A stretch of DNA of 63,256 nt, filler included, from Sphacelaria rigidula (Eukaryota), in assembly GCA_964200075.2 (NCBI GenBank). It is 9 parts of 9 records of this genome, joined end to end, with 100 filler letters (N's around TTAATTAATTAA, not from the genome) between each part and the next. Parts side by side here need not be neighbours in the genome. Positions count along the whole stretch, not along the records: positions 35,201 to 42,139 come from CAXNAA020017306.1; 8 more parts are not named here. One strand, written 5' to 3'. The position numbers and the translations under genes are program-made. The notes below the pieces were generated by a model, which did no database searches, had not been told where the DNA came from, and worked only from the letters and a program-made list of their open reading frames with translations. Positions 1 to 63,256 of this stretch are shown here, piece after piece (the first letter of the stretch is position 1; every line of letters begins with the position of its first letter).

Positions 1-19
1 GTTTTATTTTTGTCTATTA

Positions 20-490
20 TAAGAAGCGGCCTTACGGCAATAAACCAAAGGTCCTGTGAAAATATTTCTTTAGTCTTTTTTTCGTCGTTTTACGCCCTAG
101 ACAGAGAGCTAACCGGAGGTTGATACCTTGGAAGGGCTGCTCTACTCGTTGAGATGGTTCAAGAACATCTTCGCGTTTTCCGGTGGCCGCGGGATTTTTG
201 TCGGCCGAACTTACATTTGCGTCCAAGAACAACCAGAGCTGGAAAAAAAGGCAATGTTTCTCTGGACTTGGCGAGCTCGGACGAAAATGCTTGTTTCGCC
301 AAAATAAAAACTGCAGCCATCAGGAAATGCGAAGATGTCCTGGAACCGTCTCAACAAGTGTAGCAAGTCATTTGAAGGCGTCAACCTCCGCCTAGCTCTC
401 TGTCAGGGCGCAAACCGACGAAGAAGGACGAAAAATGTATTTTTGAAGGACTTTTTTGGTTGTTTGCGATAAGGAGTGGACTTATTTCTC
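20..490. repeat. Degenerate fold-back element (about 165-bp inverted arms)
   Basis: About 20-185 is the diverged reverse complement of about 320-490. The ORF track gives EDVLEPSQ on both strands. Confidence 0.7.
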
Positions 491-499
491 AAGAGTATG

Positions 500-997
500 T
501 CCCAAGGTCCTGAACGTTCGGCTTACATTTTCCCCTTGCGATAGACACTCCACGCCAAATTCAAAGCGCAACTCTCAAAAGCGAGAAGCGACATCCAGAT
601 TTACTAAATTCAGCGTCTCTGCTCGAACATATTGAGTTTGTGATTAAATCATGTGTGCGCCATGATTTTAGATAAGATGGCGAATCAGGTGAAGGTGAGG
701 GTATCGTTCGTTTTCTCGTGCTCCTGGGAATGACCACACCAAAATCATCATCCATCCGCTGTATATATCGTTCGGGGTTTTATACAGACTTTAGTATTGA
801 CCCTGTATCTCGACGGTAAAGGACGTACTCGACACGACCCTCAGTCAACCCGAAAAATTGGCCCAGGCTTTTGAGCAGATGGGCATACTTCTATTGACCA
901 TACGATCAACTAGATATGCGGATCACAGCCCAATTCGTCTGTGTCGATAAGATATTGCTGTGAGAGCTTACGTCCGTTCTTAGGCTAGCCAAGCTCG
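500..997. mobile_element. Terminal part of a non-autonomous TA-flanked TIR element (CGAGCTGGGCCAG family)
   Basis: Colinear with 59130-59614 and with the reverse complement of 12118-12535. It ends in a degenerate TIR, GGCTAGCCAAGCTCG, followed by TA. Confidence 0.75.
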
Positions 998-1121
998 TAC
1001 TGCATTCGTGCCGACTCACACTTGTACTCAAAAGATACGCGCGTGAGGAAACATTGCAGTCAGGTGAATCACAGTAGTCAGTACAGTACAAGACAGCAGT
1101 GCAGGACAGGACAATGAATAC

Positions 1122-1721
1122 CTGACTCTGAGTGTTGCGTCTGCCCATGCCCCTCATGGGTGGGACTGCCGACGCCGACAGGGGCGACAGAGCAACCCGC
1201 AGGACAATCGCCGCCGCCGCGCTCGCCGCAGTACGCCGCACCCATCCCCTACCCCCTCGCCCCACCCTGCTCTTGGAGATTCCTCCCTGTCCTTCGCCCG
1301 AGCTCAACGCAGCAGCGGTAGCCTCTTGTTCACCCCGTGAGATCCGCTTGGTAGAGACAAACTGCCTGCCACGACTCAGCAAGCTTCTTGTTGCGCGGAA
1401 TATCGCTCCACGCCTCGCCGAAAACAATCGGGGCTGCTTGCTGTTGGCATCGCTGTTGTTGAGATTGGTGTTGACAGGGGCTGTCATCACAATCGTCGTG
1501 ACACTCGTTGAGTGTTCTTGTCTCACGCCTGACTGAGCAAACGGCGCCGCGTGTTGCTGCTGCCGTTGTTGTTGCCTCTGGCCCCCGGAGAGCGAGGCTG
1601 GTTGCCGTTGTCGCAAGGAGACGGGCTGTACGATAAACGCAGAAGTAATGCCACCGGGTCCTGCACCAGCGGCCGCGGCCCCAAGGCACAGCGAAGCTAC
1701 GCTGCGGCACGAGAGCCGCAT
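1122..1721 (-). CDS. Exon 1 of a nucleus-encoded plastid-targeted protein of unknown function
   Basis: ATG at 1721, a hydrophobic signal peptide ending ITSA|FIV (stramenopile ASAFAP-type motif), then an R/S/Q-rich transit region. The 200 codons end at a CAG|GTATTC donor (phase 0). Confidence 0.8.
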
Positions 1722-2555
1722 GTTAGCTACAGCGGTTCAGGTGTTATGTTGAAGCCCAAAGTTACACCCCCGTCCGTGTCTGTGGACTTTCGTGCAGACC
1801 CCGCTGTACAGAATCGATCTCAACAACAGAATGCCGTTGCCCCGAATAACGAGAATGGGGATCGATCTCGAGAAGGAGGTTATGCACGCGCGCGGGGGGG
1901 CTGGGGGGGGGCGTGTGTTTTTACCTTCACTCGCTTGACGTGTTTATGCGTTTTCTAACTGCTGCTGCTAGGCGAAGCGCCCCAGCAGAGGCATGTATCA
2001 TGACAATTTATACGCGGAGCAACCATGACACGTGTATTTCACGGGCAGCCTTCGAGAAACAACTGCTGCACGCGCATGTGGTGGTGCAAGACAAGAAGTA
2101 GAAGCACAGCCTGTACCGCAGCAATATTTTGATTCAAAAATATTGTGTAACATGAACCACTTTACGAAATCAGGAGACCGCCCTTTAAGGTAGAATGGCC
2201 TGTCTATGGCATTCATAATGAGACCTAGCCTAGTTGGGGCGATGCACATACTATACTGTATACGAGGTAAAGTAGAGGGGCACGCGACGATAATTAACAT
2301 TGTTCATATTGACATATACATCACACATTGACAAAACCTTGTATGACAAATGCATACGCGTGGTACCCAAGTGGAGCATCTCAGAAAGCTCTCCACATAC
2401 AGCACATACTTTTACAGACTACGTCTTACCCTCTCCAAGTGAAGCACGCATACCCCTGTTTTTCCATTGCAGTGCACGCTTCAATACGGCCGTGCACAAG
2501 GCCTAAGCTTTGCCAAGAATCACAACCACCAACTGACGAGAACGACGACATTCCA
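1722..2555. promoter_or_regulatory. Probable bidirectional promoter and 5'UTR region
   Basis: 834 bp lie between two divergent start codons (1721 minus, 2556 plus). Confidence 0.6.
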
Positions 2556-2692
2556 ATGGGGGGCGGAGATGTGGTCGAAAGTGCGGTCACTGAAGACGTC
2601 CTTGCCCTTATACGGCCGCACTTCTCCAAGGTCAAGACGGCCGGAACTTACGATAAGGTCTACAATGATGAGTGCATGTTCAGCTTTGACAC
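2556..2692 (+). CDS. UBP14: Exon 1 of ubiquitin carboxyl-terminal hydrolase USP5/USP13/UBP14 (isopeptidase T)
   Basis: MGGGDVVESAVTEDVLALIRPHFSKVKTAGTYDKVYNDECMFSFDT matches the isopeptidase-T N-terminal motif (V/I)YK/NxECxxSFDT. It is followed by an AC|GTGAGT donor. Confidence 0.85.
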
Positions 2693-4920
2693 GTGAGTTC
2701 ATCGATGCCACTTCTAGTAATCAATGGAACTTAAGCAAGTGCGTGATTTGTCTTATGTTGTATCGAAGTCGGGAGGAGGTTGTGAACATGGGTCAACAGT
2801 GGGTGCTATACACCGTACACATATACACTGTACACGTGCGCTCATGGCGTTCGACGAAACACTATTGAGATCTGCCCTTTTGCTAGCGCATTTGCACGAG
2901 GATAGCTGCTGCGAAAAAAAAACACATTTCTATCTGCTGGCCAGTTGCAACATTACAAACGGTGAAGTAATTCGAGGGTGGTAAACACCGTATGCGTACT
3001 CCCTGTTGCCCCCTCACTGTGCCAAAACAAAATGCGATGCTTTTGTCTGAGATCTGGAGAATAAAGCGGTCTTTCACGGGGACAGGAAGAGTAATGTTCC
3101 AAACTCCTTCCTGTAATTGGCCGCGGTGATCGAAGGTGATGACATATATACATAGCCAGTGCACCCGCTGAGATATTCGTCATCATTTGTGACACACAGT
3201 CGCCGGAATTGGGATCGTTAGAACATGACCATCGCACGCGGCAAGCACCGCTAACCGCGGACGTAGTTGCACACCACATCATTAGCTACCGCCGTAGCAC
3301 CATCGGGCAGAAGAACGTGAGGAGTGCACAAGGCTATTGCTACAACGTGTGGAGGCAACTGAGCAAGTGGAAACTTCTCAATACATCCGGTGAGTGGCGA
3401 GAGCGTTGCCTCCAGCGGCATGTGTGTGCTCTACGCGCAGCAGTCCGCAGCCGCATGCCCCTCGCGTGCAACTGGTGTATTCGAGTTTCGTTCAGTGGAC
3501 CGAACAGACGGCGGTGCCACGTGCTTTATCATGTACTTGGCCGATGCCGTGCAATTTTTGGGGATGATAGACCCGCGATGCAGCAAGAATGGCGCGTATT
3601 ATTTGCCTGGAACCCTGCAGGATTTCGTTGCACGCTAGAGAACCCGGCAACGCGGTGAAACGAGTTGCCCCGACACCTGATGCGCTGTCTCATTGCACTG
3701 CATTTGTGTGCTGCCACACTATCTGTACTATTTGTTACACACTTGATCTCCCTGGCGCTATTTTTTCGACAATTAATACAAGTACATAATATATACATGG
3801 TGTACGGTTTGCGCTACACCTCGAGCAACGGCCCGACTCTGCAGTATAATCGTACTGGACTGGACTCTTGTACCGCATGTACAGTACCAAGTTGGAGGCA
3901 CGGGGAAGCAGGGAAAGAGGTGACCCCCCTGCAATCCTCGGACAGGAACTCGTTTGTTTCTATGGTTCACACCGACGCGTATTACTGTAATGTTGCGCAC
4001 TCTTGACGCTCCCCGTTGCTCCTTCTGTCATTGCGGCAGGACTTCAACAGGATGATGGAACAGAAGATTGGGAAGCTACCTTCAGCGAAATTCGTGGAGG
4101 CTACAGTAGCGAGAATCGTGTGCAAGTCTTGCGCAGAGGAGATGAAGTGGCTGCTACCTGTTGCCAATGCTGTGCTGGACCTGCCGGAAACTCGCGCAGA
4201 GATACAGCGTTTGTGGCGACAACTCATCACAGTACTTCGCACTGTCATAACGGGACCCGCGAATTCATCGCGAGCTTCGAAGTTCACCGTGCTTAGGCAA
4301 AGCAGGCGCCACGAACACAAGATGGTATTTATTGCTCAGCCTGCGGTACAGGCCGCCGCCCGACATCTGCCGCCACTCAGACACTCTAGACTCGACTCCC
4401 AGAGCGCAGCGGACCCTCACGCTCCTGTACGAATTCATAGACAAGGTACGTTCAAGCTGCATGTTGAATTGTTTTCTCCGTCGTAAGGCCGAGCGCCCGT
4501 GCGTTCATGCTGTCGGCTTGAACTGCGTTCGGATTTCGACCTCACTCTGGTGTTGTTACGTGTCGCCGCGCCGTGGTTACGAGAATAGGTGCTGTGTCGA
4601 AGCGCTAATTGCACAACTGCGCCAACTTCTTTCCGGTCTTCCTCTGTAACCCTTTCGTGCCATCACGCAGGTCACGTGCGAGACCCTAACGACGGCGGTT
4701 GATAGCGCGAACGTCATTGTCTTGAGGTACCCGAAGGGTGCGGTCGAACTGCATCGTGATCGCGCCACCCTGCTGTATCCCGTGTCGGGCTGGCTACTCA
4801 GCGCGGGTTTGACTCACGTTTCGCCGGAATGTTCATGATCGTGACATCTTCCTGCCGTTATCGAAAGCGCAAAATTTCAATCGGCGCGCATCGGCGAACA
4901 TTCGTGGGTTAGAGACGGAA

Positions 4921-5242
4921 GTAGGCCGCCAGAATGGAATGTTCAACGGGAAGAGTTTGTTGTTATCCACGTCGGAATTTTACGAGCTGATGCGGCGCTG
5001 GGAGGCCGGATATCACAACGCGTTTTTCAACCCTCACACCGCTTCCATTGAAGGTGAACCGCCTCCTCCCGTCCTACCACTCTCTTTACTTCGTTCGGGA
5101 GATCTCCCATATAGGTGGACAGGAGGTGAGGGTTGAAAAACGCGTTGTGATATCCGGCCTCCCAGCGCCGCATCAGCTCGTAAAATTCCGATGTGGATTA
5201 CAACAAACTCTTCCCGTTGAACACTTCATTCCGGCGGACTAC
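4921..5242. repeat. Near-perfect inverted repeat (117-bp arms, 88-nt spacer)
   Basis: 4921-5037 is the reverse complement of 5126-5242, with only a handful of mismatches. Confidence 0.92.
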
Positions 5243-5860
5243 AGCGAGGTGCAGGAATCGCCTTCTTGCCCCCTCTCTCACCCACTCCTCGTTTGAGAAA
5301 AGATAACGGCACATGGTGATGAAGCCTGGGATGGTGAGGCGAAGGTCAAACCAGGACTGCTCAGTGATGAAGGCGATACTAGCGGAGCCCGGGCATACCC
5401 CCTCCAGTCCCTCCTGCCAGCTGTCGAAAAAATCCAAGATCCCCAGCAGTCTTCCGATATGCACGGAGGCGGCCGAGAAAATTTACCCTGCATCCTTCGC
5501 GATCCCCTTCGTGATCTCCACCTTTCTCCGTTTGTACGAGCCTAGTATCAATTGTGAAAAAAGAAGGAATAGCACCCAGTGGACTGCCACATCTGCACGC
5601 CCACATTATATATTCCCCGGTTCCACATATACAACTGCATCCGACCTCATGGCAATGCTGAATGAATCTACGACACAAAGTGGATGGGGATGGGTTCGAA
5701 ACGAGGAACCCATTAGCCCTGCAGGCGAGAGTCGAAGCTCACCGTTGAAGATGTCTGACGAGTCGTTCATCTATGTCGCCAATGTGGCATAGCACCACTG
5801 AGGACCGTTAACCTCGGTCTGACGACCCTGCGCTGACTCCAGCATCGTCACGGCGGTGCT
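5243..5860 (-). pseudogene. P-element/THAP9-like transposase remnant
   Basis: The minus strand reads MNDSSDIFNG, then RLLGILDFFDSWQE...AFITEQSWFDLRLTIPGFITMCRYLF. This resembles the NxxFDxxN and WxxW...FxxxxTxxDLxxTIxGFxxxxxYL segments of P-type transposases. In-frame stops are present. Confidence 0.5.
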
Positions 5861-6940
5861 CGACAGACACTGCGGGGTGCAGACGGGGAATATGTATCAG
5901 TGTTGTTCGAAGTGATGATGGCAGATGGGACGATCGACTTTTCCGAGGGTGAGATGGGTTATTGATTCGTGAAATTACTTCATGTTAGCGTAATTGATTC
6001 GAACCATACGAATCAATCCTCAGGCTTCGTTTTCAGCGTTGCAAGTCAGGTACGCGCAGCCCAGGCACGTGGACTGGCGCGAAAATTGCGTGGAGACCTT
6101 TTCGACCAGCGGTCAACCTTTTTCTCTCTTTCGAGCAATCAGGCTTCAAAAATTGTGGATTTGGTGGTTTGAACCGGGGGGTGATTCGTCCGCACCGTGA
6201 ACTGTTTAACCTGAAGTCAAGCCGAGTTGTGGAGCGGAGGAGTGGTCAATCGAACAGGCAGCGGCGTACCTGTCTCTCAGATGCTCCGAACCCAAATGAG
6301 TCGACGATTTCGCAACCTCGAACACGCTTCTTCTTCGGCTCTCTCTTTCGGGTACCGGTAGAGCGTGTTGGTCGAGTGCGGGCGGCGCTAGCTGCCGCTC
6401 TTTCGCGTGGAGTGTCGGGATTGGACATGGATCAAGTATGTATCCGCTGCTTTCTTCGCGAAAGTTCTGTAGTTGTAGCGCACGAAATAGGAATCCTGCG
6501 GCATTCGCGTTCGGCCAGAAGGGGGCGTTCACGCGATGAGACCGCGAGCAACGAACATATGAACGGTACGGTGTCATGGATGCATGGCGAGGGCGCTGCC
6601 GATTTCGGCCAATGAGGCCTCGGCCCCCCGTTTGTACTGCATCCGGGACAAGAGTCCAGTACAGTACAATTGTACTGCAGAGTCGGGCCGTTGCTGGAGG
6701 TATAGCGCAAACCGTACACCATGTATATGCTTACCGCGTGTGATTGTCATGTTCTATCGATCCCAATTCCGGCGACTGTAGGTTATAGCCTACTTATCTC
6801 TTATTATTTTCTATATATGATGGGACAATCGAAACAGAAACAAGTGCACTATTTATGTATATATATATTCGTGGCGTTGCTCTTCTTATTTTATTTATTT
6901 TTTCTTTATTTTGGTAATGTGTCTGGTAAGGAATAGCAGG

Positions 6941-7040
6941 NNNNNNNNNNNNNNNNNNNNNNNNNNNNNNNNNNNNNNNNNNNNTTAATTAATTAANNNN
7001 NNNNNNNNNNNNNNNNNNNNNNNNNNNNNNNNNNNNNNNN
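6941..7040. other. Artificial contig spacer
   Basis: N44-TTAATTAATTAA-N44 (stops in all six frames). Confidence 0.99.
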
Positions 7041-7052
7041 ACCCACAACCAA

Positions 7053-7083
<31 letters not shown>

Positions 7084-7114
7084 GCCCGCCCCCCCCCCCC
7101 CCCCCCCCCCCCAC

Positions 7115-7180
7115 TGCTTCGTCTCGAAAAGGATGCGTGGTCAATGGTCAAGCGACTAAGGCAAGCAACAAATGAGTACG
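7115..7180 (+). mobile_element. 5'-truncated LINE 3' end between C-rich tracts
   Basis: GGATGCGTGGTCAATGG...AAGGCAAGCAACAAATGAGTACG is shared with 28190, 35296, 40204 and 59697. Confidence 0.8.
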
Positions 7181-7757
7181 CCCCCACCCCCACGCATACA
7201 CACACGCACACACATGCACGCTTGCGCGCGCACACATCAAACCTGCCACGCCGTTTTCAGCTGTACAGCAACAGCTGTTGACCACGTCCATGTGAGTACT
7301 AATATTGGTTGGTGTGGTCACGGCCACCATCTATCTGATGTACTTGAACTGCACTGTGCTAAAACTTTTACTGTCCCAAAACGACAAGATTAAAAAAAAA
7401 ATCCGTTTGCCGCGGCCTATGCACGAATATCAATGACGCGCGGCATATGCGTGGCACCGGTCTTTTTCCATGTGCGAAGATGTTGTCTCTCCTCTAAAAA
7501 CATCTATTCCGAACACCCGGCAAAATGTTATAGCATGGAGAAAATAGAGTGAGCCAACAAGTACTTGCGGACTTCTTGAGGACCCGACGGCGTAAATCCA
7601 TGTGTAAAATATCTTCAGGGGGTTTGTGTGAATCATTATCCTCCGATCGTTTGACGGGGCTCACAATCCCAAGGGCTCCTCGCCCAATGTAGGCAGCAAG
7701 CACACTGTGTGGTCCAAATCGACACTGTTTTTTTTTTTTTGTCTGTTACACACTTTG

Positions 7758-7890
7758 AACCCCTTTCCTTCCTCGGGACGAGTCCACGGTCTCAAGGGAT
7801 CAATCCGTCTCTCTCCGGTACACGCGTTGCATTTTTATCTCGCGGATGAGATCATGACTAACATTCCCGCACCGCGTCAACTCTCGTCAA
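7758..7890 (-). mobile_element. Fragment of SINE-like family B
   Basis: Similar to 59979-60100 and 57345-57470 (CCTCGGRACGAGTCCA...CGGTACACGC). Confidence 0.55.
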
Positions 7891-8234
7891 ACAAATTCTG
7901 TCAACTACTTTTTTTATACCTCATACAGTGCCGATTTGAGCTGTGCGTCAGCGCACACCCCGTGTGGGGCACTCTTGACCTTCCCCTTGCTCGAGAGATG
8001 ATAGTGAGACAAATGTGAGGCAGTGTGTAGCCCCGTGGCTGTCTCTGGCTGTGGAAATGCCAGAAAACGAAGCAACTTATTCGAGGCTGTCATCCGTATG
8101 CAAGATGATCAGTACGCTCCGGCCCGAACAATCTTAGCAGGATGCAGCTCATCCCTCATGCGACGCGCTGAGCATATCACGGTGCTTCGCACGTGGTGAT
8201 TTGAATGCGAGCCTGATCCGGCGAACACCCCACA

Positions 8235-8300
8235 TGCTCCGCTCCGGCTTTACAGCGAGGTCAACGGTCTTATGACTACGGCAGACGGTACAAGAGCACA
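8235..8300 (+). mobile_element. Diverged LINE 3'-end variant
   Basis: TGCTCCG...GCGAGGTCAACGGTC..ATGACTACGGCA resembles 26826-26897 (reverse complement). It is preceded by CACCCC. Confidence 0.45.
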
Positions 8301-8671
8301 CCCTAGCCCAAGGGATCTCGGTCTTCCTTAGGTCTGCGGCTAAAAAACAAACGTTTGGTTGGGAAGAGAAGAATGTTTGACCATATGTTTTTTCTCCATC
8401 ATGTCTTTGCGGCCCCCAATCTACTATTTGGCGTCTGTGTTCAGTTGTCTGGGCCTTCTTTGATTCGCTATTTGATTTCCCTATATACCTTTATTTTTGG
8501 TTAGTTAGCTTGTGACCACGGAAGGCGTCCGCATCAGATGCCCAGTACGGAAATAGAAATACTACCGCAGATACCGGAACACTTTTTAAATGTGAAGGCA
8601 GCAACAAAAAAACAATGGCAATGTACTGAACGCCAACGTCACGCATGAATTTTTTTTTATATATATATATA

Positions 8672-8832
8672 TCTCATATGAATGAGTTTCATTACCAAAA
8701 CACATATCAAATCCTCGGCTCAATCTCTTGGTAGGAGTCATTACCTTCACCCTCTCCCTTTCATATTTTTATTCTTTGCCACGCCTATCATCGAGGACGG
8801 GGCCGCCTATCGGCGGCCCCGTGCGATCCTTG
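8672..8832 (+). mobile_element. Candidate 161-bp non-autonomous Helitron in a (TA)n tract
   Basis: A|TC start, a perfect 11-bp GC-rich hairpin ACGGGGCCGCC-TATC-GGCGGCCCCGT (8797-8822), a CTTG|T end 10 nt later and (TA)n on both flanks. Confidence 0.55.
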
Positions 8833-9368
8833 TATATATATATATATGTTCCCAAATCTGAGATATACTCCTGTACCGGAAGTTCACAAATATTGGAAGA
8901 CTATGTTGAATACTCTTTGGTGTTGGTTTGGCACCGGTACACCAGGGTGCGGGGTGGTGAAAGGCCACGTAACCGCAATACACGAGATATAGACAATGGA
9001 TGAATTCATAATCGTGGCTCGCGCGATCGAAAACTCACTCATCGCAGTGCAGTTTTCGCTTGTACTGTCGCTTCATGCGATATCCCTTCCCTCTCTGGTG
9101 GTACAGTGGTACGAAAATACTTTTGTGTTATGTACAGTAGTAGGCATGGACAAATGCAGCCGAAGACAGACATGAGTTGTGTTCACTTCCTCAGGTACAC
9201 TGCTATGAATTTTTCCGCCCAGTTTTCTGTATTTGGTTGTCTTTTTCTTCAGTAGAACTCGTTGGACGCAAAATTATATTTGTTTTTCGTTGTGTTTTCT
9301 TGTCCTTCGTTTCTGTGGTTCCCGATGACCTCCCCAAAACACAATGATCATTTTTTTTACTTCAATAG

Positions 9369-9437
9369 GATGCGGCGGCGGCCATGGCAGAGCTGGAGCT
9401 TCTCTTCAACTACCTCGAAGCCATGGGCACCTTGAAG
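9369..9437 (+). CDS. HARS: Internal exon of a histidyl-tRNA synthetase (or HisRS-like domain)
   Basis: A polypyrimidine-TAG acceptor, 69 nt encoding DAAAAMAELELLFNYLEAMGTLK, and an AAG|GTTAGC donor. It resembles the LxxLFxYLxxxG helix that precedes FDLSLARGLDYY in eukaryotic HisRS. Confidence 0.7.
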
Positions 9438-9508
9438 GTTAGCATTACCTCATTTTACAGGGGCACAGACGTCTGTGAATTCTTGAGTATTATTTTCATC
9501 ATTGTTAT

Positions 9509-9658
<150 letters not shown>

Positions 9659-10529
9659 TGAGCTGGGCCAGCCGTAAAACGTACAGAAGCGTATCACACA
9701 TCAACTTTCTCAAGTTTCTCGCATCGCTGTGAACTGCAGAATAAGCTAGTAACTCACGGCTCCGCCGCCGGTCGGTTGGCGCAGTTTTGGCGATGACGTT
9801 AGTGTACCGCATTGAGCACAGGGTACGTCTCATATCGTGGCATGAGAGCGTATATTCTGAGTTGTTGGAAACGCGGCGGAATTACGTGTGACAACTTCGA
9901 CACGCACAGTCAAGAGTGTACTGGTAATGCCGCAAGATGGCATCAAGCTCATCAGCAGCTCCATCATGGGAGAGGACATCCGAGCCGATTGCCACATAAA
10001 TCGAGCTCAGGCACAAGTATCCTACTGGGACTGGGCTGCAACGCTTTTCCTCGATCAAATCCCCGATGGTGATCGCCTTTTCTCACAGTTGCGAAAACAA
10101 ATCTGCCAGATAGTGGCGAAAAAATGATCGGGTCGGGATTGGAACTCGTGACCTGTGTAATAGGAGGCTCGTGCATCAGTAGGACCACCGGGGCGCAGCG
10201 GTGTCGCACAAAAAGTGCCATGCTGTGTCCAATGTCAGCAATTTTTAGCCGAAATTAACCCAGGATCTCCTGTGCGCTACCTACAGTATTTCCGGGGATG
10301 CCTCCGTTATTCGTTTTTTCACGGAGTTATGACATTTTCCCACTTTTTGCTGAAATTTCAAATCCCTCTAACCTTCTGTTTGCTCATTTTTTTGGCTCTT
10401 GGCATCCCAAGAAATGTTGCGCGTGTTGATGATGAAAGCATCGTGTCAGAATTTCAGCACCTAACTCTTCAATTTCACCATCGCCTCACCCGAATAACGA
10501 CGAGAACAACTATCAGCTGGCCCAGCTCG
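9659..10529. mobile_element. MITE with 14-bp TIR and TA TSD (Tc1/mariner-type ends)
   Basis: TA|TGAGCTGGGCCAGC ... GCTGGCCCAGCTCG|TA, inserted at the end of a (TAG)n tract. Confidence 0.8.
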
Positions 10530-10572
10530 TATTTGTACTAGTATCAGTATAAGTATTGATATTAGTCTTAGT

Positions 10573-10607
<35 letters not shown>

Positions 10608-10982
10608 TTTGAATTCGATTTTCATCAGTATTTTTCAATCTTTCTGTTACTTTTTTATCGTCCTTTTTTTCATTTTTTTTGCATCCCAATAAATTGATGA
10701 TTGTTGCAAATTTTGTCAACATCCCCCATGACGTAATGTCGTGCGATTTACTGCTAGTCGTCAGTGCTAGAGAGTAATGGTCATAATTCTACTATTTTCA
10801 TGTACTTCCTTTTTCGACCCCAATAATTTACTGTGTATTCTTGTCAAATTGTGAGTGTGAACACCGGCTGAATGTGTGCGAGACAGACAAAGATGGAGAA
10901 GGAGAGACAGGAAGTCGAGCCCAACATGGTACATCGAAGTCGCACATGCTGTTTTCTATAACTTTTCCTCGCTCAGTATTAA

Positions 10983-11905
10983 GGCTCACCTCCCACAGAT
11001 AGGGATAACTTAGAGTGAATTAAAGTATCTTCGCGCGAAGCGCGATTATGGCCGAGCGTTTGGAAATCGCCACTGGGCAAAAATCGAGGACCCACCCGGA
11101 ATCAGAGAAGGAACCCGTGAATGGGACATGTCCTGTACCACTGTGCTGCAGCACAAACACACTCATGCTCTGTCTTGTATGGTGTAGCAGTCGCTGCGCT
11201 AAGGCGTCTGCAGGCCTTTGTGGAGACGGTTTGATCTCCGCTGGGAGGTTCTGAGTTGCTCTATATTGTCATTCCGTTCGTCTCTATGAAAAATGATGTC
11301 GACACGCAGTGCTCTCTACACACCGTTGGAACGTTCATGGTGTGTTGGCTGTTTCGTCTCGAGTCAAACGATTAAGGCGCTCTCCGAACGCATCATTTCT
11401 ACGCTGTAGTTCTTGCTGTGCTGTTGGGCATCAAAACACTCCACGACGATCACGGTGCGATGTGCACTGGAGAGTGCCTGAACAATTGTACTGCTGCATG
11501 CCGTGTTTCGGGCTGCACATAATTGGGGTGGGATCGAGGTGCTGTCGAAACAAGAAATGTTGAAACAATCGTCCCGTGACGGCTGTACGGCTGTCTGTCG
11601 AGTCTTCTCTGGTACTTCAGTTATAGTCGGGTGCTGCGATCGGGGAAGACACGCCAGGCGGGTGCGTGCTGGTTGGGACAAACAAACTGAGCCAGCACGG
11701 AGCTGCTGTGTCCTCGTTTATTGCCGGTAGCAGTTGTCTGTGTCGCAGCGGCGCAATGTGTGGACCAGTCAAAGCTGCTTGTCTTCCACTCATATCTCTC
11801 ACCTGATTGAAGAAAGGTTGCCGCATTTTGGTGTATTTAAAGTCTCTGATAGGTCGAAAAACCTTGCCACTCACAAGACTTGCCCCTATCTGTGGGCCCA
11901 GTGCC
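10983..11905. mobile_element. Non-autonomous TIR element, possibly PIF/Harbinger-like
   Basis: Ends are TAA|GGCTCACCTCCCACAGATAGGG and CCCTATCTGTGGGCCCAGTGCC. The body recurs inverted at 22600-23945 and 25785-26271. Confidence 0.7.
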
Positions 11906-12117
11906 AGTTTTGAAGTCATAAGCGGAAGAAACAAAGACAGATCTTGATACTCACGGCGTGAACAACTATCCGTTCTTCGTCCCCCCTCTTTCATTCGACG
12001 CTCTGAAAGGCGGAGAAATAATTGATTTTGCAGCGTTTTGTGTACTTCCTACGTCAGGTCATTTTCCAGCTTATTGGGTAAACAACTTGTCTCACACGTC
12101 GGGCAGCTCGTGAGCTA

Positions 12118-13305
12118 CGAGCTGGGCCAGCTCTCGAAGCAATTTCTCATCGACACAGACGAGTTGGGCCATCCGCATATCGTATGAATCGTCTAATTAA
12201 TGGGAAGGTGCCCATCTGCTCAAAAGTCTGGGCCAATGTTTTGTCGTTTAGGAAGCCCATGTTTAGTAATTCCTATACCTAAGGGAGATAGCGTCCAAAC
12301 TAAAATCTATATGAAACCCCCGATCGATGCAATTAGCGGATGGCGACGATTTTTGGTGTGGACATTCCCTCGAGCACGGGGAGACAAAAGATACCCTCAC
12401 CTTCACCTAATTCGTTATCTATCTCGAGATATGGCGCACATAGGTTTCATACTAAAATCAGTATATTACGAGCAGAGGCACTAGATGAACTAAATTTAGA
12501 TATCGCGCCTCAGTTTTTGAGAGTCATGCTATGAAGTTTTGTATAGAGGACCGATGGTGCATAATAAAGCTTCAAGCAACAGCTTTTTCATTTTATTCGT
12601 TGAAATTTTTTTTTAGGGCAGCTTTGAGGAGAATTGAACACTGCCCTTGGGCCTCATCTCAATGTTTTAGCTCAATTTTTTTAATTGTGATTTGAAACTC
12701 AGGATAAAGAACCACAGAGGAATGCTGAAAAAAAAAATGGGCCCTTGTATATATATATTTTCTATTGGGAGAGATTGGGGCGTTCACGTAAAAAAGGGTC
12801 GTTTCCATACTAAAACGCCCCAAACCAGTGAAGAAGAAAACTGACCCACTTTATTTTGTCAATTATGCCCTAGCCACAGCCTACACAAAGTATAAATAAA
12901 CAAACACAAAAGGTGGGCCGATAAGTGCCCTTCAAAATACTGTTCCGATTTTTTCCTGACCCCGTCACTAAACGGCCCATTAACCGGCCAATATTTTGAG
13001 TTGGGCCCTGAAATTTGGTATGGACAATGAACAGGGTATAATGAAAACAAATATCAGTGCACACATGTTTTTTTTTTCATGAGTCAAGGGCACCAATCAG
13101 TTTAAATCGGTTATCATCAATTTTCAGGGATCATTCAAATGCCCTCAACTCATGAAGAAAAAAAACTTGTGTGCACTGGTATTTATTTTTATTTTTTACA
13201 CCCTATTCATTGTCCATACCGGATTTCAGGGTCCAACTCTAAATATTGGCCGGTTAATGGATGGGCCTGCAATCTATAATTTCGCTTCTCGTCTGGCCCA
13301 GCTCG
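12118..13305. mobile_element. TA-flanked TIR element (CGAGCTGGGCCAG family)
   Basis: TA|CGAGCTGGGCCAG ... CTGGCCCAGCTCG|TA. The left 420 bp are homologous to 560-997 and 59180-59614. Confidence 0.85.
12977..13260. repeat. Internal inverted repeat (about 115-bp arms, about 48-nt spacer)
   Basis: CCATTAACCGGCCAATATTT...GAGTCAAGGGCA versus TGCCCTCAACTC...AAATATTGGCCGGTTAATGG. Confidence 0.88.
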
Positions 13306-13980
13306 TATCTGAAATAAGCAATCGAACAGAGCTCTCAGGTCCTTTCTCCAAAAACACAAACTACGTGACAGCGGGGTCTGAGAAGCCATAACGGTACCTT
13401 TGCGCTAACCTGCGTACTCGGTGTCCAGCGCTGTAGGGGGAAAATATGGACAAAAAGAGGGGCAAAATGAGGTCGCTCGTGATCCGGATCAGTGCACTAG
13501 TAAGGAGTAAGATGGAGGTAGCTCATCAGCTGTCCCATGTGTAAAATATCTAGAAGGTGACGAAGCACTGTTCGTGGGTATGAGTACCAATGTGCGTTTA
13601 TGCCCAATATTATCGACAGTTTTTTCGGAGATGTCCGAAATATTCGGGATTTGATGGGGAACGCTGGCGAGCGCCACGGTGTACACACAGGGCAGCTCTC
13701 CGAAGAGCTGCCCTGCTGTCCGAGTTTTGTAGAGTTGCCCAGTAATGAAGCTTCGGGGGAAAAATCACGCTGCTTCGTTTCGGAGAAGTTAAAACACAGA
13801 GCCCGGGGAGTCCGAAAAAATCTGGGGTCTCCGAAAAAGTGTGTCGACAACAATGGACCTCAATCAGGATTCCAAGTCACAACTTGTAGAAATTGAGTGG
13901 GAGGGGGGGTGGGGGGGGCGGGGTGAGTGGGTGGTTGACTTGTTTGTTGGGCCCGTTGCCAGGTGGCCCGCATCCCTCGC

Positions 13981-14080
13981 NNNNNNNNNNNNNNNNNNNN
14001 NNNNNNNNNNNNNNNNNNNNNNNNTTAATTAATTAANNNNNNNNNNNNNNNNNNNNNNNNNNNNNNNNNNNNNNNNNNNN
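13981..14080. other. Artificial contig spacer
   Basis: N44-TTAATTAATTAA-N44. Confidence 0.99.
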
Positions 14081-15449
14081 CAGTACCCTGTGGTACGCCT
14101 CTCCGACTGAAGCAGCAGCTGCCGCTGCATACTACCTTGCACGTTTTGGGTAATTCTCAGCTACCGATACTAGCTGCCTTTGTACCGCTTCCTCATCCCC
14201 GCCCATTACGTACACGTTGACTGCAAACTGCAAGTCATCGGCATAGGGATGCGCAGAATCCGTGACGGTAGCTCCTTTTGTCTCTCCACAGCCCCCCTGG
14301 ATTTCATGAAAATGGCCCACCCTGTGTTCGCGTAAATACCCGCGTTTTAGTATAGATCTGGGACCCAAAAAAAGCTCTGGAAAAACTCGGGAGCGGTACA
14401 CCGAGTGCAAGTAATACCATAAATGCAAGCTGCAACCACCCTGCATTCGGAAACCCGGGAAAGCTCATCTGGGCCAGGAATAGGGCCCCACACGATCTTT
14501 GCAGTGACATCACATCCGACAATAATCTCCGTGCTGGTCGTTCCGCTCTCGTCGATGACTTTCGCCTTCCTGTGATCAGGTAGGTCGCTTCAAGACATCT
14601 TTTTGATCATTCCACCAAGACGGGGTTAACCCTGTGTTAGTGGGGATTTGGTCCCAAAAAGGTTCATGATTAATGAAAATTGGTTGGGGGTAAATTCGAT
14701 TAGATAGGGATGAGAAAGGGAGGTCCGTAATATATCGGCCACTCTCCTCGCTTCATTTCCATCCCCTGTTTATTACTGAAAAACAGAGACGAAACAGTCA
14801 TTTGTTGAGACACCACCCGCCGGCCTGGCAGAAATATCTCTAGTCTAATCGTTACACCCGAATCATTACAATCGGAAATAGTTAGAAGGAGGGAATTATC
14901 AAGCAATACTCATTTCTCCTCCCATTAACGACGGGTGGATACACCGACACTCGTGAAAAGTGATGTCACTGTTTCGACCATAAACTGTCTTGAGGAGAAG
15001 AATGGACTCGAAAATAATGACGGATTGATTTCGTCGTGTAATAGCTGGATCGCGCCCTCCTCGCCTCGGTCTAATGCACCTCGATCGCTGTCCGAAACCA
15101 CCGTTTCCACTCAATTTTATGGGGGGTAGGGGGTGGGGTGTGTGTGGTGTGTGGGGGGATATCATGGAAAACAGCGGTTGTGGTCAGGGCTGTAAGCTCA
15201 CACGTTCGGTAAAATACGCTGAAAAGAATACAACCTGGGCTCCATTCCAGCGTTGCCATTTATGTACACGCAGCCCAGACGCTTAGAAGGGCGCAAACGT
15301 TCACACCCTGGATAATAGGCGGAATCTGCTGCAATAGATGCCAATACTGCCACCTCTAATAGCCATCGGTCGGCAGGTATATATTTCTATTGTTTTGTCT
15401 ATCGATAGACCAGTTTCCCACACTTCTGTCTGGGCAGCAGTCTGCTATC

Positions 15450-15800
15450 GCCCAACACCGAAATCTATTGCGGCCGACTAAATGTGTCGATCGATGGCTT
15501 TGGAAATCTATTGGTGACGGCAATGGCTATCGACAGAACGCGTGTGAAATTTACCCATGACGATTGCTCTTGACAGATTGCATACCAAATCTTTTGATGA
15601 CGGCAATAGTTTTTGATGGATTGCGTAAAAATCTATGCATGGCGGCAACGGCTATCGACAAAACGCGTGTAAAACCTACTCATGACGACGATGGCTTCTG
15701 ACAGATTGCATACCACATCTTTTGATGACGGCAATAGCTTTTGATGGATTGCGTATAAATCTATGCGTGGCGGCAATGACTAACGATAGATACATACCAG
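15450..15800. repeat. Minisatellite, about 42-bp monomers in an about 127-bp higher-order unit
   Basis: Recurrent GACGGCAATRGCTWTYGAYRGA. The block 15516-15640 repeats at about 15641-15770. Confidence 0.8.
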
Positions 15801-16159
15801 AATCAACCGTGGTACATGATAAATATTATACTCCGTCAAGGTATGGTAGAGATGGCCGCAGGTAAACATGCAATGGGTATATAGTGATACTATTTGTGAA
15901 TATTTTCGCCCACCTTTCTACGACTGTTGCAGCGGGCCCGACACAATGGAGCATCGCCCCAGCACCGGTATCGCTCGCAAGCCTAGCTCATGAAGTAATG
16001 ATTTTCCGCGTGGGGTGGTGTGAATTGTGGTGCTCTTCGCTGGTGCATCTCGTGCACAACGCAAGGAATTTTATAGAAAAAAAGGTTCGAGTCCGAAACA
16101 TAACTTTTCCACCCTTCGAGCAGTGGTCCCCAAACACTTTTTTGTCGGGCTAATGCCCC

Positions 16160-16300
16160 TCGATCGCGTAGACACTTTTTCACGGTTGGGACGAATCATC
16201 GACTCCAAATCACCGAATTCCCGATTTTCGACCTGATTGCTCGAAAGGGAGAAGAAGGTTGATCGCTGGTACAAGGTGTATCCACGCAACTTTTGCACAC
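16160..16300 (-). repeat. Dispersed repeat shared with the interior of the contig-1 TIR element
   Basis: The reverse complement matches about 6075-6205. Both translate as KLRG...QRSTFFSLSSNQ. Confidence 0.7.
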
Positions 16301-16539
16301 CCTGGACAGTGGACACAATGATAGTTCGTTGCTGCAGCCATAGACACGGGGGAAAATCTATCGATATATATTTTTTGAACACAAAAAATGGTGAAAGACT
16401 TCATTGATAATGATAAGCATTGCAAGGAATGAGGGAGGGTGCAAAGTGTTGTCTAGCCGAAGTGTGCGTTGCCAGCCCGACTTGTTTCGCGATATGTGAT
16501 GGGAAAAACAGAATGGGCTGCACGACCTTGTACACTCGG

Positions 16540-16610
16540 TATTCAACTTGTTGACGCTGGGATTGAGGTGCTCCAAAGCGTCGAGATTCCCAAGTTTGAT
16601 TGTATGTGTC
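16540..16610 (-). pseudogene. Decayed single-repeat LRR exon
   Basis: A CTGCAG acceptor, then GHI..LGNLDALEHLNPSVNKLN. It is 71 nt (1-nt deletion) and the donor reads CCGAGT instead of GTGAGT. Confidence 0.8.
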
Positions 16611-16759
16611 CTGCAGACACGAAAGTCAACGCAACGCTTCTGTCGGTCTCCGAAACATCGATTGTGTCTTGCCTGTGGCGCTACACCATGTATTGGTCTG
16701 CTCGCTTATACATGACACATCCTCCAGTATACAAATCTGCCCATTGCATCACTCCTCAC

Positions 16760-16831
16760 CCGTGAGCTCGTTATGGACTAGCCTCAGCATCCTCAGTTCG
16801 TCGAGATTCCCAAGCGCCTCGGGTATACATC
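16760..16831 (-). CDS. Intact 72-nt single-repeat LRR exon (phase 1-1)
   Basis: GTGCAG|(G)CIPEALGNLDELRMLRLVHNELTG|GTGAGG, a plant-type 24-aa LRR consensus. Confidence 0.9.
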
Positions 16832-17244
16832 CTGCACGGCAGAACGTTCGAGGGGAAGATGCCCGTCAGTCCCAAGGTCTGGGCCAATCTTTCCTGCATG
16901 ATTAAACGCCATGTCAAGTGCCTCACCGTACTGAAGTAGGGTCGATACTCAGGTCCATACGAAGTCCCAAGCGGTATATACAGCGGATGATGCTTTCTCA
17001 ACTGTGAGTATTTCTTCGAGCACGGGAACCGGATCGATTTTCTCATTTCAACCCGATTAGTAGTCATCTTTGTCTGATTAGTAGTCAAAAGTTCATGGAA
17101 AATAAATCAATACTGAGCAGCACAACCGCAGTCCAGTATTCTTGTCCGATTCTTCGGCGGCTTATCTTCATTATTTCAAACCGAAGACCGTTCGACATCG
17201 CATGCTTCGACAAAAGCGATAGTTCGAGATGACAGTTCAAGAGA

Positions 17245-17272
17245 CGCATCCCTCAATTCAGGGGGGTAAGAC
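17245..17272 (-). pseudogene. Possible remnant of another LRR exon start
   Basis: CAGCAG|GTCTTACCCCCCTGAATTGAGGGAT would read GLxPPELRD if one base were restored. Confidence 0.4.
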
Positions 17273-17935
17273 CTGCTGAAACCGAAGACACAAGGATAAG
17301 ATCGTAGCGGAGGTGACTATGGCTGCTGTAAATGAGTCCGCAAATATCTGCTACGACACAGCGGGGGACACTATCGATATTTCCAACATGTTCATTCGAT
17401 GTCGCAAGAAAAGGACCGCTGGGTTCACAGCGTTTGCGACGTTTCCCTGGGCATCGCTGTGAAAAGCGTCTGCGGGTTGGCGCGTTTATGTCAACGAGGA
17501 AATCAATCACCAACGCTTTTGAGTCGGTGCGAATCGTGTTCGTGGTTGGTAAGTCTAAAATAGTTCGACGAAAACGACAAAGTGCAGCACCCCAAAGTGG
17601 CGGTAACGAAGGCCCGCTGTCCAACAGCGGCACGTACCCGTCAGACACTTCCATGTGGGGTACAGGTGACGCGTTTAAGGAGGTGGGCGACAAGGAAAGA
17701 CAGAGGTGTCGACATGCTTCGGTGTGCACACCGCGTGCGAGCGCAATGCGAACTCGACATACGAGGCATGTCCACCGGTTGCTAGACACTGAAGCAGCGT
17801 AAAAAATCAACGGCGTGGCTTGCTGCAAGATTTACAATTTCATGGATAAAACCATTTTCGGTAAACCAACTGTCGGGAAAGGTCCAAGTTGTACAAAAGA
17901 GAACAAGTCATGTCCCAGGGTAGCACTTGAATTAC

Positions 17936-18092
17936 CTCGGAGGCCTCTGTTGCTCAGATCTAGCTCAACCACGCGGCCCTGGTCGTTGACTGTCACCCCA
18001 TTCCAATCCGAGATATCAGCACTGGTGTCCCGATCAGACCATTTAGCCCAACGGGTCAGGGTAAGCAGTAGGTCACGATCCGACGAAGCCAT
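17936..18092 (-). CDS. Exon 1 of a brown-algal-type LRR protein (N-cap plus first half repeat; LRR-ROCO-like architecture possible)
   Basis: MASSDRDLLLTL...WSDRDTSADISDWNGVTVNDQGRVVELDLSNRGLRG ends at a GAG|GTAATT donor in phase 1, compatible with the 72-nt exon. Confidence 0.88.
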
Positions 18093-19301
18093 TGTAGAGG
18101 AGGCCTGTGGGGCGTGGATAGGGAAGCAAGTTTGCCAGGGGTCGCGTTATTTTCTGGTACAACACAACATCAGCATTTGTAGCAACGGATCAATGTCATC
18201 AGGAGGTACTTCTCATACCATCATACTGCTATCCAGAAGTACTGCTCACACCACGTCGAAGCAGTGCTCCCTGATTGCACCACTCATCACCTGCAGGGTC
18301 TAGTCTTCTCGTCGACGAGGCATCGTCTTCCGACTTCGAAAAACGATTTCGATCCCGTCGGACCCCGAAAGCCGGCAAGAAACTCGAACAAAAACCATCC
18401 GTACATGGAAAGTTGCGCAACATTACAGAGCACATTGATGCGAAGTTCCAGGATTAAACTCTCTATGACAGAGGGAGTTTGCGCGTTCGGGGAGGACTAC
18501 TTGGTTTTGGTACAGAAACGTCTTTCGAAAAGTTGACGTAAAAGCAAGAAAACTGTATGAGATTTTCGGTTCTTCTCATCAAACTTCGTACATGCGTTCC
18601 CCAGACTCTCCCGGGACGCATCCCTTCATTATTTTTCTTCGAGGTCATTCTGGACAGCCTTCCGGGGCTTTCCATACTAGGACCCCCGGAAGCCGGTAGA
18701 GAGCGGAGAAAATATGACTCTGTCAACCACCTTTTTTTTTCATCTTTGGCATCAATACCTACGGAATTGCCGAGTTTGAGGGCGATCCGAGCATTTCAAC
18801 AACCGATATAGGGGACACCGTCACAAGGCTCCCTCGGACTTTCGTGCGTGTCATAGGTAGAAATTAGACGACGCCGACACCCGACATCACCAAAACACGA
18901 CGGTTTCAGGTATAATTCGACTCTCGTAGTATCCGTTCAAAAAATATTATTCTCGTGTTCCCGTGTCAATATGGTTTTCAAGATTTGATGTCAGTGGAGA
19001 TTGAGGGATGATGAGCTTGGTATTCGAAATTTAGATATCGCAACAGTTTGAAGGGCGCTGCGACACATTTTCGTCGATAGCTCATCCGCCACGGCCTCGA
19101 ACAAAATTCCGGTAATGTCACCCGCTTCGTCTTTTCATTGCGGTCAGTATGATACCATGTATGTGACTATTGGGTGCATATTGCGGAAGACATTGGCTGA
19201 TGACACAATTTCGGGTGATCACCGTAAACCAGCCTGTAATGAATACATTTTCGTGTTCAGACGCCTGTGGTGTTCACTCCCGACACGACAGGGTGCACTG
19301 A

Positions 19302-19965
19302 ACTCAGCGATGCAAAATTTGGCCAGGTGAGGTATAAATCCGTGACTCAGCGGTGCACATTCCGAGTGGATGAGTACTAAACGATAACTCATCGGTGCTT
19401 ATATATATTGGTCATGCGAATATTATAAAAACCATTACTCAGAACACAAGGGTCACTCGTTTCTGTGTCCTCAGTTTGTGTGATACCCCCACCCTCCACA
19501 GAACACACAAAACAGTCGTGGCGCGTGCATGATAATCACCGGGAGGTGCCTTACGTGCGACACACTATACGATATTTTACTATGGCATCCAGGGCGGACT
19601 CCAGCGGTGTGAAGGCACATGAACTCCCTCACCCGCTCCCTCTCTTCCAAGAAGGCACAACGTTAGACGGTCTTACTTTGGTGTAAATTTTTCATTTCCC
19701 CCCTGCGGCAATAGTCTTGTACTACGAGGCTGATCACGCGTTTTCTCTCACGTAAGTGACGAGTATCCTGCACTCTTTTTATCGTCATCTCGGTCGGGTG
19801 ACCTGTTCATGACTTATATTCCAATAACTTACCGGTCAGTTGTAGCAGCATCACTCAGCGGTGCATGGGTTGAGTGAGCTATAAAATATATCTCAGCGTC
19901 GCGAAATTTGGACAGGTGAGGTGTAAACTGTAACTCAGCGTTGCACACTCTGGCCGGGTGAGTTC
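19302..19965. repeat. Pair of about 75-bp direct repeats (19302-19376, 19891-19965)
   Basis: CTCAGCG...AAATTTGGMCAGGTGAGGTRTAAA...ACTCAGCGKTGCACA...GGRTGAGT occurs twice. Confidence 0.7.
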
Positions 19966-21020
19966 ATATTATCCAAGGCTACATTCGGGAGATTCAGAAT
20001 GAAAAATCAAAGTCAGAGTGAGAGCCGCAACAATTGACCTTCCGGTCGATTTCGACATCGCCACAGTTCGGTGAGTACTCCGCCCAGCTGGCGAAGCGGT
20101 GGCTCCAATGAAACCTGTCACCTACACGACCAATTTGTAGCCAGTGCATTGCAACAAAGGATTTCCCTCTGTCAGGAAAATCGATTAGTGCCTGAAACAG
20201 AACGGACTCATTCGATTCCGTTACTCGAAGTTCCGGTTGAAAACAAAATGATTGGACCCGGCCCAAGACATGCCCCGACAGACAACAAACGGGCCACGAC
20301 TTCATCGTCAAGATTTCTTGTTGCAGACACAAACCACCCCTCTTCCAGTAGCGGGCAGATCGCCGCGAAGAAAAGAAGTACCGACCGTGGAAATGGCGCT
20401 TTGCATGGGAGCATTTGTGCTGAAGATACATGTTGTGTGTTTGATCGGCTGGGGTTGGTGGGTTTATCGTAATCCCGTGTCAAAAATCTTGTTTCAGTTA
20501 CACCCGTAAATATCTGCACAATGATATGCCGAACAAAGAAAAACTCGGGGATAATGGAGAATTTCAGAAAAAAAAGCAGAACTCAGGTAAAAGCGAGTAT
20601 GACTGGATTGTTCACGCTCGAATCCCAGGTTTATTTTCATTCCTTTTCACTACGTAGGTGTGGCCGGTGGCCAACTCCTCACGGTCAGGATAGATCAACT
20701 CGTGAGTCAACTCACGGTCATCACTTTTGTGACACCGTGAATAGCTTGTATATGCACGCCTTGTGCGACAAGTTTGACGTGAACGCTGGTTCATGTTTCC
20801 AACCTTCGGATGAATGCGGGACCTGCCCAAGTCGACGAGGTTAATTACTCTGCTCTCAAGGGGTCCGATACACACACACTCCTCCCAAACCTGTAATGCG
20901 CGCAAGATGCCTGCTTTGCACAATAATATCAAGTCATTTTTTCATTCCACGGGTGCTTTGCTTTGCCTCCATCACCTGCGTGTGCTTACAGCTACATGTC
21001 GATATCCTACCCAGGGATAT

Positions 21021-21120
21021 NNNNNNNNNNNNNNNNNNNNNNNNNNNNNNNNNNNNNNNNNNNNTTAATTAATTAANNNNNNNNNNNNNNNNNNNNNNNN
21101 NNNNNNNNNNNNNNNNNNNN
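21021..21120. other. Artificial contig spacer
   Basis: N44-TTAATTAATTAA-N44. Confidence 0.99.
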
Positions 21121-21239
21121 TCTGGAGATGGTTGCTCCTAAAATCGATTCGAAGTTGAATTTAGTGCAAGCAACGGCCCAAATTACCTCCCGTCCTCTCC
21201 TAGCATCACTTTACATGTTTGTGTTATCCCCGTCTCGCT

Positions 21240-21485
21240 GAATATGCGACAGCAGTATATTCGACTTAACTGTCGACGAGGGGAAGAGGCTGCTGAACCC
21301 CTGTCGCGATAAAAAATAAAGGCGAGCACCGCAGAAAGAAGATGGAGTACTGAAAACAAACACAAGAGGAAAAAATCTCCTGTGTCGATCTTCCTCCTGT
21401 GTGACCCCGACTGGTGCGCCCACATATACCGAAAGGTGAAAGCTTTAGACCGGCGTCCAAAATAGATTGGACGACAACTCACACA
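21240..21485 (+). mobile_element. 5'-truncated copy of SINE-like family A
   Basis: Colinear with the reverse complement of 25405-25650, ending GACGACAACTCACACA. Confidence 0.75.
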
Positions 21486-22599
21486 GTATCGTAAACACAG
21501 CCTCCGGATACCAACCCGGCACAGTAGACAGCGTTGGGCACACAGGCAATGCACCTCGGCGCCCGTTAGTCATTCACAAGTGCTACACATGTCGGTGTCT
21601 GGTGGAGCACTATTGAGTTGAGACAGTTGAGGGTTGTACTACTACTGTACTGTTGCAGTGTAGACGGTTTTGTATACCTTCGGTAGGAAGTGTTCTGTAC
21701 TGTACCACTCAGACTGTCTGTAGTACTGTACTACTGTTGTGTGTAGTACGAGTGTGCACATGCCGATGTGTGTCCGTTTGCATACTTTGAGAAATTACAG
21801 TAGTTCTCGATAAAGGTTCACCATACGCAGCAATCCTAGCTGCGTGAAGGCGAGATGGGGAACAGAGAGACACCTGTCGACCTGGCTTAGGATGACGTGG
21901 AAGGGCTGAAGTGAGCCACCCATGCAGCCGCGACGGGGATCTTGACAAAAAGGCCACCCAACGGTGGTGTAACTGCGCGAGCTAACGCAAGCTTCTCGTT
22001 GGGTTGCCATTTCGTTAAGTCCTCATAGCAGCTGCTTGAGCGGCCGACTCCCGCCCTTTCGCATCATAAGCCAGGTCGACTGGTGTCTCGGCTCCCCCGT
22101 TCGATTCCAAGTGTTCCTCGTAGTTTTGGTTCACCCTTGTGAACGAGCTGCTATCACCAGTGCTGTCGTGGGCGTTCACGACATCCGCCACCGCCTCACT
22201 CACGTTTTTTGTCCTACGGCTGTGTTCTGTAACCTTGGTCATTATGGGGGCAGGGTGTCTAGTTCCGTTTCACAGCCCTGATTTTGGCACCAACGCTTTG
22301 GGGTGTCTAGCAACTCGACTTTTTTTTTGAAGAATTGAAAGTTAATCCTGAGTTGCTGCGCATGTCTTTTCTCAGGGTTCAGTTTTCGGTGTTTACCTAG
22401 GGGAATTCGTCATATCCTGGTCTTGAATCCCAACTTTCTTGATAATCCCTGAGTTTTTCCTTATCCCTGAGTTCTAATTTGTGTTTCCGAAACTCTCTAG
22501 TAGGTCGTATTGCAAAGTGTATTATCCGTGTTCAGTGTGTCCCAAACCAAGTATCATTCCTCCAAGAGGCGATAAATAATTTGGTGCCATACCAACTCT

Positions 22600-23945
22600 G
22601 TACCTACCGAAACACCGCATGCAGCACGACAGCTGTTCAGGCACTCTCCAGCGCCCATCGCACCGTGATCATCGTAGAATGTTCAAAATGCACAACAGCA
22701 CAGCTAGAACTACAGCATATACATGGTGGGTTTGGGGAGCGCCTTGCTCCCTTGACTCGAGACGAAATAGCCAACACACCATGAAGGTGTCAACAGGAAC
22801 GGTGTCTAGAGTGCACTACGTGTTGACACAGGGTTGACGGCATGATTTTCCGAGGAGACGAACGACGAAACTGTCTTCGAAAAGGTCTGGAGACACCACA
22901 GCGCAGCGACAGCTACAGCACAAAAGACAGAGCCTGAGTGTGTTTGTGCTGCAGCAGAGTGATATAGAACATGTCCCATGCGAAAGTTCTTTCCCTGATT
23001 TCGGATGAGCTCGATGTTGGCAGAATGGCGGTTTACAAACGCTGGGCCATAACTGCGCTTATCACGCGAAGCAAGATCATGGTCAAGCGTTCAAAAATTG
23101 GATTTCGGCAAAAAATGAGCACCCGTCTGAAATGGGGGGAAGAAATATTACATGGGACATAAAGGCAGACAGCTCCTGTCATCAAACGCTTGGGATAGAG
23201 TAGCTCCGTGCTGGCTCAGTTTGTTCGCCCCAACGTGCCCGCGTCCGCCTTGCGTGTCTTCTCCGATCCCAGCACCCGACTAAAGCTGAAGTACGGACGT
23301 GGACGCCACAGGCAACTGCACAGTACAGTCGTCACGTGATGGTTTCATCGTTTCCCCTTTGTTTACAGACAGTAGCTAGTGTAGCACTTTGATCTCACCC
23401 CACTTCTGTGCTTACATCGCATGCAGTACTACAACTGTTCAGGCACTCTACAGGGCACATCACACCATGTTCATCGTGAAGTGTTTAAATGCACAGCAGC
23501 ACAGCGACAACTACAGCAAAGAAACGGTGGGTGTGGGAAGCGCCTTGTTCATTTCATGGACAACGGAACAGCCAACACACAACAGACAACTACACACAGT
23601 AGTGTGTAGATAGCACTGCGTACCGAAAAACATATTTTTCCTCATTTTCTGTATGAACCAAGGCAGTGACAGTAAGGCAACTGACGCAATCCCAGCGGAC
23701 ACCAAACCGTCGTCATGACGGTCCGACCACACCACACCACACCACACACCACAGTGATAGCTAGAACACATAAGAGAGAGCGTGAGTATGTTTGTGCTGC
23801 AGCACGGTGACATAAAAAATGTCTCATGTCATAGTTCTTGCCCTCATTTGAGACAGATCCTAAATTCTTGCCCAGCGCCCATTTTTGCTTGCGCTCCTCG
23901 CAAAAATCTTGCATTTCACCTCGAGTTACCCTCATCTGTGGGGGG
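22600..23945 (-). mobile_element. Two adjacent partial inverted copies of the 10983-11905 element
   Basis: CTGTTCAGGCACTCT...CATCGT...GCACAGC blocks occur at 22632 and 23435. A terminal CCCTCATCTGTGGG lies at about 23930. Confidence 0.75.
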
Positions 23946-24665
23946 GGAGTAAATAAACGTCTCCTGCTGCATCACATGCTTGCTCCCCTCTCGTGCTCTG
24001 AACTTTCGTGCAAGCCGTATACACGTCGCGTTTGTTTCATGTTGTTCGAGCTACTCGCTGTCTGTCAAGTTGTGCTCAACACTTGTTCTTTGTGCATAAT
24101 ATATGCTGCTGCGCTGACGCCACGAAAACACCACTGTCACACCAACCGTTCTTGGCATGTGGCCTGGTGTGCGACCTACGCGCGATGATGGAGCTGGTGT
24201 GGTATGTGCCGAGGGAACGGAAAACCCTTCGGGCCTTTCAGCGAAAAGCATTTCTATCTAAAAGACCAAACCGACGGAAGACCGGGACGGTCTTGTGGCT
24301 GCGGACTTTGGGGGCAAATATGCCCCCCCCAGACCAGAGTGATACGAACCGTAACGCGGACTTGGGAACGTTGATCAATAGGAATGCCCGAGCCCAAGAC
24401 CCAAATTTGATCTTCACATAATCAAAGTCGGTGGGCTGTTTAAAACCTACTTGTTGAACCGAAATGGGGTTACGTTCCGGTCTTGCTCCGGATTTCAAGA
24501 CCGGACCCCATTTTGGTCTTCGCAAACACCCTACTGATACAATATAAGGGTAACAACACGCGAACAGATCATAATCGATTTCAAGTGGGGAGGAAAAAAT
24601 AACGCGCCAGGTGGGTGGGTATTGTCGCACGTCGAAACGCGGACCACCTTCCGCACGAGAAGAAG

Positions 24666-24699
<34 letters not shown>

Positions 24700-24754
24700 T
24701 TTGTTGCCAGTAAATGTTTACGGTTGGGGGTGGTTTTGAATCAGCTGGTACCGG

Positions 24755-24783
<29 letters not shown>
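24666..24783. repeat. (CAG)n and (CTG)n tracts in inverted orientation
   Basis: (GCA)n at about 24668-24699 and (CTG)n at about 24755-24782. Confidence 0.9.
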
Positions 24784-24785
<2 letters not shown>

Positions 24786-25404
24786 CATCGCAGACGGTCC
24801 GCGTTTCGACCGTGCGACAACACCCATGCACCTTGCGAGTGATGGTCACTGTGCTGGACAGCGCTGGTACGTGCTACCCGCCGATGGGTCCATGCTTGCT
24901 TACTCGGCGAGGTTCTGGGAAAAATAGCTGTGCGTATCTCTCTGGGGGAGCTGTGCACGTGGAGCGTATCTGTTTCCCACGCGTGGATACTGCTGGTGGT
25001 GGGGTGAACCCAGCGTGGCTACTGGTAGTGACGGGATCCCAACTGTCTGTCCCATGAAGAGTTCAACAGCCCACTCCCTCCAACCATGTCATGTTCCTCT
25101 TCGCATTCTCACGCGAGTGTCCCTCCGCTCTCACGAAAATTAATTTCCCAAACATGATATTTCGTGAGAGTGATTTTGGGGGAGGTGAGACTGTGGCATC
25201 AACTCACACCCAATCGGGATCATGGAAAAAAAAAAAATCCCCAACCGTCATAATCACTGTCACTATCACGTCGCGTTCTCACTTTTTTGGACTCGATAAA
25301 ACGGGCCCTACGGCGAAAACGGAGAAACAGTAGTGGAGTGCATTTTATTATAGTGGTGGGCGCCTGAACTATTTTGAGTGTTTTTTGGCGCAGGGCCCAC
25401 ATTT

Positions 25405-25762
25405 GATGTGTGTGTGTTGTCGTCCCATCTAGTCTGAGCGCCGGTCTACACCTTTCGGTACGTGTGGGCACACCAGCCGGGGCCACACAGGGAGGTCAAT
25501 ACAGGAGCTTTTTCTTTTTTATTTGTTTTGAGTACCCCACCACCTTCCTTCTGCGGGGCTTGCGTTTATTTTTTATTGCAAGAGGGATTTAGCGGTCCCT
25601 TTCCCTCGTCGACCGTTAAGTAAGATTTTGAGTACCCACGACATGGTCGCTCTCCACTGTTGTTGGGTATTGTGTGAGAAAAAAATCCAGATCGCTCCGA
25701 GAATTGAACCCACGACCCATCCGCCCGAAGGTGTCCAGGTTACCAACTGAGCCACCGGGTCG
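25405..25762 (-). mobile_element. tRNA-derived SINE-like element, family A (about 360 bp)
   Basis: The head GACCCGGTGGCTCAGTTGGTAA (A box) ... GGTCGTGGGTTCAATTCTC (B box) is followed by a body shared with 21240-21485 and an (AC)n tail. Confidence 0.7.
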
Positions 25763-25784
25763 ACCGGCATATAATGCAAAGGAC

Positions 25785-26271
25785 TACGACATTAGTGGCG
25801 AGATTTTTTCACCCATCAAGGCCTTCCAATACACGAAAATGCGTCGACCTTTCACCGATCATATGAGAGAAACGAATGGTGTTTTGAGTGGCAAAATGCT
25901 GTTATTGGCCCACACACCACGCCGCTGCGAGTCAGACAGCTGCTACCGTAAATCGCTGGGAATACAGCAGCTCCGTGCTGGCTCACTTTGTTTGCCCCAA
26001 CCTGCACGCACCCGCCTTGTGTGTCTTTTCCGGTCACGGCACCCCACTACAACTAAAGTACAAGAAAAGACCCAACAGATAGCTGCACAGCCGTCGCGTC
26101 ATCGTTTGAACTTTGTGTAGACGGCACTTTGATTCCACCCCAGTTTTCCCCTGACCTCACACGGGGCATCAGTTTTTGCCGAGTGCCAATTTTTCAACGC
26201 TCGGCCATAATAGCGCTTGCGCAAAAACCGTTTAATTCACTTTGAATTACCCTCATCTATGGGAGGTGAGC
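25785..26271 (-). mobile_element. Internally deleted inverted copy of the 10983-11905 element
   Basis: Ends CCCTCATCTATGGGAGGTGAGCC (reverse complement of 10983-11004). It shares the QPARTRLxCL and KYTKMR blocks. Confidence 0.8.
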
Positions 26272-26825
26272 CAGATGAATACGCCTACGCTCAAACATTC
26301 GACGGGCCACTGTCAGCGCCACGTACACGGTAACGTCACGCGTTACACGACATGGACAGACTGAAACGTCAAGTTCGAACTTTACACGTGTCAATGAAAC
26401 GTTATGTCGAACACGTGACACGAACCGTTTCATATTACGTGACATGTAAGGAATCGTAGCTTTGATTATTTTTCAACGTGCTAAACGAAATGTGAACGTC
26501 ACGTGCAATTTTTTTCAACGTTCCAACCGAAACGTAACCTGAACGTTGGTTTTTCACATGTCGGACGAATCATTACTCGTCGAAACGAGTGCACTCATGA
26601 ATGTTTTTTGAAAACACAACGAGCATGACTCGTGTGCTCGAGTCACTAATTCTTTTACAACGAGCAACGACTCGTGTGCGCGAGTCATTCAGTTTGTTCG
26701 CAACGAGTCATTCAGTTTTTTTACAACAGGCAATGACGCGTGTGCTCGCCCTATAAATGTACTACTCGAGAGATACTATCCGCCGCTTAAGTACAACTCC
26801 GATCTGTGGGTGGGGGAGGGGGAGG

Positions 26826-26897
26826 TGTACTCATGATCATGCATGCCATAGTTATCAGACCATTGACCTCGCATCCCTACAAAGCCGGGACGGAGCA
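26826..26897 (-). mobile_element. LINE 3'-end variant between G-runs
   Basis: The reverse complement reads C8-TGCTCCGTCCCG...GGGATGCGAGGTCAATGGTC...ATGAGTAC-ACCTCCCCCTCCCCC. Confidence 0.65.
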
Positions 26898-28060
26898 GGG
26901 GGGGGTGCTTGGATATAATGAAGACGAGCGTTGGATCTTGAAGCGTACATGTGCAGATATGCATGAGAACTTGGAAGATTCTAGGTTCAAGCTCGTCGAA
27001 GAGCTCATTATAACTGTTTGCTCGTCGGATTGCTGACTCCTCCACTCGAGTCGTTCATCACGAGCAATGACTCGAGTACTCGCCCTAGTAATTTTCGGCC
27101 AACGAGCAACCCAAGGAGTGCAAGTACCACGAGTCATACTTGTCCTCGTCCGACGTGTGTAATTTTTACAAACGTAATGAACTACTCGGCCGAAGTTTTA
27201 GTTGACTAGGTACGGTTTCAACACTATACTCGGATATTGGGTGAAGGCCGCGTCGTTGCGCATCATTTTTCGATAAAAAAATAGAAGTACGGTGGAACAA
27301 TTTCTCGCGAGTTGTGTCCGAGCGAGTTGTTTGAGCTTTAGATCGAGAAAATACTGAAATTCGTGAAGCGGCAATTGGTTCGCTTGTCTGCAATTCAGTT
27401 CTGTACTGTCTGCGCCGTGTGCATCCAGTGTGCCGGAGTGTGTGTGCGTGTTTGGTATAGCAGTAGGAGGTGAAGAAAAACGATTGTACTCTCTGCATAC
27501 AGTGAGACTTGAAAGAGACTGTTGAATAACGTGCAGCTTCGTACTGCCTGCACTTTCTGTGAGTGCATGCAAATCGTTCGTCCGCCGTACCAGGCAGTTC
27601 CGTCGCTGATGCCTTTCGTAAAAAAAAATGCTCAAGTTTTCGTCGACAAAAAATAAACACATCATACCCAACTTGTGCAGTGTATCTATTCCTGTGCCCA
27701 ACTCGTGCCCCAAGCTGCAGGGTTGCAGTGGTAGCTGAAAATGAGTTGTGTGGGGTTGCATTGTTCTGTAAATGGGTGGTATCTGTCGTGGTGGTCCGCG
27801 AGATGGGAGTAAAGTGCCCCTTCGCACCCTTCCTCCGCAGATTTTCGATCGAAAAAGCCAAGGGCAGGTTGGATAGGGGGTGTACTTTTGAATACTCGGG
27901 CAAAATACCCGAGTATTTTCTTTACCCAAGGCATTGGGTAGATTGGGTACGACCTCAAATACTCGACTCGAATTTTGCGTAGGTTGCGTACGTCCTCAAA
28001 TACTCTGCTCGAATATTGGGTAAGCACTCTCAGCAAAACCTTGCAAGGGTCGGACAAATA

Positions 28061-28160
28061 NNNNNNNNNNNNNNNNNNNNNNNNNNNNNNNNNNNNNNNN
28101 NNNNTTAATTAATTAANNNNNNNNNNNNNNNNNNNNNNNNNNNNNNNNNNNNNNNNNNNN
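28061..28160. other. Artificial contig spacer
   Basis: N44-TTAATTAATTAA-N44. Confidence 0.99.
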
Positions 28161-28189
28161 CGTCATCAGAGGGTTGAAGGGGGGGGGGT

Positions 28190-28256
28190 CGTACTCATTT
28201 GTTGCTTGCCTTAGTCATTTGACCATTGATCACGCATCCCTTTCGAGACGGAGCAC
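28190..28256 (-). mobile_element. 5'-truncated LINE 3' end followed by C10
   Basis: G10-TCGTACTCATTTGTTGCTTGCCTTAG...GAGACGGAGCA. Confidence 0.8.
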
Positions 28257-31200
28257 AAATATAGACACTCGAGATTAGCGGTGAAACCTGTTACGGTTCA
28301 TCGTTAGAACCTAGATCGTACCAGTGACATAATTTGGAACATTCATCGTAGAATAATGGATAGCTCATGTACTGTACAGCTCATATACAGAAAATCAGGA
28401 TATTGTCAGAATAGTGAAGAGTTAAGTACGAAGAGTCTAAGGCATCAACATGTTGGAATATATATATATATATATGTGTGTGTTGTTATCGTGACTTGTG
28501 TACAAAATGCACAGTGTACACTCTGTCAACGTGAAGAGAACAATTGGTTCAACTTATGAACCCAGTTCTGACAAGAGAGCTCGCAGAGGCTGCACAGTGT
28601 TGGTTAAACACTTGCTTGTGCAATAAAAGCAAATACGTTCTTAAACTTGGCGCTTCGATTGGCCGAAGTCAAATCAAACAAAACCAGGCTTACTTGAGGT
28701 GTGTACCTTTGGAGAGTAGTAGCAGCAAATCGACGCCAGGTCAGTGATTGTGTGTGTGTTGACCACATGACACGATACTGGAAACTGTACATCGCAACGC
28801 CGCTGACTCTGTCGTCAACGTTGTAGGCGCTGTCTTTCGGTATAATACAGTTCTCCCGATTTCCCGGGAGAAGAAAAAAGCCAGCCGGCCGTTGGGCGTC
28901 GAACGGCATTTCAGGTAGACCGCAGGTGGGCGGTTGTTGTGGCATTTTAGCACGACCCCTGCAAGAAGGCACCTCCGGGGAAGCGCCGGCGGTGATTTTT
29001 GGAGGATCCTTCGCTGGTCCGCGTAACCCGCCCCTGTTGGGGTCGGCCGAGGACTGCCAGCGGTCGCAACCCACGGAAAGTTCATCGAACCAACGACCGT
29101 GTAGCAAGGGGAAAAGGTAAAAAACACGGGCCGGAGCCGCGTGTCGACGTGGATGCTGAGTTCGGCCGATAGGAGGTACGTTGGTCACAAGAATTAACGT
29201 GGTTCGAATCGAACCATGACGTCGGGAGATACCACCCCCCGACTGCCCGCACTGGAGTAATAGGAGTCCGCCAGGGATCATACACCACGACAAGACCATT
29301 TAACAACAACATCGCCCAAGTCTCGAATCAACGAAGAGCCCGAATTGGAAGCTAGGAGGCACTGCGATCGCGAGATTGGCGTGCACTTCATTTCGGAACA
29401 ACTTTGGCAGCAGTCTGAGGTTCAACCCTGAGGTCCCGGCCTAAATCCCGGCACTATGCAGCAGCGGAGACCACAATAGGGACAACCTGAGACAGGAATG
29501 GAGGGGTTGTACACTGCGTGGGTACGCACACCATAACCGGGGAAGGAGTAGAGTCGGACAGAGCAGGAAAGTTGTACCTGCCTGTGAGAAAAGACAGACA
29601 TCGGGCCAACAAACAAGACAACAGTAACAACCACGCTCGCGGGAGTTGCGCCATCTAGGTTTTTCATCAAACTGTTGCGGAGCAACAATAACATATTTTT
29701 AAAAAGTGAAAAGTGGGGCGCTGAAACGGTGAACACGGGTAACGTGGTTACCTCAAGGGTGTTTCAGTCAAATAAAATAAGGTAAATAATTCCGCAATTG
29801 AGGATAGGCTACGACCCAGCACATCACACGAAAGCACCGAGCGCGCAATGCGCAGAAGCCTTCACGAGTATATATAGCCTGTGTGCATCACGTACTACCG
29901 ACAACACCAGCGACACCGCGTTCAGTTCAATCTAGCCATCGATGTCAGAGCAGCGAACTGTGAACATGAAAGAGGACGGTATAGTACACCAGTACAGCCA
30001 GTACAGTACGGCACAGTACAGGGCATGCTTGGGAAGGCTAGTGTAGTTCACCGCAGTTGGGCTACATTACATCTATTCATGGTTGACACTTTTTACGTCC
30101 ATCGCCAACCCTAACTCTACTCCTGACCCAAGGCACACCGAGAAGCTTCGGACTATGCAGATGCATAGAGCACACGCTAGGAGCACAAGGGACCGTCAAG
30201 CCCCACTCCAGATCCGATTATCTCGGTGTTCACACTCAGAGTAAAGAAATATGATCTGGGGGTAGGTTGTAGCTCAACTTCGGCGACTTTTTCGGTCTTG
30301 TTTGTATATATGCCAAGACAGCATTACACAGCACTACACAGTATTGTACGCATAGCGCAGCGCAATTGAGACATGAAAGCCGGAGAAAGCGTGCCCGCCC
30401 TGCCGCGAAAGAAGGGTACAGATACAGAAGCCGCAGAGGATGTGTGGATATACGATGGACGCGTGCGTCTCCCAGCAGCGCATACTGTGCCCGCGGCCAT
30501 GGTAACGAGCATCACGCACCCACTTGCAGCCACCCTTTAAATTTAAAGTGCATGTACCCGTTGGGCTGTAGGCAGCTCTGAACCGTAACCTGCTGTGCTT
30601 GTGAACGCCGAAAAAGAAAAGGGGGCAAAAGTTTACTTCTCGAGTGTGTACTTCTTTTTTTCTTGTAGGAGATGCTCGACTCTACGAGGAGTCAAGTTTC
30701 TCCACCAATCCCGCAATGATCAGGTGGTTGACATCTAGCGTTCTTCATACGAATTCACCGTTTCTACGAAAGTGGAGGCCGCGTGAGTTCCGTCGCAAAA
30801 GATGAATCTGTGACCCGCCATTTCTTTCTCGACGGGCAATAACGGGGCCGTTCCACAGAGAATGGCAGCGTACACTATTTCATCCCTTCGACCACCATGG
30901 CAGGCCGGGAAATCCGTCATCTGAGTCTTGTAGTAATTCTTCAAGTAAAAACGGGGTTGGACTTACAGTATACAGATGGCTTACCATCTGGCGGTTGATG
31001 GAAAGGCAGCGAGCGTCATGTGTACAGAATCACGATCATTTCCACTGAAGAGAGGTCGTCAGAAGCTGAACGTCTAACTCAGGCACCACAAGGCTGTAGG
31101 GACGCCTTCTCCACGACCAGACGAAACGAGATGTAGAGACCAGTCGTTTATCGAGGACGGAGTGGTCTCCGTGGCGTCATGTATATTGGCTACAGTACCA

Positions 31201-31635
31201 CACTCCGTACAGACGGACCTGATACGATCCACTACATATATGTATAGGAACTTTTTTTTACCCGTGCACGTCCAGCGGCCAGGCCAGGGTGGGTCATCTC
31301 TTGAGCGGACATCAGTTTTACTTGAAGAATGTCTCGAGAACGCAAATAGCTGTAGACTACCCATGCCCGCCAGAGGGTCGCGAGCACGGAAGATATAAAA
31401 AGCAAGAGTCTCGGCGATTGACGCATTTTTCCCGACATCATCGTCAGAAAACAGACAATTCATTCTTTGAGGAAAACAAAACAAACGAGACAAATGACCG
31501 AGCACACCCCCCCAAGGCACAAAACTTTCACTTTGTGGGGTGGGCGGGGTGGGTATCGCAGCGATCATTGACCGCGCTTGTTGAGGAATCTCTGTGTTGG
31601 AGCCGACTATTTGCTTCGGAGGAGATACATCATTC

Positions 31636-31737
31636 ACCCCTGGACCGCGGTGCGGGTAGTCCATCCGGATGTAGCAAAATCCTCCAAGGGAATATTGGCG
31701 CCCATGCGGGAGGTGGCCTACCCGCGCAGTCACAGGG
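31636..31737. mobile_element. Diverged about 100-bp piggyBac-type MITE
   Basis: CCCTGGACCGCG..GGGTAG ... CTACCCGCGCAGTCACAGGG|TTAA. Confidence 0.5.
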
Positions 31738-32927
31738 TTAAGCCGTGATTTCAGCTCGGCCGAAGTGGTGCTGTGGTAGCAACAATGGAGAGGTCTTGAT
31801 TTGCAACAAAAGCATCACTTCGTATGACCACATCTCATGAAGGTTATTTCACGGTCGAAAACTCACTTTCATGATGACCGTGTGCTCGTATAAAACGGAG
31901 GGAGCGCTTTTCAGTTCGCTCGCAAGACACAATTACACAACCATGATGACCGCTAATCGACTATCGCACAGACAAGGTCGTGAGAACTGACTGTACGAGA
32001 GGTTTCAACTAACTGCCGGCAAAGGCAGCGGCGTTTTTCGGCATTCTTAAACGCTAGACCGAGTCGCGCCGAACAAAACTCGAGAAATTTGAAAATAAGA
32101 GAACAGTTGACAGCCGAGGCCAGAACGGCGAGCAAAACGCGGGAAAATCACACGACTCTGGCAGCGACCACTAGGAGTGTGGATGAACAAAGCACTGTTC
32201 CTATGACCCCGCGCAAGCGATACTGTCGGCGACGCAAAAAAAGACAATAACACCACCTGTATCGAGCCGCGCTCCTCAAGTAATCCAACAGAGTAACCAT
32301 GTACCTCTCTTAGATTGAATCCTGCTCGACCCGAACGGGAAATGAAGCCATCAGGGGCACCCGAGGTCCTTTCCACACGACGCAACCCGCGCCAGCCTCC
32401 GTCCCACATTTCCGCGATATTATTTGTCTTTGGATCAGACCCACCAACAACACCTATTCCCGCCGACCGACACTACACCAGGGTAATCGTGAGACGTCGC
32501 CTTCCACTCCAGTACGAGTTCAGGCGTGACGCTGGTCAAAACACAGTCGGTCCGGCGAGAGATGTCACGGTCATGTCGTCCGACGGGGATGGGGGCAAGC
32601 CGGTATGTGACGGTACGTGACGCCACGGGATCCCTCGCGTGGTGCAGGAATGATGACCTGTCTACAGTACCGTGCCCGGTCGTTTCTTCACTTGTTCTTT
32701 CGGACTTCATCCTTCAACCAGACAAAAACAAACGAACAAAATACATGACCCAACTCGAGATCGAAAAGGCGTCCGCCTAAAAACAACTAGTAGGTCTCTC
32801 ATCAATAAAGAGTCAAAACATACGACCGGCCAGACTCCAAGGGACCCAAATTATTCTATTTCGGAGGAATGTGGTATGACATTGACCCGGGCCTCGCACC
32901 ACACAGTGCACACACAGTCGGCATCAA

Positions 32928-33025
32928 CCCTCAGACCGCGAGGGTAGTTCATTTGGATCATGGCTTATATTTTCAAGTGAAATTGAAGCCGATTCGACAG
33001 ATGACCTGCTCTCGCTGTCTGAGGG
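32928..33025 (-). mobile_element. About 98-bp piggyBac-type MITE (inverted copy)
   Basis: CCCTCAGACCGCGAGGGTAG ... CTCGCTGTCTGAGGG. The interior is the reverse complement of the 33445 copy. Confidence 0.8.
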
Positions 33026-33444
33026 TTGGGTCAGTCAATCATCGTCATAGGACTCCGAGTCTACCCGATCAAATTTGATTGCGGGCAGGTGACGGGCAGG
33101 TGACGGGCCGTATGATCTGCAGCCATAGCAGCTTAGCAGTGGGGGTTCGAACTTTTTGAACGATTGTTCAGTGCATGATACAATCCACACCAGATAGTTT
33201 CAGTGATTTCATGAAATTCCCTGGATGCAGGGCAAACTCGTATGCCACAACACGCCCCCAGGCGAATGATGTCATGTCCTTAAACGGGCAGGGTCCTTCA
33301 TCCGCCACAAAAAGTACGCTGCGACGCCCCCGAAAGATTTTTGTGGAAAAATATACTGTACTGTGTTCTAGTCTGGACACGGGCATGCGGATTCTTTTAA
33401 GGCTTTTTGCAGTTCCCAACTGCCCCTACCACCCCATCTTTCAA

Positions 33445-33643
33445 CCCTTAGACCGCGGGGGTAGGTCATCTGTTGAATCGGCATCAATTTCACTCGAAAA
33501 AAGTATTCGTATTCCAGATAGACTACCCTCGCGGTCTAAGGGTTAACCCTCAGACCGCGAGGCTAGTCTTCTGTTGAATCGGCATCAATTTCAAGTGAAA
33601 AAAGTATGCATGATCTTAAAAGATTAATCTCGCGGTCTAAGGG
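33445..33643 (+). mobile_element. Tandem dimer of about 98-bp piggyBac-type MITEs sharing one TTAA
   Basis: TCAA|CCCTTAGACCGCG...CGCGGTCTAAGGG|TTAA|CCCTCAGACCGCG...CGCGGTCTAAGGG|TTAA. Confidence 0.88.
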
Positions 33644-34317
33644 TTAACGCGCACAGCAGCATGTTTATTATTGTGCAATTCAGCGCCGATCTGATCCATG
33701 CCTGCCAATGCACCCTCCGGATTCGTAGGGCGTCCATTCTCTGCCCCCCTTCCCCTTGCAGGCCTCGATGAATGTCTCACGGTAACTCATGCAAAGTTCG
33801 CGGTGGGTGTACATGATGGAACGCAGCTAGTCGGTCTCTCTTCGCCTCAGGATTGAAGGCTAGCCTTCGTCGATGGTGAACAACTACACAGCACAGAGCG
33901 ACACCTAAAATGTGTGCTAGTCGTCGGCTTTTTTTTTCCAGGGTGCGGGCATACGACATGTCTTCGAAACTGCAGCATGAGCACGATGGTTGGGCGCAGC
34001 AAACAGAGAGATGCAGGCATAACGACTGACAGTGGTCGTCTACGAAAGGACGTACACTGGTCGTTTACGGCACGGGTTGGGAAAACAGTGGGCAAGAGTT
34101 CACGACCCGAGGGAGTGCAGATTCAGTACTTCAAGGCCAAGTGTGACCAGGGGTGAAGTATGTGCCGGGAGGGCGAGATGGCTTCATCCCTCGACAATAC
34201 CGGCTTGTCCCGAGGAAGGGACGGGGATGGCGGCACCGGTACAACGAGACTAATATTAGTATATATTTCGATTACGGCACACTGATGGATTAGGGTTAGG
34301 GTGACCCCGGCTAGTAA

Positions 34318-34798
34318 AGTACACGCTGACCTTCACCCCTACATCAACAATTACGAAGGCAGACCTCGAAACCTCGAACGATGGAAGATCAACAATATGA
34401 TTACCCATAGCGAAAGCGTGTGCTCCAGTCGGAGGTTGGACTCGAGGGGGGAAAACAAGGGGTGCCGTGCCGTGAAGTACAGGTATCTCTTGCATCCCAG
34501 GGAAGGGATCCGACTCAATTCCAAGTAGAGAAGCTGTATGAACAGCAACTGAATTAGGTAGGGGCTGTTGGGTACAGGGCAGTACACACTAGCCCTCACC
34601 GTTACCCTGACGAAGGCAGACCTCGAAACCTCAAACGACGGGAGATCACAAATATGGTTACCCATGACGAAAGTGTGTGATTAAACCGGAGCCTGGACTC
34701 GAGAGAAAAAACCAAGGCATGCGATACCGAAGAGTACACGTGCTCCCTGCATCCCAGGGAAGGGATCCCACTCAAGTCAAGTAGATAAGCCGTTTGAA
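34318..34798. repeat. Tandem duplication, period about 263 bp
   Basis: ACGAAGGCAGACCTCGAAACCTC...GCATCCCAGGGAAGGGATCC occurs twice. Confidence 0.88.
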
Positions 34799-34910
34799 GA
34801 TACAAGGAGCGCCTGAGCTCGCAAACTCTACTGTAGATACTGGCTTGATGTCAGGAGAACAAGATAAAATTCACCCATGACATACGATGCTACCACGAGA
34901 GGAGATTCAA

Positions 34911-35010
34911 TCCTAAGACGGCGAGAGTAGGTCATCTAAATTGAATCGGCATCAACTCAACTTGAAAAAAGCTTGCACGATCCAGAAAGACTACCCTCGC
35001 GGCCTCAGGG
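34911..35010 (+). mobile_element. About 100-bp piggyBac-type MITE (diverged)
   Basis: GTAGGTCATCT..TTGAATCGGCATCAA...GACTACCCTCGCGGCCTCAGGG|TTTA. Confidence 0.75.
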
Positions 35011-35100
35011 TTTACGACGACGACGACGACGGGGGGGGGGGGGGGGGGGGGGACCCTACCTCTTGGCGGGCCAGTTACGTGGGGTTTTCCGCCGTTTTGT

Positions 35101-35200
35101 NNNNNNNNNNNNNNNNNNNNNNNNNNNNNNNNNNNNNNNNNNNNTTAATTAATTAANNNNNNNNNNNNNNNNNNNNNNNNNNNNNNNNNNNNNNNNNNNN
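35101..35200. other. Artificial contig spacer
   Basis: N44-TTAATTAATTAA-N44. Confidence 0.99.
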
Positions 35201-35295
35201 TTGCAACTGACCAAATAAAAAATGTCCCCGGTGGGGGGGTGGGAAGGCCCCTTGACCCAAAAAAAGAGGCAAGGGGGGGGGGGGGGGGCGGGGGG

Positions 35296-35405
35296 CGTAC
35301 TCATTTGTTGCTTGCCTTAGTCGTTCGACCATTGACCACGCATCCGTTTCGAGACGGAGCACCGCTCCTACTCCTGATAGAGACACACCTCCTACATTCT
35401 AGCGT
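35296..35405 (-). mobile_element. 5'-truncated LINE 3' end followed by a long C-run
   Basis: G-run, then CGTACTCATTTGTTGCTTGCC...CTCCTGATAGAGAC. Confidence 0.8.
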
Positions 35406-35862
35406 TCCCAGACATTTGTTTTTCCGGGGGGATAGGGTGGGGGGGGGGTTATATCTGGGCAAAAATGAAATGGAGACTTGAGTGTTGTTGATTGGGCGGT
35501 CTAGATAAACGGGGAAGGGTGTGTGAAGTACTCAGCCCCGGTGGCCACCAGAAAAAAGTCGAGGGCACAGCAGTAAATGATTGGGCATGAGCATGTTTGC
35601 AGTAAATATATCACATTTTTATGAGATGGATGATGAGTATCATGGAGCACGAACAACGTTGATGGTAACCGCGATGAATGATGGATGTAATGGATGATGA
35701 CCACGACGGATGATTGACCACATATTCAGTGATCGACCGCAGTTGATGGTGAACATAGTGGATGATTATAATCACGGATGACCAGCGTACTGGATGGCGA
35801 ACGAGATGAAAAGAAAACGTGACCAACGGATGAACACGAAAAATGATGCCGACAACACGCAG

Positions 35863-36030
35863 GAACTTGTCCTTCACGACATCCCCTTCAACCTGGGAGA
35901 TAAGCGGCGCTACAGCGGAGTCGGGGGTATCCAAGCGTACGTCTCGTACCTCGAAGAGTGCGTGTTGATGCCTGAGCTGAGGTTCTCCGATCCCGGGGAA
36001 AGGTGGCGCATTGTTGCGAGGGTGCTGCAG
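35863..36030 (+). CDS. NUP205: Nucleoporin NUP205, internal exon
   Basis: CAG|ELVLHDIPFNLGDKRRYSGVGGIQAYVSYLEECVLMPELRFSDPGERWRIVARVLQ|GTGCGT (168 nt). It parallels the Nup205 PxNLG...PYLxF...ExWxVA segment. Confidence 0.8.
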
Positions 36031-36889
36031 GTGCGTGCTATGTTGTTGTACTCCAACGAAGCAGTACTCGGCGCCCTGGGGTGTTGAACCGAGTTGTCGT
36101 TGGGATGTTGATTGTACTCCGCAAGATGTTGTTCCTCACGTATTTTGTACAGCAGGTACCCTAGGGGATTGTTTGTTAGTCTTGGGGGGGAAAGGGGTTG
36201 ATGAAGTCGCAGTATGGAGAGATCATGGCGGAGCTTGATGGTTGGAATGCATGCACACGCGGGTCGTGCTGTGTTGACGAAGCTTGAAATATTTGTTGCA
36301 AAAATTATCACAGGAGGGCAAAAAGCAGGTTACTTGATTGAATCGAAGCAACATGAACAAACCGTAAAAACAACGATCGATTTTGTGCGTAACGCTGAAG
36401 CAGTGTATGAACGTTGAACGTCGTACAGCTGCAGCAACGTGTCCTATTTTCCATTACCCATGCCCGTCTCACTATTTGCTTGTATTATCTATTTTCACGC
36501 TTTGTTCGTATTGATTTTAGTATAAGCACATGGTTTCCAAGTGCACTTCAGGTGCTTGCACAGCAGAGGCCTTCAGTCTGGACCCCCGCGCGCGCATGCG
36601 CATGCGCATCCTCTATTTCAATTAGATTTTTTCTTTTCTTGTCATGAGTCATTATCCATAGAAGGTCGGACTCTGGCGAATCTGTGATCATACATCCATT
36701 TGTTTAGAAATTCCAGGCTTGAGCTATACCCATCTCTCGTCAAAACATCTTTCATAATCGCGTTGTGTATTCATCTCTGCCGAAAGCTTCCCATCGTAGT
36801 TTACAATATATGCTGTCACGCAAGGTCGTATTGACCCCCGCCCGTTTGCCCTATTTCGCTTCTTCCTGCCCCCTGCTTGCAAAGCACAG

Positions 36890-37054
36890 GTGATGGTGAC
36901 TCTGCTCAGACGATATCCCTTGACCAAGGCGGGGGAAGCAGGCCCTGGGGGAAGCGGCAATCTGTCGACTGGGCACGATGAGGAACAGTGTACGCTGGAC
37001 TTCGCCACGGGAACCTCGGCACAGGTGAGGGCTGCGGTGCTTTCAGAAGAACAG
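36890..37054 (+). CDS. NUP205: NUP205 internal exon (donor at 37024 or 37054)
   Basis: CAG|VMVTLLRRYPLTKAG... continues the previous exon in frame (LLxxYxP motif). There are two in-frame GT donors. Confidence 0.75.
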
Positions 37055-37195
37055 GTAATAAAGCGCGTACGGTGCGGGCGGAGCGAGAAAGAATAATCCA
37101 AATTCTCCCAAATGGGAAAGTTGTTGCTTAATTTTTCTGACCCGAAGAGGCGTGACATATTACCACTTTTTATTTTCGTATTTATTCATGTATTC

Positions 37196-37564
37196 CACGG
37201 TTAAGACGAATGAAATCGTGATTCAACTCATGTACATCATTCCAATGAATGAATAATACGATTCGTACATCATTTGTAATTTGTACAGGTTTGGAGCTCT
37301 TGAGTCGTGCAGTACACCGTCAAACGTATATGTTTCCCACCGTCGGGTTCATGCGGGACGAAGAGTCGGCACATGGTTAAATCCTCTCAATTCATGATCT
37401 TCGAATCACGCGTACTCTTCTCCCATCTGTAATACGCTGGCGATGACTCCTGCATATGTTATTCACCCTCGGGTTCATGCGGGACCAACAGTCGGCAAAT
37501 GGTTGAATCCCATCATTTCATGAGGAGTCAACCCGTCAACCCGATGAAGTCTAATTCGTCCTAG
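37196..37564. mobile_element. About 365-bp MITE (TIR CACGGTTAGGACGAAT), copy 1
   Basis: Starts CACGGTTAAGACGAAT and ends ATTCGTCCTA. Colinear with copy 2. Confidence 0.8.
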
Positions 37565-38618
37565 AATGTTCTTCCTCCTTCACAATGTAGCACGGAATGT
37601 ATGAAACCGGAAATAAAATGAAGAACATGACACCACACTAGGCAGCTACAAGGGATGCGCGGAGGGGCACAGCAGTCCGCCGCGGCTGTGAAATGCCGTG
37701 CACGAGCGATACCTGCGTAATGGTCGGAGAATGTGTTCCTCCAATCAAGAACCATAGACGGCCGTGGTGCTATGTTGTGGCCTCGGGACACCACAGGAAG
37801 GAAAACACGCAATGATGTACTGGAAGCATCTGTACGGCGGATTGTTCCGCCGTGCCGGCAGTACAACACGGAGCACCTTTCACGTTTCTGTGCTACATCC
37901 AGGGGAAATCAAAGCATTTGCAGACTAGCCGGCAGCGAAGGGGATGTGGCCGGTAATTTGGTATAGGAAAGGATCGTCGAGGGTGTTGTAGATTGCACAT
38001 CGTGAACAAAGTTGCGCAGTGGTGTACGGTGGTTCACCGCGGTTGCCAATTGCTGTGTAAAAACAGACCTCGACGCAACCCGCTTGGGGTTTCCTTGTCT
38101 GAACCCAACAACATTCAACATTCAACATTGCCGGAGTGGTCTGGTTTCATAAAAGGGAAACGGAGCGAGCAAGACCCCGAACCAATTGTACACGGGCTAT
38201 GTTGCGCGTGAGACGGGGTAGACAGCAGGGGAATGATCGCAACCTGCACAGCACCCACCGAGCCAGAACACACTACATGGCAAGACGAGAACCGCGGTAC
38301 GCGCTTATACTGCAATCGTTGCTTGTGCAGGCGCGGCAGCCAAAGGCGACCGTGTGCAGACAGAGAGCAACGACGCTAGAAGAGAAAGAAACGAAATCCG
38401 TGCAGTGGTGAAGACACAAGCGAGTAACGTATCGGAGCACTGCTAGCAACACAGTTGGATAGCGCACAACTAGAGGTTGTTCAGACTGCGCCAAAGCTGG
38501 GCTCGGGTGTTTGCGGCAGTACACTCGTTGTCAAACTCAAACCGCTCATTTTGTGAGGGTGCAACAGACGCGTACTTTCTCCGAATTTTTGTAGGGAGAA
38601 TAATGGACGGAAAACAAC

Positions 38619-38985
38619 CACGCTTAGGACGAATAAAATCGTGATTCAACTCATGTTCATCGTTCCAACGAATAAATCATACGATTCGTACATCATTTGT
38701 AATTTAGACGGGTTCTGAGCTCTTGAGTCGTGCAGTACACCGTCAAAGCTATATATTTCCCACCGTCGGGTTCATGCGGGACGAAGAGTCGGCATGTGGT
38801 TGAATAGTCTCATTTCATGGGCCTTGAATCACGCGTACTCTTCTCCCATCTGTAATGCGCCGGAGATGACTCCACTGCATATGTTATTCACCCAGGTTCA
38901 TGCGGGACCATCAATCGGTATATGGTCGAATCCGGTCATTTCATGGGGAGTCAACTCGTATGAACCCTGATTCGTCCTAACCGTG
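38619..38985. mobile_element. About 365-bp MITE, copy 2
   Basis: CACGCTTAGGACGAAT ... ATTCGTCCTAACCGTG. Confidence 0.85.
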
Positions 38986-39721
38986 AATTATTCCACGCGC
39001 GGGTTTCCATTAACCATTTTTATTTTTTCAACTTTTGTTCTTATGCCTTTTTTCATTTATATTTTATCTTCACCATTACCATTACCATCACCATTACTAT
39101 CACGACTACTGTTAGGTGCAAACATCAATTTCCGGCTTTCGAGTTACCTTTTGCGTTTTTTTTTTGTCTTGTTCTCCTCTTAAAAGATGTGTACGTGGGA
39201 GGATCAAGTGTTGTGTGTCTGTTTCTAGTCTAGACCAGCGTGAATAAAACTGCCATTTGCTATCGTGGGGGTATGTACATATATATATATATATATATAT
39301 TGTCACCGCGTACGTATACCTGGCAGGTCAGATAATGTGAGATATCCAATTGATGAATAAAATATAGTTGTAGAGCGCCAGATGTGGCTCATAGGCCCGG
39401 AGGCAACAGTACGGAAAGGAGAAAGGTGTGCGTGTCATATGTCAGTTGTCAAGCGCAGTCAGACTGCGTCTTCCGAGATTGTCGGCAGTCGACTGCCCGA
39501 TCGCCATAGTGGAATCCCCTCCTATGTATACCGTATATCTGCACGCTAACCACTCCCCCGTCCCGCCATCCCCCCATCTGTCCCCATTTCGCCCCACTTC
39601 CGTACCCCTTCCGTGATCTCGGCGATTGTTGGATGTAATACCAATACAACGTCAACGTGAATCGGGGTATGAAAACTCGAACCTGCGGGCGAAACTGGAT
39701 AATGACAATGCGTGACCGTAG

Positions 39722-39760
39722 GGGCGGTGCAAGTCGCCCGGGTACTATATTCTGCGCCAG
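39722..39760 (+). CDS. NUP205: NUP205 39-nt micro-exon
   Basis: TAG|GRCKSPGYYILRQ|GTGAGG, phase 0-0. It supplies the KxPGxxxxxxxL motif expected between the flanking exons. Confidence 0.8.
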
Positions 39761-40203
39761 GTGAGGCATGCATACAGCATGGTATAAAGGAAGAGGAGGA
39801 AGGAAGGGAGGGGGTCAGACGAATAGGAAAAAAGCATGAACCTTTTGAAGAAATGTTTCACTGTAATTTGTGGTATGCTCAAGAGATGACGATTAGATCT
39901 TGGATTCTGGGTGGGTTTTTTATGGTACGGTAATACATTGTACTTGTAAGAGGGAGGGTTGAATGCAGGAGGGGATTTGAGATCGGTCGTGTCCGATACC
40001 TGAAGTTAGTTTAGTGTAGAGGTCAGGTCAAGTCGTCGATGCGACTAGTACGGATGTATACGGTACCGGGAGATATCACAGCTTGACTTGACCGGAACGG
40101 CTTTGCGCTCGGAATCAAACCAGTTCAGCCTCTCCTTTTTGTTCTGAGAACTGCTGTGACCCATGTTCGTCTTGCTCAATCCGTCCCTCCCCAATGGTCT
40201 TTT

Positions 40204-40403
40204 CTAGGAGATGGATGGTGGCTAGAGACGGCGAAACGGGACGGGGATAAGATATGTCAAAGGTTGTGTATTGTACGGAAGACACGTAATGAGCGCCAGA
40301 ATGTTGGAGGCGTCTCTATTAGGAGTAGGAACGGTGCTCCGTCTCGAAAGGGATGCGTGGTCAATGGCCACACGACTAAGGCAAGCAACAAATGAGCCCC
40401 CCC
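40204..40403 (+). mobile_element. LINE 3' fragment with C tail and 15-bp TSD
   Basis: CCCCAATGGTCTTTT occurs at 40189-40203 and 40404-40418. The insert encodes LGDGWWLETAKRDGDKIC...SRNGAPSRKGCVVNGHTTKASNK*. A second 3'-end variant follows at 40407-40446. Confidence 0.85.
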
Positions 40404-40662
40404 CCCCAATGGTCTTTTTACTACGGCATGCATGTTCATGAGTACACCCCCCAACCCCCCCGGCCGCCCGGCCGCCGCAATATGATTATGTACTTCCGTC
40501 GCCTAAAAGCATATACCTTTTTTTCTTCTGCAAATTTCGGCAACATGTCCCTCTCGCTGTTGTTCCTTTCTCCGTTGGAAATCTCGTGTTGCCTGCTGTT
40601 TTGCTGACACGGGTCGTCTCTTCTTCATCTCATCTGCGGTCGGTCGATGTGGCGTGGTGTAG

Positions 40663-40841
40663 ATCCTCGGCCAAGGCGGGTTATTCCGGCAGCTGGTGCA
40701 AGTGTTGAGAGCGGGCGGAGGCGTCACCGGGCTGACTGCAAGCCGAGCGGAGAGTGCCACGGAGACCGTAGTAGCGGAGGTGCTGCTCAAGAAGGCCAAT
40801 CAGGCGCCCGGCAGTGGTGCTGGTGCTATCGGGGCCGACAG
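40663..40841 (+). CDS. NUP205: NUP205 internal exon
   Basis: TAG|ILGQGGLFRQLVQVLRAGGGVTGL...GAIGAD, in frame with the micro-exon. The probable donor is CAG|GTGCAG, so the 3' boundary is less certain. Confidence 0.7.
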
Positions 40842-42139
40842 GTGCAGGAATTCTCATGTTGCTGTTCGGTTCATTGATTATGGTTGGTTGCTTGTCGTAC
40901 CGTGACTGGTCGGTTGCAAATCCCGCCCGTGATATGTCATCAGATAGACGTGCCCGGGGTAGATATGCTGAGATAATCACCTGAGGAAACTCTTGAGAAA
41001 ATGGGAAGTACATGTAGATGTATGTGTATAAAGATTAGCACTCGTTGGTTTGTTTCCTGTTGCTGTGTCTTTGCGTATGTTTCATTTGTTCTGCAGATGC
41101 GTGGAAAAGTCACGAGGTAATCGTTTTCTAGAGAAATAATTCACTGGTGTCAGTGATAATATGCGGGAGAAGAATGTGGTACTGTAGTGTAGTAGTGTTG
41201 GGCGTTCGTGTTACGGTTGGTTGCTTGGTTTCTCGGAACGCAGCACATTTTTACTACGCCGCTGCAAATCCAGCCATGGCCACAAAAAATTATGGGCAGC
41301 CCCGGGTAAAAAAAGAATAGATGTTGAATTTACACATGCTGCGAGAAATTCCAGAAATAGAACAACGACAGAAACAAGGAAGACATGGAAAAGAGCGGAG
41401 GAGGAAACGAAGTGAACTGAGATGGAAGCCAGGCTATGGATGAGTACCATTGGTGCTGGCTTCCCTCAAGCTGTGCAGCGCCTCCAGCGAACACCACATC
41501 CGTTTTTTTTCTCCACGACCTCCGCATTTTAGTCATCGAAGCGTCAACTACATGCAGGGTCACGAAGGTGTTACCAGCTTTTTGACCATGGTACATGTGG
41601 GCTGCGACGGCCTCTGCCTTTCCTCGGATATAAGATTGGCGAAACTGAGGCCAAGTTTTTTTTTTTCACATGTCGGAACAAGAATGATTCGATTTATTAT
41701 CGCATATTGACCGAGGCCTGTGGAATCCAGCAGTGGTCACAACGTAAGCAATGGTGATAGTGTGTTTGTGTTGCGTGGGGGGTGGAATACGAATACGAGT
41801 GACCACAACAGTAGACAAGGGTACAACTTCCTTTCCATCATGCACTGAAGAGTGTGTTCATCTCATATCTTGGAAGCAGCTGGTTCCGAATATACCACAC
41901 GCACATCCTTTGTTTTTGTCTTTTGGGTTGTTCTAATCTTCATCTTCCCCCCCCCCCCCAAAAAAAGACCCCCGATGGGGTTGGCGTCGGTTGGCGATGA
42001 CGCGGTAAAACACGCCACTCATTGCGTAAGCTAGGCAACCAGGTTACCGCTTTTTTTGTTTTGCGCGCTTGCGTTTTTTTCCCCGGTAACCATGATGGTA
42101 GTCGAGCTAGAACATGTTGTGCGGCGTGGGAGAACCTCA

Positions 42140-42239
42140 NNNNNNNNNNNNNNNNNNNNNNNNNNNNNNNNNNNNNNNNNNNNTTAATTAATTAANNNNN
42201 NNNNNNNNNNNNNNNNNNNNNNNNNNNNNNNNNNNNNNN
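42140..42239. other. Artificial contig spacer
   Basis: N44-TTAATTAATTAA-N44. Confidence 0.99.
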
Positions 42240-42398
42240 CAGTATGTCGATTTAAAAAAAATACCGCGGTATCACGGGAATATTCCCGAGAGGAGCCTTG
42301 GAAATTTCGTGAAAAAAAGCTCAAAATTTTTACAGCATACCCGCGTTTCATTTTTTCGTGGCTGGTCCATCTCCACATAGGAACCAGTCTTGAGACAC

Positions 42399-42696
42399 GA
42401 ACACACGATTTAGCAGCTGAATTTCGGGTCGTTTTCAATGAAATTTTGACACGATGTACAGGATGCATGTGCGAAGACGCCATGTTTTCCACTCTACATT
42501 TTTGTTCTTTTCTCCATGAGTTATCGGCGACCAAGCATTTCAGAATTTTGTTTTTGCAACAAAAACGTGGATAACTCCGAAAAGGAAGAGAAAAAATGTA
42601 GAGTGGAAAAAGTGGCGTCTTTGCACATACATCCTGTACGTCGTGTCAAATTTTCATAGAAAACGACCTGAAATTCAGCTGCTCAATCGCGTGTTC
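42399..42696. repeat. Inverted repeat (about 110-bp arms)
   Basis: GAACACACGATTTAGCAGCTGAATTTC...CCACTCTACATTTTT versus AAAAATGTAGAGTGG...GAAATTCAGCTGCTCAATCGCGTGTTC. Confidence 0.88.
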
Positions 42697-44496
42697 ACAT
42701 CCCTGTCCGCGTCATAGGCGGCCCAGCCTGTACCGTTATTCCGAACTCCTGACAGACCACCACCACCATGACCATCATTTCAGCAAGCCCGTGCGGAGCC
42801 TCCGAGACTCTGCCAGCGTCATCCGCGCACAGGATTACCCATGTCGCGCGCCGCACCCTCTCACAGCCCCCCTCTCCCCCTTTTCAAGGTTTCTTCCAGT
42901 TGACTTTATTTTCGACAAAAATATCCTACCTTATCTCCATAAGAAGACTTTATTTTCGACGAAAAACAACAACACGACCATGGTAACCTTTAACGGTCGA
43001 TACACACCTCTCCCGAAAAAAGTTCAGGTCCTGACATTCAAACATCGCGCGATCAATCACAGGTATGTACGTTCCCAAGGGCGTGGGAATACCACCCATT
43101 GTTGTCCATATTTCCCCCAGTATTCGCATTGGCCATAACTTTTGCAACGACGACGAGTGAGCAGCCGAAAGGGGTGTCGGTGGTGTCGTCTTGATGTCAG
43201 CGGTGCAACCGCCAACCTCCAGTGCATTTGGACAAGATTTCGGGTATGTTGAGACCCTACGATGGAAAAAGGGGGGGGGGGGGGGATAATTTGGATCATT
43301 TCTTCCGCGAAACTCCGCTTCAAATCGTCATTAAACCAGCCACCGTTGTCCGAACGAGCTTGCTACCGATAAATAACACCCATCAGTACTGCTTGACACC
43401 CTTGTCACTCAAATACAAGCGAACCGGAGTGTTTTAGGTCGTCTAGCACACCTCTGAGCCCATTTTTTTGTGTGGAATCAACCCACCCCCTGCCTCCCTA
43501 CCTCTAGACTCTTGGGGGTGGCATCGAGGGGCAACGGCGCTGTAAAACAAGCCATCAGAACCTAGACATGAAATGTAGAGACTGTCACCGTACATATACC
43601 ATGGACCGCCACTAGACGAAAAAAGTCCCGGACCGACAGACACACTAGAGATGCAACAACCTAAATAACCAATTTTGTTTTCCCCCAGGAAAATACAAGA
43701 TGGATGTAGACATGATATAAGAAAGCTGACCATTTTTGTTCTGATTTTATGCCTTCCCTTTCTTTATTCTCTACTTCCTCTGTCACATAAGTTACGACCG
43801 AATTTCTCACAGACGTCGTTAACGGTCTCCGATGCTGTTTTCGTTTCTTTTGTTGAATTCCTTGGCGTTTTTGAGTGTAATACAATGTTTTTTTTTTTTA
43901 ATTTGCATCACTCCAGATGGAGTAGCGGCCAGAAAAAACAGGTCGGCCCAAAAAAGGCCGTTTTTTACCCCTTTTCCACGAACAAAATAGTGCCGAGAAA
44001 GGAAAAAAAAACATGGGAAAAAAATAAATCGTTAATCATCCTCTCCATCGCTCGTGCTTGATGCCAGATAGTCCCAAGCCTTTGTGAAGGCCTCCTTGTC
44101 GTACTTGACTGTCCTTTCCAACGTTCCCGCCCTCTGCCGCGCGGATATCCCGGTGTGCTCTACACTAAATTCTCAAAAACGTTCTCTAAAACATTCTCGA
44201 AATGTAGCCGAAATTGGCCAATTTTGGGGACGTTTTGGCCCATACTTTGAGATGTAATAAAATCGCATATCATTTTTTTTTTTGCATCAGTTAGCTGCAA
44301 AACATATCTTTCCGAAGAAACTAATTATAGTATGATAGGCACTTCCGTTGAAAAGGTACGATCTGCGCCGAAATGCGGTCCTAACTTATGTGACAGAGGA
44401 AGTCTGTTTTTTCCCCCTTCTTTTTTGTTCTCTTCCTTTTTCCGTTCCCTCGTACACTAAATATATATATATATTTTTTGTTGGTTTTCTCCGCTA

Positions 44497-44830
44497 CTAT
44501 AACACAGCCCAGACGTGGACATGAAATAAAGAAGCTAATCATCCCTTTTCTTTCACCTACCATAACACAGCCCGGACATAGACATGGAATAAAAGAAGCT
44601 TCTTTATTTCTACCATGGCACAGCCCAGACATGGCCATGTAATAAGAGAGGCTAACCATCCATTTACTTCAACTTACCATAACACAGCCTGGATATAGAC
44701 ATGAAATAAAGAAGATAAGCATCCTTTTCCTTGAACCTACCATAACACAGCCCAGACATGGACATGTAATAAAGAAGGTAACCATCCATGTTCTTCAACC
44801 AACCATTACACAGCCCGGACATGAACGTGA
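44497..44830. repeat. Minisatellite, about 55-63-bp unit, 5-6 copies
   Basis: Repeated ACCATAACACAGCCCRGACATGGACATGWAATAAAGAAG. Confidence 0.92.
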
Positions 44831-45304
44831 GATAGCGAGAAAAAACAGTTGTATGTTTTCATCTCGAACCGGAGAACAACCGAGATCCTTCCCCTATATC
44901 ATATCATGGGTAAAACTTAGAACAAAACCAAAACCTAGGCATGTAAGTAATAGCGTGAAGGTTGGCCACCTTATATGCAAAGGGAAAATGCGAAAGATGT
45001 AACAAGTGCGGATAGGGTAGGGTCATCACCCCCATGTTGAATTCACACGGGGGTTGGGGTGTCATGGTGAGATACCCGTAAAAACTTTACCGGCTTCCAG
45101 TAGGCGGTGGAAATCTGGTCAGACGTTTCCAGATATTTATGATATTAGGCGCAAAAGGCGTGTAATGACGGGAAGGGGTGGATAATGCATGGCATAAACG
45201 TCAAGATCTACTGCCCTCATGAAACAAACACCTTACCGATGGCCGATCACCTGACCGACGAGAAGGAGCACCAAGCGGTACGTAGACTTTTCGAGATCTT
45301 GAAG

Positions 45305-48300
45305 GATGGAAGCTGGTACAAAGTGTGGGGGAATCGTTGGCCAAGCTTTCGGCAGCGTAAAAGAATAGAGATAGCCCAGCAAGTAAGTAACCGCGACCTA
45401 GACATAGTGGGAATACAAGAATCATGAGAGAAAGAGGGCGCGGAAATAGGATGCAAAGCTGAAGAGTACGCATGAATAGGGAAAACGCGGGAGGGACAGA
45501 AGCCCAAGAGCAAGGGAGCGGGGGAAGTAGGATTCTTAGTCAAGGAATACCTGTGCGACAGTATGGAAGTGATCGACGACATGAAATTCGACGAGAGCAT
45601 ATGGATAAGGGTACCAGAAGAGTGGGGAACGAAGGACTTCTTCGTAGGGAACATCTACATGCCCCAGAATTGAAGAGTAGGGTGGACGGTATTCAGCGTA
45701 GGTTTGGAGAGATAGCAGCAGATGTACATAAGCCTGAAAGGCAAGGAGAAGTAACGTTGTAGTAGTGGGTTATTTCATTGCAAGGGTTGGAAAAACAGGT
45801 CAACCGAATGACATCGTTGGTCAAAACGGGGAAGATCATAAGGACGAATGGGGTAGGAACGCTGACGTTCCTTGAGGCTCACGAGATGAAGACGCTGAAC
45901 GATGGGACACAAGAGCCAGAGGCGCAATGGACATGGACGAGGAAATGCAAAGACGGAAGAGAACGCTCCGTTCTTGCCTATATAGTGGTACTGCGTGGAA
46001 GTAGTGAATAAATGGAAGTACATGTATGCGCGAAGGGCATGGGAACTTCAGATAGTTGCCTGATATGGACAGAAAGCCAACAGTCGAAAGCTAAAAGAAA
46101 CAGGCGGGGTAAGAAGTATTACAAATATATGTAGGATCCATAAAATGTAAGTTGAGAAACAACAGCACGGGTTCCAAGAAGAGATGGCCAAAAATGCAGT
46201 AAAAAATTCCGAACTGTTGGAAAGCGTTGGTACAGTTGATACCGAAATGGAAAGGGATCGGGCAGGAGCGAAGATTGTAGAAGGGTAGCAGTAGTTGGTC
46301 AAGAACACAGCGAGTAAAGCCATATGGAAGAAACTGATCGTATGCAACAGAGCAGTAAAATGGTGGGATGAGGAAGTAAAATAGGCTATCACAGTAAGGA
46401 GAGCGGCCCAGGCGAGGTGGATATCAAGTAAAACTACGGGAGGATGGGAGGAGTATACTAAGGCTCGAAAGGAAGTAAAATGATGGTAGAAAAGAAAAAT
46501 AAGGGAGTGTGGGAAGCTGTAGTGAAACACACAATAGAAGATTTCGATGACGGGATGAAACAAATGTGGGTAGGCATTAAAAGAGATCATGGGAAACCAG
46601 GCAACAAAGATAGACAAGGGGATAGCCACACTACGGACACAGAACGGTAAAATGGTGAGTAATTCAAAGGGAAAGAGAGAAGTGCTAGTCGAGTACTACC
46701 GTAAACTAGGAACACCAAGAGCTAACACGAAGTTCGACACGGAGTTCGAGAAAGAGATCAACGAGTGGGCATAAGTAAATATAGAGACGTCAAAACGGGA
46801 GGATAGGGGCTCGAAAGAATTACAGAGAGAATTTGCGTAAAAGAGTGTGTAGCTAATCTCAAGAACAGAAAGGCGGCGGGGAGGCGAATTCATTTGTTGC
46901 TTGCCGAAGTCGTTCGACCATTGAAATGCAGCAGGGGCGGACGAAATAGTGAATGCATTTCCAAAGTACAGGGGAGAGGGAATGATCACCATGATTGATA
47001 TGCTGTATAACTTGATCTGGGAAAACAAGTACACACCCAAGAGGTGGAAAGAAGGAGTAGTCAACCTTTTCAAAAGAGGAGACGAGGCTGATCTAGGGAA
47101 TTATAGAGGGATAACGCTACTGAGCACGGTAGGGAAAACAGTCAGGGAGATTCTGAACGATAAAGTAGGAACGATGCTAGAAAAGGACGAAACATTCAGC
47201 GAAGGGCAAGCAGGATTGAGACCAAACCGTAGTTGTGTAGACCATGTGTACACACTAGGTGAGATTATTCAGGGTACGAAAGACAGGGGGCTGACAACGT
47301 ACTGCTTTTCTCCGGACGTACGAAAGGTTTACGGCACATTACGGGAAAATGGGCTGTCGAAAATGATGCGGGAAACTGGGATCAGAGGAAAGGTGTGGAA
47401 AATGTAATGGCAGAATATGCCAAATGTACTATGACGCTAGACGGGGAAATATCGAAATATTTTGATATTTTACAAGGAGCTGCACAAGGATGTATGTTAT
47501 CACTTTTTTAAAAGTAATTATTAATGACCCGATAATAGCGATAGAAGCAGCAAAGAACGGAGTCAAAGTGGGTGACGATATGGTATCAGGTTTGATGTTC
47601 GCGGATGATTTTGTGGGAAATCAGGAACACCAGAAGGGTTACAGGTACAGGTAGACAAGGCGCTAGAATAAACTAGGAAATGGAGAGTGACAGCGAACGT
47701 TAGCAAATGCGCGGTATTCGTATGCAACGAAGATAAGAAACATCCGGTAGAGTTCAAATGGAAGTGGGGATAAGAGGAACTGCCGATCGTAGTCCAATAT
47801 ACATACCTTGGCGTAGAGATCTCAAAAAGCTGTTCTCGAGATGCACACATAAAAAAGTAATAGAGAAGGTTGAGGCACAGATAGGAAGGATAGACGTGAT
47901 CGCAGAGAATCGCAGCTAGATACTATAGGTTTGTATCCGGATGAACGTGATCGTACCAAAGCTGAAAATATGCTGGAGAAGTATGGGAGGGGGACGTGAA
48001 GTTGGTGAAGAAATTGGAAACAGTACCAGAGGCAGCAGCTAAGAAAATACTTGGATGCTGGAAAGCGACGAGTACTGCAATTTTGAGAGCAGAGTTGCGG
48101 ATGTACCCACTTGAAACAGAGACATAAAAAAACTGACATGGCAGTATAGCATACGAACATGCAGAGAAAGAGATTGCCAGCTATAGTTGATGAGGCTGTA
48201 TGGAAAACAAATACGAAAGGGCAGGCTGAAATACGGTGGGATAGAGAAGTCGAGAAAGTATGGAAGGGGATAGGACGAAATCAAGACGAAATCCTGTCCA
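45305..48300 (+). pseudogene. Decayed non-LTR retrotransposon (LINE) ORF2: APE endonuclease plus reverse transcriptase
   Basis: APE motifs LDIVGIQES, GxGEVGFLV, ESIWIRV and VGNIYMP. RT motifs KAAGADEI, NLFKRGDEADLGNYRGITLLSTVGK, QAGLRPNRSCVDH, QG, MFADD and YTYLG. There are many stops and frameshifts, and the C-terminus is missing. Confidence 0.95.
46882..46924 (-). mobile_element. 43-nt antisense LINE 3'-end insertion inside the LINE ORF2
   Basis: CATTTGTTGCTTGCC...GACCATTGA is flanked by an imperfect duplication, AAGGCGGCGGGG and AATGCAGCAGGGG, of the KAAG codons. Confidence 0.75.
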
Positions 48301-49178
48301 TAGGTGAACACTAAAATGAGACTCGAGTGGCATAACTAAAATCCACTTTCGTGCGAAATAGCACTGCCCAAGGGAAGCAGTTCCGCAACAATCGTTTTTG
48401 TCGCAGTTAAGCAGGTGTGGCTGGGTGCACCGAATGAATGCAGTGTGCACGCGTGTCGATGGCGGTACTGCTGAAGGAGCAACGGCGGAGAGGAAGCTCC
48501 TCGCACGTGTCCCTTCTGAGTCCTCGTTCGGCGATTCCCAATCGCTGGAGAGGTTGGCATCATGTCACCAGCACATACCCAATTTGCCATGTGCCGGCAG
48601 GCGAGTTATTGCTGCACAGCCCCCCGAAGATCGGGATGCCGAGAGTTTTTGTCTCTTGTCTGTGGCGCAGACCAATGCAACGATCGATTCCTGTCTGCCT
48701 CTCTTTTTGGAAAGGACGCGCCTCTACGCGCTGCGGAACACGTGGTCGAAAACCAGCGCGATGTTTTCCGTCGCCGCTACTGTTGTCACACATGCATGCT
48801 AACACGGACAGTGTTGCGGCAGTAAGATTCAACGATCGCAATGTGGGGGTGTTTTTGTCCTCGTTGATTTCATCCGACCTCTGCACCTGTGTGTGTACAA
48901 CAAAGACAGGAGTCTGCCACACCCCCGTTGGCGGGATGTATGAGAGATCAAACACTTGGAGACATTGGTCTGGGGAGTGAAAAAATATACCTCTGGCGGT
49001 GACCTGACTGTTGCTGGCGTGACCCATATGGGGGCTGCCATCCTGTAATCTGAGCCTTTCTTATGTACAACCGGTCGCGTGCTCAGCAGGGTGTGTATGT
49101 GTGTCTGTAGCAAGGACAAACAAAGCGCTATGTGAGGGCATCGTAAGTTGAGGCGAGATATGGCTATGGCTCCACGGG

Positions 49179-49278
49179 NNNNNNNNNNNNNNNNNNNNNN
49201 NNNNNNNNNNNNNNNNNNNNNNTTAATTAATTAANNNNNNNNNNNNNNNNNNNNNNNNNNNNNNNNNNNNNNNNNNNN
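49179..49278. other. Artificial contig spacer
   Basis: N44-TTAATTAATTAA-N44. Confidence 0.99.
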
Positions 49279-52200
49279 CCCCCCCCTATCGTAGGATGAC
49301 TCAGTTGGTGAGTACTCATCCCGGATGTAGTGCTGATGATGAATGTGCTCTCAAATCAAATCCCCCCCCCCCCAAAGCTTGGCACACGCACAAAACCTCA
49401 TCAGCTTTCAAAACGACGTCGGTGGACGGGAGGAGTCGTGCCGATCGTGTGTCCCAACACCAATCGCGCAGCAGCGGTAACGCTCCGACCACCGAAGGGT
49501 CCTAACCGTGAGGGATATTTCCCACGCACGCACACGCCGATCGTTGACGAGGGGCGTGAATAGTGTAGCTATAAAACATATGAGGGTGTGGACTTACCGA
49601 GGCAGTGAAATGCTCAAATAGCGCCCTCCTTCCGCTCGTGCAAGGTCCTCGTTTATTCGATGAAAGCTTTCCCACCGTGACGTGCATCCTTCTGCACGCC
49701 GTGGCCCCCTTCCTCGAACTCTCCACAGAGGGGTCTCACCACAGGGGAGCGCATCTTTTGTTTCCTGCCTGTGCATCCTAGGGGTCGCCTGTCGACGGGA
49801 GAGACACCCGGGTGTCTTTGTGGGCAGCATCACAAGACTGTCGGCGTCAAAGGTGCGCCTCTGTGGCAGGGTCGCCGTCGCAGAGGGTTTGAGGGGAGGT
49901 GGGATAATGCTCGTTACCGGCGAACCAGCGTTAGGCGTTCAATGGCGCCCTCGTCCATCACAGCCGGAACGTCTGCCAGGGATAGCTCCCTTGGCGTACA
50001 CCCGCCCCATTCTACCTTGTACGAGTATCGGCGAGAAGTGTCATGAAATGATTGCCCGACGACACGTCGCTCAAATAACTTGGCTCCTTTCCAAGCGGGC
50101 GTCGCACGGCGCCGTCCCTCGACGTATACGATGGGCGCGCGAATTCTCCGCTGGATTATCGTTCCCTCGGGAAACATGCCGTGCGCTTTCACCGGGGCTC
50201 TGGCGACGTCGGAAACATCGAGAGAGGTGTGAGGATGGTCAACGAACGCCGTGGATGGATTCAAGGACATCAACACAGCATTGCTGCGAGCACCCTTAAT
50301 CGAAACCGTCGTCAGCTGCCACTTGGATGTATCCCTCCTGCTTTGCGTCATGTATGCAGACATCGGCGTGCCCAGAGCCGCAAAACTCGCAAGAGGGATA
50401 GTGCGTAGGTTCCGGTGGCTGACCGTCTGCGAGGTAACACAAAACCGCCGCCCTCCTCCGTCAATGGCCTGCTGGATGTCGTGAATCCACACCATGATGT
50501 CCCCCGCATCGAACATTCCATCCGAGGAGAAGGCTCTGTCCCATGGGGATGGCGCTTGACGTGCGATCACAACAGGGACAATATCCTGGCCCTTGCTTTC
50601 GCTCGCGTTCACGCGGATAAGCGCCGTGGACCCATAAGGTAAGCCCTCTTGCATGCGTGTGAAGGTGGTTTCCATCTCCACCTCCCGGTCGCTGATGGCC
50701 TCATCTGGGTCGCGCCGCCGCGACCATTCCATCGGTGCCGAAATCACGCCACGCCGGATAAGTGGACACAGGTGCCCCTCCCCGGTGCGGCATCTTTGGC
50801 ATCTTCTTAATTACAGACATGAGTGATCGGCACACGTCAAGTGACGGTGAGCATGAGCGCAAGTACAGTTGACTCTTTCCGGGGTCGACGACTCATCCTA
50901 CGACGATGGGGAGGGGGTACTCATTATCCTCCATGTCGTGGTAATGTGACCATAGACATCGCGTCCGTACAAAGCCCGGGCGGAGCACGCTTGGTTTCGT
51001 CCGACCCGACTCGCAATCAATCACCCGTCGCGAAGTGTCGCGGAGTGCTTGGCGGGTCGCATGAAGGGCGAGCGGCATCCTGCTAACATTGTTCCGCTCG
51101 AAGTGTGTTGATTTCTTCTTTTGGATGACAGTCTCTAGTGAGTTGGTTCATGTTATGGTATCACGACTTCTATAGACAGCCACGGCTTATACACTGCGTC
51201 ATGGGAGTCTTGCCATTTAAACACTAGGCAACATGATCATGTCTTCTGCGCCGACTTGAGGTTTTCCCCATCAGCACAATTTCATCCGGCCCGAGTACGA
51301 TCGTGGTTACCGCGAAACACCCCACTAGTAGCGGTTGAACACAAGTGGTAACCTGGTTGCCTACTTTGCGCATTGAGTGGCGTGTTTTATATCGTGAGCG
51401 ACAACAGACGCCAACCCCACCGGGGGGGTCCGCCCCTGCTATGTCGGGACGGAGCACGCCGGGCTTTCGCCGGGCGACCGTGTCGATGAAGGGGGGTGGG
51501 TGGGGGGTATCTCTGAGCATCCCTCTTCGGAAGTAGGCATGAATGCTTAGGTCAATGCGATGGCCATCGATATATATATATCACTCATTCCTACCTCTGG
51601 ACACCGCATTGATTGAGATACAATTGCACCGTGAGTGGTGTAGGTCGTGCGACACACCGACAAGCCTCTTACTGTCGAATAAAGAATCCCCCTGTAACGT
51701 AGGGTGGGCCCGATGGCTACATTTCGAGATGAGCCTGTCTCGAGGGTAAGTGTGGCATCCATCTTCCATCCCGTCGATAAAGTGCCCGCGATCATTAGCG
51801 GAAAACACTTCAGTCGAAGACTGTGAACTCCGATAATACCGCCTATATCGATTGTGCAGTCGTTAGGCTTCGTACTCACCCGCAAGATAGTTGGTACGAG
51901 ACCACCACTCCCGGCGTGGACGTTGCTGCGATTCGAAACAGATACATGTAGCTGCTGACATGGATGGCCATCCGGGATGTTTCAGCACTAGGACGTGTTG
52001 CAGCAACCTCCGTCTTATGGACGAGTAACACCTTGCGTCCGAGAAGTGTGTTCTTCTGTTTCGTCAATGCGAAGCATCTTGTCGCCTCGTTCGTGTCCCG
52101 TGCTCCGCACGCGTTTTACGGAGGAAAACCGGGTGGGCAAGCTCGTGAGAAAACTCTTCTTCGATCTATGTTGGCATTTTGGGGGTGTAACTCGGGCCAT

Positions 52201-52312
52201 GGCTCTCACATGTCATGAATCATCATACACGCTCGTCATATACATCTGTGCTCTCCTCCAATTGCGTCATGAACCCACCGGCGCTCGGCGGTGCCTGCCT
52301 CAAAACGTGACG

Positions 52313-53149
52313 CTACGGAACGAAACTCACCACATTTATCGTCGCCATCAGCACCTGACCCCTGCCCATTGTACCGGAGAACTGGTGTATCTCGGCGCCG
52401 TTGGCCTTGCGAAGCTCGAAGCCAAGCTCTAGCGCAATCTTTTCGTAAAGATCGAACGAACTCAGGATCCGCATCTTCCCTGTCACGACCTGGTGCCTTA
52501 TAAAGGTCTTCACGACGCCGCCCTCGCCGTCTGACACGCTCTTGCCGTGACATGCGGCGAAGTAAAAGGCTTCAATATGAAGGCATCGGGTTGGGTCGCC
52601 GGCGACATACACTTTGCAGTCCCCGATGTATTTGAATGCCTTGGCGCATTTGAAGTGCTTCCCGTCGTTATCACTAGCGGTGGTAGCGCGTGTCATGGGT
52701 GCTGCGCCTACTCTCTCAAGCATAGTCGGGATTTCCGTTCGAAGCAGTCTGTTGAATGTGTGCTGTACCCACGCATTGTCTTGTGAGCTGTCGTCGCTCA
52801 GTACGATAAACGAGTATACCCATACTTTGCCATGGCGCCTGAAGAAGATCGGAACGGGGAATAGAGTGGTGGAGTCGCGATTCCAGTGCTGAGACTGCAC
52901 CTCGTCCTACTCATCGTGCGTATAGCGCTCTTGGAAGTCGGCGACGAGGATGACGTGCCCGTCTTCGAGGGTGGCAATCATTATATCGAACGCCACTCTC
53001 TGCATATATTTTTGTCGCCGGTGAGGAAAGAGGCGGAGTGCAGTGGACCTCATATCCGCGAAAAAATTATCCACAGAACCACTTCTCCAATCCACCGCCT
53101 GCTCCGATGTTGGGGGTCGTACAGGCGAGGGACACCACGAGGCCAGCAA
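52313..53149 (-). pseudogene. DDD/E transposase catalytic core, Sola2-like, with one in-frame stop
   Basis: VILVADFQERYTHDE*DEVQSQHW...TLFP...SFIVLSDDSSQD...SDNDGKHFK...YFAACHGKSVSDGEGGVVK matches the DFxENY/QSxHW, SD and HGKxxxDGxGGxVK pattern I recall for Sola2-type transposases. Confidence 0.8.
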
Positions 53150-53772
53150 TCTTAGAACAACTATATCGAGCGTTGTTGCTCCGAAGTCGGAATATGTGTA
53201 TAGTCTGTGTATATTGTAAACCCGTCTCTGTTACCGTAGTCGGCACGGCCAGGATATGTGAGGAGTGACGCTACGGTGGGGTCGCACGAACTTGTTTTGT
53301 GGGAAACAAATCTCAGAAGCTATTCATCTCGGCCCACACACGAGAATCATGGAGTATGTGTGAGAGCGTCTGCCAGGGTGACTACCTCAATGGGCTTTGT
53401 ATATCCCGCTTGGATTTGCAAACGGGGGTGCCCTCACTCGTGTCCCCATGCATCTATAAGTTGCACCAGGAGTCCCTGAGGCAGGTGAAGGCTTCCGCAA
53501 AAAAGTGCATCTGCACTGTAGCGTTGCTCTTTCGGGCTTCGGGCAATAGGTGGGAACGATGAGGATGTAGTCGCGGGCGTTCAGTGCCTATGAGTGGACC
53601 GGTCGTGGCAAGGTTATGAGACCTTAATCCCTTGTTTTTTCAGTTGTCGTGTGTGTGCGGGCGGGGTGTCGTATTTGTGACCATTTAAGGTGTGCGTGAG
53701 CTCAAACCTCAACACCGCGGCGTGCCCTGTTGTTATCTTGCAGCATTGTCATCGATCAACATTGCAACGCAC

Positions 53773-54500
53773 CTTCCGAGGGGGTGAATCTCTGTTCACT
53801 CCTCGCGGCTCCCACGAGTCGCCGCCGTCGTTGTCCCCGTGTGTTGCACGCCGCTCCCCCCTCCGCGATGGCGGGATCTCTTTACGCCTCTCGTCGATGG
53901 CGACGAAGGCCTCCCATCGAAGTTCGCGTTGTTGACCGAGTCCTCCATCTTCAGCGGCATTCCGGTGGGCCTGTCGATGGCGAGGGCAGTGGAAGAATGC
54001 GCTTTGCCGCTTCCCGCATTCCGGGCAATGTCCCATGACGCACGTGTTTGTGTGTGCCGCGATATCATTCCCCCCTTCGGTCCTGTACAGTCGGACCTTC
54101 TCGCAGAGGAGGCGGTCACACAGCGAGCCCATACTGAAGACGTCCTTCACGCTTGACGTTGGGAGGAATGTTTGACAACCACCGTCTGCGCATAGGTCGC
54201 AATGCCAAGTGCACTGCGAGCCCGGTGTGTCCCCGCGATGAAGCTGTGGCCATAGACGTACTAGCGACTTCATAATAAGCTTGCCCTTGTAGCAGTGTGA
54301 GCATAGACGACATCGAAAAGACTGCCTGATGACGTTGAATGGCAGCAGCTTGTCGAACGTGCCTCTCGATACGCGGTCGGTCTCCGACTTTCCCTCTATG
54401 AACTGGGGCCATACAGCATGGACATGGCGGGAATGGAGCATCGGGGGTAGGTCGCGGGGTCTCAGTGTGGCAGTGTGCGTTATGTGATATACCAACCGTC
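53773..54500 (-). pseudogene. Cys-rich upstream exon of the same transposase
   Basis: VSRGTFDKLLPFNV...CRLCSHC...LLC...CVMGHCPECG, bounded by a probable CAG acceptor (about 54500) and an AAG|GTGCGT donor (about 53773). Confidence 0.65.
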
Positions 54501-56217
54501 CTGGGGGGGTGACGTGTGTTCACAATCAGTCGGGTTGGCGGGGATACAGACTTTGTATCCGGTGTCCAACGACTGGGCCTACAGACGAGAGGTTCATACG
54601 TCATCGGTCACAAAGGGTTCAGGAACTACGCGTCGTTGGTCAAAGCTGAATGTCATTCTGCCGTTAATGACGACAGGGTGGCATCCTGAAATACACACAC
54701 ATATATATATACACATATTTTTGGGTGTTCATATCTATAAGCGGGCGGCCTGCTCACCGCATCCGCAAGTGACTTGCACACGGTTTCATGCAAGTCCATC
54801 ACCGACCCAAGCATGTATCGTACGCTCCGGGTTGGGCACCTCTCCGGTTGGAGGCACTCCAGCGATCGGTGGACAAGAGATCGGCGATGAAAACCGGGTC
54901 TGTAGTCGTGCTTCGTCTTAGTGTCGCTGGGGGAGGGCTGCGTATTGTCGTCGATGATGTCCCTTGCCGAAGCGGGTGCTTTACGGCAGCGAGTGTCGAA
55001 GCAGTCACTGCGCCTTGCACGTTTCCCGGTGCTGTCACGTGAGTTCGCCATCAAAAGTATTGGTCTGGTGAGAACTTGTTTTCTTTTTTTTTGCCGCCGC
55101 AGTTTCTAATTTCAGCATACCTTTTCACGGCCGTCCGACGCGAAATGCATCTGAACACACCTGTCCGTTCAGATTGTTTATACTATGGGGGATATCACAA
55201 CCGTCTCCACAACAATAAACGCGCCACACACGTACGTCGATTATTCCAGCGTGTACTTGCAGTTCCGTGGCGTCCTCCGTGCTCGACGCTCGTTTTCTTC
55301 TTTCTGAACAATCACGGTAGTAACCCTTCTGGATCGGCCCGAAGGCGCGCGCGAGACTGCCATGGGTCACATCGTCTCCACATGCGGCGGCGATGAGTAT
55401 GCGGCGTGCATGGGAGCCTTGTGTGGAGGCAACGATGGAAGGACGACACAGCCACTCGTTCATCTCCCTCAACGCACGAATGATTGGGGTGAGATCTTCA
55501 CTCGACGCCCCTAGTTCGTCGACAACACCCCATCAGTGGAAACACCGGAAATATTTATGCCGTATGAGCTCCTGAATGACGAGGTGACGGGTGTTGGCTT
55601 CTGACATGGTCCTGCCGCTTCGCGTTTGACGTCAGGCCTGAACTGCATCATCGATGGACTTGACCACCTGTGCCACTATCGCATCCGTTCTACCGCGTTT
55701 ATTTTCCACTATCTCAGCAGGCGCGTCGGGCGTACTGGGGAGGTGTTGGGGATAGCAATAGCAACAAGACGGCAAGTTCGATTATGGTGGGTCGGGGACG
55801 CGTCGGTTTGACAAATCGGAGTAACTGCGTATGTCGATGAGTGCTTCCTTCCGTCGAAACTCTGTCATATATGTGATGATGTCCTCAAAGCACAAGGAAG
55901 ATAAAAGTGGATGGGAGTGGCGACCGCGTTCCAACGCGCATGCTGCAAGGGCGTGGGGCGGACAAGGCGAGCACGGCGCACCATTCCCGATTGGCTACCC
56001 CCCATCATATTAGCTCCTTCACGGTACTGATGCTTGAGTACACTCCATACTGTGGTATGAAGGAATCACAGAGACCGGCAGCAGTCTGGTGCTCATTGGC
56101 GACGATCCGTGCAGCACACGTGATGGTATCGAGTGATGCTCGTATCGGCTGGGGGGTGGGGGGGGGGGGGGGAAGACTTGGTCGACGTTGAGGGATTGCG
56201 TGGGGCAAACCCTATCG

Positions 56218-56317
56218 NNNNNNNNNNNNNNNNNNNNNNNNNNNNNNNNNNNNNNNNNNNNTTAATTAATTAANNNNNNNNNNNNNNNNNNNNNNNNNNN
56301 NNNNNNNNNNNNNNNNN
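56218..56317. other. Artificial contig spacer
   Basis: N44-TTAATTAATTAA-N44. Confidence 0.99.
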
Positions 56318-56895
56318 TTCGTTCTTAAGCTTTGTTTTTCAAGCCCCACTTGAAGAATTTTCTAACGCATTATATGCGTGTTTTATGCACATTTTTCGCG
56401 TCCTTGTTGTGGCGTTGTGGCAATATCCCCTCACGACGAGGCGCCCCTTAGAGCGTGAATGGGGACAAGACGACAAGTTGGACTTCTAAGTTTTTGTGTT
56501 TAGTTTTTCATAGAAAATGAAGCCATTCGAAGTTTTGATGTTCGCTTTTGATTAGAGAATGAAACATTGCTTGTGCCATTGAGTTTGATGTCCACAACGT
56601 GCACACTTGCACCCTAACCCATTGACGAAAACAAGATATACCGCTATACTACTGCATAGGGGGGTCTCCACTGAGAACATGGCGCATGACTAATCTGACA
56701 GATGTTGTCAAATCACCGGACGCGCCTGCCATCGTTCCAACGACGAACATTACATGGTCAACAAATTATGCAGTACTCGTCGAGACAGTCGCGTATGAGA
56801 AACAGCCGCACACCCCCGTGCGCCCCTCAGAGGGAGCTTCGGTGCCAAGACCTACATCCTTGTGCATCGTCACATCCACCTTTTGCCTGTCTTAC

Positions 56896-57090
56896 CCCAA
56901 GAGGCTCGCGAGTCCTGGTCTTCTTCGTCTTTTCTTCCCCTCCTGGCTGTTCGCCGGCTCTCTTCTTGCCCTTTTTCTCGGAGTCGGAGGGAGAGCAGCC
57001 CTCGTCATCGTCTCCATCTCTCTGTTTCCCCGTTTCATCGGTACCAGTCTCATCATCCGTCTGGGATAGGTCAATTTCTTGTTTCACGTG
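56896..57090 (-). CDS. Probable exon encoding an acidic/basic low-complexity segment of an unknown protein
   Basis: CAG|HVKQEIDLSQTDDE...KKGKKRAGEQPGGEEKTKKTRTREPLG|GTAAGA, 195 nt, phase 0-0. Confidence 0.55.
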
Positions 57091-57344
57091 CTGAGCGGTG
57101 AATCGCCCCGTGGGTGGTGCCCCTCCTCCCGTTCGTTGATAGTATGAGAACAAGGGGCAGTAGAGTGCAGATGAGAAATGGAGTACAAATGATCGCTTCG
57201 GGGAAAGGGAGACAGAGGGCCTAATGATTTTCGAAATATAATAGTACAAGTCCGGTTGAATATGAAACCAGTGCGGTATGGGGAAATGGGGATTAAAATC
57301 CGGCTGCCAAGGTAACGTCCTTTTTTTTTCTGTTCACCCTACTA

Positions 57345-57616
57345 TTCCTACCCCTTCTTCAGAACGAGTCCCCAGAACTCAAGGGGTCAACCCGCCTCTC
57401 CCCCACAGTACGCCTTGCATATTGGTATCGCGACTAGGATCAGCGTTCCCGCACAGCATCGACCGCCGTCGAATACATTCGCGCTGCTGGTCACATCCAA
57501 ACGCTTTCAACAACGGAAGTCAGATACTTCTCAGCGGAACCCCTCATCTGCCGGGATCCGCGTCCCCAATCTTTCAGTCTAACAACTATCAGTTCCGCAC
57601 TTAGATCTCCGGGGCG
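57345..57616 (-). mobile_element. SINE-like family B copy
   Basis: The body is colinear with 59979-60170 (GAACGAGTCC...ACGGAAGTCAGAT). A degenerate tRNA-like head lies near 57616. Confidence 0.55.
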
Positions 57617-58157
57617 TGGTGGTGGTATATGCATTTGTGCGTATCTCCATGACCAGGCCCACAGCACGTACTAATGGATGGTGCGGAGGTATTGACCGCA
57701 GGGTTGCTCCTGGCAGCTTTTTTCCCGGCAGCATTTCCAGCAGCAGTATCGCTCGCTGGCTGCACCATGTTCTCAGTCTTGCAGCAGTTCATTAGCCCTT
57801 TTTGAAGTCTGTTGCCCGGTCACAATCGTCGGAGTCTCGACCGACGCAATTCCACAACAAGAACAGCGTGACAGTGGATGGGAGTCGCATAAAAAAACAA
57901 CAGAAAACAGAGTGCGGTAGTCAAGGATTTGACCAAGGGATCGTTAAAACGAGACGAAGTGACCTCTCCCTCCGGAGTGTCGGAATTCGAAAGATGAGGG
58001 AAGGGGCGGAGTGGCCGTTAATATATCATGCTGAGTGATGTGCAAAAAATAGGCTGTTTTCAATCTACCATCGAATAGTCGACGCATCTAAGAGTACGGG
58101 GCACAGGTCGCTTGGTTCGAGCGTGTGGTGAGGGAGCTGCTCTACTTGAGCTATATA

Positions 58158-59614
58158 CGAGTTGGGCCAGCCTAGATCTGTAGGTTATAGATCCATTCTC
58201 ACCTCCACTTTGACGGTCGGACTTTCAAATTTGGCACGAAGAGTTAATACACAGGATGGAAAAAATCATTTGAGACGTTATGGTCTCTCATGAGGTATGG
58301 GGAAAACTGAGATCAAGTTTTCTCTCAAGCGTCGGTGAGTCATGGAAAGTTAAATCTGGAGGTCCCAAACCTTCTTTAATTTTGCCCTTCTGGTTCTTCA
58401 TACCAAATTTGAAATTCCAACTCTCATAATCGAGGCGACACGAAGTGGGCCACCCTAGATCAGATCTGTAGGTTGTAGATCCATTCTCACCTCCACTTCG
58501 ACAGTTGGACTTCCGAATTTGACATGAAGAATTAGTGTACATGATAGAATTGAAAAAGTTGGGGCGTTGAGCTCTCTTCTTCATGAGATATGGGCAAAAC
58601 CGAGATCAAGTTTTCTCTCACGCGTCCGTGACTCATGGAAAATTAAATCCGGAGATCCCAAATCTTCTTCAACTGTGCCATGTTGGTTTTCCATACCAAA
58701 TTTGAAATTCGAACTCTCATGATTGAGATGATAGCGGGCGATTTAGAGCCTGGACCAGTCGATATTCTGAACATCATTTTGCAGGCCATTTTGGGGTAAG
58801 AATCGCTAGGGCATAAATAAAAAATGGATCACGTTGATCTATGTGTTTTTCTATGAGTTGAGGGGGTTCTAGTGTAGTAAGGAGAAAACTCACAAGAACG
58901 TCCTCAAGTCGCGAAAAACAAATGAATCACGGTTATAAAAATCGAGCTGAGAAACTGAGTTAACCCTCAGACGACCAGAGTGGTACGTCATCTGTCAGAT
59001 CGTTATCAATTTCACTTGAAAAAAGTGTGCATAATCCAGATGGGCTACCCTCCTCGCGGTCCAAGAGTAAAAACACCAGAAACGACCCCCATTTTCACAA
59101 AAGTATCCTTAAATAATGAGGAATAAATACCAAGGTCCTGGACGCTTTTCTTAACTTTCCCCTTGCGATACTCCATGCGAAATTTCAAAGCACTACTCTC
59201 AAAACTGAGACGTGAAATCCAGATTTAGTACGTTTCGTATCTCTGCTCGTAACACATCGAGTTCCGTATGGAATCGTGAGCCACATCTCTCAAAACATAT
59301 ATCGGATGAGGAGAAGGTAAGGGTATTGATCGTTTCCCCGTGCCCCAGGGAACGTTGACGCTCAAAACCATCATCCGCTGTACATGTCATTCAGGGTTTC
59401 ATATAGACTTTGTTATGGACCTTATCTCCGTATGGTAAAATTAATCGATGACGTTTCATCAACGAGAATCAAATGACCCAGGCTTTTGAGCAGATGGGTA
59501 TCTTCCCCTTGATTAGACGACGAAAACAATATTGTGCGGGTAACGATCTACTTTGTCTGTGTCGATCAGATATGGCTGTCACAGCTTAAACCCGTTTTGA
59601 TGCTGGCCCAGCTC
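58158..59614. mobile_element. TA-flanked TIR element (CGAGCTGGGCCAG family) with a duplicated left end and a nested MITE
   Basis: TA|CGAGTTGGGCCAGCC ... GCTGGCCCAGCTC. The first about 283 bp repeat from 58441. Confidence 0.8.
58964..59067 (+). mobile_element. About 100-bp piggyBac-type MITE
   Basis: TTAA|CCCTCAGAC...TCAATTTCACTTGAAAAAAG...CTCGCGGTCCAAGAG|TAAA. Confidence 0.75.
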
Positions 59615-59696
59615 TCGGGCACTGACCTGATCTTAGTGTAGTCATCGTTTTCTCCTCTACTTGTTCTCCATTCTACCTCCCCACCCCCCCCTTCCC

Positions 59697-59978
59697 CAAC
59701 GGTACGTGCTAGAGGGGGAAATGAATTCGTTTGATGCATGACAGCAGGGAGAAAACGATGGCTATACTAGGAGATAGATGGTGGCCAGAGACGGCGAAAC
59801 AGGACGGGGATAAGATAATATGTAAAGGGTTCTTGTATAATGTATGGAAGAAACGTAATGAGCGCCGGAATATTGACGGTGTCTCTATTCGTAGGAACGG
59901 TGCTCCGTTAGAAAGGGATGCGTGGTCGATGGCCACACAACTGAGGCAAGCAACAAATGAGTACGCCCTCGCCCCCCG
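59697..59978 (+). mobile_element. Longest LINE 3' fragment, with C-rich tail and 11-bp TSD
   Basis: Encodes DSREKTMAILGDRWWPETAKQDGDKI.CKGFLYNVWKKRNER. CCCCCCTTCCC occurs at 59686-59696 and 59979-59989. Confidence 0.85.
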
Positions 59979-60328
59979 CCCCCCTTCCCTCGGAACGAGT
60001 CCATGGTCTCTAGGAATTAACCCATCTCTCCCCCGGTACACGCCTTACGTTTTGGTGTCGCGGAGTGGATCGCCAATCCCCCATCGCGTCGACTGTTGCC
60101 TGACAAACTTGGTAAAATATTCTCCTTTGCTGCTCACGCCCTCACGTTTCCAACGACGGAAGTCAGATGCTTTTGAGAAAAAAAATTCAACAGGATGCAT
60201 CTGGCCAGAATCGAACCCCTGTTTTCCCCGCCTTGATGATCCGAGATGCAGCTAATGTGTGACGGAAATCAATCATCTCTCAATCCAATCAACGGAGTTA
60301 GCTGTACCATTGGACCATCGGCGCGCGG
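59979..60328 (-). mobile_element. SINE-like family B element with tRNA-like head and G-rich tail
   Basis: The minus strand starts GCGCCGATGGTCCAATGGTA (A-box-like), has GGGTTCGATTCT (B-box-like) and ends GAGGGAAGGGGGG. Confidence 0.55.
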
Positions 60329-62154
60329 AATGACGATGATGATCAACACCGCGAGGCGCACGACATCGACATGTTTCTATAGCCTGGTACACAGCTGAAG
60401 CTTGAACCCCTGTTCGCATGGGCTACTGCAATAGCCCACAGAGCACGTCTTCTGGTATACGGTACCAAAGGAAGTCATCGCATCTCGGCTACTATTAGAG
60501 GCTTCAGCACCAGTGTACGGGACATTTTGATCCCTTTTTTCTCCAGTACATGTCACATCTATAATGCGCGGGAGGACCATGTGATTTTTTGCACTGCATC
60601 GGAAATTGAACACCCCATGATCGACGTGTTTCAAGACCACTCGGGCCACTCCCTGCAAGGACCGCGCCCCTGACCCTGACCCTAACACCAACCCGAACCC
60701 TAACCTTGACTCTAGGAATGTTGAAATTCCGATGCGGTCCAAAACACACGCGATCCTTCCACGCATCACAAAATCCATACGAAAAGCCACGTGCTCTTTG
60801 TCGGAGTTCTGGAGGGGATGGAGTGTGTGGTTGGCATATTTCTAGTGGGACAGACATGTAGGCTAATGAGAGAGAGCAAGGTGAGACACCGTTTATCGAT
60901 ACCGTAGTGGCAGTACAGGCACCGTAGGTTCGATGCCGACGCATGGCTGGAGACTCTCGCTCTCTGCACGGTATGTTGGTCGTGCGCCTCCACCAAGTAC
61001 AGCAGCGTCACTTTATACTCATTCTACAGTATAGTCTCAACTCACGACAATTTCTTCGGTAGGTGGGTATAAATGGCGGGTATTACAATTAGCTGTCCCC
61101 TCTGTGTGTGGGCCAAGAAGCACCTCGACAACAACCGCGTGCCAAAACCTAGGAACCCTTCTGATGAAAAGTATCCCTGATGCAACTGTCCACCGTCCAC
61201 ACGCGCTGTGCGCGCTTTGCAGATCAACTTATTGTGCAAGAAGTGCAGCTAAACATCACCCGCAGGCGTGAAAGAGGTAGTTATTGTGGTAAGCCACATT
61301 TATCGCGAAACCACACTATTTTTCACTGATTTTGACCTCATGTAGACAAGAGCTCTTAAATAGTCCTGAATGGAGCATCGATCTGCCCATCAACTTACAG
61401 TACTCTGGGCTTTCATTTCAGCACATGAAAAATCCTCGCACGTCGTGCTCACCTGCGAAAACTGCGAGCCTCGTATTTGCGGCCGCGCCTTCGCTCTGTA
61501 CAGCGATGTGTGGTGTCCACTTGCAAGCAATCGGTTGTTCCAACGCAGAGATCCAGTAAAAGTGAAAACAGTGTTGTTGTAGTAGAGTGGGTGCCCCCAA
61601 GTGTGCGCCTCTGCTGCTGTGCCGAGCGCCTTTCCCAGTTTGTTCACAATGCGGTCATGTTCGTTCCTCTTGACGGTTTGAATTCTGCAGGGAAATAAAT
61701 GCGGTGAGATTTTTTGTAGCGAGGCGTGTCGAGAAAAAGATCGACGGGATACAATATCTGCTGCGTGTTCATAATTCGTGACATCGATACTCGAAACGAT
61801 AGGTCGTATCGCGTGATATCGCGCGATATCGGATGCAAGTGCGAGTATGGTGTCGGGAAATCCGTCTTGGTATAGTACAGTAGAAGGTTGGGTTTTCGCG
61901 CGTTGATCACACCCCTGTGCAGTCGATCCAATACGTGTCAGACGATCGACTTCATTATATCACTTCTTGGTTCTTGCTTGTTGAAGGCACCCCTGTTCGA
62001 TTACTCTTACGTGTCCGATGACCCGTAGTTTTTCGTCGCCATAGTAGATCGCTAAGACTCGATGAACAGACCGAGATATGTGTGTGTACAAGTGTGCATG
62101 GTGGGACGTTTTTACCATATCCCATGCGTCCCACATGCACCACTGATTTCTTAG

Positions 62155-62155
<1 letters not shown>

Positions 62156-62203
<48 letters not shown>
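62156..62203. repeat. (CAA)n microsatellite
   Basis: Directly visible. Confidence 0.97.
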
Positions 62204-62204
<1 letters not shown>

Positions 62205-63185
62205 GTATACATGGTGGGAAACGAGATACGATATGTTATCGAATTATTGCGCAGTTTTAGGCCATACCTATGCGGTATATCCCGGCTATGTCGGAGTAGA
62301 TATATCTGGGATTGGGATTCGATACCAACCGCTAGTATACAGTTCCCACTTGGGGTATGTGGTCGCCTACACGGCTCTATTGTAGTCTAGAAACGAAACC
62401 GCCTCCCAAGAATGCGGGGGAATCAAGGAAACGCGGGTGCGGCAAGACTTTGACCAATGAGGGCGGATGCACTGCGCTACTTGAATACCAAGAGCATATC
62501 ACTTGCCGTCGGCTTAGCCCCCGACTTTCTGCCAGCTAGCATTCGCGAACACGTACATGCCAAGTAGCCCCATTCCGATTCTAAAGGAGCAGTCTGTTTA
62601 TGCTGCAACATCGGCCCCAAACACCGTAGCGAGATACGCAGGGAGGGGGTCGCTCACGCCAGAGGCTACTACTGTGTGAACAACCTCGATAGCACAGAGT
62701 TCCCGCCTTGACAGGCGAGTGTGTAGTACGAGATGTGAGTTCCAGTCAACGTGAGGTACCATGCAGCAAAGCGGTTGACAACGAGCCGAGTTGACGGTAC
62801 TGGGGGGTGATGCATATGCCGGCAGAGAAAGAGGGAGAGAGGAAGAGAGAGGCAGAGACAGACGGGGCATACACGTTATGCGACACTCTTGGACTGCATA
62901 TATATCATACAAACGGCAATCTACGCCTAAGGGGCGTTGTGTCCCCCCTCTCGCCAGTGTCCCCCCTCTCGCCAGTGGTGGTTGTTTGTGAAGATAGATG
63001 GACTGTCACTACACCAAGGAACTTGTCGTTCGTGATTGTGATCCTACGATTCCCGATCCTATACACAACTATAAAAATTGAACAGCCGTACGACCTGTTG
63101 TCTCCTTGAATCTAATTTGTTATTCTTGGTCGATTTCGTCGCGTAGCTTCGTGCAGTACCGGACTATGAAGGAACAATAATAATA

Positions 63186-63256
63186 CGAGCTGGGCCAGCC
63201 TAGAGGCTGCATGAACGTTTGAAGGCGGATGCGCCGGCCAATATTTGGAGTTAGAC
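63186..63256. mobile_element. Start of another CGAGCTGGGCCAG-family element, cut by the contig end
   Basis: TA|CGAGCTGGGCCAGCCTAGA. Confidence 0.7.

Follow-up and report, generated by a model that had tools for sequence, protein, structure and literature searches.

The window analysed here, 63,256 bases of Sphacelaria rigidula DNA in nine segments of about 6.9 kb each joined by N44-TTAATTAATTAA-N44 linkers, holds ten copies of the 3′ end of a non-LTR retrotransposon (LINE) that are followed by C-rich tracts and never by poly(A). These copies are 5′-truncated, C-tailed insertions, probably formed when a C-rich tail on the element RNA paired with a nicked G run. The combination of a C tail with C-rich target-site duplications (TSDs) is real and unusual among LINEs, yet it is on record for a sister element in Ectocarpus; new relative to that record are a coding 3′ module, a stop codon 4 nt from the element end, and reconstructed nested target sites. 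The window is rich in repeats and nearly nothing in it resembles a host gene, and when its 39 ORFs of 120 aa or longer were scanned against Pfam, a single ORF matched, the family being RVT_1.

Copies were collected by searching the whole window with nhmmer (E<1e-4), using a profile of the final 66-72 nt of the element. The search returned six copies of one type (A) and four variants (B), spread over seven of the nine segments (Table 1), with nothing significant beyond these ten. A 22-nt motif, or a near match to it, lies at 7158, 28191(-), 35297(-), 40378 and 59943. The first-pass annotation of this DNA had placed copies of a shared 3′ end on six contigs; its coordinates all hold in the motif and nhmmer searches, the number of segments is seven rather than six, and its variants at 8235, 26826 and 40407 were recovered, but it had missed one further variant at 50917-50988(-). 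It had also described the copies as sharing the 3′ end and being variably truncated at the 5′ side, which agrees with the lengths of the eight copies whose 5′ end could be mapped (38, 39, 65, 66, 71, 129, 193 and 267 nt). By tblastn, A4 matches residues 1295-1360 of P0053, a full-length protein of the family described below, and an older, decayed copy of the LINE in the window spans the endonuclease, the reverse transcriptase (RT) and a portion of the C-terminal sequence. Nine further sequences lying 5′ of C runs were compared with the 3′ module against shuffles, and none rose above the shuffle maximum. Two of them, at 13919- and 51429-, lay between the 95th percentile and the maximum of the shuffles, and are left out of every count. 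At 7041, 28161, 35201 and 49279, the start of a segment falls inside a C run or less than 100 nt from a copy.

Table 1. Copies of the LINE 3′ end, the older LINE copy, and direct repeats flanking three insertions, in window coordinates.
Feature	Position	Strand	Description
A1	7115..7179	+	65 nt, exactly the 3′ module; C29-G-CCC-G-C24 tract before, GCCCCCACCCCCAC after
A2	28191..28256	-	66 nt, exactly the 3′ module; then GA-C10
A3	35297..35425	-	129 nt; 5′ flank ...CCACCCTATCCCCCC; 3′ flank GCCCCCCG-C16
A4	40204..40396	+	193-nt 5′-truncated 3′ end; terminates ...AAATGAG, without the final TAC
A4 tail	40397..40403	+	7 C in excess of the C4 of the target
A4 TSD	40189..40203 and 40404..40418	+	CCCCAATGGTCTTTT, 15/15 identical
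A5	59698..59964	+	267 nt, frameshifted; 14-nt tail GCCCTCGCCCCCCG at 59965-59978
A5 candidate TSD	59686-59696 and 59979-59989	+	CCCCCCTTCCC, 11 nt
A6	46886..46924	-	39-nt fragment, E 3.1e-07; opposite orientation inside the older LINE copy (last row)
A6 repeat	46870-46881 / 46925-46936		imperfect, 9/12 identical
B8	8016..8299	+	non-coding family member; decayed module 8234-8299 ending GAGCAC, then ACCCTAGCCC
B26	26827..26897	-	71-nt B-type 3′ module; CAC8 before, ACCTCCCCCTCCCCCACCC after
B40	40408..40445	+	38-nt B-type 3′-end fragment ...CATGAGTAC, E 7.8e-05; ACCCCCCAACCCCCCC at 40446-40461
B50	50917..51201	-	non-coding element; 72-nt B-type module 50917-50988, then CCCCTCCCC
Older LINE copy	45353..48302	+	decayed; P0053 residues 181-1153; without 3′ end

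The A copies translate in frame as ...LGD(G/R)WW...RSRNGAPSRKGCVVNG..TKASNK*, the stop being the TGA of AAATGAGTAC (...AAA TGA GTAC), which lies 4 nt short of the shared end GTAC. Since the coding sequence reaches to 4 nt from that end, no 3′ UTR is left. When the 63-aa C-terminus was used as a query, 125 of 127 candidate proteins matched with E<=0.01, the best named relative coming from Sphacelaria rigidula (80% identity). P0053 is 1360 aa long, starts with M and ends in ...KASNK; it carries an endonuclease (PF03372, E 3.4e-12, together with PF14529; residues 170-414), a reverse transcriptase (PF00078, residues 740-989, E 9.8e-31) and, near the C-terminus, a Cys/His knuckle as judged by eye. 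Among solved chains, L1 ORF2p and R2 are nearest to its RT (E about 1e-20). Within the window, the RT of the older copy at 46925-47407 matches RVT_1 at E 2.3e-06 (27.9 bits, cut-off 29.6), that copy is 72% identical to P0053 over 160 aa, and the stretch 45353-46128 aligns with the endonuclease part of P0053 (residues 181-436). The element is thus a brown-algal LINE with an APE-type endonuclease and an RT in one protein, as its first identification as a LINE had supposed. The shared 3′ end had been called ORF2-like; it does encode a LINE C-terminus, but that of a single endonuclease-RT ORF, a call made from the P0053 protein, as a full-length DNA copy is absent from the window and an upstream ORF1 is possible. 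With P0053 residues 150-1100 as the query, an Ectocarpus protein was found at 59% identity, whose C-terminus, ...NNAPSSRGRVVNGLTAK, is homologous to that of the window element. This homologue and a table description make the element a probable member of RTE-X, a group that has been curated in Ectocarpus.

The sequence past the ten ends is strongly enriched in C. Counting C over the first 15 nt gives 11, 11, 13, 11, 11, 10, 12, 12, 10 and 6, with 10 or more in nine of the ten copies. The mean of 10.7 compares with a background of 3.71 (sd 1.9) from every 15-mer on either strand of the window; when ten 15-mers were drawn at random 200,000 times, the top mean was 6.8 and 10.7 was never reached. 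Taken together, these 15-mers are 71% C, 9% A, 11% G and 8% T, and no poly(A) follows any of the ten ends within the window, in line with the first-pass description of C-rich tracts and never poly(A). The tails are not pure homopolymers, since most begin with G or A and carry interruptions by G, A or T, and their length ranges from about 1 to more than 20 nt. Comparison of the sequence 3′ of the C tracts among copies revealed no homology, and hence no conserved element sequence, except for a separate repeat beside A5, which indicates that the C tract is not an internal stretch with more element beyond it. The length of C runs close to segment starts may be limited by the assembly.

A further view of the tail, from other genomes, was provided by database proteins whose ORF runs past the element end. 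We scanned 120 listed matches to the C-terminus, 100 of which carry the C-terminal motif, and among these 100 carriers in the matches listed, 51 have lost the stop and continue for at least 4 aa. Two consecutive prolines occur within 10 aa past the end in 35 of these 51 read-through ORFs, which are not all mutually independent, against 4.7% of 87,685 stop-free 10-aa stretches taken from the window as a control; KK, as expected from poly(A), occurs in 1 of the 51. The typical read-through, xV(R)PPPP, is the coding product of GTAC(G)CCCCCC.... In the remaining two frames, six ORFs likewise run into proline (QATNEYPPPP, GKQQMSTPSPPP), and a seventh, P0072, reads QATNEYASPPS, without a proline run directly past the end. 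As read from these translated ends, the proline runs mark the C tract as a trait of the family and not a peculiarity of one assembly. At the other side of the element, PP was seen in the last 10 aa of the 5′ flank in only 8 of the 40 database ORFs that extend 8 aa or more 5′ of the homology, a measure made noisy by frames and ORF starts and set aside as evidence.

We then asked which flanking repeats are genuine TSDs by comparing the two flanks of every copy with each other; 5′ flanks matched against 3′ flanks taken from different copies (56 non-cognate pairs) served as the control. C-rich matches of 7-16 nt appeared in 14 of the 56 control pairs, and reached at least 11 nt in three; because non-cognate flanks match through their C runs, a repeat made of C proves nothing. 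The longest exact match was therefore rejected as a TSD measure, being confounded by C runs, and A1, A3, B26 and B40, whose flanks share only C-run matches and are uninformative for TSDs, were dropped as evidence. For A2, no TSD is visible before the segment end.

The 15-nt TSD of A4 is solid and clearly above chance: it has 10 non-C letters, compared with at most 6 in any of the 56 non-cognate pairs. The last 11 nt of its 3′ copy are the start of B40, so that A4 inserted 11 nt into the older B40, beside the 5′ C run of the latter. At the 3′ junction of A4 there are 11 C where the target had T-CCCC, and hence at least 7 C arrived with A4. The repeat around A6 is probably a TSD as well. It lies in codons for RKAAGAD of the older LINE copy, where the host frame reads P0053 residues 687-689 on both sides with the Ala-Ala-Gly codons duplicated, and all three of its mismatches fall at third codon positions of that frame; read along the element strand, it opens with CCC(C/T)GC, and only GCCT stands between the repeat and the element end. 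The 11-nt repeat at A5 is weakly above chance as a TSD. A paralogue of the repeat downstream of A5, at 7767-7846, begins with a similar C-rich edge, which fits, without proving, the idea that such an edge was the target of A5. Three duplications starting with CCCC had been proposed at first; all are present and start with C runs, but only that at 40189/40404 surpasses the C-rich non-cognate flanks.

The candidate TSDs, whose statistical weight as C-rich sites is limited, start with CCCC, CCCCCC or CCC(C/T), and not with A. The priming strands of the three sites that could be reconstructed would end in ...CATTGGGG, ...GGCGGCGGGG and ...GGGAAGGGGGG, each with a 3′-terminal run of at least 4 G. 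The 5′ flanks are C-rich too, with a mean of 8.9 C in the 15 nt adjoining the 5′ end in the eight copies where it is mapped, as would partly be expected if TSDs begin with C. Three copies have a C run immediately 5′ of the element: C24 in A1, with a C29 run beyond it, C8 in B26 and C6 in A3. For A1 and B26, it is possible that this run is the tail of a neighbouring element used as the target, a very short all-C TSD, or an untemplated addition.

The final ~66 nt of the element, coding for its last 21 residues, behave as a discrete 3′ module. The starts of A1, A2 and B26 agree within one base, at (G)TGCTCCG, and these three of the eight copies with mapped 5′ ends consist of the module alone. The non-coding elements B50 and B8, which are 73% identical over 237 nt, have a common body of ~210 nt followed by the module of 66-72 nt, the only part that they have in common with the LINE. 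That non-coding partners borrow the module as a unit suggests, as far as comparison of copies can tell, that the module is what the LINE protein recognises. In the RNA, the module start GUGCUC could pair with the end GAGUAC, and an internal hairpin CGUCUC-GAAA-GGGAUG is possible. The module matched nothing in Rfam; RNAalifold gave -4.76 kcal/mol for eight module sequences with compensatory changes in 0 of 13 pairs, and the GUGCUC/GAGUAC helix is paired in 92.9%, with 0 double changes and not better than shuffles.

To account for these features, we propose that transcripts would read through the genomic C tract 3′ of the module and that the LINE protein would bind the module in the RNA. The endonuclease, with a presumed preference for such sites, would nick the target strand in or next to a G run, and the G-rich 3′ end thus exposed could base-pair with the RNA's C tract, priming reverse transcription. 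A second nick 11-15 nt off would create a TSD starting with C on the element strand, and a variable pairing register would give tails of differing length. Because polyadenylation cannot make C, the C tract must be copied from the donor locus; an element with such a tail must carry it from locus to locus and find a G-rich primer. Tails and C-rich TSDs would themselves be good targets, so that copies would nest side by side. A bolder proposal, whose chance we would put a little short of even, is that target choice is set mainly by pairing of the donor-copied oligo(C) with G runs, mirroring in C:G the A:T rule of L1 in an element unable to depend on polyadenylation, and that the 66-nt module, carried by unrelated non-coding elements and making up three of the eight copies by itself, is sufficient for mobilisation. 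Some observations stand against a C-tail model: a single TSD is clearly above chance, the tails are interrupted by other bases, the 5′ flanks are C-rich too, C of the tail and C of the target are indistinguishable at a junction, the C runs abutting the 5′ ends of A1 and B26 are not required by a 3′ tail alone, and A6 is nearly tailless (GCCT only).

An element without a C tail of its own might instead insert site-specifically into existing (C)n/(G)n runs, the flanking C being target that was split or duplicated, which we consider rather unlikely. The C-rich sequence on both flanks and the equal matching of cognate and non-cognate flanks through C runs are what such insertion predicts, and A6, with at most 4 nt from element end to TSD, could have arisen in this way, were its target not ordinary GC-rich coding sequence with no homopolymer. 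At A4, the 11 C of the 3′ junction exceed the CCCC, preceded by T, that the target could offer, and at A5, 14 C-rich nt separate GTAC from the candidate TSD. The Ectocarpus curation can be cited on either side, as the RTEX-2 entry reads "(C)n termini/TSD" whereas "(C)n 3′" is given as a consensus feature of RTEX-1 (PMC12477816). Zorro3 of Candida, described with poly-A on each side, would be the A-version of insertion into a pre-existing run (PMC3956500).

Addition of untemplated G by the RT to the DNA 3′ end, before engaging or after leaving the RNA, would produce C runs at both junctions and seems distinctly improbable. It would explain why C runs touch the 5′ ends of A1, B26 and A3 and why tail length is so variable, but it leaves unexplained the C runs owned by the target (CCCC in the 5′ TSD copy of A4, and CCCC... 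in the host codons at A6) and the G, A and T interruptions in tails; moreover, what precedes A1 may simply be the C tail of a further element that the segment start has truncated. Both this process and insertion into existing runs may contribute beside C-tail priming. That the C runs stem from assembly or sequencing, or are an internal 3′ UTR tract before more element, can scarcely be true. Several segments do begin less than 100 nt from a copy or in a C run, a sign that homopolymers interrupt this assembly and that their lengths cannot be trusted; yet the copies have no homology past the C runs save the repeat beside A5, the proline runs of 35 of the 51 read-through ORFs place C past the same end in other assemblies, and the Ectocarpus curation records the same feature (PMC12477816). 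C-tail priming from nicked G runs stays our preferred explanation, and it is compared with known LINEs below.

In L1, a poly(A) tail is matched to a T-rich nick site. The Sphacelaria element resembles L1 in its APE-type endonuclease and RT, its 5′ truncation, a similar TSD length and a homopolymer tail complementary to the primer strand; it differs in that the tail is C rather than A, that there is no 3′ UTR, and that a specific 3′ module is common to non-coding partners, which points to strict 3′-end recognition. "Stringent" LINEs of the eel UnaL2 type end in a simple-repeat tail and have a 3′ module in common with SINEs. They are alike in having a conserved 3′ module in non-autonomous partners followed by a genomically templated simple repeat and not poly(A), whereas here the repeat unit is a single base and the stem-loop is without covariation support. 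Zorro3 of Candida albicans (L1 clade) has homopolymer on both sides and integrates into the same homopolymer tracts, but these are A tracts and it is reported without TSDs (PMC3956500). It also belongs to another LINE clade and has two ORFs.

The closest parallel is found in Ectocarpus, in a curated table (PMC12477816, supplementary file 1). RTEX-1a_Ec32 (5867 bp) is annotated there as "single EN-RT ORF; (C)n 3'" with TSD "C-rich", and RTEX-2_Ec32 as "(C)n termini/TSD", again with TSD "C-rich"; the non-autonomous RTEX-N1 and RTEX-N2 have their last 60-100 bp in common and TSD "C-rich", while the remaining LINEs have tails of (CAA)n (RTE) or (CA)n (CRE) (PMC12477816). According to the same paper (Genome Biol 2025), no single TE families of Ectocarpus are more abundant than RTE-X and its non-autonomous partners (PMC12477816). 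The RTEX_Ec32 elements share with ours a brown-algal host, a single EN-RT ORF, a (C)n 3′ end, C-rich TSDs and partners with only the last ~60 bp in common, and differ in species and in their diverged sequence, the likeness being drawn by table description and not by DNA consensus. The first-pass annotation had left it undecided whether such an element had been described before: it has, in the form of these curated annotation notes, but the portions of the sources at hand yielded no discussion of mechanism. In the accessible text of PMC12477816, the C tail figures as a table note and no mechanism for the C tract was found; likewise, passages of a Chlorella RTE-X preprint gave no tail data and those of a brown-algal genome preprint no LINE text. 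More broadly, no mechanism for a C-tailed LINE was found in the literature searched, which lay mostly outside subscription journals and Repbase Reports, where earlier notes may exist.

As the descriptive facts already stand in a curated table, the value of the present analysis lies in the proposed mechanism and not in discovery. A LINE of this kind offers a clean natural test of primer-template pairing against endonuclease specificity in the choice of landing sites. A preference for G/C runs and for its own tails, if true, would shape brown-algal genomes, and would also explain breaks in short-read and long-read assemblies at such places. The window contains 26 C/G runs of at least 7 nt, about ten of which, by hand count, adjoin a copy of the LINE 3′ end.

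In all A copies, one of the two variants of the C-tailed LINE 3′ end (for example, 40334-40396), the element ends 4 nt past the stop codon, which indicates that the 3′ module presumably recognised in cis doubles as the last 21 codons. The peptide at the C-terminus of the LINE (...RSRNGAPSRKGCVVNGQMTKASNK) is strongly conserved among database matches, and this conservation is possibly due to the RNA rather than the protein. Three of the eight copies with mapped 5′ ends, at 7115, 28256(-) and 26897(-), start at the same position, plus or minus one base, where the 66-nt module has its 5′ edge, (G)TGCTCCG. Such a shared start is far from random truncation. It marks either a preferred site of stopping or template switching, or a module that by itself makes up a minimal mobile unit. 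Two more neighbours of C runs resemble the module start or end, one at 51422-51460(-) (TGCTCCGTCCCG... followed by C7) and one at 13903-13960(-) (...CAACAAACAAGT... followed by C8-A-C7), with module-similarity scores only at the edge of those of shuffled controls.

The module of B type, the other variant, also terminates a non-coding repeat family, which probably corresponds to the RTEX-N elements of Ectocarpus, the non-autonomous partners of RTE-X LINEs (PMC12477816). An older copy of the LINE lacks the last ~200 codons together with the 3′ module. The absence of the 3′ end is unusual for a LINE copy, and may reflect a deletion or later rearrangement near 48300.

Five tails resemble repeats in which a single purine precedes 5-7 C, with patterns such as G-C5-A-C5-A, G-C6-G-C16, A-C6-AA-C7 and G-CCCTC-G-C6-G. 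Repeated re-priming, carry-over of a donor tail plus the donor TSD, and mutation are all possible origins of this pattern. Directly past the tail and candidate TSD of A5 (the copy at 59698-59964) lies another repeat, with 80% identity to 7767-7846, whose copies start with a C/T-rich edge (CCCCTTTCCTTCC or CCCCCCTTCCC); this edge seems to be the A5 target.

Coordinates of repeats, LINE-related features and tails
Feature	Position	Strand	Remarks
Non-coding repeat family ending in B-type module	8016-8299; 50917-51201	+; -	73% identity over 237 nt
Older copy of LINE	45353-48302	+	Spans residues 181-1153 of P0053 (full-length LINE protein)
Repeat adjoining A5	59983-60064		Compared with 7767-7846 and 57321-57529
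Purine plus C-run tails	7180-7195; 35273-35296(-); 40446-40461; 59965-59978; 26800-26826(-)
Long trinucleotide arrays	9529-9659; 24660-24700; 62150-62208
Tandem array	44495-44836		~63-nt unit
256-nt direct repeat	37195-37523; 38618-38946		Copies 1.4 kb apart; 126-nt units inside
88-nt repeat family	33465-33653		Four copies over three segments

A C/G run or element end was observed at, or within ~100 nt of, the start of four of the nine segments (7041, 28161, 35201 and 49279). Should the segments represent contig ends, these C/G homopolymers are where the assembly breaks, and the lengths given for the longest tracts of C (C29, C24, C22 and C16) are unreliable. Among the other repeats, one block of trinucleotide arrays reads (GTT)n(CAG)n(TAG)n, and the arrays at other places are (CAG)n and (CAA)n; RTE elements of Ectocarpus have tails of the (CAA)n type (PMC12477816).
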